In this document: piece after piece, positions 1 through 42,328 of the stretch
Numbering within the stretch: the stretch's first letter is position 1
Layout of the letters: each line of letters starts with the position of its first letter
DNA from: Candidatus Adlerbacteria bacterium
GTDB taxonomy: Bacteria; Patescibacteriota; Minisyncoccia; Phycocordibacterales; SBAW01
DNA length: 42,328 bases
Reading direction: 5' to 3'
NCBI GenBank assembly: GCA_043784925.1
Contig: JAYVXU010000028.1
Span: forward strand, 1 to 42,328
Position numbers and translations under genes: made by a program
The notes under the pieces: model-generated
The model's database searches: none
The model's input: the letters and a program-made list of their open reading frames with translations, nothing else
What the model was told of the DNA's origin: nothing

Positions 1-96
1 GGGCTGTGGAATTTACATATTCAAATGAGTTGAGGAGTAGTGGAATATGCAGGAGAGACAGGGTTGTGTGCGGTTTTTTAATGTGGGGCAGGTCTA
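1..96. mobile_element. Probable terminal segment of an IS3-family-like insertion sequence interrupting the mod gene
   Basis: Mod-like sequence begins abruptly at about 97 (DYVDENDAYRHSKW) and the upstream DPPY motif is absent. The reverse complement of 81-96 is TAGACCTGCCCCACAT, which resembles IS3-family (IS2/IS407-like) terminal inverted repeats recalled from memory. Confidence 0.4.
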
Positions 97-1625
97 ATGA
101 TTATGTGGATGAGAATGATGCCTATCGACACAGTAAATGGATATCGATGATGAATAATCGATTGAAACTATGCAAGGATCTCTTGAAAGAAGATGGGGTA
201 TTGATAGTAACAATTGATAAATACGAAAATGCGACATTGTTAATGTTGCTATCAGAGATATTTTACGGATACGACATTACGTCTGTTGTCATAGAACACA
301 ATCCAAAAGGATTACCGAGTAAGAACTTTTCTTATTCTCATGAGTATGCACATTTTGTGACGCCGTCTGGTCAGTCAGTGGTTGGTAAAAATCCAGAAGG
401 AAAAGAGGATACTCGAAATCTGAGGAGAGCCGGGAAAGCTTCATACAGAGTGGACAGACCGACAATGTTTTATCCGTTATATGTAAAAGATGGGAAGGTC
501 ACTAGAGTTGGGGATATTCCAAAGGACTCATATCATCCAAAATCACGAAACATTCCTTGTAAAAATGGAGAAATCGAGATCTGGCCAATCGACGACGTTG
601 GTGATGAGAGGAGATGGCATTTCGGTCTGGACTCTGTCGGTGATCACATGGAGAGGATTGAGGTCAAGGAGAAAAAGGGAGATATACAACTTTATGTAAC
701 CGCAGTACCTGCGCGCTATAAAACGGTTTGGACAGGAGGTGATCTAGATGCGGGTAAATACGGGACTACTCTCGTAAAAGATATTACAGGAGTAGAGTTT
801 CCTTTTCCGAAATCATTGCTGGCCACGTTGAGGTGTTTGGAGTCGGTAGTCTACACTCGAACCAACGCTTTGGTGCTCGATTTTTTTGCCGGGTCTGGAA
901 CCACGGGCCATGCCGTTCTTGAATTAAACAAACGAGATAAAGGTAATCGAAAGTTTATTCTTTGCACAAATAATGAAAATAATATCTGCGAAGACGTTAC
1001 TTATAAGCGCCTCCGTGGAGTAATTGATGGGTATAAATTTAAAGGCAGAAACAAAACACCACTTTATTCAAAAGAACTAATTCTTTCAGAGCTGATTAGC
1101 CACTCTGAAGAAATAGCAGCAGAAATAGAGTCAATTACGACCGCAAATAAAAAGAAATTCGATAAGATCGAAACAGAATTAGAAGACGGTGTCGTGAGTA
1201 TTTCAGGAATAAAAAATGTAGATGGGAAAATGGAAGGTCTCGGTGGTAATCTTCGTTACTACAAAACTGACCTTGTAGATATTGAAAAGCTCCATCGCAC
1301 GCCCGATCACGCGAAGGTAAAATTAACTCACCAGGCCGGCGAGATGATTGCTCTGCGCGAGGATACTTTGAATGAAGTTGAAAAGAGTGACTGGTGGCAG
1401 ATATTTGAGGGACGCGGAAAAACTACCGCTATCTATTTCAAGGAAGATAAAGAGAAGCTCCAAGAGCTCATTGAGCTATTAGAGAAAAAGAAACAGCCTG
1501 CAACCGTGTATATCTTCAGTTGGGGGAAAAACGAATACAAGAGTGAATACAGCTCGGCAAATATCAGAGTCGAGGATATTCCTGAACCTATTCTTGAGGT
1601 GTACAAAGAAATTAATCGCCTATAA
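97..1625 (+). pseudogene. mod: Type III R-M modification subunit (adenine DNA methyltransferase), 5'-truncated within this window
   Basis: RHSKWISMM, FPFPKS, the SAM-binding motif LDFFAGSGTTGHAV and RKFILCTNNE are present, and the gene lies directly upstream of res. Catalytic motif IV (DPPY) is missing from the visible part. Confidence 0.8.
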
Positions 1626-1630
1626 AATTT

Positions 1631-3943
1631 ATGTTTCCTCTCAAACCATTTCAAGAAATCGCGGTAGCAAAGCTCAAGGATCAGTTTCTTCGGCTTTGGA
1701 AGTCCTCTGGCATACAGCTACCTCTCGTATTCAAGTCGCCAACAGGATCAGGGAAGACGGTCATGCTCGCACAGTTTCTACGCGACTTGGTGGGAGATCC
1801 CCGCTTTGTAGGCAACGATGTCGCATTTTTATGGATGTCTAAGGGACCTACTTTGGTAGAACAAAGTAAGAATAAGCTTTTTGAATACTATGGAGGAGCA
1901 TCGGAGCTCGAGCTTCTAGATATAGACGACCTTAATCGTAAGGTACTGACTCGTAACAGTGTCTTTTTCATAAACTGGGAAAAGCTTAAGGGCCAGTCAA
2001 AAGACGTTTTAAAGATCCGCCGCGAGAATGAGCAAGACATCTCGTTTGATGGAATGATTGAGGCTACACATGAGGAGAAGAGAAAAATTGTCGTAATCAT
2101 CGACGAAGAGCACCTCGGTGCTGATACGGAAAAAGCCCTTGAATTGATTGATGGTCTAATTAAACCAAAGATAATCCTCAGGCTTTCTGCTACGCCTAAA
2201 TATGAGCCGACAGTAAGTGATCTTGAAGATGGTACAGCGGGTTTTGTTCGGGTAAAGAGAGAGGATGTTGTGCGAGAAGGGCTAATTAAGGAAAAAATTA
2301 TCTTTCAGACGGAAGAAGATCTCAATCAAAAACAATTTAGAGGGATGGATCAAAACGAAATTCTGCTTGAGCTCGCCTTTCAAAAGCGAGAGGAACTGCT
2401 TTCGTATTACGGAAAGCTAAAAGTTGATATCAATCCTCTCGTATTGATCCAGCTTCCAAACGACGATAAGGCCAGCTCAGAGACTAGCAATACGAACATG
2501 CAGGAAATTGTAATCAATTTCTTAAAGAAAAAAGGTGTGTCTGAAAATAATATTGCCGTTTGGCTTTCAGAGGACAAGGTTAACTTGAAAGATGTTGAGA
2601 GAAACAACTCATCGGTGTCGTTTCTTCTATTTAAGCAAGCTGTAGCGACCGGCTGGGATTGTCCTCGTGCTGGCGTGCTTGTGATGTTTCGAGAAATCAA
2701 AAACCCAACTTTCGCCATTCAAACAGTTGGACGAATTCTTCGTATGCCGCTTGGTGTTCATTTTGGTAAGCCAGAGCTCAATCTTGGATACCTTTACACC
2801 AACTATAGGAGGAATGAGGTGATTAGTGAATACGATAAGAGCAAGTCTGAAAACAAACCAGCAATATTTGGAAGTTATCGTAAGAAAGACGTCAAGCCAA
2901 TTCAAATCGAGTCTGTTTTTATGAGTCGTTCGGACTATAACGATCTCGGAGATACATTCCAGTCTACTTTTAAAAAGGCTGCGAATGCGTATTTTGGTAT
3001 TAAAGAAAATGATGTCGAAGCGAAGAAAAAACTCGCAGCTAAAAATCTGGAACTAAAACCAAACATAACCAATGGCATCATTGTTGGCGTTGAGATCGAT
3101 GACTATGATAATTTTACCAAAGAGCTATTGGCTGAGGGAGGGAGTCATGAGCAAGAGATGTCCCAGCACGACATTGAAAGACTTTATAACCTTGTTTGTT
3201 TCAATATCATCGGTAAGCAAACTGACGAGAATAAGAAATTTGCCCCTGAGCGCTCATGGGGAAAGCTCAAGACAGCCCTTAATGTTTGGCTATTGCCGGT
3301 CCTTGGAGACGATCGCACTCAAGCGTACAAGGTTATTCTGCATGACTTACTCAAGGAAGGCGGCGTGTTGCGGCCTCTTATTGGAGAGGTTTTAGAGAAA
3401 TATCGACCCATTCGTGATCAAGAAGTAAATAAGAAATCGGTCCGTGCGAAGCGCATAGAGACTATTGAAATTCCACGAGCTTCTCTTTTCTTCACTGATT
3501 TGTACGAAGAAATGAGGGCTAAGAAGTCAGCAATGGAGCCATTTTATATCTCCAAAGAGGTGGTAGATAACGAGAAATCATTTATCAAATTCTTGGATGA
3601 AAACAAGAGTATTGAGTGGTGGTACAAAAACGGTGACTCAGGAAGCGAATACTTCTCAATCTCTTATTACAATTCTGACGAAAATAAAGAGAAGCTTTTT
3701 TATCCTGACTGGATAATTAAGACTAAAAACAAGATCTGGATTATTGATACCAAGGCTGGCTTTACTGCTGAAGCTAACGATACGAAGTATAAGGCCGAAG
3801 CCTTACAGGAGTGGCTCAAAGGCACGAGAGGCTTTAGTGGCGGGATTGCCGTAAAAGATGCTAATGGATGGAAGCTAAACGACAACAAAGAATACGCTTA
3901 CACTCCGGCAATGAAAGGATGGAAGAATATAGATTTTTCATAA
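1631..3943 (+). CDS. res: Type III R-M restriction subunit (SF2 helicase plus PD-(D/E)xK nuclease)
   Basis: SPTGSGKT (Walker A), DEEH, SAT, GWDCPRA and QTVGRILR helicase motifs, plus a C-terminal FYPDW...IDTK nuclease motif. Confidence 0.92.
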   Translation: MFPLKPFQEIAVAKLKDQFLRLWKSSGIQLPLVFKSPTGSGKTVMLAQFLRDLVGDPRFVGNDVAFLWMSKGPTLVEQSKNKLFEYYGGASELELLDIDDLNRKVLTRNSVFFINWEKLKGQSKDVLKIRRENEQDISFDGMIEATHEEKRKIVVIIDEEHLGADTEKALELIDGLIKPKIILRLSATPKYEPTVSDLEDGTAGFVRVKREDVVREGLIKEKIIFQTEEDLNQKQFRGMDQNEILLELAFQKREELLSYYGKLKVDINPLVLIQLPNDDKASSETSNTNMQEIVINFLKKKGVSENNIAVWLSEDKVNLKDVERNNSSVSFLLFKQAVATGWDCPRAGVLVMFREIKNPTFAIQTVGRILRMPLGVHFGKPELNLGYLYTNYRRNEVISEYDKSKSENKPAIFGSYRKKDVKPIQIESVFMSRSDYNDLGDTFQSTFKKAANAYFGIKENDVEAKKKLAAKNLELKPNITNGIIVGVEIDDYDNFTKELLAEGGSHEQEMSQHDIERLYNLVCFNIIGKQTDENKKFAPERSWGKLKTALNVWLLPVLGDDRTQAYKVILHDLLKEGGVLRPLIGEVLEKYRPIRDQEVNKKSVRAKRIETIEIPRASLFFTDLYEEMRAKKSAMEPFYISKEVVDNEKSFIKFLDENKSIEWWYKNGDSGSEYFSISYYNSDENKEKLFYPDWIIKTKNKIWIIDTKAGFTAEANDTKYKAEALQEWLKGTRGFSGGIAVKDANGWKLNDNKEYAYTPAMKGWKNIDFS

Positions 3944-3954
3944 TACGTTAAATC

Positions 3955-6066
3955 ATGGAAACAATTATTGGCAAAAATCTTCTTCACTTACTTAAAAACA
4001 GATTTATTTTGTTTGGGCTTTTTTGTGTTGGGTTTATTGTATCTTTTTATATTCACTCGGGATCATTTTTGCCCAGTACAGACACTAAAGACCTATGGTT
4101 TTACTCGGGTCTTTTTATGGTTCTATTTTCAATTTTATTTATAGAACCTTACTACACGTCCCCAAAGAATGTCATTACAAACGCAATCCCACTCCTCCTC
4201 GTTTTCTTAGCGATCAGGTCATCATTCAATAATCCTATTTTCTGGTGGGGAGCCGTAGCTGTATTATTGTTCCTCCTGCTCACATCGATCATTGCTCTTG
4301 CTTGTGAAGATAAAGATAATAGCCCTGACCATTGGAAAAATAAAACAGCAACAGCTCTAAAAAATATTGTCGTCGTGATTGGACAAGGGAAGATACTCTA
4401 CTCCTCAGTCTTTATTTATTTTTTGCTGACGTACTACTCCATTCAGGATTTCTATACTTTAATTTTATTTGTTTTTTGGTTTCTTATTTTGTGTATCAAT
4501 CCGAAGAATATACACGGTAGTTTTGCAACACTTTCCAAAAAAGAGAACAGCGACCAGATTGGTGAGATATTCGGTGTTCAATCAAAAAAGATTTTTTTAG
4601 TAAAGTTGTTCGAGGATAGAAAAAGTATCAAAAAGTTTGACGTCGTTCGATTTAGTTACTCAATGCAAGATACAAAAGATTTCGTGATTACGGGTATTGT
4701 ATTTGATACCTACTTACTTAACCAAGAGAAGTGGGCAAAGGTCCTCCAGTTAGGGGATCCAAAGAAAGAAAGTGGAAAGCTTGAGAGAAACATCGTCTAC
4801 AAGCTATCTGGTAGCGCAGAAGTCGATGCTGCGAATAAAGAACTAAAAATCAATGACCTTGTTGGTGTTGTTATCGATGGCTCGACCATAGGAAAGATAA
4901 AGTTTGAATATTCTAAAAAAGATGATGATTTACAGGAAGGGGATCTACTTGAGCTGAGGGTCGGCGAAACACGACTATTTTATCAAGTGATTGGAGGAAG
5001 CACAGAAAAAGAAAAACTGGAGGCTCGAAACGAGACTGGCTTTATAGAAGGAGAAGCTATTCAGCTCGGTGAATGGAAAAATGAAGATCTATCTTTTCAA
5101 AAATTCGGTTGGGTTCCGTCCATCAACACACCTATTTTTAAAGCAGATACATCAAAAATAAAAAAGAAGACTTTTACATACCCAAACTACGCATTAGGTA
5201 TTATTCCTGGGACTACATTACCCTCAGTTGTAAATTTGGATGACGCAATTAGTCACCACATGGCACTTTTGGGTATCACAGGATCAGGTAAATCGTTTCT
5301 AGCTCGGGAAATAATTAATCAAATCAAGACAGATACGAAAGTAGTCTGTGTTGATTTTAATAAAGAATTTGTTACTACTCTTACTCCGCCACCGCCTGAT
5401 ATTATTGCGCCTGCGACGGCAACTGCGATTTCTGAGAAAATAGATTGGATAAATACTGAGCTTGAGAAGTTTGGCAATCTTCAGAACAAAGCCTTAATAG
5501 CTCAAAAACAGGGAGAAATCAAAGAACTCATGAAAGGTGAGATAACCCTTTTTCTTGATGATCAAACATGCAACATAAAAGTGTTTGAATTGCCAGATGT
5601 AAGCAACACGACTGGAATCCTTGATTACACGAAGTATTTCTTTAAGGTTTTATTTGAAGTTGCTAAAACGAGACAGGCCACCGGTAACGGTACAAAAATG
5701 TGTGTCGTTCTTGAAGAGGCACACACGGTAATTCCAGAGTGGAACTTTTCTGGTAGCAGTGATAAAACGAGTCAGAGTTTGGTGAATAGTATTGGTCAAA
5801 TTACCCTACAGGGCAGAAAATATGGAGTTGGATTTCTTGTAATAGCGCAAAGAACAGCAAATGTTTCTAAAACAGTCCTTACTCAATGCAATACCGTTGT
5901 TTGTTTTCAAGCTTTTGATGAAACAAGCTTTTCTTTTTTGGGTAATTATGTAGGCAAAGATATAGTCCAAGCCCTGCCAAACTTAAAGCAGTATCACGCG
6001 GTTGTCGCTGGTAAGGGAGCAAAGTCGAACATGCCAATGATCATTGATTTAAGACGCGGCAAATAG
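3955..6066 (+). CDS. Membrane-anchored HerA/FtsK-like ATPase (DUF87-like) with about 6 N-terminal TM helices
   Basis: The first ~185 aa are hydrophobic helices, followed by beta-rich HAS-barrel-like segments. Motifs: HMALLGITGSGKS (Walker A), VVLEEAH (Walker B), QGRKYG and AQR. Confidence 0.85.
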   Translation: METIIGKNLLHLLKNRFILFGLFCVGFIVSFYIHSGSFLPSTDTKDLWFYSGLFMVLFSILFIEPYYTSPKNVITNAIPLLLVFLAIRSSFNNPIFWWGAVAVLLFLLLTSIIALACEDKDNSPDHWKNKTATALKNIVVVIGQGKILYSSVFIYFLLTYYSIQDFYTLILFVFWFLILCINPKNIHGSFATLSKKENSDQIGEIFGVQSKKIFLVKLFEDRKSIKKFDVVRFSYSMQDTKDFVITGIVFDTYLLNQEKWAKVLQLGDPKKESGKLERNIVYKLSGSAEVDAANKELKINDLVGVVIDGSTIGKIKFEYSKKDDDLQEGDLLELRVGETRLFYQVIGGSTEKEKLEARNETGFIEGEAIQLGEWKNEDLSFQKFGWVPSINTPIFKADTSKIKKKTFTYPNYALGIIPGTTLPSVVNLDDAISHHMALLGITGSGKSFLAREIINQIKTDTKVVCVDFNKEFVTTLTPPPPDIIAPATATAISEKIDWINTELEKFGNLQNKALIAQKQGEIKELMKGEITLFLDDQTCNIKVFELPDVSNTTGILDYTKYFFKVLFEVAKTRQATGNGTKMCVVLEEAHTVIPEWNFSGSSDKTSQSLVNSIGQITLQGRKYGVGFLVIAQRTANVSKTVLTQCNTVVCFQAFDETSFSFLGNYVGKDIVQALPNLKQYHAVVAGKGAKSNMPMIIDLRRGK

Positions 6067-6076
6067 TTTCAATACC

Positions 6077-7582
6077 ATGACCCGTCTTATTTCTAAAACA
6101 ATCTTTCAAGAGTTTCTCTATTGTCCAAAAAACATTTGGCTTAAAATCCATAAGCCTGAATTAGCTGCGAAATTCACTCCCTCCGAATTCGAACTACATC
6201 TAATGGAACAAGGGAACGAGGTTGAGTCTCTCGCCCATGGTTTAGATCTTTTTCAAGGAGGTGTCGAGGTGAATTCAAGAGGAGACGAGGCTGTAGCTGA
6301 GACCTCTCGGCTCATGACAGCTCTTACGCCAGTCATCTTCCAAGCAACATTTATCAAAGATGGTTTTGTCGTTCGTAACGATGCTCTCAAGTATGACTCT
6401 GTAAATAAATGCTGGGATCTTTATGAAATTAAGGCCACCAACTCGATACACGAAGGAAAGAAGCGTGATCACATTGTCGACATAACTTTTCAAGCTTCTG
6501 TCTTGAGGCGTGCCAGTGTAATCCACGGCAAATCATCGCACGTAAGACTCAATAAAGAGTATGTTCGGCATGGCGAACTTAATCTAGAGACTCTTTTTGA
6601 GGTTGAGGATGTAACCGAAAAAGTTTCTGAAAGAATGACAGAAGTGGAAGGAAAGATGGAAGTTGCTCTTGAGTATCTCAATAAAGAACAAGAGCCGGTT
6701 GGAGGCTGCGAGTGTGTGTATGGTGTACGAAGAAACCATTGCACGATGTTCTCGTACTCGAATCCACAAATTCCAGAGTATTCCGTGCACGATTTATCTC
6801 GGATACATAAAACAAAACTCCTGTTATTTATGGAGCAAGGAGTACATGGCATTGGTGACATAGAAGATCCTGACGCATACAAGCTTTCTGATAAGCAGAA
6901 AAATCAAGTGCTTGCACATAAGCTGCAGAAACCAATCATAGACATTGAGAAGATTTCAGAAGAGTTGTCGTCACTTAAGTTTCCGCTTTATTTCTTTGAC
7001 TACGAGACATTTCCGCCTGCTGTGCCCCTGTTTGATGGATACGGTCCATACCAACACATCCCATTTCAATTCTCTTTACACATTCTACGAGAGCCAAAGG
7101 GCGAGCTCGAGCATGTTGAATACCTGCAAACTAGTTTTAAAGATCCTTCGTCGGATGTCGCAGAACTTTTGAGACAGCACGTTGTAGGAGGTACTGTCAT
7201 TGCTTGGTATAAGTCATTTGAGACAAGGATCAACAGAGAAATAGGTATACGGTTACCTCAGCATGTCGCTTTCTTTGAGCAGCTAAATAATTCAATGTAT
7301 GACCTGATGGACATTTTCTTTGATCAGCATTACATCCATAACGATTTTAAGGGGAGCGCCTCAATTAAAAAAGTTCTTCCTGTGATAGCACCAGAGCTTC
7401 ACTATAAAGATCTTGAAATACAGGGCGGTGCAGAAGCATCTAAATCCTGGTGGCACATGATTGCACCAAGTACTTCAACTGAAGAACGAGATGGCGTAGC
7501 GAAGAATTTAAAGGAATACTGTGGTCGTGATACATACGCTATGTATGTTATTTGGAAGCATTTGCAGGACATGTGCGAGTAG
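6077..7582 (+). CDS. DUF2779-family protein: RecB/Cas4-like nuclease domain plus RNase H/DnaQ-like exonuclease domain
   Basis: YCPKNIWL, RNDAL, LYEIKAT, DITFQ and a Cys cluster CEC..HC. C-terminal FFDYET, DLMDIF, SIKKVLP and YCGRDT. Confidence 0.8.
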   Translation: MTRLISKTIFQEFLYCPKNIWLKIHKPELAAKFTPSEFELHLMEQGNEVESLAHGLDLFQGGVEVNSRGDEAVAETSRLMTALTPVIFQATFIKDGFVVRNDALKYDSVNKCWDLYEIKATNSIHEGKKRDHIVDITFQASVLRRASVIHGKSSHVRLNKEYVRHGELNLETLFEVEDVTEKVSERMTEVEGKMEVALEYLNKEQEPVGGCECVYGVRRNHCTMFSYSNPQIPEYSVHDLSRIHKTKLLLFMEQGVHGIGDIEDPDAYKLSDKQKNQVLAHKLQKPIIDIEKISEELSSLKFPLYFFDYETFPPAVPLFDGYGPYQHIPFQFSLHILREPKGELEHVEYLQTSFKDPSSDVAELLRQHVVGGTVIAWYKSFETRINREIGIRLPQHVAFFEQLNNSMYDLMDIFFDQHYIHNDFKGSASIKKVLPVIAPELHYKDLEIQGGAEASKSWWHMIAPSTSTEERDGVAKNLKEYCGRDTYAMYVIWKHLQDMCE

Positions 7583-7595
7583 TAATAAAAATTCT

Positions 7596-7772
7596 ATGCT
7601 CACTGATAAAAAAGCCATCAAAGAACTTCAAGCGATACTTAAAAAGGATTATGGTAAAGATGTTTCGAGTGAGGACGCGGCTGATTTGGGGCATCGACTG
7701 CTTCGCTTAACGAGAGTGGGTCTTAGTGCCCAGCTTCGTCTACAACAGCAAAATGAAAAAGATAAAAGGTAA
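7596..7772 (+). CDS. Small hypothetical protein (MGE-associated)
   Basis: ATG 13 nt after the upstream stop. Helical 58-aa ORF MLTDKKAIKELQAILKKDYGKDVS... Confidence 0.55.
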   Translation: MLTDKKAIKELQAILKKDYGKDVSSEDAADLGHRLLRLTRVGLSAQLRLQQQNEKDKR

Positions 7773-7929
7773 CACTCAAACGATTTTTACAGACGAGGAC
7801 ATCCAGTCGTTTGTAGAACTTGGGGAAGTACTGCGGAAAATTCACAATCGGCTTTTGTCCGAGGGTTATGTAATAAAAGATGGCAAGATCATTGCGCCTC
7901 CAACAAAGAAAGAGGAGCTACCTAGATAG
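7753..7929 (+). CDS. Small hypothetical protein (MGE-associated)
   Basis: Overlaps the preceding ORF end. Sequence contains FVELGEVLRKIHNRLLSEGYVIKDGKI. Confidence 0.55.
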   Translation: MKKIKGNTQTIFTDEDIQSFVELGEVLRKIHNRLLSEGYVIKDGKIIAPPTKKEELPR

Positions 7930-8460
7930 GTACTTCGGTCCTAGTAGAGTCATGCCCATCTGCACCTTTGCACGGAGCTTCTCGTAGCGAAGCGTGTATC
8001 GTGTTGGCTTGCCTTTGTAGTTCCGGCACTTGTTCGGATCCATCCTTTCAAACTCCATCAGGTACTTAAAGGTTGGTAGCAGGGAATAGTAATTCATTCG
8101 CTGCGAGAAGTAAGCGAGGCCTAGGCACCTGCGACACCGAAACTCGCCATTGTGGCGGTACAGTACTCCAGATCGCCGGGAGCAGCCGGGGCACTCAAAC
8201 CACTCTCGGTAGCTCCCGAAATGGCAACGGGTACGAAGGAGTGATATGGCACTGCTCGAACTCCTTGGATCCGGCTCAACAAGGTCGAGGTACCAATCTT
8301 GAGCTACAGGATCATGGATTAGCCTCACTTGTGTGCCTCCCAGGGTCAATAAACGCCCCGATGCGCCCCTCTCCCTCGGCGGGGCACTCTTACGCAAGGC
8401 GACCGTGGTTATGGTGCGGTAGCTATCTGTCAGTGGTTTGGCGTCATTGAGTCTGTGCAT
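7918..8460 (-). CDS. Hypothetical Zn-ribbon protein typical of integrated elements
   Basis: WFECPGC...LY...FRCRRCLGLAYFSQ (two CxxC pairs) and a basic C-terminus. Start uncertain (8460 or 8493). Confidence 0.7.
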   Translation of the reverse strand: MHRLNDAKPLTDSYRTITTVALRKSAPPRERGASGRLLTLGGTQVRLIHDPVAQDWYLDLVEPDPRSSSSAISLLRTRCHFGSYREWFECPGCSRRSGVLYRHNGEFRCRRCLGLAYFSQRMNYYSLLPTFKYLMEFERMDPNKCRNYKGKPTRYTLRYEKLRAKVQMGMTLLGPKYLSR

Positions 8461-8719
8461 GGTTGTGTAGCGGATGGAGATTGTCGAAATCAATAAACAT
8501 TATCAGTATTGGTCATTATTGTGATTTTGCCCCTTTAGCCATAGATCCCTTGATAAAACGCCTTTTCCGGCGCCCTGCGCCCTATGCAACTACTTAGTGC
8601 CTTTATGCGGGTCTTATTTAGGCGAGTACGGCCACCGGCGCCACTTGAAAGTTGGCTATCATGTTTAGCTTTTCCTTAACGCCTGCCATATAATCAGGGT
8701 CTGAGAGGATCGTGAGGAA

Positions 8720-8820
8720 CTCTGTTCTAGTAAGTGCACCCCTCTCGCCCAAATAAGGTTTTAATCTAACGGATGGGACTACGTTTCCCTCTGTTGGGTT
8801 AGCTGCACCCCTCTGACCCA
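8720..8820. repeat. Two imperfect 32-bp direct repeats (8720-8751 and 8789-8820), possible att half-sites
   Basis: CTCTGTTCTAGTAAGTGCACCCCTCTCGCCCA versus CTCTGTTGGGTTAGCTGCACCCCTCTGACCCA: 24/32 identical with a 69-bp period. Confidence 0.6.
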
Positions 8821-8828
8821 TTCATTCT

Positions 8829-8857
8829 AAAATAGCTGGCAGTAGGCCAGCTATTTT
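8829..8857. terminator. Intrinsic terminator-like hairpin (bidirectional)
   Basis: AAAATAGCTGGC-AGTAG-GCCAGCTATTTT is a perfect 12-bp inverted repeat. Confidence 0.7.
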
Positions 8858-8868
8858 CTATAGGTGAA

Positions 8869-9041
8869 TGGGTGATCGAAGTCAGGCAAACTGCTTTGCC
8901 TGCGGTGGGACGAAAAAGGCGCAGGCATATTTTTTCAGTAGAAAAAATGCCGAGCCAGGGTCGTGAAAATTTGCACTCGATAGTGTGATGAGGCATCATC
9001 TGCAGTAAAATTATTCCTGACCGAGTCCCATCGATCACCCA
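8869..9041 (+). repeat. Structured palindromic element bounded by inverted and direct copies of a tRNA(His)-like 3' end
   Basis: Right arm CGAGTCCCATCGATCACCCA (9022-9041) reads as T-loop, T-stem, acceptor strand and C73. Left arm TGGGTGATCGA...TGGGAC is its reverse complement. Internal hairpins include ATTTTTTC-AGTA-GAAAAAAT. Confidence 0.65.
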
Positions 9042-9086
9042 AGAAACATTTGTATAAATAAGAGTCGTAGTTTAAGGAGCTTAATG

Positions 9087-9114
9087 TTGATTTTTCTGAT
9101 AACAAGTATATAAT
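9087..9114 (+). promoter_or_regulatory. Sigma70-type promoter of hicBA (probably leaderless)
   Basis: TTGATT-16 nt-TATAAT, with the ATG 6 nt after the -10 box. Confidence 0.6.
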
Positions 9115-9120
9115 CGGGAG

Positions 9121-9369
9121 ATGTCAAATGAGTATGAATATAAAATCGAATACGAAGTAGACAAAGAAACCGGACAGGTTACTGCAACCATCCCAGAACT
9201 CAACCATATCTCATCCTTTGGAGATACTTTTGCTGAAGCAGAAGCTAATGTTCGTGAGGCAGCTCTAGGCTATTTCGAAGTGCTTATGAGCGAAGATAAA
9301 GAAATCCCTAAGCCAGCTTTTCATACAGAGGGGACATATCTTAAGTTCTTTGTTCCAAAAACTGCCTAA
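9121..9369 (+). CDS. hicB: HicB-family antitoxin (short, no obvious DNA-binding domain)
   Basis: ATIPEL...SFGDTFAEAEANVREA...Y...L.....EIPKP, adjacent to hicA. Confidence 0.88.
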   Translation: MSNEYEYKIEYEVDKETGQVTATIPELNHISSFGDTFAEAEANVREAALGYFEVLMSEDKEIPKPAFHTEGTYLKFFVPKTA

Positions 9370-9379
9370 ATTTTATTGT

Positions 9380-9607
9380 ATGGGCAAACTTAGCCGACTG
9401 TCTTCTCGAAAGGTCATCCAAAAACTCAAGAAGGCTGGATTTACTGAAACTCATCAAAGAGGTAGCCATCTTTATCTAAAGAATAAAGATAATACAAAGA
9501 TAGTGACAGTGCCCGTTCATGGGTCAAAAGATATCCCTATCGGAACTCTATATAACATCGTCGTTAGACAAGCAGGTTTATCAGTAGAAGAGTTTAGTAA
9601 CCTATAG
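9380..9607 (+). CDS. hicA: HicA-family mRNA interferase toxin
   Basis: LKKAGF...QRGSH...VTVPVHG..DIPIGTLYNI. Confidence 0.92.
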   Translation: MGKLSRLSSRKVIQKLKKAGFTETHQRGSHLYLKNKDNTKIVTVPVHGSKDIPIGTLYNIVVRQAGLSVEEFSNL

Positions 9608-9835
9608 AACGAGTTTTGTAATTCTTTGATAAAGTGAAACTGCGTCTGGACGATTTTCCATTACCAGCTGGCGGGATCTATTGTCCTGTATGTCATATTG
9701 CCAATACGTCTTTAAGCAAATTACATACCCCTTGCCCGCAGTGTGGTAGAGCACTTTTGCAATTTGGATGGGATTAGAGAATTCCCACAAAAGCAGATTT
9801 AACTCCATTTCATTTTATAACGTTAATATACCTCG

Positions 9836-10792
9836 CTACTGCGCTAAGGAGATGGTTCGGGTGGATTCAGTATTGCTCCATATTCCACGAGTGGTGAGAG
9901 TGAAGGATTGACCTATTGCAGGAGTTAAAAAGTTGAAGGAAACGCCACCACCGCTATCGCTTGGGGTTTGCATCAGCATGTTTCCATTTACCAGTAACTG
10001 CACAGGCTCAAGCGGCGCAAAACTTGAAGCACTAGCCGACATGTGAGAATTCTTGGGTATGTAGTACGTGCTTGGGTTAAGATTTGGATAAAAAGTACCG
10101 ACACCAATGTTCCAGGAAATAGTTTTGCTACTGATGCTGCTAGTAATAGAAAAGGTTTGGGTAGAATGTATAAGAGAGAAGGGGACTAAGTACGGCGCTT
10201 GAGCGCTAAATGACTCTTCTGAATTTGCTGAGAAAGTGTTCACCCCCGTTGGTGTATGAAGAGTGATTTGCTCTAATGGAGCAAAACCATTTCCTGAAAA
10301 GCTTATTGTTTGCCCCGGCAACACATACCAAGTTGAGGGCCAGCCCCAAGGGTAATATGCTACAGGTTGTGAAATGACAAAGGTTGCGGTCGGGGACCCA
10401 GGGAGCCCAGGAAAAACTACATGGTAGGAGCCGGGTGCCACGGCGCTGCCTTCTTGGTTTAATCCATTCCAACTATCTAGGAACAGTGATTGAGGTTGCG
10501 TGCTTGTTGTAGAACCAGTGCTAGGTTGATATACAGTATTTCCACTGTGGTCGGTAATTTGCCACGGGTGGGTCCCGCTCAGAAATAAAGGATTGTGTGT
10601 ATTGTCTGCAAGGCAAAAATGTACCGCGCTACCAGGACTGTAACTAGCTTGCGAGGTTGCAACTACATAGCCTATACCTCCTGTTGTGTTGCAGTAAGTC
10701 GGAACTTCAGCAAAAACGGCGGGAGTCGCGAACAAAAAACTCAAGGATAAGACGCTTGCACTAACCAGAGATTTTAAAAATAAAGTATTCAT
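9836..10792 (-). CDS. Secreted or surface protein with Ig-like beta domains
   Basis: Signal peptide (..TPAVFA-E), a FlgD-Ig-like segment WNGLNQEGSAVAPGSY, and a repeated FAPLE motif. Confidence 0.75.
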   Translation of the reverse strand: MNTLFLKSLVSASVLSLSFLFATPAVFAEVPTYCNTTGGIGYVVATSQASYSPGSAVHFCLADNTHNPLFLSGTHPWQITDHSGNTVYQPSTGSTTSTQPQSLFLDSWNGLNQEGSAVAPGSYHVVFPGLPGSPTATFVISQPVAYYPWGWPSTWYVLPGQTISFSGNGFAPLEQITLHTPTGVNTFSANSEESFSAQAPYLVPFSLIHSTQTFSITSSISSKTISWNIGVGTFYPNLNPSTYYIPKNSHMSASASSFAPLEPVQLLVNGNMLMQTPSDSGGGVSFNFLTPAIGQSFTLTTRGIWSNTESTRTISLAQ

Positions 10793-10831
10793 GGAAGTAG
10801 TATACAGTTCTGCTACTGTGACTTCGATGAA

Positions 10832-11326
10832 CTACCTAAAATCAGTACCCACTATGTTCGAGCCTACAAACTTCTCGAGTTTATCGAGCTGCTGATTGAA
10901 GCCATGCTCCATCCCTTGGACTGCCATACCCGCTTTCGGGCCAGTTTTTTGAATTGCGGCTTTAATTTCGATTTGAGTACGTTCTCCCTCCTCGGTAAAA
11001 ATAATTTCAGTGGTCTGGTCGATGAGAGTTTCTTCCTTTTGCCCCTCCGTCCATGCTTGCGCTGTATAGGCAAGCATTGCATGTGGGTCCACAGTAGTAA
11101 ATTCGGCCAACATAGGCCACAACACTCCTTTGTAAGGACCCATGCCTTCGCCCGCCTCCATAACAATATAAAATTTGCCCCCAACATGCAGGTCAACTTC
11201 ACATTCGAGGATGCTGACATTTTGGGGTCCCCACCATTGTTTTAATTGTTCAGGGTCGGTCCAAACTTGCCATACTTTTTGCATCGGAGCATCGACAGTC
11301 CGAACTAATGTAATTTCTTTTTCCAT
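10832..11326 (-). CDS. SRPBCC/AHSA1-domain protein
   Basis: ITLVRTVDAPMQKVWQVWTDPEQLKQWWGP...DLHVGG...GFNQQLDKL. Start reassigned to the ATG at 11326. Confidence 0.9.
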   Translation of the reverse strand: MEKEITLVRTVDAPMQKVWQVWTDPEQLKQWWGPQNVSILECEVDLHVGGKFYIVMEAGEGMGPYKGVLWPMLAEFTTVDPHAMLAYTAQAWTEGQKEETLIDQTTEIIFTEEGERTQIEIKAAIQKTGPKAGMAVQGMEHGFNQQLDKLEKFVGSNIVGTDFR

Positions 11327-11417
11327 ATAATTTGTTGAAATAATGCTGCACGATCGTACTTTAGTCAACATGACAGACACATGAGTATATAAATAGAGAA
11401 CCTGGTATAGTTCCTCT

Positions 11418-11903
11418 ATGCAATTTGAGGAAGGACGTGAAAAGCAAATTAGGGAAATTTTCAGGTTTAGTGTCTTTCTCAAAGCCGCGAACGCAATCCT
11501 CGAAACTATTGGTGGTGGCCTCCTTCTAAGCGGCTCGCTTATTGGGTGGGTGAGGGGACTTGTGGAGCAACAGATAGCGCAGGATCCGGGGGATTTTGCC
11601 AGCTCTTTTTTACAACATATATTGCCGTATCTCTCTTCCCATGCCCAATTTTTTGCGGCGTGGTATTTGCTGAGTCATGGAGTAATTAAACTCTTTTTAG
11701 CTATAGGGTTGTTGCGTAATCAGTTGTGGGCATACCCTTCGGCAATTGCTGTCTTTGTCTTTTTTGTTGTGTACCAAGTATATCGTTATACCTATACGCA
11801 CTCGCCCCTTCTTTTGTTAATCACTTTCTTTGATGTGCTCGTAATAGGGCTCACGTGGCATGAGTATACTGTAGTGAAAAATGCATCAAAAAAAGTATTA
11901 TAG
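11418..11903 (+). CDS. DUF2127-like membrane protein
   Basis: KAANAILETIGG, YLLSHGVIKL, LWAYP, YQVYRY and LTWHEY motifs; multiple TM helices. Confidence 0.8.
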   Translation: MQFEEGREKQIREIFRFSVFLKAANAILETIGGGLLLSGSLIGWVRGLVEQQIAQDPGDFASSFLQHILPYLSSHAQFFAAWYLLSHGVIKLFLAIGLLRNQLWAYPSAIAVFVFFVVYQVYRYTYTHSPLLLLITFFDVLVIGLTWHEYTVVKNASKKVL

Positions 11904-11956
11904 AGGTATGGTTCATATTCATTAAAAACTCATAGAAGATAAGCATAATAGAGCCT

Positions 11957-12457
11957 ATGAAAAAGATTATATTTGCAGTACTGGCCCTTCCTTTAATTAT
12001 TGTTATTGCGGTCCCACGACTTAGTCAGGCGTATAGAAATGTGGTAACTGCCCCCAATTGGTGTGGTAGCTACTGGTCTTCCCATTCTTGTACTAATCAG
12101 CAAAATAATTATTATGGATACGGACAGTACCCCACCTACTCTATGAATTCGAGTGCATATAATACTCCTATGCAGTATTCGAATAACAATAATTACTACT
12201 CTTCAAACCAGGTATATGCGACTCCGTTTGCGTACACCTACGTAAACCAATATTCAAACCCCTATACTCAAAACCAATATATGTATACAAACCCAACGTA
12301 CTCATACCAAACGCAATCAGCTTCGCCGTATTACGAAACCCAAGGCTATTCTTCCTATAGCTACAACGGTTACGAAAACACGTACTATTCTTACCCACCT
12401 TCTTATTCTTATACAGCAACTCCGTATAATAGTAATAACTATTACTACCAGTACTAA
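11957..12457 (+). CDS. Secreted low-complexity Tyr/Asn/Ser/Gln-rich protein
   Basis: N-terminal signal peptide or TM helix, a Cys pair, then a Y/N/S/Q/T/P-rich tail. Followed by a terminator. Confidence 0.7.
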   Translation: MKKIIFAVLALPLIIVIAVPRLSQAYRNVVTAPNWCGSYWSSHSCTNQQNNYYGYGQYPTYSMNSSAYNTPMQYSNNNNYYSSNQVYATPFAYTYVNQYSNPYTQNQYMYTNPTYSYQTQSASPYYETQGYSSYSYNGYENTYYSYPPSYSYTATPYNSNNYYYQY

Positions 12458-12480
12458 TTCAGAATTTAGACCCGCAACTT

Positions 12481-12508
12481 CAAAAAGAGTGGACAGCCAC
12501 TCTTTTTG
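12481..12508. terminator. Intrinsic terminator
   Basis: CAAAAAGAGTGG-ACAG-CCACTCTTTTTG. Confidence 0.8.
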
Positions 12509-12529
12509 TTTGTGGTGTACAATCATGTC

Positions 12530-12982
12530 ATGGCTAAGCGACAAAAACTACAAGTAGAGGAGTTTGCGCTTGCTGTTACAAGATGGGTAGGCTCTTTACA
12601 GTCTATTTTGCTTCACACTCTGGCTTTTAGTACGAGTTTTGGCGCTGTCTGGCTTGGAATTTTACCTTTTGACCGTATGCTCCTGGTGCTTACCACTATA
12701 CTTTCTCTGGAAGCAATTTATTTGTCTATATTTATTCAAATGACAATTAACATTACGAGCGCCACTATCGAGGAGGTGGGGCAAGATATCGACGAAATCC
12801 AGGAAGATATTGGAGAGATCCAGGAAGATGTGGACGAAATCCAAGAAGACGTTGAAGAAATGACCGAAGACGATAAAGCAGAAGAGGCACTACAAGCGGG
12901 ACAAGATAAAACTCTGAAAGAAATACGCGTCGGCTTGGAGAAGCTCATGGCGGATATAGAAAAATTGCAAAAGCGCCCGTAG
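12530..12982 (+). CDS. DUF1003-like membrane protein with an acidic heptad coiled coil
   Basis: WVGS...LLHT...LVLTTILSLEAIYLSIFIQM, followed by DIDEIQE/DIGEIQE/DVDEIQE repeats. Confidence 0.75.
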   Translation: MAKRQKLQVEEFALAVTRWVGSLQSILLHTLAFSTSFGAVWLGILPFDRMLLVLTTILSLEAIYLSIFIQMTINITSATIEEVGQDIDEIQEDIGEIQEDVDEIQEDVEEMTEDDKAEEALQAGQDKTLKEIRVGLEKLMADIEKLQKRP

Positions 12983-13000
12983 CAGGGTATCGTTATACGT

Positions 13001-13690
13001 ATGTCAGACAAAAAATTTGAGCTTTCTCCATCAGTCTCTATCCTTATTGCAGGAATTATCATCGCGGGCGCGATTATCTTTACCAGCCATGCGGCACCTG
13101 CGCAAAATGGCAATGCAGTTGCTGCCCAAGCTCCTACACCTACAAAACTTGATATTCGTCTCCCTTCAAATAAGGATCACATTATAGGCTCTCCCACCGC
13201 ACCTATTGTCCTTGTAGAATACTCTGACTTTCAATGCCCCTTCTGTTCGATGATCCATCCATCGCTTAAACACATTGTGGAAACCTCAAATGGTCAGATC
13301 GCTTGGGTTTTGCGTGAATTGCCACTGACAACCATACATCCCTTGGCAGAGCCTTCAGCGCACGCTGCTGAGTGTATAGCGGCACAATTGGGGAACGATG
13401 CGTTTTGGAAGTATGCTGACGCCGTATTTAGTAACCAAAAGCAACTTTCTGCAGACTATTCGGCTCAAATCGCTGCACAACTGGGTGCTGACCCTGCAAA
13501 ATTCAGTCAGTGTGTATCTTCTAAACAATATCAAAAACTCATAGACGCAGACAGTACAGAAGGAATGAATAATGGTGCAAACGGTACACCCTACACGGTC
13601 GTTGTCAACACTCAAACTGGCAAGATGCTCCCACTTTCTGGCGCTTTGCCTGAAGCACAGCTCTTGAGTGCGATAAAATCTATTAGATAA
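13001..13690 (+). CDS. DsbA-family thioredoxin-fold oxidoreductase, membrane-anchored
   Basis: EYSDFQCPFC active site, GTP cis-Pro loop and an N-terminal TM helix. Confidence 0.92.
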   Translation: MSDKKFELSPSVSILIAGIIIAGAIIFTSHAAPAQNGNAVAAQAPTPTKLDIRLPSNKDHIIGSPTAPIVLVEYSDFQCPFCSMIHPSLKHIVETSNGQIAWVLRELPLTTIHPLAEPSAHAAECIAAQLGNDAFWKYADAVFSNQKQLSADYSAQIAAQLGADPAKFSQCVSSKQYQKLIDADSTEGMNNGANGTPYTVVVNTQTGKMLPLSGALPEAQLLSAIKSIR

Positions 13691-13709
13691 TTAATAATTC
13701 CGGATGAGG

Positions 13710-13755
13710 GCCGCGTCCAAACGACAGTTACGCGGCTTGATTCTGGCTGAATCAT
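13710..13755 (+). promoter_or_regulatory. Two-hairpin leader element, copy A
   Basis: GCCGCGT..ACGCGGC stem, then TGATTC-TGGCT-GAATCA stem, ending 1 nt before the ATG. Matches 14681-14726. Confidence 0.6.
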
Positions 13756-14577
13756 ATGCCATTTGAAGGAACAACCGGGGAAAAAATGCGCAAAGCGCTA
13801 TTTGTAACTATTATTTTGCTCGCTTGCTTTCTTGCGGTGCAAACACTGCTTGGTTTCCGCGGTCTATCGTATGTGGGCGCGGGGCTAGCCCCATCGAATG
13901 TCCTAAATGTATCCGGACATGGCGAAATATTGGCGGTTCCCGATATTGCTCAGTTTAGTTTTTCAGTACAGTCAACCAAAGCTACAGTGACTGAAGCACA
14001 AGCAGAGGTAACCGCAAAATCAAACGCCATAACTGAATATATAAAAGGTCAAAAAGTAGATACTAAAGATATTCAAACCACTGACTACTCGCTTAACCCC
14101 CAGTACGAATACCAAGAGGTAACTTGCCCCGCTGTCTTAAAGACCGACGCTCCCGTGTACTGCCCACCAGGGAAACAAGTACTTCGAGGTTACCAAGTGA
14201 ACCAGACGACAACTATTAAGATTCATGACACTGCAAAAGCGGGTGACTTGTTGGCAGGGGTAGGGAGTCGCGGTGCTACCAATGTGAGTGGAATTTCCTT
14301 TACTTTTGATGACCCAACTAAAGTGCAGCAGCAAGCGCGGGACAAAGCAATAGAGGACGCTAAACAAAAGGGCGACATGCTCGCCAAATCCCTTGGGGTT
14401 TCGTTAGTGCGAGTTGTTTCTTTTAATGAAAACAACACTGGATATAACCCCCACGCCGTGGCTTTTGGTAGAGCGGTAAATCAGGCTATGGACTCCAAAG
14501 CCCCCGCGGCGCCTGAAGTATCCGTTGGGCAAAATATGGTAAGTGTAGATGTGTCTATTACGTACGAAATTAGGTAA
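13756..14577 (+). CDS. SIMPL/DUF541-domain protein
   Basis: VSGHGEILAVPDIA, DIQTTDYSLNPQY, ARDKAIEDAKQK...LAKSLGV and VSITYEI. Confidence 0.9.
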   Translation: MPFEGTTGEKMRKALFVTIILLACFLAVQTLLGFRGLSYVGAGLAPSNVLNVSGHGEILAVPDIAQFSFSVQSTKATVTEAQAEVTAKSNAITEYIKGQKVDTKDIQTTDYSLNPQYEYQEVTCPAVLKTDAPVYCPPGKQVLRGYQVNQTTTIKIHDTAKAGDLLAGVGSRGATNVSGISFTFDDPTKVQQQARDKAIEDAKQKGDMLAKSLGVSLVRVVSFNENNTGYNPHAVAFGRAVNQAMDSKAPAAPEVSVGQNMVSVDVSITYEIR

Positions 14578-14585
14578 ACGGCTCC

Positions 14586-14614
14586 TTGACTTTGTTTAAA
14601 AGATTGTCTAGTAT
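14586..14614 (+). promoter_or_regulatory. Sigma70 promoter for secE-nusG-rplK
   Basis: TTGACT-17 nt-TAGTAT. Confidence 0.65.
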
Positions 14615-14680
14615 GATGGGGTATAAAGCCCTCCGGGGCTTTTAAAATTGCTAAAAATTACAAGAAAATCAGCTTTTCTG

Positions 14681-14726
14681 GCCGCGTCCAAATGGACGTT
14701 GACGCGGCACGATTTCGCTAAATCGC
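14681..14726 (+). promoter_or_regulatory. Two-hairpin leader element, copy B
   Basis: GCCGCGTC..GACGCGGC stem, then CGATTT-CGCT-AAATCG stem, ending 1 nt before the secE ATG. Confidence 0.6.
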
Positions 14727-14900
14727 ATGATTAATTACTTTAAAGACGTTCGAAGCGAAATGAGACACGTTTCCTGGCCAACTCGCAAGCAAGCGGTTGG
14801 TTATACTGTTGTCGTTATTGTTGTATCACTCGCGACCGCATTCTATCTAGGCATTTTGGATTACATATTTGCAGCAATGATCAAAGCGTTTATTAAATAA
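14727..14900 (+). CDS. secE: Preprotein translocase subunit SecE (57 aa, not in the ORF track)
   Basis: Hand translation gives MINYFKDVRSEMRHVSWPTRKQAVGYTVVVIVVSLATAFYLGILDYIFAAMIKAFIK. Lies directly upstream of nusG. Confidence 0.95.
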   Translation: MINYFKDVRSEMRHVSWPTRKQAVGYTVVVIVVSLATAFYLGILDYIFAAMIKAFIK

Positions 14901-14915
14901 TTTTGACTAATTCAA

Positions 14916-15467
14916 ATGGCAAAACAAGATGCAAGTGTCGGGAGAGCGTGGTACGCGATACACACCTATGCCGGGTACGAAAATGCTGTAGCGCGAAATT
15001 TGCGCCAGCGTATAGAATCTCTAGGACTCCAAGATAAAATTTTTAATGTAATAGTGCCAACAGAGCGTACTGTCAAAATTAAAGGAGGCAAGCGTGTTGA
15101 GGAAGAAGAAAAGGTGTACCCGGGGTACGTGCTTGTAGACATGTCAGTCGACGACCAGTCGTGGTATGTGGTGCGCAATACACCACGAGTGACAGGGTTC
15201 GTAGGTTCTGGCGTGAACCCGGTCCCGCTCCAGCAACACGAAGTAGACACTCTTCTTGGACGTATGGCCGAAACAGAAGGGTCAATCAAGCATGATATTG
15301 ACTTGAGCGTCGGCGACGCGGTCATTATCGTGGATGGGCCGTTTAAAGAGCTCGATGGGAAGGTAGGTGAGGTAGATGAGGCAAGAGGAAAGGTTAAGGT
15401 CTTAGTTTCTATGTTTGGTCGCGAAACTCCAGTTGAGTTGGACTTCCTCCAGATCAAAAGAATTTAA
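14916..15467 (+). CDS. nusG: Transcription termination/antitermination factor NusG
   Basis: WYAIHTYAGYE, YPGYVLV, VRNTPRVTGFVG, a KOW domain and MFGRETPVEL. Confidence 0.98.
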   Translation: MAKQDASVGRAWYAIHTYAGYENAVARNLRQRIESLGLQDKIFNVIVPTERTVKIKGGKRVEEEEKVYPGYVLVDMSVDDQSWYVVRNTPRVTGFVGSGVNPVPLQQHEVDTLLGRMAETEGSIKHDIDLSVGDAVIIVDGPFKELDGKVGEVDEARGKVKVLVSMFGRETPVELDFLQIKRI

Positions 15468-15484
15468 TTGCAAATTAAACATTA

Positions 15485-15568
15485 GTGAAGTAGTATGCGG
15501 AAGCAAATACCCTTGTGGACACTGTAGTCATCAAGGAAACGGTCCAAAAGAGTATTTGCTTCCTTCAC
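15485..15568 (+). promoter_or_regulatory. Long hairpin in the rplK leader
   Basis: Perfect 12-bp stem GGAAGCAAATAC (15499-15510)/GTATTTGCTTCC (15552-15563), plus inner TGGAC/GTCCA and outer GTGAA/TTCAC pairings. Confidence 0.55.
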
Positions 15569-15572
15569 CACG

Positions 15573-15995
15573 ATGGCTAAAAAAATAACGAAAAAAATCA
15601 AAATAATCGCTCCCGCTGGCAAAGCTACGCCGGCGCCTCCTTTGGGCACTACGCTTGGGCCCGCGGGTATCAACATCGGTGAGTTTGTTAAACGTTTTAA
15701 TGAAGCGACTTTGCCGATGATTGGGAACCTTATTCCTTGTATCATCACCATTTATGACGACCGTTCATATGACTTCGTACTCAAGACGCCTCCGGCTTCT
15801 GGGCTCATTATGAAGATGATCAATAAGGAAAAAGGGTCGGGCAAACCAAACACTGCAAAGATAGGTTCAATCACTAAAGCACAACTTCGCGAAATTGCTG
15901 AAAAGAAAATGGTAGACCTTAACTCAAAAGATGTTGAGGGTGCCATGCTCACTATCGCCGGCACTGCAAGGTCTATGGGCGTGGATGTGAAATAA
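15573..15995 (+). CDS. rplK: 50S ribosomal protein L11
   Basis: AGKATPAPPLG, KTPPAS and IAGTARSMG. Confidence 0.98.
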   Translation: MAKKITKKIKIIAPAGKATPAPPLGTTLGPAGINIGEFVKRFNEATLPMIGNLIPCIITIYDDRSYDFVLKTPPASGLIMKMINKEKGSGKPNTAKIGSITKAQLREIAEKKMVDLNSKDVEGAMLTIAGTARSMGVDVK

Positions 15996-16080
15996 TCACA
16001 TCCACGAGCCGGAGGCTGTCGAGCCGAGGCGGGCCCGCGCAACTTTTCAGCAGAAAAGTATGTGGGTGGATGTTAAATAA
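15996..16080 (+). repeat. AGCA-tetraloop palindromic element with arms copied from the rplK 3' end
   Basis: rplK ends GTGGATGTGAAATAA. It is followed by an inverted copy TCACATCCAC, a core containing ACTTTTC-AGCA-GAAAAGT, and a direct copy GTGGATGTTAAATAA (16066-16080). Confidence 0.75.
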
Positions 16081-16127
16081 GGGAAAAATATCATGTGTTA
16101 TAAAACCCCCCAGTTGGGCGATTTTTG

Positions 16128-16156
16128 TTGACAATAAAGTAAATGGGATTTACTGT
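16128..16156 (+). promoter_or_regulatory. Sigma70 promoter
   Basis: TTGACA-17 nt-TACTGT, with SD-like GAAGGAGAGG before the ATG at 16184. Confidence 0.6.
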
Positions 16157-16183
16157 GCTTTAAGAGACGCTGAAGGAGAGGTT

Positions 16184-16582
16184 ATGTTAGATTTTCCCAC
16201 GAAGTTTTTACTAGTACCCTGTGGCAACATGACTCCAGTGGAGCCGTTGGGCTATGAAGTACGTTGGCATGTACCTCAAGAGTCATTTCGTTGGGTATGC
16301 TCGGAAGCCAGTTCGTATCCTCTGATGTTACGGTCGAGGAAATTGATATGGAATGTCTGTGTCTGCGATTATCTTTTAGAAAACCTTGAGCTAGTAGACC
16401 CTTATGCCGGTCAGTGGATACCGTTTATTGGCACCCTTTTTCATGATTCAAAGAGCAACTTGTTTACCACTACTTTACATAAAGAGGATGGTAAGTGGAC
16501 TCGAATGTTGCAGTGGGTTGGATATGGAAACACTATCGCAGATAACCCAGTGGGTAAACTACTACTGAATCAACAACACTAA
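16184..16582 (+). CDS. Hypothetical protein resembling CPR DGR-target (CLec-like) family
   Basis: Pattern DYLLENLELV...WIPFIGTLFHDSKSNLF...L...DGKW....W......NP. Has its own promoter and SD. Confidence 0.55.
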   Translation: MLDFPTKFLLVPCGNMTPVEPLGYEVRWHVPQESFRWVCSEASSYPLMLRSRKLIWNVCVCDYLLENLELVDPYAGQWIPFIGTLFHDSKSNLFTTTLHKEDGKWTRMLQWVGYGNTIADNPVGKLLLNQQH

Positions 16583-16640
16583 TGTGTTGTTATTTTTTTT
16601 ATCTCATGCTTTTATATGCTACTTTGGTACTATCCTATAT

Positions 16641-17408
16641 ATGGAAATTAGTGCTATTAAACTTGCGCCCATGGTGCCACCCCAGGACGACCTTTTGGCT
16701 AAAATTCGAGCTTCAGATTTGAAGTTACAAGAGGGCGATGTGCTCGCCATTTCTTCAAAGGTTGTGAGTATTGGGGAAGGGAGGTGTGTGCCTGTGGACA
16801 CTGCAAACAAGGTGGATTTGATGCACCAAGAGGCGCAACTGTACACCCAACCTAAACATACTGAGCGTTGGGGCTACTTGTTTACTATCACCCACGGTAT
16901 TTTAGGTGGGAGCGCGGGGATTGACCTCAGTAACGGCAACGACCATTTTATTTTGTGGCCCAAGGACCCTATGGCTTCAGCGAATAGACTAAGAAAAGAA
17001 TTGTTGAAAGCATATAAAATCAAAAAACTTGGGGTCGTGATTACAGACTCGACAAGTAGGCCGCTTCGCCGTGGTGCTATGGGTATGGCGCTTTCGTGGA
17101 GCGGGTTTGAGCCACTCTACGACTACCGAGGCACAAAAGACATTTTTGGTCGCCCAATCAAAGTCGAGCAAGCAAACTTAGTTGATGGGTTGGCGGCAGC
17201 CGCCGTACTTGTGATGGGAGAGGGTGCCGAGCAAACTCCACTGGCACTCATGCGAGGAGTGCCCGACAAAATATGGAAAGGCCGCCAAACCAAAAGAGGG
17301 TGGAATAAATTTATAGTGCCCCTCAAAGACGACCTCTTCGCCCCTTTTTTCGCGACAGCCAAATGGAAAAAAGGCGGAGCTTACCGCTCTAAAACTATGA
17401 AGCGATAA
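16641..17408 (+). CDS. CofE-like gamma-glutamyl ligase (probable FolC2-type folylpolyglutamate synthase)
   Basis: GDVLAISSKVVSIGEGR, SAGIDLSN, GVVITDS..RPLRRG, DYRG..DIFGR and LVMGEGAEQTP. Convergent with folA. Confidence 0.85.
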   Translation: MEISAIKLAPMVPPQDDLLAKIRASDLKLQEGDVLAISSKVVSIGEGRCVPVDTANKVDLMHQEAQLYTQPKHTERWGYLFTITHGILGGSAGIDLSNGNDHFILWPKDPMASANRLRKELLKAYKIKKLGVVITDSTSRPLRRGAMGMALSWSGFEPLYDYRGTKDIFGRPIKVEQANLVDGLAAAAVLVMGEGAEQTPLALMRGVPDKIWKGRQTKRGWNKFIVPLKDDLFAPFFATAKWKKGGAYRSKTMKR

Positions 17409-17878
17409 GAAGTGCCTTCGTATTCGTGCTTTTCTTCACTTAAAATTTTTGTAAACTCTTTTTCGTATGGAGGAAAAAAGGTGTCCCCCTCTTTTTCACT
17501 ATCTACAAGGGTTAAATAGAGTTGGTCGACATGCGGAAACACTTGTTCGTATATCTGTGCCCCACCTCCTATAAACACTTCTTCGTGGTCGAGTTCCTGT
17601 GCTTTTTGGAGCGCCTCATCAAACGAGTAACAAACAACGGCCCCTTCGTATGACCATGCCGGGTCGCGCGTAATCACTATGTTTGTGCGTCCCGGGAGAG
17701 CCTTCCCTAACGAAGCGACAATGGAGTCAAAGGTCTTTCGACCCATAATAACTGGGTGCCCGAGTGTAAGGGCTTTAAACCGTTTTAAATCGTCTGGTAT
17801 ATGCCAAAGAAGCTGATTGTTTTTACCAATCGTTCTATCTTTGCCGAGTGCCGCTATGATGCTAACCCGCGGTTTCAT
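17381..17878 (-). CDS. folA: Dihydrofolate reductase
   Basis: IG..N.L.WHIPDDLKRFK, MGRKTFDSI, LPGRTNIV, IGGGAQIY and GDTFFP. Confidence 0.97.
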   Translation of the reverse strand: MKPRVSIIAALGKDRTIGKNNQLLWHIPDDLKRFKALTLGHPVIMGRKTFDSIVASLGKALPGRTNIVITRDPAWSYEGAVVCYSFDEALQKAQELDHEEVFIGGGAQIYEQVFPHVDQLYLTLVDSEKEGDTFFPPYEKEFTKILSEEKHEYEGTSYRFIVLER

Positions 17879-18714
17879 ACAATCATCGGGGCTTTAATAC
17901 TTGGATGACTTTGATAATTCTCGAGTCGTATGTCATCCATAGTAAAATCATCGATATTTTTTATGTCGGGGTTAAGCCAGAGTGTAGGGAGGGGAAAGGG
18001 TTTGCGAGACAGTTGCTCTGATACAGCTTCAAAATGTTCATGATAAATATGTGCGTCCTGAAGTGTGAGTATGCATTCTCCAGGTTGTAGGCCGGTTACT
18101 TGCGCTAACATATGAAGAAGTAGGGAGTACGATGCGATATTGAAAGGTACGCCTAAAAACATATCACAACTTCGTTGGGTCATATGGAGAGACAACTTAC
18201 CGTTTGCTACAAAACATTGAAAGAACATATGACAAGGTGGAAGCGCCATATCAGAAAGTTCGCCCGGGTTCCATGCAGTCACTATAAGACGTCGGTCGTA
18301 GGGAGAAGTTTTGAGTTTTTCTATAAGCTCTACTATTTGGTCCACCCGCTTTCCTTCTGGTGTTTTCCAGTTTCGCCACTGTACACCGTACACACGACCT
18401 AAGTCACTTTTGAATTGGCTTTTGGGAAGCCAGTACGTAGATTCTGCATTGTCCGTCCAAATAGTGCGCTCTGTCTGATTAAGAACTTTGAGGTTTTCAT
18501 CGTTTGCACGCTCCTGGTCTTTCATAGCCAAAAACCACAACAACTCACTTTTAACTGCCTTGAAAGCCAATTTTTTTGTAGTAACCGCAGGAAACCCGTC
18601 AGCCATATTGAATCGCAGTTGTATTGCAAAAAGTGCTCGAGTTGTTGCATTACGACCTATCCGGTCGACACCCTCGTCCATAATCTTCCTCAACACATCA
18701 TTATAAATTTTCAT
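17875..18714 (-). CDS. thyA: Thymidylate synthase
   Basis: LGRVYGVQWR, MALPPCH, QRSCDMFLGVPFN and DAHIY. Confidence 0.98.
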   Translation of the reverse strand: MKIYNDVLRKIMDEGVDRIGRNATTRALFAIQLRFNMADGFPAVTTKKLAFKAVKSELLWFLAMKDQERANDENLKVLNQTERTIWTDNAESTYWLPKSQFKSDLGRVYGVQWRNWKTPEGKRVDQIVELIEKLKTSPYDRRLIVTAWNPGELSDMALPPCHMFFQCFVANGKLSLHMTQRSCDMFLGVPFNIASYSLLLHMLAQVTGLQPGECILTLQDAHIYHEHFEAVSEQLSRKPFPLPTLWLNPDIKNIDDFTMDDIRLENYQSHPSIKAPMIV

Positions 18715-19391
18715 TATTTTTTCTTGATGTCCCGGTCGAGATACAGTTTAGGGAGCATCATTTGCGGCTTCCAACTTTTTTTGAGTTGAGAGATAGTGTC
18801 CCCAGTCTGATATTTTCCAGTTTTGGCATAGTTGGAGTCAAGGATAGGGCCCGTTTCAAAAAAGATTATTTGCGCAATTCGACGGCCAACAATAAGCGGG
18901 ACAAGATAGTTTTTTGAGTTGTTGGTAATCTCCATAGTCCAGCGGTTGATGTATCCAACGTCGCCCCAGCCCGCGCATTTACACACTTCTATAAAGTTGC
19001 GGCCCATTGAGGAGCGCGCCTTCATCATGGTAGTGATATGATTTCGGCCCCCGATAAACTCTTGGGTGTGGGCTAGAACAGTCTCCCCAGGACGAAGAAG
19101 GATCACTCTGTCATTGGGGCTGATCCCATCCCATGTAAAATTATATTTTTGAAAAGCCTCTTTTGCAGTAACAGCGCGTTGAACTTGGTCGGCTCCCCAC
19201 ACATGTTCCATGTGTGATTGGCTCCATATGTTGTAGAGACTGTGATTGTACTTTGAAGGCTGCTCTCGAAAGAAAAATTCGCCAAGGGTTACGTCATAAC
19301 TGGAAGTAGCTAAATTTGCCCGCACAAAGGGCTCAATAACGATGTCACCTTTTTTAATTTCTTCGAGTATGCGTCTATCCGATAGTGCCAT
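18714..19391 (-). CDS. dcd: dCTP deaminase
   Basis: LSDRRI, SSYDVTLG, ARSSMGR, DVGY, TMEI, RIAQIIF and GKYQ. Start reassigned to 19391. Confidence 0.9.
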   Translation of the reverse strand: MALSDRRILEEIKKGDIVIEPFVRANLATSSYDVTLGEFFFREQPSKYNHSLYNIWSQSHMEHVWGADQVQRAVTAKEAFQKYNFTWDGISPNDRVILLRPGETVLAHTQEFIGGRNHITTMMKARSSMGRNFIEVCKCAGWGDVGYINRWTMEITNNSKNYLVPLIVGRRIAQIIFFETGPILDSNYAKTGKYQTGDTISQLKKSWKPQMMLPKLYLDRDIKKK

Positions 19392-19442
19392 GATGTTTTT
19401 TTGTTGCTTCCACTGTAGCATAGAGAGGCCACACTAGACACT

Positions 19443-20075
19443 ATGGACAAAAAAGGAAAATTTATTGTGATTGACGGGCCAGACGGGGCAGGGAAGTCGA
19501 CTGTTATACGCTCTGTCCTCGAGACACTCCAAGCTGAAGGAATTTCGGTTGTGGGTACAAGAGAACCTGGCGGGTCGCCTTTTGCAGAAAAGATTCGGGA
19601 GCTCATTTTGTCTGACGATGCCGAGGCTGCAGATGTGGTCACAATGCTGTATTTATTTAATGCTGCCCGTATTGAACATATAGTTAAAACAATAGAGCCA
19701 GCGCTCCAGAGGGGAGAGGTGGTGATTTGTGATCGTTTTGACTCCACAACATTTGCCTACCAGCTAGTGGGAGGAAATCGCCTCGACCTCACAGATCTTT
19801 TTGTGGAGTTACGAAAACAGTACAGTCATGTGCTGCCTCAGTATATTTTGCTCGATGTTTCGCCTGAGGTTGGTCGTTTGCGTATGCAAGACAGGGGCAA
19901 ACAAAACCACTATGACAGACGCCCGTCTGAGTGGCACGCTCAAGTACGAAGTGGTTTTAAAACTTTTCTCACCACCTACTGTAATCTAGACGAGTATGCG
20001 ATAGTTGACGCATCTCAATTGCCTCAGTACGTCTTTGCTGACACACTTGCCGAGATACGAAAAGTACTTTTGTGA
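19443..20075 (+). CDS. tmk: Thymidylate kinase
   Basis: DGPDGAGKST, TREPGGS and CDRFDSTTFAYQ. Confidence 0.97.
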   Translation: MDKKGKFIVIDGPDGAGKSTVIRSVLETLQAEGISVVGTREPGGSPFAEKIRELILSDDAEAADVVTMLYLFNAARIEHIVKTIEPALQRGEVVICDRFDSTTFAYQLVGGNRLDLTDLFVELRKQYSHVLPQYILLDVSPEVGRLRMQDRGKQNHYDRRPSEWHAQVRSGFKTFLTTYCNLDEYAIVDASQLPQYVFADTLAEIRKVLL

Positions 20076-20137
20076 TACTATTTTTATATGATCTAAGTTT
20101 TTATTCAGCACGAATTTATTCTTTAAACTGATATTTT

Positions 20138-21427
20138 ATGCAGGACTATAACGCTATACAAAACCAAGACAAAGAACTCTACGACATTATCGAAGGCGAG
20201 GAAACTCGGGAGAGGGAGGGGCTCGAGCTCATTCCATCCGAAAATTATGTGTCCCGTGCGGTGAGGGAGGCGCAGGGCTCAATTTTAACCAACAAATATT
20301 CTGAGGGTTACCCTAGGCGGCGCTATTATGGTGGCCAGGAGTGGACTGACCAGGCAGAGTCGCTTGCAATTGAGCGCGTTAAAAAACTTTTTGGCGCGTC
20401 GTTTGCAAATGTGCAACCTCACTCAGGAGCGAATGCAAACATAGGCATGTATTTTGCACTACTCCAACCTGGAGACACGGTGCTTGGGATGGACCTCTCG
20501 CACGGCGGCCACTTGACCCATGGCCACCCCGTCACCTACATCACAAAGTTTTTTAATTTTGTTCGCTACAAAATGAAAGACGTTGAGACGGGTGAAATTG
20601 ATTATGACGAGATGCGCGAAATAGCCAAGGTCAATAAACCAAAAATATTGCTTGCAGGATTCTCTGCCTATTCGCGAGAGCTCGACTACGAGAAGTTTGT
20701 CTCAATTGCGCGCGAAGTCGGGGCGTACGCTGTTATAGATGCCGCTCACATCGCCGGTCTTATTGCCGGCCGGGCAGCAAAAAACCCATTTGACTACGGC
20801 TTTGACGTCATGACTTCGACCACACATAAGACTCTGCGTGGTCCGCGTGGCGGGATTATTCTTACAAGAGGAGATTTACCCGGCCTACCGACGGGCGAAG
20901 AGTTGGCCAAAAAAATAGACAAGGCAATTTTCCCCGGCCTCCAAGGAGGGCCCCTGATGCATATTATTGCTGCTAAAGCAGTTGCGTTTGGTGAAGCGCT
21001 TCACCCATCGTTCCAGACCTATGCAGCCCAGATCCTTCGAAACGCTAAAGCGATGGAGGAAGTATTTAAAACCCAAAACATTCGCATGCTGGGAGGCGGC
21101 ACATCCAACCATTTAATTTTGGCAGATGTGTTTGGTTCGCTCGGCATCCCCGGGAAAGAAGCAGAAAAAGTGTTGGATACTGTCGGAATGACACTTAACA
21201 AAAATGTCATAGCCGACGACACTCGTAGCCCTATGGACCCATCGGGCATTCGTTTTGGCACCCCGGCTATAACTACGAGAGGTTTCAAAGAAGGGGAGTG
21301 TGCACAAGTCGCAGAACTCATGCTCGAAGCGCTCAAAAATAAAAATGACCAAGCAGTGCTCGACCGAATTCACCAAAACATCAAAGATCTCTGCGAAAAG
21401 TTTCCAATTCCTGAGTCGTTTGTGTAA
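20138..21427 (+). CDS. glyA: Serine hydroxymethyltransferase
   Basis: LIPSENY, EGYPRRRYYGG, GGHLTHG and the PLP-lysine motif STTHKTLRGPRGG. Confidence 0.98.
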   Translation: MQDYNAIQNQDKELYDIIEGEETREREGLELIPSENYVSRAVREAQGSILTNKYSEGYPRRRYYGGQEWTDQAESLAIERVKKLFGASFANVQPHSGANANIGMYFALLQPGDTVLGMDLSHGGHLTHGHPVTYITKFFNFVRYKMKDVETGEIDYDEMREIAKVNKPKILLAGFSAYSRELDYEKFVSIAREVGAYAVIDAAHIAGLIAGRAAKNPFDYGFDVMTSTTHKTLRGPRGGIILTRGDLPGLPTGEELAKKIDKAIFPGLQGGPLMHIIAAKAVAFGEALHPSFQTYAAQILRNAKAMEEVFKTQNIRMLGGGTSNHLILADVFGSLGIPGKEAEKVLDTVGMTLNKNVIADDTRSPMDPSGIRFGTPAITTRGFKEGECAQVAELMLEALKNKNDQAVLDRIHQNIKDLCEKFPIPESFV

Positions 21428-21454
21428 TTCGTCACTTTTTTAGATAAAAATTAA

Positions 21455-21477
21455 ACCGCCCTTTTGGAAGGGGCGGT
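21455..21477. terminator. Terminator between convergent genes
   Basis: ACCGCCCTTT-TGG-AAGGGGCGGT, with a T-rich run following on the minus strand. Confidence 0.65.
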
Positions 21478-21490
21478 AGATTTAGAGCAT

Positions 21491-21766
21491 TTACTCTCTG
21501 TACACCTCGGGCCAAGTACTATAGTACGACTCTTCCCCCTGTGCATAGTAGAGAGCGTGCTCCAAAGTGGCGTAGTATGTATATCCTGAAGCAGCAACGT
21601 CTTCTGGACTCATGGTTTCTTGATGGACTTTCCATTTATTTTCATACGGATCCCAAAAAGCCTTTGAATAAGTGCCTCGTAAGGGACACTCCAAAATATG
21701 GTATCCATACATGAGCCCAGCCCCACTGTAGGGGGAAGGCTTAACGATTTTGATTGTGCTAGACAT
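21491..21766 (-). CDS. Hypothetical protein (91 aa)
   Basis: SD AGAGG upstream of the ATG at 21766, an upstream TTGACA box on the minus strand, and a downstream terminator. Confidence 0.6.
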   Translation of the reverse strand: MSSTIKIVKPSPYSGAGLMYGYHILECPLRGTYSKAFWDPYENKWKVHQETMSPEDVAASGYTYYATLEHALYYAQGEESYYSTWPEVYRE

Positions 21767-21927
21767 CGGTTTTCCTCTAAGTGTAAGGGGTTGGGTGCCG
21801 GGGGCAATTCCTTTATATTTATATACTCTTGTCAAGAGCGTCAAATTCTGAAACTGTACTCTCAAGTGCACTACAAAGTTTGTTAGAGTTGATCAAAAAG
21901 TTGTTGTTTCGGGTATACAATAGAGCA

Positions 21928-23031
21928 ATGCAAGCGCTTGGTCAGAAACTCCTTTTGTTTTGGGAAAAACATTCGCGTATCATTAACCTTTCTGGGCTAG
22001 TGTTAGGGTTTGCTTTTGACCTGTGGCTTGCAAAGCGGCCAGACAGTTTTGCAGACAATATTTTGCTGATAACCTATCTTCTTTTGGCAGGAGGGATCAT
22101 TGTGGCGCTCAACATACGGACACTACGGAAAAAAATGGAGGCCGAGCACCCAACTGAGCCACTCCTTTTGCTCCTCCTTTTGCAGTTTTGTTTTGGAGGT
22201 TTGGCAAACAATCTGCTCATTTTGTATGGCAAAAGCGGGACCTTGAGCGGCAGCCTCTTTTTTATTTTTATGCTGGCAGGCTTTGCACTGGGCAACGAGT
22301 TTCTCAAAAGTCGTTACGAGCAATTGCGTTTTAATGTAGCTATCTTCTACTTTTTGCTTTTGACCTACTGCGTCATTGCTGTGCCAACTTTCATAACCCA
22401 CTCAATTGGCACAGGCGCTTTTCTATTTAGCTGCTTTGTAAGCGTTGTGTTTATAGGGGTGTTTTTGTGGGTACTTTTTTACAAAGTGTTTAAGCGTCGT
22501 GAAAAGCAACAGATGATAGAAGTATCGCTCATCCTTACGTCAATTTTATTGGTATTTAATGTATTTTATTTTTTGAATATTATTCCGCCTGTGCCACTAT
22601 CCCTTAAACAAATTGGGGTCTATCACTCCATCGTACGTTCGAGCGCAGGAGAAGCCACCTCGTTTGCAGCCACCTACGAGCAACCCGCGTGGTATGTTTT
22701 TTGGCGTGATACGTCTTCTACATTTACGTATGTGCCGGGGGAAGAGGCGTATTGTTTTAGCGCGGTATTTGCACCGGGCGACCTCTCAACGCCAGTTGTA
22801 CATCGTTGGCAAAAATATAATCAACAAAGCGGTAAGTGGGAAACGCAGTCAAGTTATATATTTTCTATAAACGGGGGGAGGGCGGAAGGATACCGAGGTT
22901 TTAGCCAAAAAAACGTAACGCCTGGAGAGTGGCGCTGCAACATCGAAACCCGCAAAGGCCAAACAATAGGTCGCATTTCTTTTACCGCTAAAGAAGGGAA
23001 TGGCGCAGAGCTGACAGCAACGTCACTATAA
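21928..23031 (+). CDS. DUF2914-domain multi-pass membrane protein
   Basis: About 7 TM helices, then YCFSAVFAP...HRW...GGRAEGYRGFS.K...GEWRC.IE. Confidence 0.85.
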   Translation: MQALGQKLLLFWEKHSRIINLSGLVLGFAFDLWLAKRPDSFADNILLITYLLLAGGIIVALNIRTLRKKMEAEHPTEPLLLLLLLQFCFGGLANNLLILYGKSGTLSGSLFFIFMLAGFALGNEFLKSRYEQLRFNVAIFYFLLLTYCVIAVPTFITHSIGTGAFLFSCFVSVVFIGVFLWVLFYKVFKRREKQQMIEVSLILTSILLVFNVFYFLNIIPPVPLSLKQIGVYHSIVRSSAGEATSFAATYEQPAWYVFWRDTSSTFTYVPGEEAYCFSAVFAPGDLSTPVVHRWQKYNQQSGKWETQSSYIFSINGGRAEGYRGFSQKNVTPGEWRCNIETRKGQTIGRISFTAKEGNGAELTATSL

Positions 23032-23051
23032 TCGGAGGCGTTGCCTCCGAT
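23031..23051. repeat. Short GC-rich palindrome (REP-like or terminator)
   Basis: ATCGGAGGC-GTT-GCCTCCGAT. Confidence 0.5.
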
Positions 23052-23127
23052 TTAGAACTCATTCTCTATGCGCCTAACTGTCTCAGTGGAGAAAGCAAAC
23101 TCATCAAAAATGTAGTACAATATGTTT

Positions 23128-23403
23128 ATGAAAGAGCTGCCACAAAGCGTCAAAGCTTGCCTCTGGTCATATGACGTGGAGCGTTTTGATTTATCTCTGC
23201 CCGATAACCGGGCGCGTTTGATTATCAATGTGTTAAATCGTGGAACAGCTGATGCTATTTCCTGGTTACGAAAAAATTTTAGCGAAGACGAAATTGTAGA
23301 AGTTATTAAAACCTCGAGCGTAAGTAGTTGGGGAAAAAAATCTCTCTCTCTATGGTCGCAAGTGTTTAACGTATTGCCAGAGAAGACAAGTCGCTTTATC
23401 TAA
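23128..23403 (+). CDS. Putative antitoxin (DUF6922-like) of an AbiEii-type TA pair
   Basis: CLWSYDV...IINVLNRG....ISWL...F...EI.EV, 2 nt upstream of the toxin gene. Start is 23122 or 23128. Confidence 0.75.
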   Translation: MKELPQSVKACLWSYDVERFDLSLPDNRARLIINVLNRGTADAISWLRKNFSEDEIVEVIKTSSVSSWGKKSLSLWSQVFNVLPEKTSRFI

Positions 23404-23405
23404 CT

Positions 23406-24035
23406 ATGTTGCATCTCAGTATTTTAGACGATGAGCGTCAGGCAATTTTGCCTCTTTTTGTAAGCTTTAAAGATGATGGATTTTATCTTGCGGGAGGTAC
23501 CGGTTTAGCTCTCCAAATTGGCCATCGTGATAGTATTGATTTCGACTTTTTTAAAGAAGGAGACTTTGAAACTGGGATGCTTGCTGAAAAAATTCAAGAG
23601 GTATTTACTGGCCACTCAATTATTTTTACTCAAAATGAAAAGAACACCCTTTCTTGTGTCATAGATGAAAATGTCCAACTAAGTTTTTTTGGTTTTAGAT
23701 ATCCTTTGCTAAAACCTCTTGTTGCAAATGAGTATTTTGATATTGCATCCGTTGCTGATATTGGATGTATGAAGCTTGCTGCAATTACAAGTCGCTCGGT
23801 TCAAAAAGACTATATTGATCTTTACTTCATTCTTCAGCTGATACCTTTGGTCGATCTTATCGATTTGTCACGTACAAAATATCCGACGCTCGACAGCACG
23901 CTTGTATTAAAGTCGTTAGTGTATTTTGATGATGTCTTACAAGAGCAAATCCTATTTAAGGAGGGTAACAATATTTCATTTGAAGTTGTTAAAGATTTCC
24001 TACAAAACGAAGGAGTGAAATACTTTAAAAAATAG
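23406..24035 (+). CDS. AbiEii/AbiGii-family nucleotidyltransferase toxin
   Basis: FYLAGGTGLALQIGHRDSIDFDFF, MKLAAI..R...KDYIDL and KSLVYFDD. Confidence 0.9.
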   Translation: MLHLSILDDERQAILPLFVSFKDDGFYLAGGTGLALQIGHRDSIDFDFFKEGDFETGMLAEKIQEVFTGHSIIFTQNEKNTLSCVIDENVQLSFFGFRYPLLKPLVANEYFDIASVADIGCMKLAAITSRSVQKDYIDLYFILQLIPLVDLIDLSRTKYPTLDSTLVLKSLVYFDDVLQEQILFKEGNNISFEVVKDFLQNEGVKYFKK

Positions 24036-24129
24036 AATCCCTGTTTTCTCAATTGCTCTATAATCAGAGGCATCGACGCCGAATTAACCTTCTTTTTATA
24101 TAGTCCGGTTTCTGTTACTGTAGGGTCAC

Positions 24130-25857
24130 ATGCAAGAGGAGATTTTTAAGACAATTGAAAGGGTGCTTGAGGGGCTTATGCAACCGGCGGAGGGCGGGTT
24201 TATTGATGCGCCTTTTGTTGTTAAGCGTCCCGGTGACCTTTCTCACGGTGACTATTCAACTAACGTCGCGCATGTTGTTTCAAAACAATTAGAAAAAAAC
24301 CCAAGAGAAGTCGCCGAACTCATCAAAGAAAAACTGCTTGAGCAGGAAGGGCTGCTCAAACATGGAGTTGAGAAAATTGAGATCGCAGGTCCTGGCTTTA
24401 TTAACTTCTATCTCTCAAGCGAAGCAATTGAAAGAGAAATTAAAAAAGCTGCCAATAATGAATTCGCAAAAGTTAAATCCGATTTTTCCGGCAAGACTGT
24501 GATGGTTGAATATACCCAACCCAACCCTTTCAAAGAATTTCATATTGGGCATCTGATGAGCAACACGATTGGTGAGTCTATTGCAAACATTCTTGAAGAA
24601 GTCGGAACAACAGTAATTCGTGCTAATTATCAAGGCGATGTGGGGCCACATGTAGCAAAAGCTATGTACGTCCTACTTCGAGACGGCGCGGTCGAACCAT
24701 CGGTCCAAGATATTTCTGCGGCATATATTGAGGGAGCGCGCATGTATGAAGAAGACACAAAACAAAAGGAATTAATTGATCAATTAAACAAGTTTATTTA
24801 CCAACAATACGAACAAGTAACAGACCAAAAAGTCTGGAATCTTTACCAGTGGGGGAGAAGGATTACTCTCGAGCATTTTGAAGAGCTGTATCATATTTTG
24901 GGTACCACGTTTGATTTTTATTTTTTTGAAAGCGAGACGAATATTGAAGGGTTGTCTTTGGTGCATGCTCACCCAGAGATATTTGAGCAAAGTCAGGGGG
25001 CCACAGTTTTTCATGGAGAGAACCATGGCCTCCACACCCGTGTATTTATAAATAGTAGAGGTATTCCTACCTACGAAACAAAAGACTTAGGGCTTGCAGT
25101 GCTTAAAAAACAAAAAGCTGATTTTGACCTCTCGGTAACGATAACTGCTAATGAGCAGGACGAATATTTTAAAGTGGTGTTTACCGCCTTATCGCTCGTG
25201 CATCCCGACTGGAGTGGACAGTTTATACATAAGTCTCACGGCATGATGCGCTTTGCGGAAGGTAAGATGTCTTCGCGTCGTGGCAATGTGGTCACTGGCG
25301 ATTCACTTTTGATGGATCTCAAAGATGAAGTAAAAGAAAAGATGCAGGGGCGCAATTTAAAAGATGTAGACAAAACAGCTGAGCAGATTGCGGTGGGTGC
25401 TATTAAATATGCAGTACTCAAACAAGGAAGTGGAAAAGATATAATTTTTGACCCAGAGAAGTCACTCTCGCTTGAAGGTGACTCGGGCCCGTATTTGCAA
25501 TATGCGCTCACGCGAGCTCTCTCCGTTTTAAAGAAAGCCGAAATTTCCGGTGTAGATATTGGTCATTATAAATTAATGTATGACGAGCAATTTAAATTAG
25601 TGATACAAACACATCGACTCAGTCGATTATTGCTTCACGTTACTGAAGTTGTTGGGCGTGCCGCTTCTGAACTTGAACCGCATTTGGTCACTACCTATTT
25701 GACCGAACTATCGTCGGAGTTTAATTCTTGGTATGCCTCAGAGAGAATAATAGAAGGTAAGTATCCTGAGTACATGCTCCTTGTGGTCCAAGCATTTACA
25801 AACACTATGAAAAAAGGTTTGCATTTGTTAGGTATCCCAGCCCCTGAGGAAATGTAA
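24130..25857 (+). CDS. argS: Arginine--tRNA ligase
   Basis: HGDYSTN, AGPGFINF, NPFKEFHIGH, KMSSRRG and GDSGPYLQY. Confidence 0.97.
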   Translation: MQEEIFKTIERVLEGLMQPAEGGFIDAPFVVKRPGDLSHGDYSTNVAHVVSKQLEKNPREVAELIKEKLLEQEGLLKHGVEKIEIAGPGFINFYLSSEAIEREIKKAANNEFAKVKSDFSGKTVMVEYTQPNPFKEFHIGHLMSNTIGESIANILEEVGTTVIRANYQGDVGPHVAKAMYVLLRDGAVEPSVQDISAAYIEGARMYEEDTKQKELIDQLNKFIYQQYEQVTDQKVWNLYQWGRRITLEHFEELYHILGTTFDFYFFESETNIEGLSLVHAHPEIFEQSQGATVFHGENHGLHTRVFINSRGIPTYETKDLGLAVLKKQKADFDLSVTITANEQDEYFKVVFTALSLVHPDWSGQFIHKSHGMMRFAEGKMSSRRGNVVTGDSLLMDLKDEVKEKMQGRNLKDVDKTAEQIAVGAIKYAVLKQGSGKDIIFDPEKSLSLEGDSGPYLQYALTRALSVLKKAEISGVDIGHYKLMYDEQFKLVIQTHRLSRLLLHVTEVVGRAASELEPHLVTTYLTELSSEFNSWYASERIIEGKYPEYMLLVVQAFTNTMKKGLHLLGIPAPEEM

Positions 25858-26266
25858 AATATTTGAAATTTTGTAAGCTATTTATAGCAGATAAAAAGGT
25901 AGGTGAATAATCGACACAAAATGGCTTGTTTAAAAAAAGCAGCCCTGGGGCCGCCTAGCTCACGCTTGAAAATATTGTTGGGTGAAAGTATGCCCGTCTT
26001 TTGTATACCGAGGTCTAAACAATCCCCCGTTTGTTCGATCCTGATCTTGCTCCTGTGCACGTAGGAGAGTTTGCTCTTCCTTAGTAAGTATTCGACCGTG
26101 GCAGTTACAATTTTGGCGCAAGCATTCGCTAACGAATTTACTCGGATCTTGACCGCATATGTGTAACATCTCTTCCCTCTGCCTTTTTTTCTTGAGCATC
26201 TTACCATTGCCGTGATTACCAAGCAAGATATTTATAAAAAATATGAGACTAAGTTTTTATTACTAT

Positions 26267-26301
26267 AAAAAAGCGGAGTCATCGTGATGATGATCCGCTT
26301 T
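26267..26301 (-). terminator. Terminator of the gcrA-like gene
   Basis: AAAGCGGA...TCCGCTTT stem. The adjacent A-run on the plus strand is a U-tract on the minus strand. Confidence 0.65.
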
Positions 26302-26305
26302 GGTT

Positions 26306-26797
26306 TTAGGCTGCTTCTTTTTTGGGAGCTTTTGTAAATGCAACCTTGGCGTGCTCTTCACAGTAGGGAAGGCCAGGTTCTGAAGGAGCGTCACAAAAAC
26401 GAAAGTCTTTTGTTCTTGGATCCCCAATAGGCCACGCGCAAGTGCTGACCTTCGCTTCAGAACTTTTAAAAATAGGAGTGCGCCAAGTTTCTTTGCACGG
26501 TACTTTTTCTGGTTCTCTATTTGAAGCTTGGGTAAACTGAGGAGTAGGAGGTGGAGTTACTGGTTGAGCAGGAGTTTTAGGTTTTTGGCGTATAGCTTCT
26601 TCTCGTACTGGAGGATTCGAAGATCGATAGCGAGGCAGATGTAACCGATCGGCTTTGCCGCCCACTGCACTAGCAGAACGCTCCGTACCAAGCGCCGCAG
26701 CCACATCAGTAAGCGTAGGGTAGGTGTTAGTGTCTGTCCAAATTAGGCGCAACTTTGCAACTTCAGGACCCTTGTCATCCCACGGCTTAGCAGCCAT
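26306..26797 (-). CDS. GcrA-family cell-cycle regulator-like protein
   Basis: N-terminal HTH-like W...L..W.....T..VA..LG..S..AV.GKA.RL.L, a Pro-rich linker, and C-terminal TCAWPIGDP...DFRFC.......PYCEEH. SD AGGGAG. Confidence 0.85.
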   Translation of the reverse strand: MAAKPWDDKGPEVAKLRLIWTDTNTYPTLTDVAAALGTERSASAVGGKADRLHLPRYRSSNPPVREEAIRQKPKTPAQPVTPPPTPQFTQASNREPEKVPCKETWRTPIFKSSEAKVSTCAWPIGDPRTKDFRFCDAPSEPGLPYCEEHAKVAFTKAPKKEAA

Positions 26798-26943
26798 ACG
26801 GTATCTCCCTATTGTTGAGCTAGTAGACTTTCTACTGATACAATCGTACCTACTTTTTAGATTTGTAAAGGGTATCTTTTTGGATCTACGGTAGAGGTCT
26901 CTTGAGGGTATATGTTATACTCGTGCCAAGTAGTTTGCTCGCT

Positions 26944-27168
26944 ATGCAAGACGTACCTCAAAAAACTATCATAATTGCAGATTGGCATTCAGGTCTAATT
27001 AGCCCTGAGGACATACAGTATGCATTTACTACGCAGGGGCTTAAGATTCTTTCGTTGGAATATCCGCATGCGGCGGCTAATTGTGAACCCGCAGGAGTGG
27101 TTGTGCCTTGGTCACGATTCCAGAAGTTTTTGACTCCAAAGTATCAGCAGATATTTCTGAATAAATAA
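26944..27168 (+). CDS. Small hypothetical protein
   Basis: 74-aa ORF filling the gap before ileS, with TGT-TATACT upstream. Confidence 0.45.
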   Translation: MQDVPQKTIIIADWHSGLISPEDIQYAFTTQGLKILSLEYPHAAANCEPAGVVVPWSRFQKFLTPKYQQIFLNK

Positions 27169-27220
27169 AGATATTAAGAGTGGCTTTTTTTTATGGCTCT
27201 CTTGAAGTATATTCAATAGC

Positions 27221-30200
27221 ATGGTTGATGATCAAAAACAGGGTGGGGAAGAGCGCGAGGCGTCTCCCTATATAGCTAAATCTCCTCTGAGTGAGCGCGA
27301 AGAAGCTATTTTGGCGTTTTGGAATTGTGAGAACATTTTTAAGAAAACGCTCCAGAAAGATTCTCCAAAAGGAGAGTATGTATTTTATGATGGCCCCCCT
27401 TTTGCTACCGGCCTCCCACACTTTGGCCATATCCTGCAAAGTGCTCTCAAAGACGCTATACCACGCTATCGCACCATGCGCGGCTATCACGTAGCTCGGC
27501 AATGGGGCTGGGACTGCCATGGTTTACCTCTGGAAAATCAAATAGAGCAAGAGCTCGGATTCAAGTCTAAACGAGATATCGAAACCTACGGTATCCAGCA
27601 ATTTAATAACAAAGCTAAGGGAGCCGTACTTCGTTATGCAGACGAGTGGCGCAGGATCATCCCGCGCATTGGAAGATGGGCAGACATGGAAAATGACTAC
27701 AAAACAATGGACGCCTCATACACTGAAAGTGTCTGGTGGGCATTTAAAAATATGTATGACCGAAACCTTATTTACGAAGGTTTTAAGGCTATGCACTTAT
27801 GTCCCCGCTGTGGCACAACTCTTTCAAATTTTGAAGTAGCACAGGCGTACCAAGACATACCAGACATTGCTGTTACGGTAAAATTACCCCTTATAGACGA
27901 ACCGGGGACTTCGCTTCTTATATGGACAACAACCTCGTGGACGCTTCCTGGAAACTCCGCTGCCGCTGTCAACGCAGAAGCCACTTATGTAAAAGTACAA
28001 ACAGAGGAAGGAATTGTTGTGGTGGCAAAAGAGCTTGTAAAAAAAGTATTTGGCGAGCAAGAAGTAGTTGTGGTTGCAGAGGTAAAAGGTATTGACTTGG
28101 TGGGTGCCCGGTATGAGCCGCCCTTCCCGTACTTTAAAGACTTAGTTCATAAGCATAAAACGCATGCTTGGAAGGTATATGCTGCAGACTACGTAACGCT
28201 TACCGACGGTACAGGTATTGTGCATTTGGCCCCTGCGTATGGTGCTGAAGATCTAGAGCTTGCCCAGAAGGAAAAAATTCCTCTTATACACCATGTCACG
28301 GATGAAGGTCGTTTTATCTCGACAGTGTCTGATTTTGAGCGTTTGCCCGTCAAACCAAAAGGGCGGCATATGGAAACTGACGAAAAAATTGTCGAGTATT
28401 TAGACAAACGGGGACTCCTGTTTAAAAAAGAAAAAATTACGCACTCCTACCCGCACTGTTGGCGCTGTGACACCCCTCTTCTTAACTGGGCTGCCACTTC
28501 GTGGTTTGTAAATGTGCAAAGTATCAAACCACAACTGATTGAAGAAAATAATCAGGTGCGTTGGGTGCCCGAACACGTGGGGAAGGGGCGGTTTAATAAT
28601 GGGCTTCATAGTGCTCCCGACTGGGCAATTTCTCGTAGCCGCTATTGGGGTGCGCCTATTCCTGTGTGGCGAAATACTAAGACAAAAGAGTTAAAGGTAG
28701 TGGGCTCAGTTGATGAGCTTTTGTCGCTCATGCGTCAGTCGGACAATCGTTATTTTGTAATGCGCCACGGCGAAGCTCGCAGTAATGTTGAGGGGTTTGT
28801 AAACTCGACAAATGATACAGAAAACCATTTGACCCCAAATGGCGAAGCCTCAGTTAGTGCTTCGGCCCAAAGTCTCAAAGATGCGGGGGTAGATATCGTC
28901 GTTGCTTCTCCCTTGTTTCGTACGCAAGAAACTGCGCGGATTGTATGTGATGAACTAGGGCTTCCGTATTCCGCGATAGTCACCGACGTTCGATTGAGCG
29001 AAACGCATTTTGGTGAAAAAGATGATAAGCCAATTGCAGAGTGGCGCGCTTTGTTTGCCACCTTGTCAGACAAATTTAACACCGCGGCAGTTGGGGGTGA
29101 GTCATACAGTCAGATCTATGCCCGAGTAGGAGACTTTCTTTTTGATATTGATCAAAAATATAGTGGGAAGCGAATTTTAATCGTGACCCACGGAACCCCG
29201 GCGTGGCTTATGGAGAAAATTGCTGATCGTACCCCGCGTCACAAAGTCCAAAAAGAATCCGTGCTTGAGACCGGACAGTGGAAGGAGATTACATTCACTG
29301 CCTATCCACATAACGAACATTTCGAACTAGATTTACATCGACCATATATAGACGACGTTGTGCTGAGGGGGGAGGAGGGGGAATGGAAGCGCGTATTTGA
29401 TGTGTTTGACTGCTGGTTTGAGTCCGGTTCCATGCCCTTTGCTAGCGCTCACTATCCTTTTTCAAAAGAGGTTTTTGACCCAAAAGGAACCCTTGGGTTT
29501 TTTGCCAAAGGGTATCCCGCTGACTTTATAGCCGAAAGTATTGACCAGACGAGAGGGTGGTTCTACTCCTTGATAGTGCTCGGTACCGCACTTTTTGGTA
29601 CAAGCCCGTACAAAGCAGTGGTCACAAACGGGTTAGTGTTGGCTGAGGATGGTCGCAAGATGAGTAAAAAGCTTAAAAACTACCCCGACCCTATGGAGTT
29701 AGTTGAAAAGTTTGGCGCAGACTCCCTTCGACACTATCTCCTTTCGTCGTCTGTTAATCGTGGAGAAGATTTGCGATTTTCAGCTCGCGGTGTGGAAGAA
29801 GTGACCAAAAAACTTTTAATGCGCCTCGACAACGTAAGGTCGTTTTATGAGTTGTATGCGATTCAGCAGAATCGTGTCGCGCAATTGTCCATTGAAACGC
29901 AACCACACATTCTTGATCGTTGGATTATGTCTCGACTTGGAGAATTGCTTCGCGACACCACAAATGGTTTTGAAATATATGAACTCGATACGGCAACCCG
30001 CCCTCTCAGTTCTTTTATAGATGATTTGTCGACGTGGTATGTGAGGCGTTCGCGAGATCGTTTTAAAACTGATGGAGAAGATAAAAACGCGGCACTCACC
30101 AATCTTCGGTATGTGCTGTACACGGTTGCACATACGATGGCTCCTGTTATGCCATTTTTTGCCGAAGATTTGTATCAACGGGTAAAAAATAGTGACGACC

Positions 30201-30730
30201 CTCAAAGTGTGCATCTGTGCGATTGGCCGGAAGCAATTCCAGTGGACGAGCAACTTCTCCTGGATATGAAGCATGTTCGAGATATAGCGTCACTTGGGCT
30301 CCAAGAGCGCGAAAAAGCTGGCATTAAAATTCGCCAACCACTAGCGAGACTTCTCGTTAAAACTCTTCCTACATCGACTGATTTGAAACAAATTATTGCT
30401 GAGGAAGTTAATGTTAAAGAAGTTGTAGGGGACGCGACTTTGGAAACTGATGTTTCTCTCGATACGGTTCTTACTCCCGAATTAAAAGAAGCAGGATTGT
30501 TGCGAGACTTTGTGCGCTCAATTCAGGAGTTGCGTAAGACTCAAAAACTTACTATTGCTGATAGACCCACACTCGAAATTATAACAAACACAGAAGGTCA
30601 AAACTTTTTTGAAAAGAATAAAGAAGCGCTTATCCAAGAGACAAACTTAGGCAATATGGTGATATCGGCAACTTCAGGCGAAGATGCCACGGCTTCGCCC
30701 TTTCCAGCTCGGTTTGCGCTTGCTTTGTAG
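27221..30730 (+). CDS. ileS: Isoleucine--tRNA ligase (type 2) with an inserted histidine-phosphatase domain
   Basis: DGPPFATGLPHFGH, GWDCHGLP, WAISRSRYWG, DQTRGWF and KMSKK. Insert carries RHG...SP..R..ETA...E...GES...THG. Confidence 0.97.
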   Translation: MVDDQKQGGEEREASPYIAKSPLSEREEAILAFWNCENIFKKTLQKDSPKGEYVFYDGPPFATGLPHFGHILQSALKDAIPRYRTMRGYHVARQWGWDCHGLPLENQIEQELGFKSKRDIETYGIQQFNNKAKGAVLRYADEWRRIIPRIGRWADMENDYKTMDASYTESVWWAFKNMYDRNLIYEGFKAMHLCPRCGTTLSNFEVAQAYQDIPDIAVTVKLPLIDEPGTSLLIWTTTSWTLPGNSAAAVNAEATYVKVQTEEGIVVVAKELVKKVFGEQEVVVVAEVKGIDLVGARYEPPFPYFKDLVHKHKTHAWKVYAADYVTLTDGTGIVHLAPAYGAEDLELAQKEKIPLIHHVTDEGRFISTVSDFERLPVKPKGRHMETDEKIVEYLDKRGLLFKKEKITHSYPHCWRCDTPLLNWAATSWFVNVQSIKPQLIEENNQVRWVPEHVGKGRFNNGLHSAPDWAISRSRYWGAPIPVWRNTKTKELKVVGSVDELLSLMRQSDNRYFVMRHGEARSNVEGFVNSTNDTENHLTPNGEASVSASAQSLKDAGVDIVVASPLFRTQETARIVCDELGLPYSAIVTDVRLSETHFGEKDDKPIAEWRALFATLSDKFNTAAVGGESYSQIYARVGDFLFDIDQKYSGKRILIVTHGTPAWLMEKIADRTPRHKVQKESVLETGQWKEITFTAYPHNEHFELDLHRPYIDDVVLRGEEGEWKRVFDVFDCWFESGSMPFASAHYPFSKEVFDPKGTLGFFAKGYPADFIAESIDQTRGWFYSLIVLGTALFGTSPYKAVVTNGLVLAEDGRKMSKKLKNYPDPMELVEKFGADSLRHYLLSSSVNRGEDLRFSARGVEEVTKKLLMRLDNVRSFYELYAIQQNRVAQLSIETQPHILDRWIMSRLGELLRDTTNGFEIYELDTATRPLSSFIDDLSTWYVRRSRDRFKTDGEDKNAALTNLRYVLYTVAHTMAPVMPFFAEDLYQRVKNSDDPQSVHLCDWPEAIPVDEQLLLDMKHVRDIASLGLQEREKAGIKIRQPLARLLVKTLPTSTDLKQIIAEEVNVKEVVGDATLETDVSLDTVLTPELKEAGLLRDFVRSIQELRKTQKLTIADRPTLEIITNTEGQNFFEKNKEALIQETNLGNMVISATSGEDATASPFPARFALAL

Positions 30731-30731
30731 T

Positions 30732-31313
30732 ATGCATCGTGTGTTTGTGACGCCGGGGTTTGTGCTGAGTAAACGAGGGGTGGGTGAATCAAACACTCTG
30801 GTTTCGATACTCACACGTGAGCTTGGGCTCCTTCGCGCTTCGGCACGCTCGGCACGCAAAGAGGCATCCAAACTTCGGTTTGGTTTGGAGCCGCTAACAA
30901 CGGCACGTTTCTCACTAGTGCGTGGTCGACAGGAATGGAAATTGATAGGGGTAGAGGCGATGGCTCGCACGGCTCTTGCCTCCACATCAAGCAGGCGGGG
31001 ACAAGAAGGGCGAATTTCGCGTCTTATACTGCGTTTGATACCTGGCGAAGAGCCAATACCCGAACTTTTTGACACTGTTGTGGAAGGGCTTCATGACCTA
31101 TCGCATATTTTGGATGTTAAAGACGCAGAAGCTGCAGAGACTATCCTTGTGTTGCGTATTGTTGAGCATTTGGGCTACATGTCAGTCTCAGAGGCACTTT
31201 CTGTTTTTTTACAACAGCCCATTTCTTCACCAGAGTTACTGCGAAAGGCTATAGAGCTGCGACCCCTCCTTATACGCACGATAAATGAGTCCCTCATGGC
31301 GACGGGTTTGTAG
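30732..31313 (+). CDS. recO: DNA repair protein RecO
   Basis: GFVL.KR..GE.N..V.ILTRELGL..A.A..ARK..SKL...LEP OB-fold pattern. Confidence 0.85.
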   Translation: MHRVFVTPGFVLSKRGVGESNTLVSILTRELGLLRASARSARKEASKLRFGLEPLTTARFSLVRGRQEWKLIGVEAMARTALASTSSRRGQEGRISRLILRLIPGEEPIPELFDTVVEGLHDLSHILDVKDAEAAETILVLRIVEHLGYMSVSEALSVFLQQPISSPELLRKAIELRPLLIRTINESLMATGL

Positions 31314-31337
31314 CTTTTGTAGTGCTATACTTTTTAT

Positions 31338-33275
31338 ATGCAGCGCAAAGACAAACGAAAAGATGCTATTTCTGGTATGAAGGATGGGTTGTATTCAAGG
31401 GCACATACTCCTGAAGTACATGTTGAAGAGCGCACGCCACTTGCCACTGAAACTGCCGAAAAGGTAGGGGTTGGATGGAGTGACGGAAAAATAAACCTAC
31501 CCATAGCAAAGCTTCCTACCGAAGCACCGACGAAAGACGGTATGTCATTTGGTGCAAAATTTTTGATTGGTGCAAGTGTTTTTTTTGTTGGCGCTTTGGG
31601 AGTCGCCGGGTATATCTTTTTTGTAGGAGGTAATACTATTTCATCTCAAAATATTGATATACAAGTTATTGCTCCATCTATTATTGATGGTGGTTCCAAA
31701 ACCACTTTTGAAGTAATTGTTAACAACAGAAACCAGTCGGCCTTGGAGTTGGTAGATTTGTCGGTTGATTACCCAGATAATACAAGAGACCCACTAGACC
31801 CTACCAGACCACTGACGCATGAGTTGCAACCTATAGGTTCTATAAAATCGGGAGAGCAAATTAAACGCACCGCAAATGCGGTGTTGTACGGTAAAGAGGG
31901 AAGTCCTCAAAAAATAGTAGTGACCCTGCAGTATGCAGTGCCCAATTCAAACGGTGTATTTAAAAAACAAGCTGAAGCTGACTTTACAATAGGGTCGTCT
32001 CCCATCTCAATTTCTGTGCAGTCGCCAGCTGAAGCAATATCAGATCAGCAATTTGCTATGGATATTACTGTAACCAGCAATGCAACAGCCCCCCTTCGAA
32101 ATGTGGCCCTTGAAGCGCAGTATCCTTTTGGTTTTACTCCGGCGCTTGCAACACCACCTCCTGAAGGAGGTACAACTTTATGGCGCTTAGGCAGTTTTAA
32201 TCCCGGACAATCTAAAAAAGTGCATATCGAAGGGAAAATTGTGGGCCAAGATGGAGACGATCGGGTGTTCAGATTCCTCACAGGCGCTGATATTTCTGAT
32301 ACGGATACCCGTATTGCTATCCCTTTTATACAAGTGCCACAAACTCTTACGGTGCATCGCCCGTTTATAACCGCAACACTAGCACTAGAGCGCAAGACCG
32401 ACAAAACTGTGTCAGTTGAAGCAGGAAAGGTTGTGAGCGGGGTGGTGACTTGGCAAAATAACCTTACGGTTCCTGTGTCTAACATGCAGGCACTGCTTAA
32501 ATTTTCGGGCCCGATGCTCGATACTACAACCATACGTTCACCAACCGGTTTTTATCAATCTCAAAGTCACTCAATTATTTGGACAAAGGACCAAGATGGG
32601 GCGCTCGACGTCGTGCCCCCAGGAGGCACCGGTACTTTTTCATTTGAATTCCAAACGGTAAACCCTGGGTCAGGAGGCAAGGTATATGCAAACCCTACCG
32701 TGAATCTCGAACTTTCTGTTTCTGGTGTGCGTCAAGGCCAAACAGGAGTGCCCGAAAACATTTCTTCGGCCGCAACTATCCAAGCGACAATAGCTTCCGC
32801 TGTGACTCTTGATGAAGTTGCCCTTCACTTCACAGGGCCTTTCTCCAACACAGGGCCGATGCCACCTATTGCTGAGCAGCACACCACCTACACGATACTT
32901 TGGACGGTTAAAAACTCTTCAAACTCTATCGCAAATACGGTCGTGTCCACTATTCTTCCTCCGTACGTGCAATTTGTCCAAGGAGCAGAGGGGGTGACCT
33001 ACGAGAAAGCTAGTAGAACAGTTACCTGGTCAATTGGAGAACTAAAAGCAGGTGCCGGCTTTAGCTCCGCAGCCCGTACGGTAGGTTTTCAGGTGTCCTT
33101 GCAGCCGAGTGCATCCCAAATAGGATTGTCGCCACAACTCACGGGTTTTGCTAAACTCTCTGGTCAAGATCGCTTTGCTCAGGTATTAATAAATACGAAC
33201 GCTCCAGGCGTCTCAACCCGGCTAGACACCGACACCGGATATACCGACACGATGGGGGCCGTTTCGCCAAAATAA
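31338..33275 (+). CDS. Membrane-anchored protein with tandem Ig-like (DUF11-like) domains
   Basis: Single TM helix near aa 75-95, repeated beta-sandwich motifs and YTILWTVKNSSN. Confidence 0.8.
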   Translation: MQRKDKRKDAISGMKDGLYSRAHTPEVHVEERTPLATETAEKVGVGWSDGKINLPIAKLPTEAPTKDGMSFGAKFLIGASVFFVGALGVAGYIFFVGGNTISSQNIDIQVIAPSIIDGGSKTTFEVIVNNRNQSALELVDLSVDYPDNTRDPLDPTRPLTHELQPIGSIKSGEQIKRTANAVLYGKEGSPQKIVVTLQYAVPNSNGVFKKQAEADFTIGSSPISISVQSPAEAISDQQFAMDITVTSNATAPLRNVALEAQYPFGFTPALATPPPEGGTTLWRLGSFNPGQSKKVHIEGKIVGQDGDDRVFRFLTGADISDTDTRIAIPFIQVPQTLTVHRPFITATLALERKTDKTVSVEAGKVVSGVVTWQNNLTVPVSNMQALLKFSGPMLDTTTIRSPTGFYQSQSHSIIWTKDQDGALDVVPPGGTGTFSFEFQTVNPGSGGKVYANPTVNLELSVSGVRQGQTGVPENISSAATIQATIASAVTLDEVALHFTGPFSNTGPMPPIAEQHTTYTILWTVKNSSNSIANTVVSTILPPYVQFVQGAEGVTYEKASRTVTWSIGELKAGAGFSSAARTVGFQVSLQPSASQIGLSPQLTGFAKLSGQDRFAQVLINTNAPGVSTRLDTDTGYTDTMGAVSPK

Positions 33276-33276
33276 T

Positions 33277-42328: not shown

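Follow-up and report, generated by a model that had tools for sequence, protein, structure and literature searches.

Described systems with HerA-type motors

HerA rings are known to serve as motors in repair and as scaffolds in a few anti-phage systems. As hexamers they load onto the ends of DNA and team up with nucleases or effectors, and such complexes are found in PDB titles. SIR2-HerA (Nezha/Gao19), DUF4297-HerA and the archaeal HerA-NurA pair have the same HAS-barrel and HerA fold as the protein considered here, called TM-HerA; they also resemble it in the conservation of Walker and arginine-finger residues, and resemble its locus in that the ATPase is paired with an effector that degrades DNA or NAD. 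None of the solved HerAs is known to have an N-terminal membrane domain. The PrrC anticodon nuclease is encoded by a gene nested in the type I restriction-modification (R-M) operon EcoprrI. PrrC, RhuM and Fic are like TM-HerA in being co-carried with R-M, their genes lying between hsdM/hsdS and hsdR, but they belong to unrelated protein families and presumably work by unrelated mechanisms.

The ICETh1 operon of Thermus thermophilus (TthHB27I/Tth111II-NurA-TdtA-methylase) encodes a type IIG restriction-methylation enzyme, NurA, TdtA and a methylase, of which TdtA is a hexameric, membrane-bound ATPase of the HerA/FtsK family; the operon is carried by an island of 14,857 bp that is inserted in a tRNA gene and flanked by direct repeats, and DNA donation requires TdtA, NurA and the restriction enzyme alike (PMC5365140, PMC7767461). 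The locus described here likewise brings an R-M system, a nuclease and a membrane HerA/FtsK ATPase together in a tRNA island. It differs in having DUF2779 and type III R-M in place of NurA and type IIG R-M, and a predicted six-helix block in its ATPase, whereas TdtA (about 64 kDa) is given as membrane-binding, with no mention of a transmembrane block in the portions of those papers drawn on here; the comparison between TdtA and TM-HerA is by published description, at the superfamily level. DNA donation by ICETh1 was shown by genetics, and for the present locus would be a conjecture.

Capture of HerA/FtsK motors by restriction-type systems has been described for DndH and its relatives (PMC10853773), and is like the present case in that the motor is repeatedly recruited to anti-invader systems, where its suggested task is to deliver invader DNA to a nuclease. 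Those systems are fusions or operons with Dnd, Orc/Cdc6 and D5-helicase partners, and the sections of that paper drawn on here make no mention of a membrane-anchored HerA in classical R-M operons. A literature search found no report of a membrane-domain HerA nested in R-M operons; the supplements of PMC10853773, on HerA clades, may list the family. As for the nuclease, DUF2779 proteins of the MMSYN1_0389 type combine, like the one studied here, a Cas4-like N-terminal part with a C-terminal part of the DEDDh/y kind (PMC13621843, PMC3985635). The Mycoplasma protein keeps two of four cysteines (PMC13621843), all four of which are kept here and in relatives, and the link of DUF2779 to R-M and helicase-nuclease genes seen in the present work goes unmentioned in the parts of the two papers used.

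Layout of the locus and its island

The window, by which is meant the whole stretch of 42,328 nucleotides that was analysed (contig JAYVXU010000028.1, positions 1-42,328, assembly GCA_043784925.1), comes from a Candidatus Adlerbacteria bacterium, an ultra-small host. It begins with four co-oriented open reading frames on the plus strand, 3-1625 (open at window base 1), 1631-3943, 3955-6066 and 6077-7582, encoding Mod, Res, TM-HerA and a DUF2779 protein and separated by 5, 11 and 10 nt. Much of an initial annotation of this DNA is borne out: its order and spacing by the ORF coordinates and a reading of the junctions, its gene identities by Pfam and PADLOC profiles, and its membrane HerA beside a dual nuclease by a predicted membrane embedding and two predicted nuclease domains. 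Its start at position 97 was misplaced: from there to the end of the ORF at 1625 is 1529 nt, which is not a multiple of three, and the two are therefore not in the same frame. Consensus scans of positions 1-10000 gave 15 promoter sites against 19.0 in shuffled sequence and 6 terminator sites against 8.2, and are uninformative on transcription units since neither exceeds the shuffles.

Together with a second contig of the same genome, C46, the genes make up an island of about 14.7 kb at tRNA-His, of the serine-recombinase type and bounded by a 23-bp direct repeat. The repeat is exact over its 23 nt, with one copy at C46:6774-6796 and the other, an attR-like copy of the tRNA-His 3' end, at window 9022-9044 on the plus strand (blastn-short E 1.2e-8 against 7 kb), and the large serine recombinase adjoins tRNA-His. 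A tRNA gene search of the window found none, and the integrated island in which the initial annotation had set the genes is not visible in the window alone; it is with C46 added that tRNA-His, recombinase and repeats come into view. The island DNA between the last of the four genes and the repeat (7583-9021) is without assigned function, and contains an ORF of 191 aa on the minus strand (7918-8493) and small ORFs, none of which matched a Pfam or PHROGs family; G+C is 0.506 in 8001-9000, and an Rfam scan of 7400-10000 at E up to 0.1 gave no match. When the unassigned ORFs of the island were scanned against PHROGs no terminase or other phage function was found, the recombinases alone matching integrase families and one ORF matching families of unknown function. 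An empty tRNA-His site was sought in 60 relatives with window 9045-12500, and only short matches of 67-96% identity were returned, so the unoccupied site was not seen because the relatives are too divergent.

An interrupted type III system

The 3' part of mod (96-1625, plus strand), comprising the TRD, the FxGxG region and the C-terminus, matches PF01555 (4e-21) and PADLOC MTase_III (5.3e-47), as a type III beta-class N6/N4 methyltransferase should. Res (1631-3943, 770 aa), which starts 5 nt after mod, has the SF2 helicase-type motor of type III enzymes (ResIII 5.9e-14, PADLOC REase_III 2.8e-18) and shares 40% identity over 781 residues with the Res from a Mod-Res pair in a relative, G003; its C-terminal region appears, on reading by eye, to bear a PD...D-x-K-like nuclease motif.

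The two genes are not both intact, as an insertion sequence (IS) splits mod after codon 116. The first base of the window falls inside this element, bases 1-95 being its right end, with a 17-bp terminal inverted repeat at 79-95, and the mod reading frame picks up again at base 96. Codons 1-116, including the DPPY motif, are found at the end of C46 (C46:12163-12510), and immediately past codon 116 comes the other arm of the element (C46:12511-12527). The Mod of G003 spans the break, its residues 21-124 aligning with C46:12181-12513 and residues 136-198 with window 105-290. The 17-mer of the element is present at five contig edges of the genome, and a 1008-nt contig that takes in window 1-96 has depths of 118.8x and 106.9x in sequencing runs X1 and X2, where the main contig has 21.4x and 19.5x. 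An uninterrupted allele also exists, as one contig in runs X3 and X4, which hold only small shares of the window and were used solely for the contig bridging the IS site, joins both halves of mod without the element. A type III Res needs Mod for recognition and action, and with mod split restriction is therefore off in this genome, so that the R-M part of the system proposed in the initial annotation is broken here and no cooperation with restriction operates now.

The TM-HerA family

TM-HerA (3955-6066, plus strand, 703 aa) is predicted to have three parts: residues 1-185, with about six transmembrane helices; a beta-barrel spanning about 200-420; and, over about 423-703, an ATPase of the HerA/FtsK type. 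Its N-terminal 190 residues are hydrophobic. It matches DUF87 in Pfam (2.2e-11), and with its AF2 model (pLDDT 86.1) the best Foldseek matches are HerA 4d2i (8.3e-19), HerA-DUF4297, HerA-NurA and SIR2-HerA, with E values of 1e-17 to 1e-15 for 9c1m, 8zir, 8wld, 8sub and 9x1m. Residues G440, T442, G443, G445, K446, E587, E588, R621 and Q632 are invariant in 70 sequences of the family, and the HAS-barrel and P-loop ATPase with GxTGxGK, EE, R621 and Q632 place it in the HerA clade. It is distant from the described members, at 13-19% identity to the solved HerAs; the NCBIfam anti-phage HerA models NF042943 and NF042944 give 61-64 bits against cut-offs of 800-850, which sets it outside SIR2-HerA and DUF4297-HerA, and the PADLOC HerA models match only residues about 521-699. 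Neither SIR2, DUF4297 nor NurA lies next to the window HerA, the neighbours being Res and DUF2779, and this is not a HerA-NurA pair, as the adjacent nuclease is of PF11074 and has the folds of Cas4 and DEDD nucleases.

The membrane domain is conserved across relatives, and used alone as a query it retrieves 288 cluster representatives (a search of the ESM Atlas gave no usable match). Among the 150 matches listed of these 288, lengths are about 600-760 aa or shorter (presumably fragments), the exceptions being the fused protein P0316 and two long proteins whose matches are scattered over many short stretches, so that in those 150 the six-helix domain accompanies essentially only the HerA ATPase of this family. 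TM-HerA belongs to a large, unnamed and horizontally mobile family that joins a six-helix membrane domain to a HAS-barrel and an ATPase of the HerA type. A species-representative genome collection has it in 283 stretches, and proteins whose names point to Omnitrophota, Bacteroidia, Legionella, Phycisphaerae and CPR groups share 62-79% identity with the window protein; it was found in none of 60 relatives, Walker-A-only noise aside, and the HerA tree, a quick build with SH-aLRT support only, ignores taxonomy. Seven protein clusters fuse TM-HerA to a module of 554 residues, whose relatives carry PF12705 (PDDEXK_1), one of them being named at source a very-short-patch-repair endonuclease. As some relatives are naturally fused to a nuclease module in this way, the translocase-plus-nuclease logic of the initial annotation finds support and is plausible for TM-HerA.

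Neighbourhoods of TM-HerA

A same-strand R-M gene lies at most three genes from TM-HerA in 29 of 78 loci; in 21 it is adjacent and in 11 R-M genes are found on both sides. The R-M-labelled share of genes is 25% at position -1 and 0-8% beyond five genes away. In the other 49 loci no labelled same-strand R-M gene lies within three genes, and TM-HerA cannot therefore depend on an adjacent R-M system, the labels coming from a few home-made profiles by which R-M is under-called. The partners are of all types (type I, MmeI type IIG, AlwI type II and type III), and TM-HerA often sits between the specificity and restriction genes of the operon. One type III locus (L062) has the same Mod-Res-HerA order as the window, and the closest HerA relative, 78% identical (L004), is in a type I operon without DUF2779. 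R-M type does not cluster on the HerA tree, with 10 changes against a shuffled mean of 10.0. The conserved link is that of TM-HerA with R-M operons of every type; the functional tie between HerA and R-M drawn in the initial annotation fits this, relatives being found in or beside type I, II, IIG and III operons much more often near than far.

All-against-all clustering of the neighbours revealed no partner gene common to 80 TM-HerA loci, the only large clusters being HsdM/S, HsdR, RhuM and recombinases. Other co-passengers, counted as labelled ORFs, include RhuM (10), Fic (6), SLFN (6) and GmrSD (4), and a recombinase is labelled within 10 kb in 16 of the 80 loci.

The DUF2779 nuclease and its occurrence with TM-HerA

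The last of the four genes (6077-7582, plus strand) encodes a protein of 501 aa that belongs to PF11074 (2.7e-35, cut-off 23.3 bits), with an N-terminal Cas4/EXO5-like PD-(D/E)XK domain bearing four cysteines and a C-terminal domain like the DEDDy 3'-5' exonucleases. Across 29 DUF2779 sequences there is no variation at D102, E117, K119, C16, C211, C222, D308, E310, E382 or D409, and conservation reaches at least 90% at C213, Y481 and D485. The AF2 model (pLDDT 93.0) matches Cas4 7mi4/8d3l (4.4e-4), EXO5 7lw7, RecE, TREX1 and CAF1 in Foldseek, and a profile of the 29 sequences run against PDB sequences gave 0 matches at E up to 1. The family is found in 7 of 60 relatives, where it comes after Mod-Res (L103), after Res (L102) and after a pair of C5-methylase and REase (L097); in metagenome loci it comes after SNF2 or SF1-helicase-REase genes. 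DUF2779 thus tends, independently of TM-HerA, to sit just after R-M or helicase-nuclease genes. That it might be a resident core gene abutting the island was considered and rejected, given its presence in only those 7 relatives and its position inside the att repeats.

DUF2779 adjoins TM-HerA in 4 of 80 TM-HerA loci (L008, L034, L071 and L078), in each case directly adjacent and co-oriented, with two of the four overlapping by 4 nt, where the window spacing is 10 nt. Searched from the other side, TM-HerA adjoins DUF2779 in 0 of 80 DUF2779 metagenome loci and in none of the 7 relatives having DUF2779. On the HerA tree this adjacency has at least four separate origins, and its counts resemble those of RhuM, Fic, SLFN and GmrSD in the same loci. 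Prediction of a complex between HerA residues 205-703 and DUF2779 scored 0.00 against a mark of 0.32 and counts neither way. The HerA-DUF2779 pair is not a conserved module and any coupling is facultative; rare co-occurrence, the outcome that the initial annotation had named as telling against its translocase-nuclease module, is largely what the neighbourhoods give.

What the cargo might do

The explanation preferred here, tentatively and as a possibility that falls short of being probable, is that the island carries a type III mod-res operon and two independent passengers that act on the ends of DNA, with defence as the likeliest purpose. A large serine recombinase would have integrated the island of about 14.7 kb at tRNA-His. 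One passenger would be TM-HerA, of a family preferring sites inside or beside R-M operons of all types, and the other DUF2779, with a Cas4-like 5'-3' and a DEDDy 3'-5' nuclease. Cutting of unmodified invader DNA by the restriction enzyme would yield double-stranded ends, on which TM-HerA, as a membrane-anchored hexameric ring, may load and through which it may thread the DNA using ATP, and in this island the adjacent dual nuclease would degrade both strands, as NurA does for the archaeal HerA. This would provide a second line keeping cut phage or plasmid DNA from repair or expression, in which the coupling of TM-HerA to DUF2779 would be facultative and of which the first line, R-M, would be off here through the IS in mod. 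Against this explanation, a cytoplasmic role in end resection leaves the conserved membrane domain unaccounted for, the interrupted mod precludes present cooperation with restriction in this genome, and 49 of 78 TM-HerA loci are without labelled R-M, with DUF2779 adjacency at 4/80, 0/80 and 0/7.

The same observations bear on the alternatives. The stronger claim of the initial annotation, that TM-HerA and DUF2779 are an obligate and new translocase-nuclease defence system backing up R-M, draws on the tight, co-oriented adjacency in the window (10 nt) and in the four loci named above, on known HerA-nuclease partnerships (NurA and DUF4297, in PDB titles) and on the fusions of TM-HerA to another nuclease module, but it is largely refuted by the co-occurrence counts (4/80, 0/80 and 0/7) and is very improbable: the closest HerA relative does without DUF2779, and an hhalign comparison of the DUF2779 alignment with the fused protein P0316 gave a probability of 0.09, with no detectable relation between DUF2779 and the fused module. 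Absence of any functional coupling is rather unlikely yet has more to commend it. R-M, TM-HerA and DUF2779 would then be separate cargo gathered in insertion-tolerant spots and TM-HerA a single-gene abortive-infection protein, whose ATPase would sense invader DNA or proteins and whose membrane domain would be the effector, for example through membrane depolarisation; by analogy with the way PrrC guards EcoprrI, TM-HerA may guard when restriction is inhibited. The lack of a common partner in 80 loci, the 49 of 78 loci with no nearby labelled R-M gene, a conserved membrane domain found essentially only with the TM-HerA ATPase among the 150 matches listed, the 7 relatives and 80 metagenome loci that have DUF2779 but no TM-HerA, and the established paradigm of back-up genes nested between hsdS and hsdR, as PrrC is, all agree with this. 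Four independent, adjacent and co-oriented pairings with DUF2779, two overlapping by 4 nt, do not, and a location inside R-M operons, often between specificity and restriction genes, suggests co-expression.

A serious rival, albeit an unlikely one and one that the initial annotation does not raise, is by analogy with ICETh1 of Thermus thermophilus a DNA-secretion (transjugation-like) module. Here the restriction enzyme would nick or cut resident DNA, the nuclease would trim it and the membrane HerA would pump double-stranded DNA out, to be taken up by competent neighbours, which would help the island and other genes to spread. All four kinds of part occur here in an island of about 14.7 kb at tRNA-His with direct repeats, an integral six-helix domain is easier to reconcile with a DNA conduit across the membrane than with a cytoplasmic role, near-identical proteins across phyla and a taxonomy-blind tree are as expected of a transfer-promoting gene, and a recombinase is labelled within 10 kb in 16 of 80 loci. 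However, wide horizontal spread is also typical of defence genes, and the co-passengers (RhuM, Fic, SLFN/AlbA, GmrSD and PIN) are typical of defence islands; the partner of TdtA is NurA and not DUF2779, 76 of 80 TM-HerA loci are without an adjacent DUF2779-type nuclease, and in 49 of 78 no R-M gene able to make ends lies nearby. The more general proposition, that six-helix HerAs drive a DNA-export system, widespread and unrecognised, that rides R-M operons as suppliers of ends, is distinctly improbable. Were it so, DUF2779 or the fused Vsr-like/PDDEXK module would trim the ends, donation to competent neighbours would drive the family's own spread between phyla, the ultra-small CPR bacteria included, and R-M operons would double as gene-transfer devices well beyond Thermus.

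A membrane-domain HerA is present in hundreds of species of many phyla and is repeatedly nested in restriction operons of every type. If TM-HerA is a defence gene, as in the explanation preferred here, restriction gains a step located at the membrane; if it is an exporter like the TdtA of Thermus, R-M operons become gene-transfer agents and a handle is gained on DNA exchange in the CPR. The trailing of R-M and helicase-nuclease genes by DUF2779 gives a first functional context for a family that, in the minimal Mycoplasma cell, is quasi-essential (PMC13621843).

The operon and its interrupted mod gene

Four ORFs run in the same direction on the plus strand of the window, spaced by 5, 11 and 10 nt. 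These are a type III Mod ORF at 3..1625 (Pfam PF01555, 4e-21; PADLOC MTase_III, 5.3e-47), a type III Res ORF at 1631..3943 (ResIII, 5.9e-14; REase_III, 2.8e-18), a HerA-type ATPase ORF at 3955..6066 (DUF87, 2.2e-11; top PADLOC HerA model, 4.4e-29), here called TM-HerA, and a DUF2779 ORF at 6077..7582 (PF11074, 2.7e-35) with a weak Cas4 match (1.8e-3). The Res is full-length when set against that of G003, a relative with a Mod-Res pair (40% identity over 781 residues). The best PADLOC HerA model covers only the C-terminal third of the ATPase, and against the NCBIfam anti-phage HerA equivalogs the protein scores around 62 bits where the cut-offs are 800-850, and so it falls outside the named anti-phage HerA families. 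Contig C28, which the window covers completely, belongs to a genome (G000) of 1.06 Mb in 62 contigs, 89.8% complete; past about 9.8 kb it carries housekeeping genes, for example nusG and rplK.

The initial annotation began the operon at base 97, which proves to be out of frame with the Mod ORF. Residues 21-124 of the G003 Mod match 12181-12513 of C46, another contig of the same genome, and residues 136-198 match window 105-290; the mod start codon is at C46:12163 and the DPPY motif is also on C46. From C46:12511 the sequence becomes a 17-bp element, AGAC(T/C)TGCCCCACATTA, an inverted copy of which makes up window 79-95. The 17-mer is found 77-97 nt from five contig edges (the ends of C9, C38 and C46 and the starts of C28 and C59), which is the pattern left where an assembly breaks at a multi-copy IS. 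One IS arm is seen at four contig edges and the other at the window edge only, and the IS interior and transposase are not in the genome bin. Window 1-96 lies within a 1008-nt contig with a depth of 118.8x in sequencing run X1 and 106.9x in X2, as against 21.4x and 19.5x for the main contig, giving about 5.5 copies of the IS; these two runs are a possible origin of the sequence. The element is about 1 kb long with 17-bp terminal inverted repeats, and C38 is among the five contigs it terminates.

The triplet AAT is present at both IS ends and the two mod halves share one frame across it. Runs X3 and X4, from further samples of the same study, contain a 190-nt contig (depth around 3, two differences) that spans window 96-198 and runs on upstream into 30 letters identical to C46 immediately before the IS. 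A related population thus has an uninterrupted mod allele, C46 and C28 adjoin, and the IS inserted recently. Since target recognition by type III Res requires Mod, the split mod most likely leaves this genome with neither restriction nor modification.

A tRNA-His island

On C46 a tRNA-His gene (6719-6792) is overlapped by the opposite-strand 3' end of a gene for a 549-aa large serine recombinase with Resolvase, Recombinase and Zn_ribbon_recom domains, and there then follow a 174-aa resolvase, three unassigned ORFs and mod. A 23-bp direct repeat links C46:6774-6796 (the terminal 19 nt of the tRNA and the next 4 nt) to window 9022-9044 (blastn-short E 1.2e-8), both copies being exact and in the same orientation; no tRNA gene was found in the window. 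The island therefore extends from tRNA-His to window 9044, around 14.7 kb without the IS, and all four operon genes are inside it. The integrated island of the initial annotation is borne out by the tRNA, recombinase and repeats, for which C46 is needed, the window being insufficient by itself. No empty site was found in the relatives, all of which are too divergent to reveal one.

The right arm of the island (window 7583-9021) has a G+C content of 0.506 (at 8001-9000) as against about 0.37-0.43 in the operon, and its ORFs, one of 191 aa on the minus strand and several of 58-85 aa, are all unassigned, with no match in Pfam, PHROGs or Rfam across this arm. The three C46 ORFs between the recombinases and mod (8983-11903; 156, 237 and 227 aa) have no Pfam family, and for that of 227 aa PHROGs gives two families of unknown function (4.7e-6).

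The two proteins

TM-HerA carries about six hydrophobic helices within residues 1-185, and an AlphaFold model (70 sequences, pLDDT 86.1) has this helical block followed by a beta-barrel (about 200-420) and the ATPase domain. With the soluble part Foldseek recovers Sulfolobus HerA (4d2i, 8.3e-19), HerA-DUF4297, HerA-NurA and SIR2-HerA at 13-19% identity. Invariant across the 70 sequences are the Walker A residues G440, T442, G443, G445 and K446, the Walker B residues E587 and E588, R621 and Q632. Searching the membrane domain alone against 1.84 billion cluster representatives (E up to 1e-3) gave 288 proteins. Among the 150 matches listed the long ones (about 600-760 aa) have the same architecture, the shorter being presumably fragments, and the distant P0371 (TM region 22% identical) can be aligned from end to end, with the ATPase; within those 150 the membrane domain goes essentially only with this ATPase family and is no promiscuous anchor. 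Close relatives (62-79% identity, best 120) are named as Omnitrophota, Bacteroidia, Legionella, Phycisphaerae and several CPR groups, and a true homologue was found in none of 60 relatives of the genome.

For the 501-aa DUF2779 protein, the AlphaFold model (29 sequences, pLDDT 93.0) matches Cas4 (7mi4 and 8d3l, both 4.4e-4; 4ic1; 4r5q), human EXO5, RecE and lambda exonuclease in its N-terminal half, and TREX1, CAF1 and polymerase exonuclease domains in its C-terminal half. A D-ExK triad, four cysteines and DEDDy residues are conserved. The dual nuclease of the initial annotation is thus supported as a prediction by fold and catalytic residues, and PMC13621843 and PMC3985635 likewise infer a two-nuclease make-up for the family.

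Gene neighbourhoods

TM-HerA matches 283 stretches in a species-representative genome collection, and the best-scoring 80, a related rather than random or independent set, were taken with flanks of up to 10 kb per side, their 1288 ORFs being clustered and named with Pfam. Recurrent neighbours are HsdM, HsdS, HsdR, RhuM, tyrosine and serine recombinases, and C5 and N6/N4 methylases, and further Fic, SLFN/AlbA_2, GmrSD and PIN. Gene orders include hsdM-PIN-hsdS-HerA-hsdR (L045), hsdM-HerA-hsdS-hsdR (L004), a MmeI-type IIG enzyme then HerA (L039), AlwI REase-methylase-HerA (L013) and the window's own order, Mod-Res-HerA (L062). By a few home-made profiles, 29 of the 78 loci with a callable HerA ORF have an R-M gene on the same strand no more than three genes away; in 21 loci it adjoins HerA, and 11 have one on either side. 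The R-M-labelled share is 25% at position −1, 15% at −2 and −3 and 12% at +1, falling to 0-8% beyond five genes. No R-M label is nearby in 49/78, a count resting on the same profiles, which leave R-M enzymes unlabelled at some loci; clearly TM-HerA also occurs away from R-M. At L016 and L041 the HerA ORFs are broken and by eye lie between HsdM and HsdR.

In L016 (Gracilibacteria) and L041 (Peribacteria) translation with table 11 breaks the HerA and R-M genes up into many short ORFs, which would be expected were TGA a sense codon there. In L045 and L020 a PIN_12-domain gene sits between hsdM and hsdS with TM-HerA between hsdS and hsdR, so that one type I operon holds two different passengers.

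DUF2779 was found in seven of the 60 relatives, none with TM-HerA, and at the six loci described (all except L098) it follows Mod-Res (L103), a 906-aa Res with a RE_endonuc domain (L102), a C5 methylase and NgoFVII-like REase (L097), a Schlafen-type helicase and UDG-like gene (L099) or housekeeping genes (large RNA polymerase subunit, dnaG, rpoD; L100), or lies divergently beside a protein kinase gene (L101). A TM-HerA label is absent from all 80 metagenome loci with DUF2779 proteins of this subfamily (39-62% identity); an R-M label is within three genes in 11/79, and 10/79 have a gene of at least 800 aa upstream on the same strand. Ten upstream proteins examined comprise six SF1 helicases (AAA_11/AAA_12), five of which carry a MTES_1575/DUF559 endonuclease domain, with one SNF2 helicase, one tRNA synthetase, one sigma-70 and one without a family. 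From these contexts DUF2779 itself tends to trail genes of DNA motors with nucleases, independently of TM-HerA, and SF1 helicase plus DUF2779 may form a two-gene unit that recurs across CPR-like metagenome contigs. It is directly 3' of SF1 helicases (DUF4011, AAA_11, AAA_12) at L117, L127, L134, L156, L180 and L105.

Pairing with nucleases

Seen from the TM-HerA side, a DUF2779 homologue is present in four of the 80 loci (L008, L034, L071, L078), always adjoining, three times upstream and once downstream. A quick maximum-likelihood tree was built from 70 TM-HerA proteins; on it the five rows with an adjoining DUF2779 require at least 4 changes against a shuffled mean of 4.7, and R-M type 10 against 10.0, with no clustering of either. 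The nearest relative of the window protein (L004, 78% identity) is from Omnitrophota, where its type I operon lacks DUF2779. The two genes thus pair repeatedly but facultatively, and together with the absence of the pair from both DUF2779 sets this counts against the TM-HerA/DUF2779 module of the initial annotation as a conserved unit.

In Flagellimonas (L078:4-12031) and its sister species (L071) there is a six-gene row of Mod, Res (RE_endonuc), SNF2 helicase, DUF4391, DUF2779 and TM-HerA, with a 3-nt gap at DUF4391/DUF2779 and a 4-nt overlap at DUF2779/TM-HerA; in L071 DUF2779 is broken into two ORFs.

A 1273-aa protein, P0316, joins TM-HerA (26% identity, residues 16-699, E 2e-79) to a 554-residue extension. 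The extension has 203 relatives, of which seven clusters (P0316, P0393-P0397, P0402) are TM-HerA fusions of 1270-1312 aa, and others sit on vWA domains, UvrD-type helicases with an RNase_T exonuclease, PF14903-bearing proteins and further hosts; this spread makes it a mobile nuclease module. Several relatives carry PF12705 (PDDEXK_1), one is source-named 'very-short-patch-repair endonuclease', and motifs read by eye suggest Vsr-like and RecB-like/PDDEXK-like features. hhalign finds no relation of the extension to DUF2779. To judge from the fusions, part of this HerA family works together with nucleases.

Possible functions

We tentatively favour, at somewhat less than even chance, a membrane-anchored HerA and a DUF2779 nuclease that act on R-M-cut DNA. 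TM-HerA would form a membrane-anchored hexamer engaging DNA ends, and the Cas4-like/DEDDy nuclease would chew both strands of DNA cut by the R-M enzyme, a NurA-HerA logic relocated to the membrane. The parts, conserved catalytic residues, mobility and neighbourhood statistics are observed, and from them we infer the hexamer and its end engagement; the 'HerA/FtsK capture' idea for restriction-type systems (PMC10853773) is consistent with this. That the two proteins form an obligate pair, as first annotated, is most improbable, being largely refuted by the co-occurrence counts. It is rather doubtful that TM-HerA is uncoupled, a stand-alone abortive-infection protein whose membrane domain would be the effector.

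A DNA secretion system such as that of Thermus ICETh1 seems rather unlikely; the integral membrane domain of TM-HerA would suit a conduit. In PMC5365140 and PMC7767461, ICETh1 is a tRNA-integrated island of 14,857 bp, one operon of which holds a type IIG restriction-methylation enzyme, the NurA nuclease, TdtA (a membrane-bound hexamer of the HerA/FtsK family) and a methylase, and DNA donation to competent cells needs the restriction enzyme, NurA and TdtA together. The part list and island format are strikingly alike to those here, the ATPase being likened to TdtA by description. A membrane-anchored HerA nested in R-M operons was not described in the openly available main texts searched. Two more Mod-like methyltransferase ORFs are present in the genome, at C38:5642-6742 and C58:36001-36843 (524 and 621 aa).

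Follow-up and report, generated by a model that had tools for sequence, protein, structure and literature searches.

The window analysed in this work (the whole stretch of 42,328 nt, contig JAYVXU010000028.1 of a Candidatus Adlerbacteria genome) carries rplK, encoding ribosomal protein L11, in the gene order secE, nusG, rplK. Homologues of rplK are present in 58 of the 61 genomes of the genus. The gene rplA is absent after rplK, and no Ribosomal_L1 (PF00687) match was detected anywhere in this 89.8%-complete genome; loss of L1 is known in some Parcubacteria. The ORF downstream of the insert described below (16184–16579) matches no Pfam family. An initial annotation had described the end of rplK and the sequence behind it as X, the reverse complement of X, a core and X again, X being the final 15 nt of the gene. 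Direct reading of 15981–16080 confirmed this layout (Table 1). The 5' arm X' directly abuts the rplK stop codon, and the interval from X' to the distal copy X2 is about 60 nt long, GC-rich, and folds as two hairpins, H1 and H2. A search for X with up to two mismatches gave 2 matches against 0.06 expected, and none of 100 shuffles reached 2. The 26-mer at 16039–16064 recurs at 41834–41859 with C to A at position 5 and G to T at position 20, which are the two sides of one base pair and thus a compensatory change, as had been claimed. For the 14-mer TTTTCAGYAGAAAA the window has three occurrences (8932, 16044, and 41839, all on the plus strand) against 0.12 expected, and the 1.06-Mb genome has five; a search of 41 related genomes gave 47, compared with 4 for the reversed control pattern. 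The flanks of these matches in relatives have the two hairpins in common and differ in their outermost stems. The small units contain no ORF and no integrase. The program ARAGORN found no tRNA or tmRNA in the window, and a tRNA or tmRNA reading of the element was therefore rejected.

Table 1. Positions of the rplK locus features and of the other element copies in the window.
Feature	Position	Strand	Description
rplK	15573–15995	+	ORF for ribosomal protein L11; gene in front of the element
X	15981–15995	+	GTGGATGTGAAATAA; rplK 3' end including stop codon; upstream copy of the direct repeat
X' (5' arm)	15996–16005	+	Exact reverse complement of the first 10 nt of X
H1	16008–16030	+	Predicted fold: 3-bp stem, internal loop GGA/GA, 4-bp stem, tetraloop
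H2	16033–16067	+	Predicted fold: long hairpin with bulged A, conserved G.U and tip TTTTC-AGCA-GAAAA (16044–16057)
X2 (3' arm + tail)	16066–16080	+	14/15 copy of X
Probable tandem unit	15981–16064	.	About twofold flank depth plus junction contig at single-copy depth
Second copy	8869–9044	+	Model match, arms and predicted fold
Outer 5' arm	8869–8879		Part of second copy
P0	8883–8902		Part of second copy; CUGC loop
Inner arm	8907–8911		Part of second copy
Core	8912–9027		Part of second copy; long tips
3' arm	9022–9044		Part of second copy; copies tRNA-His
Third copy	41786–41881	+	Model match; has its own long stem and lies between a terminator and the efp gene end (convergent)
Core	41803–41865		Part of third copy

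In the predicted structure, the 62-nt core forms H1 and H2 on the sense strand, and the arms close them into a modelled three-way junction. At rplK, X' has two possible partners: pairing with X would form a hairpin whose loop contains the stop codon, and pairing with X2 would form the closing stem P1. The predicted energy of the rplK copy is -46.9 kcal/mol for the X:X' hairpin with H1 and H2, vs. -34.8 kcal/mol for the closed junction. The 3' strand of H2 is 2 nt shorter (a deletion) in the rplK copy than in the copies of relatives. No T run follows H2 or P1, and the terminator of the relatives lies further downstream, so the rplK copy does not have the form of an intrinsic terminator. Since the insert is placed between the stop codon and the terminator it is transcribed with rplK, and for this reason it may additionally act as RNA. 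Small ribozymes, SRP-like RNAs, the K-turn, and the L1-binding site were compared with the element by eye, and none fitted.

The initial annotation had proposed searching with a covariance model, and such a model was built from 8 copies. Its first search of the genome gave 15 matches, and 17 are now counted in the 1.06-Mb genome at E <= 0.1, the E-values of this model being rough. In a covariation alignment of 56 matches from the window and loci, which was fitted to the model, 96.1% of the cells are standard pairs vs. 73.3% in shuffles, and none of 500 shuffles reached the observed value. All 23 of the 23 modelled pairs have changed on both sides, and covariation extends to all 7 pairs of H1 (helices 1 and 2) and all 16 pairs of H2 (helix 3); the covariation score is 0.477, compared with 0.142 for shuffled alignments and at most 0.067 when the partners were slid. 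G.T/T.G cells number 83 out of 1113 and A.C/C.A cells only 15, an excess which indicates that selection acts on the fold of the sense strand alone, be it RNA or single-stranded DNA. The alignment also has a bulged A and a conserved G.U pair. The tips of H1 and H2 tolerate long insertions, and the junction is the conserved part. The arms differ from copy to copy, which bears out the earlier statement that the core is conserved and the arms are locus-specific. Among the 58 best-scoring matches, a sample near the consensus, core identity is 0.819 within a genome and 0.815 between genomes. Because the cores are equally alike within and between genomes, there is no sign of recent within-genome bursts in this sample.

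The family is abundant in the order and apparently undescribed. At E <= 1e-3, matches were obtained in 125 of 151 genomes of the same order (110 of 131 genera), with 1 to 33 matches per genome and more than 1000 in total; for 151 genomes of the same phylum the figure is 7 at E <= 1e-5. A strict pattern of H1 plus junction was present in at least 120 contigs of a species-level genome collection, and the named titles among the 80 matches listed are all Patescibacteria/CPR (for example Paceibacterota, Parcubacteria, Kaiserbacteria, and Nomurabacteria). Two strict patterns gave no match to viral contigs, exact patterns being an insensitive probe. Rfam 15 at gathering score returned no match in the window and two loci, and at E <= 10 only three chance-level matches were seen, far under the cut-offs. 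A full-text literature search found no description of such an element. Within the reach of these searches the earlier view of the element as undescribed can be upheld.

Most copies in this genome lie behind tRNA genes. ARAGORN called 37 tRNA genes; 11 of the 17 copies are located within about 250 nt 3' of a called tRNA gene on the same strand, and a twelfth stands behind an intron-containing tRNA that ARAGORN missed. For the order, the 60 best matches were fetched, 58 of them at full length. In 45 of these 58 loci a same-strand tRNA gene ends 1–300 nt upstream (mostly 50–75 nt), and at least 14 amino-acid specificities are represented. The sequence after the core repeats at least 13 nt (26 nt at most) of the cognate tRNA in 26 of the 45 tRNA-linked loci, compared with 23 of 1900 non-cognate control pairs that reach 13 nt or more. 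The repeat nearly always starts at T-loop C56 and ends at the tRNA 3' end plus 1–6 nt of genomic trailer, not at CCA, and the upstream tRNA is intact, as called by ARAGORN. The core-proximal 5' arm is the reverse complement of the start of the repeat and ends in TCGAA; since the arm mirrors the repeat in this way, the apparently conserved GAAA of the junction is the T-loop complement. Pairing of the 5' arm is limited in many copies to the first 7–13 nt of the 3' arm, and the further 5' pieces are variable. Many copies also carry P0, a terminator-like hairpin with a CUGC loop, before the 5' arm, and 6 of the 9 such CUGC-loop hairpins in this genome sit at that position. A kissing interaction between the P0 CUGC loop and the AGCA tip of H2 was considered and rejected, as the P0-bearing copies mostly lack the AGCA tip. 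Stacked or tandem units were observed, and layered partial tRNA copies exist, for example behind tRNA-Leu on contig C21.

The sense of the element is always that of the gene in front. The neighbouring genes share nothing beyond being tRNAs, and the genes downstream are unrelated or convergent. An element placed downstream of tRNA genes and rplK, with no coherent downstream gene set, does not behave as a riboswitch or cis-regulatory leader. Several other sequences were noted in the same surroundings. Genome-wide there are 188 occurrences of the 7-mer GCGAAGC; it is seen repeatedly where several of the element copies have their outer borders, and also in tRNA trailers, for example those of tRNA-Met (contig C45), tRNA-Gly (C23), and tRNA-Val and tRNA-Leu (both C46). 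A second type of core behind tRNA genes, starting with GAAAAGGTTGAGTATATTTT, follows the same arm logic and is unmatched by the covariance model; it was seen on contig C19 after tRNA-Trp and at C46:5322–5480. At C45:11585–12495 a tRNA gene has a group-I-like intron in its anticodon loop and directly follows an ORF beginning like a LAGLIDADG endonuclease, and element copies flank this region.

The 3' arm of the second copy in the window matches tRNA-His at 23/23 positions, beginning in the T-loop and running 4 nt over the gene end. The initial annotation had reported a related hairpin at 8929–8948 with arms copied from a tRNA end. The arms of this copy do match a tRNA, but the hairpin itself is the tip of H1 and not the homologue of 16044–16057, and the tRNA gene is on another contig (C46), the window having no tRNA gene. 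The outer 5' arm matches the reverse complement of this copy's 3' arm exactly, and it differs from the 5' strand of tRNA-His itself, which has a G.U pair. On C46 a 549-aa large serine recombinase comes immediately after tRNA-His, then a second resolvase-domain ORF, and the contig ends in the N-terminal part of a DNA methylase. At its start the window cuts into a methylase gene, behind which come genes for a ResIII helicase, a HerA-like ATPase, and a DUF2779 protein. Together, window positions 3–7579 and C46:6717–12603 hold a defence-type set (N6/N4 DNA methylase, ResIII helicase, HerA-like ATPase, DUF2779 protein). We infer a 14.7-kb defence island running from tRNA-His to the 8869–9044 copy and bounded by the 23-nt repeat, the join of C46 to the window being drawn from the two halves of the methylase gene alone. 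Against this, repeats of 23 nt are not known to be left by large serine recombinases. The reading frame of the serine recombinase runs antisense through the tRNA-His gene, and a HicB/HicA toxin-antitoxin pair (9121–9604) immediately follows the element copy. The closest relative has a syntenic but decayed counterpart of 8869–9044, with different neighbours on either side and no tRNA nearby.

The third copy of the window has a near twin between proS and mreB on contig C37, which differs at 3 of 56 core positions. These two copies have long stems of their own and share their outer arms, and neither shows a long flank duplication or any arm-flank identity. The expectation that arms match the flanking gene end thus holds at rplK and at 26 of the 45 tRNA-linked copies, and fails for this pair. 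Likewise, fixed terminal repeats, which the initial annotation had named as evidence against its reading, are generally not seen, apart from the outer arms that the two copies have in common.

Next, orthologous sites were compared among relatives, another of the approaches that had been proposed. For rplK, 30 loci of the genus were collected, 29 of which were usable: the site is filled in 8 and empty in 21, the empty form being the stop codon followed by a plain terminator. Beyond the present genome, the arrangement X-X'-core-X2 was found in 7 further genomes of the genus and in 1 genome of another family, whose rplK site is likewise filled. In the filled genomes the terminator comes after X2, and in one of them the sequence after X2 resembles the post-stop sequence of an empty genome. 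The filled genomes are not mutual nearest relatives; for two of them the nearest rplK (88–89% identity) belongs to an empty site. Two tRNA sites are polymorphic as well: tRNA-Arg(tct) is filled in 3 of 6 genomes and tRNA-Gly(tcc) in 2 of 6. The native terminator of tRNA-Gly(tcc) stands after the last repeat, as the empty site shows, so the trailer and P0 belong to the insert. The site of the third copy is empty in one relative (G064). The proS-mreB copy is absent in all 4 comparable relatives, in which the proS stop and mreB start overlap (ATGA), and it is a recent gain of the small unit alone. Insertion into a pre-existing local hairpin was rejected for this copy, since its empty sites are overlapping genes with no hairpin. 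Since relatives differ at orthologous sites, some having the element and others a precisely empty site, the element is an insertion, and with no ORF of its own it is a gene-less one, in agreement with the earlier description.

The rplK copies of 7 filled genomes (the eighth locus is complex and was excluded) allowed us to count the pairing of X' with its two partners. With upstream X there are 55 Watson-Crick pairs, 1 wobble, and 0 mismatches among 56, vs. 48, 5, and 3 among 56 with X2, and the complementarity of X' to X is kept across 5 synonymous variants of the X codons. An X' that is perfect on X and poorer on X2 is expected if X and X' arrive together. The result fits such a joint arrival, and it also fits a functional hairpin around the stop codon. 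As a native rplK end, X2 gives a weak trend only, with 13 vs. 18 differences to the nearest empty relative.

The assembly probably hides part of the rplK insert. Contigs of four DNA runs, two of which are a possible source sample, were compared with 15600–16500. In the two probable-source runs, 15981–16064 has a depth of 44.7 and 36.4, whereas its flanks have 25.1/21.3 and 23.2/19.4, respectively; in both, a 63-nt contig (depth 22.2 and 17.5) links 16064 via TGG back to 15981. Given the doubled depth and the junction contig, the rplK locus most likely holds two head-to-tail units which the assembly collapsed. A circle present at one copy per cell is a less simple reading of the junction contig. 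The two further runs contain a related strain with the element, followed by 159 different letters after it.

Our reading of the rplK feature, which we hold to have about an even chance of being right, is that it is one unit, probably of a two-unit tandem, of an approximately 85-nt gene-less insertion lying before the terminator. Starting from the observed anatomy, strand-specific covarying fold, flanking duplication, filled and empty sites, stacking, and wide distribution, we propose that the family is a non-autonomous integrative element, with paired arms that mimic the target and a core that serves as the handle for a recombinase acting in trans; the case for and against this proposal seems to us about balanced. 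Before integration the element would exist free, probably single-stranded or as a small circle, with its arms base-paired into a duplex that reproduces the target and with the core as a cap. Both the strand specificity of the fold and the complementarity of the 5' arm suggest that this form would present its site as a hairpin, as integron attC and the CTX phage do. A recombinase encoded elsewhere would then recognise the folded site, and strand exchange would take place with the segment of identical sequence in the gene; the gene would be completed by the copy that the element brings in, and its native copy would end up beyond the insert. We have less confidence in the enzymatic steps than in the proposal overall, and the free form, the recombinase, and the role of the core as handle are inferences. 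Candidate enzymes in this genome are two PF00589 proteins (C39 and C38) and the serine recombinases beside tRNA-His on C46. Recombination at gene ends is the simplest account because it covers at once the order of the parts (gene end, trailer and P0 in copies that have them, complementary arm, core, and a second gene end), the intact genes, the displaced native ends, the stacking, and the precise empty sites. Against it, no excised form, circle, or recombinase activity was seen, the junction contig fitting a tandem at least equally well; and since at least 14 tRNA kinds as well as protein genes are used as targets, target recognition would have to be unusually broad. Also unfavourable to it are the lack of an integrase in the small copies, the two copies with no long flank duplication, the absence of a burst pattern, and the strict patterns that matched no viral contig.

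A more specific version would make the three-way junction the handle of a structure-guided integration, in which a recombinase reading this handle inserts the element, its arms being a folded double-stranded copy of the target, wherever the chromosome matches them, or would make the fold an RNA that guides the enzyme. We regard this version as doubtful. If it were true, changing the arms would retarget the element, which would then be a natural programmable hairpin att site.

A serious rival, to which we nevertheless give a rather low probability and which is compatible with the integrative reading, takes the element as a structured RNA module that serves the host in 3' UTRs and tRNA trailers, as a block to 3' exonucleases, a processing signal, or a switch at rplK, with the gene-end duplication as a by-product of copying of the module. 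In the switch version, a ribosome at the stop codon would melt the X:X' hairpin and X' would then close the junction with X2. The strong conservation of sequence and structure across 125 of 151 genomes fits a host RNA function equally well, and further points in its favour are the constant sense relative to the gene in front, the transcription of the insert with rplK, the way X' tracks synonymous changes of X, the two alternative folds predicted, and the absence of a within-genome burst pattern. It leaves unexplained, however, the fixed T-loop start of the 3'-arm copy and the precisely empty sites in close relatives. Moreover, a terminator-like P0 borne by the insert itself precedes the core in tRNA-linked copies, and the nearby genes have only tRNA identity in common.

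The initial annotation had favoured arms made anew at each insertion by target-primed or template-switching synthesis, with an RT or HUH/Y1 enzyme acting in trans, an account that we now consider quite improbable. It has the exact match of the 5' arm to the reverse complement of the 3' arm, and not to the tRNA 5' strand, in the tRNA-His-type copy; X' is perfect relative to the local rplK end in 7 of 7 genomes; the duplication is variable in length (13–26 nt), as in target-primed insertion; and this genome has seven Y1_Tnp genes and one RT. Y1_Tnp and the element do not co-occur, however: Y1_Tnp genes are present in 89 of the 151 genomes of the order; of the 125 genomes that have the element 77 are among these, and of the 26 that lack it at least 12. 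Four element-rich genomes (G029, G079, G088, and G103) have no Y1_Tnp, and G101, a genome with 11 Y1 genes, lacks the element. In the genome studied here, the hairpins that flank the seven Y1 genes are of other kinds. These seven ORFs are IS200/RAYT-like and about 220–250 aa long (C14:551–1225, C60:26405–27148, and others on C11, C38, C21, C45, and C44); several have their own hairpin on both sides, and one contains an in-frame TAG. An RT in trans fares no better. The only RVT_1 gene of the genome (C29:1478–2656) is near no element copy, and the sequence after this ORF is by its appearance presumably a group II intron domain V, so that the RT seems to belong to a group II intron. On the same grounds a retron ncRNA was rejected. 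De novo copying of both arms is also at odds with the many 5' arms that pair over only 7–13 nt and with the two copies that share outer arms, and an insert that brings its own trailer and P0 is better explained as a pre-formed unit.

It is very improbable that the copies are inert, functionless scars left behind by larger elements (phages or islands) that had integrated in tRNA genes. Such integration typically leaves a tRNA 3'-end repeat starting in the T-loop, layered partial tRNA copies as on C21 are present, and one copy lies at the edge of a probable island; yet scars should decay, whereas 96% of the cells are paired with compensatory changes, over 1000 matches share one 62-nt core, the copies are complete units of compact size, and the proS-mreB copy was gained as a small unit on its own.

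If our account holds, more than 1000 copies of an undescribed structured element are present in 151 sampled genomes of one Patescibacteria order (Parcubacteria/Paceibacterota-type MAGs), and in this genome the element stands behind about one third of the 37 tRNA genes called. It would then account for many "duplicated tRNA tail" scars, add a well-supported RNA or single-stranded DNA fold that is absent from Rfam, and serve as a warning that such loci are collapsed in assemblies. It also raises the question of how a unit without genes finds and completes the 3' ends of essential genes in genomes where genes of mobile elements are very few.

Several known systems resemble the element in part. 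Like MITEs and REP/BIME sequences with their RAYT, it is small, non-coding, multi-copy, hairpin-forming, and intergenic. Its anatomy is the reverse of that of a MITE, with a conserved centre and target-derived arms: the copies have no common terminal inverted repeats, the arms varying and the core being constant, and no fixed short target duplication, as the duplication is 15 nt at rplK, 13–26 nt at tRNAs, and not clear in two copies. It differs from REP/BIME-RAYT systems in that there is no Y1 association across the 151 genomes, the Y1 genes being flanked by other hairpins. The bridge RNA of IS110 and the omega RNA of the IS605 family are guide-bearing RNAs of mobile elements. They share with the element a conserved scaffold with segments that match the local target; here, no cognate protein gene is nearby and both target-matching segments pair with each other.

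Integron attC and CTX phage attP are single-strand recombination sites that act in folded form, and the CTX stem imitates the chromosomal target. A one-strand hairpin, wobble pairs, a bulged base, and a structure kept more than the arm sequence are common to these sites and the element, whose G.T to A.C imbalance, obtained on an alignment fitted to the model, is that of a site selected on one strand. In the element, on the other hand, the tip is conserved and the stem is variable, the targets are gene ends, and any dependence on IntI-type or Xer enzymes would be hypothetical. Williams reportedly classified integrative elements and genomic islands in 2002 by the part of the tRNA gene that serves as the tyrosine-integrase att site, with a T-loop class among them. 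Elements of that class and ours are alike in a repeat that starts in the T-loop and takes in the 3' end with a few bases more, in the intact tRNA, in tandem stacking, and in filled and empty sites. Our small units carry no integrase, and only the 8869–9044 copy may close a serine-recombinase island. The element is distinguished from the T-loop class by its length of 85–200 nt, its conserved folded core, a 5' arm complementary to the repeat, and a choice of targets that comprises many tRNA species and the ends of some protein genes.
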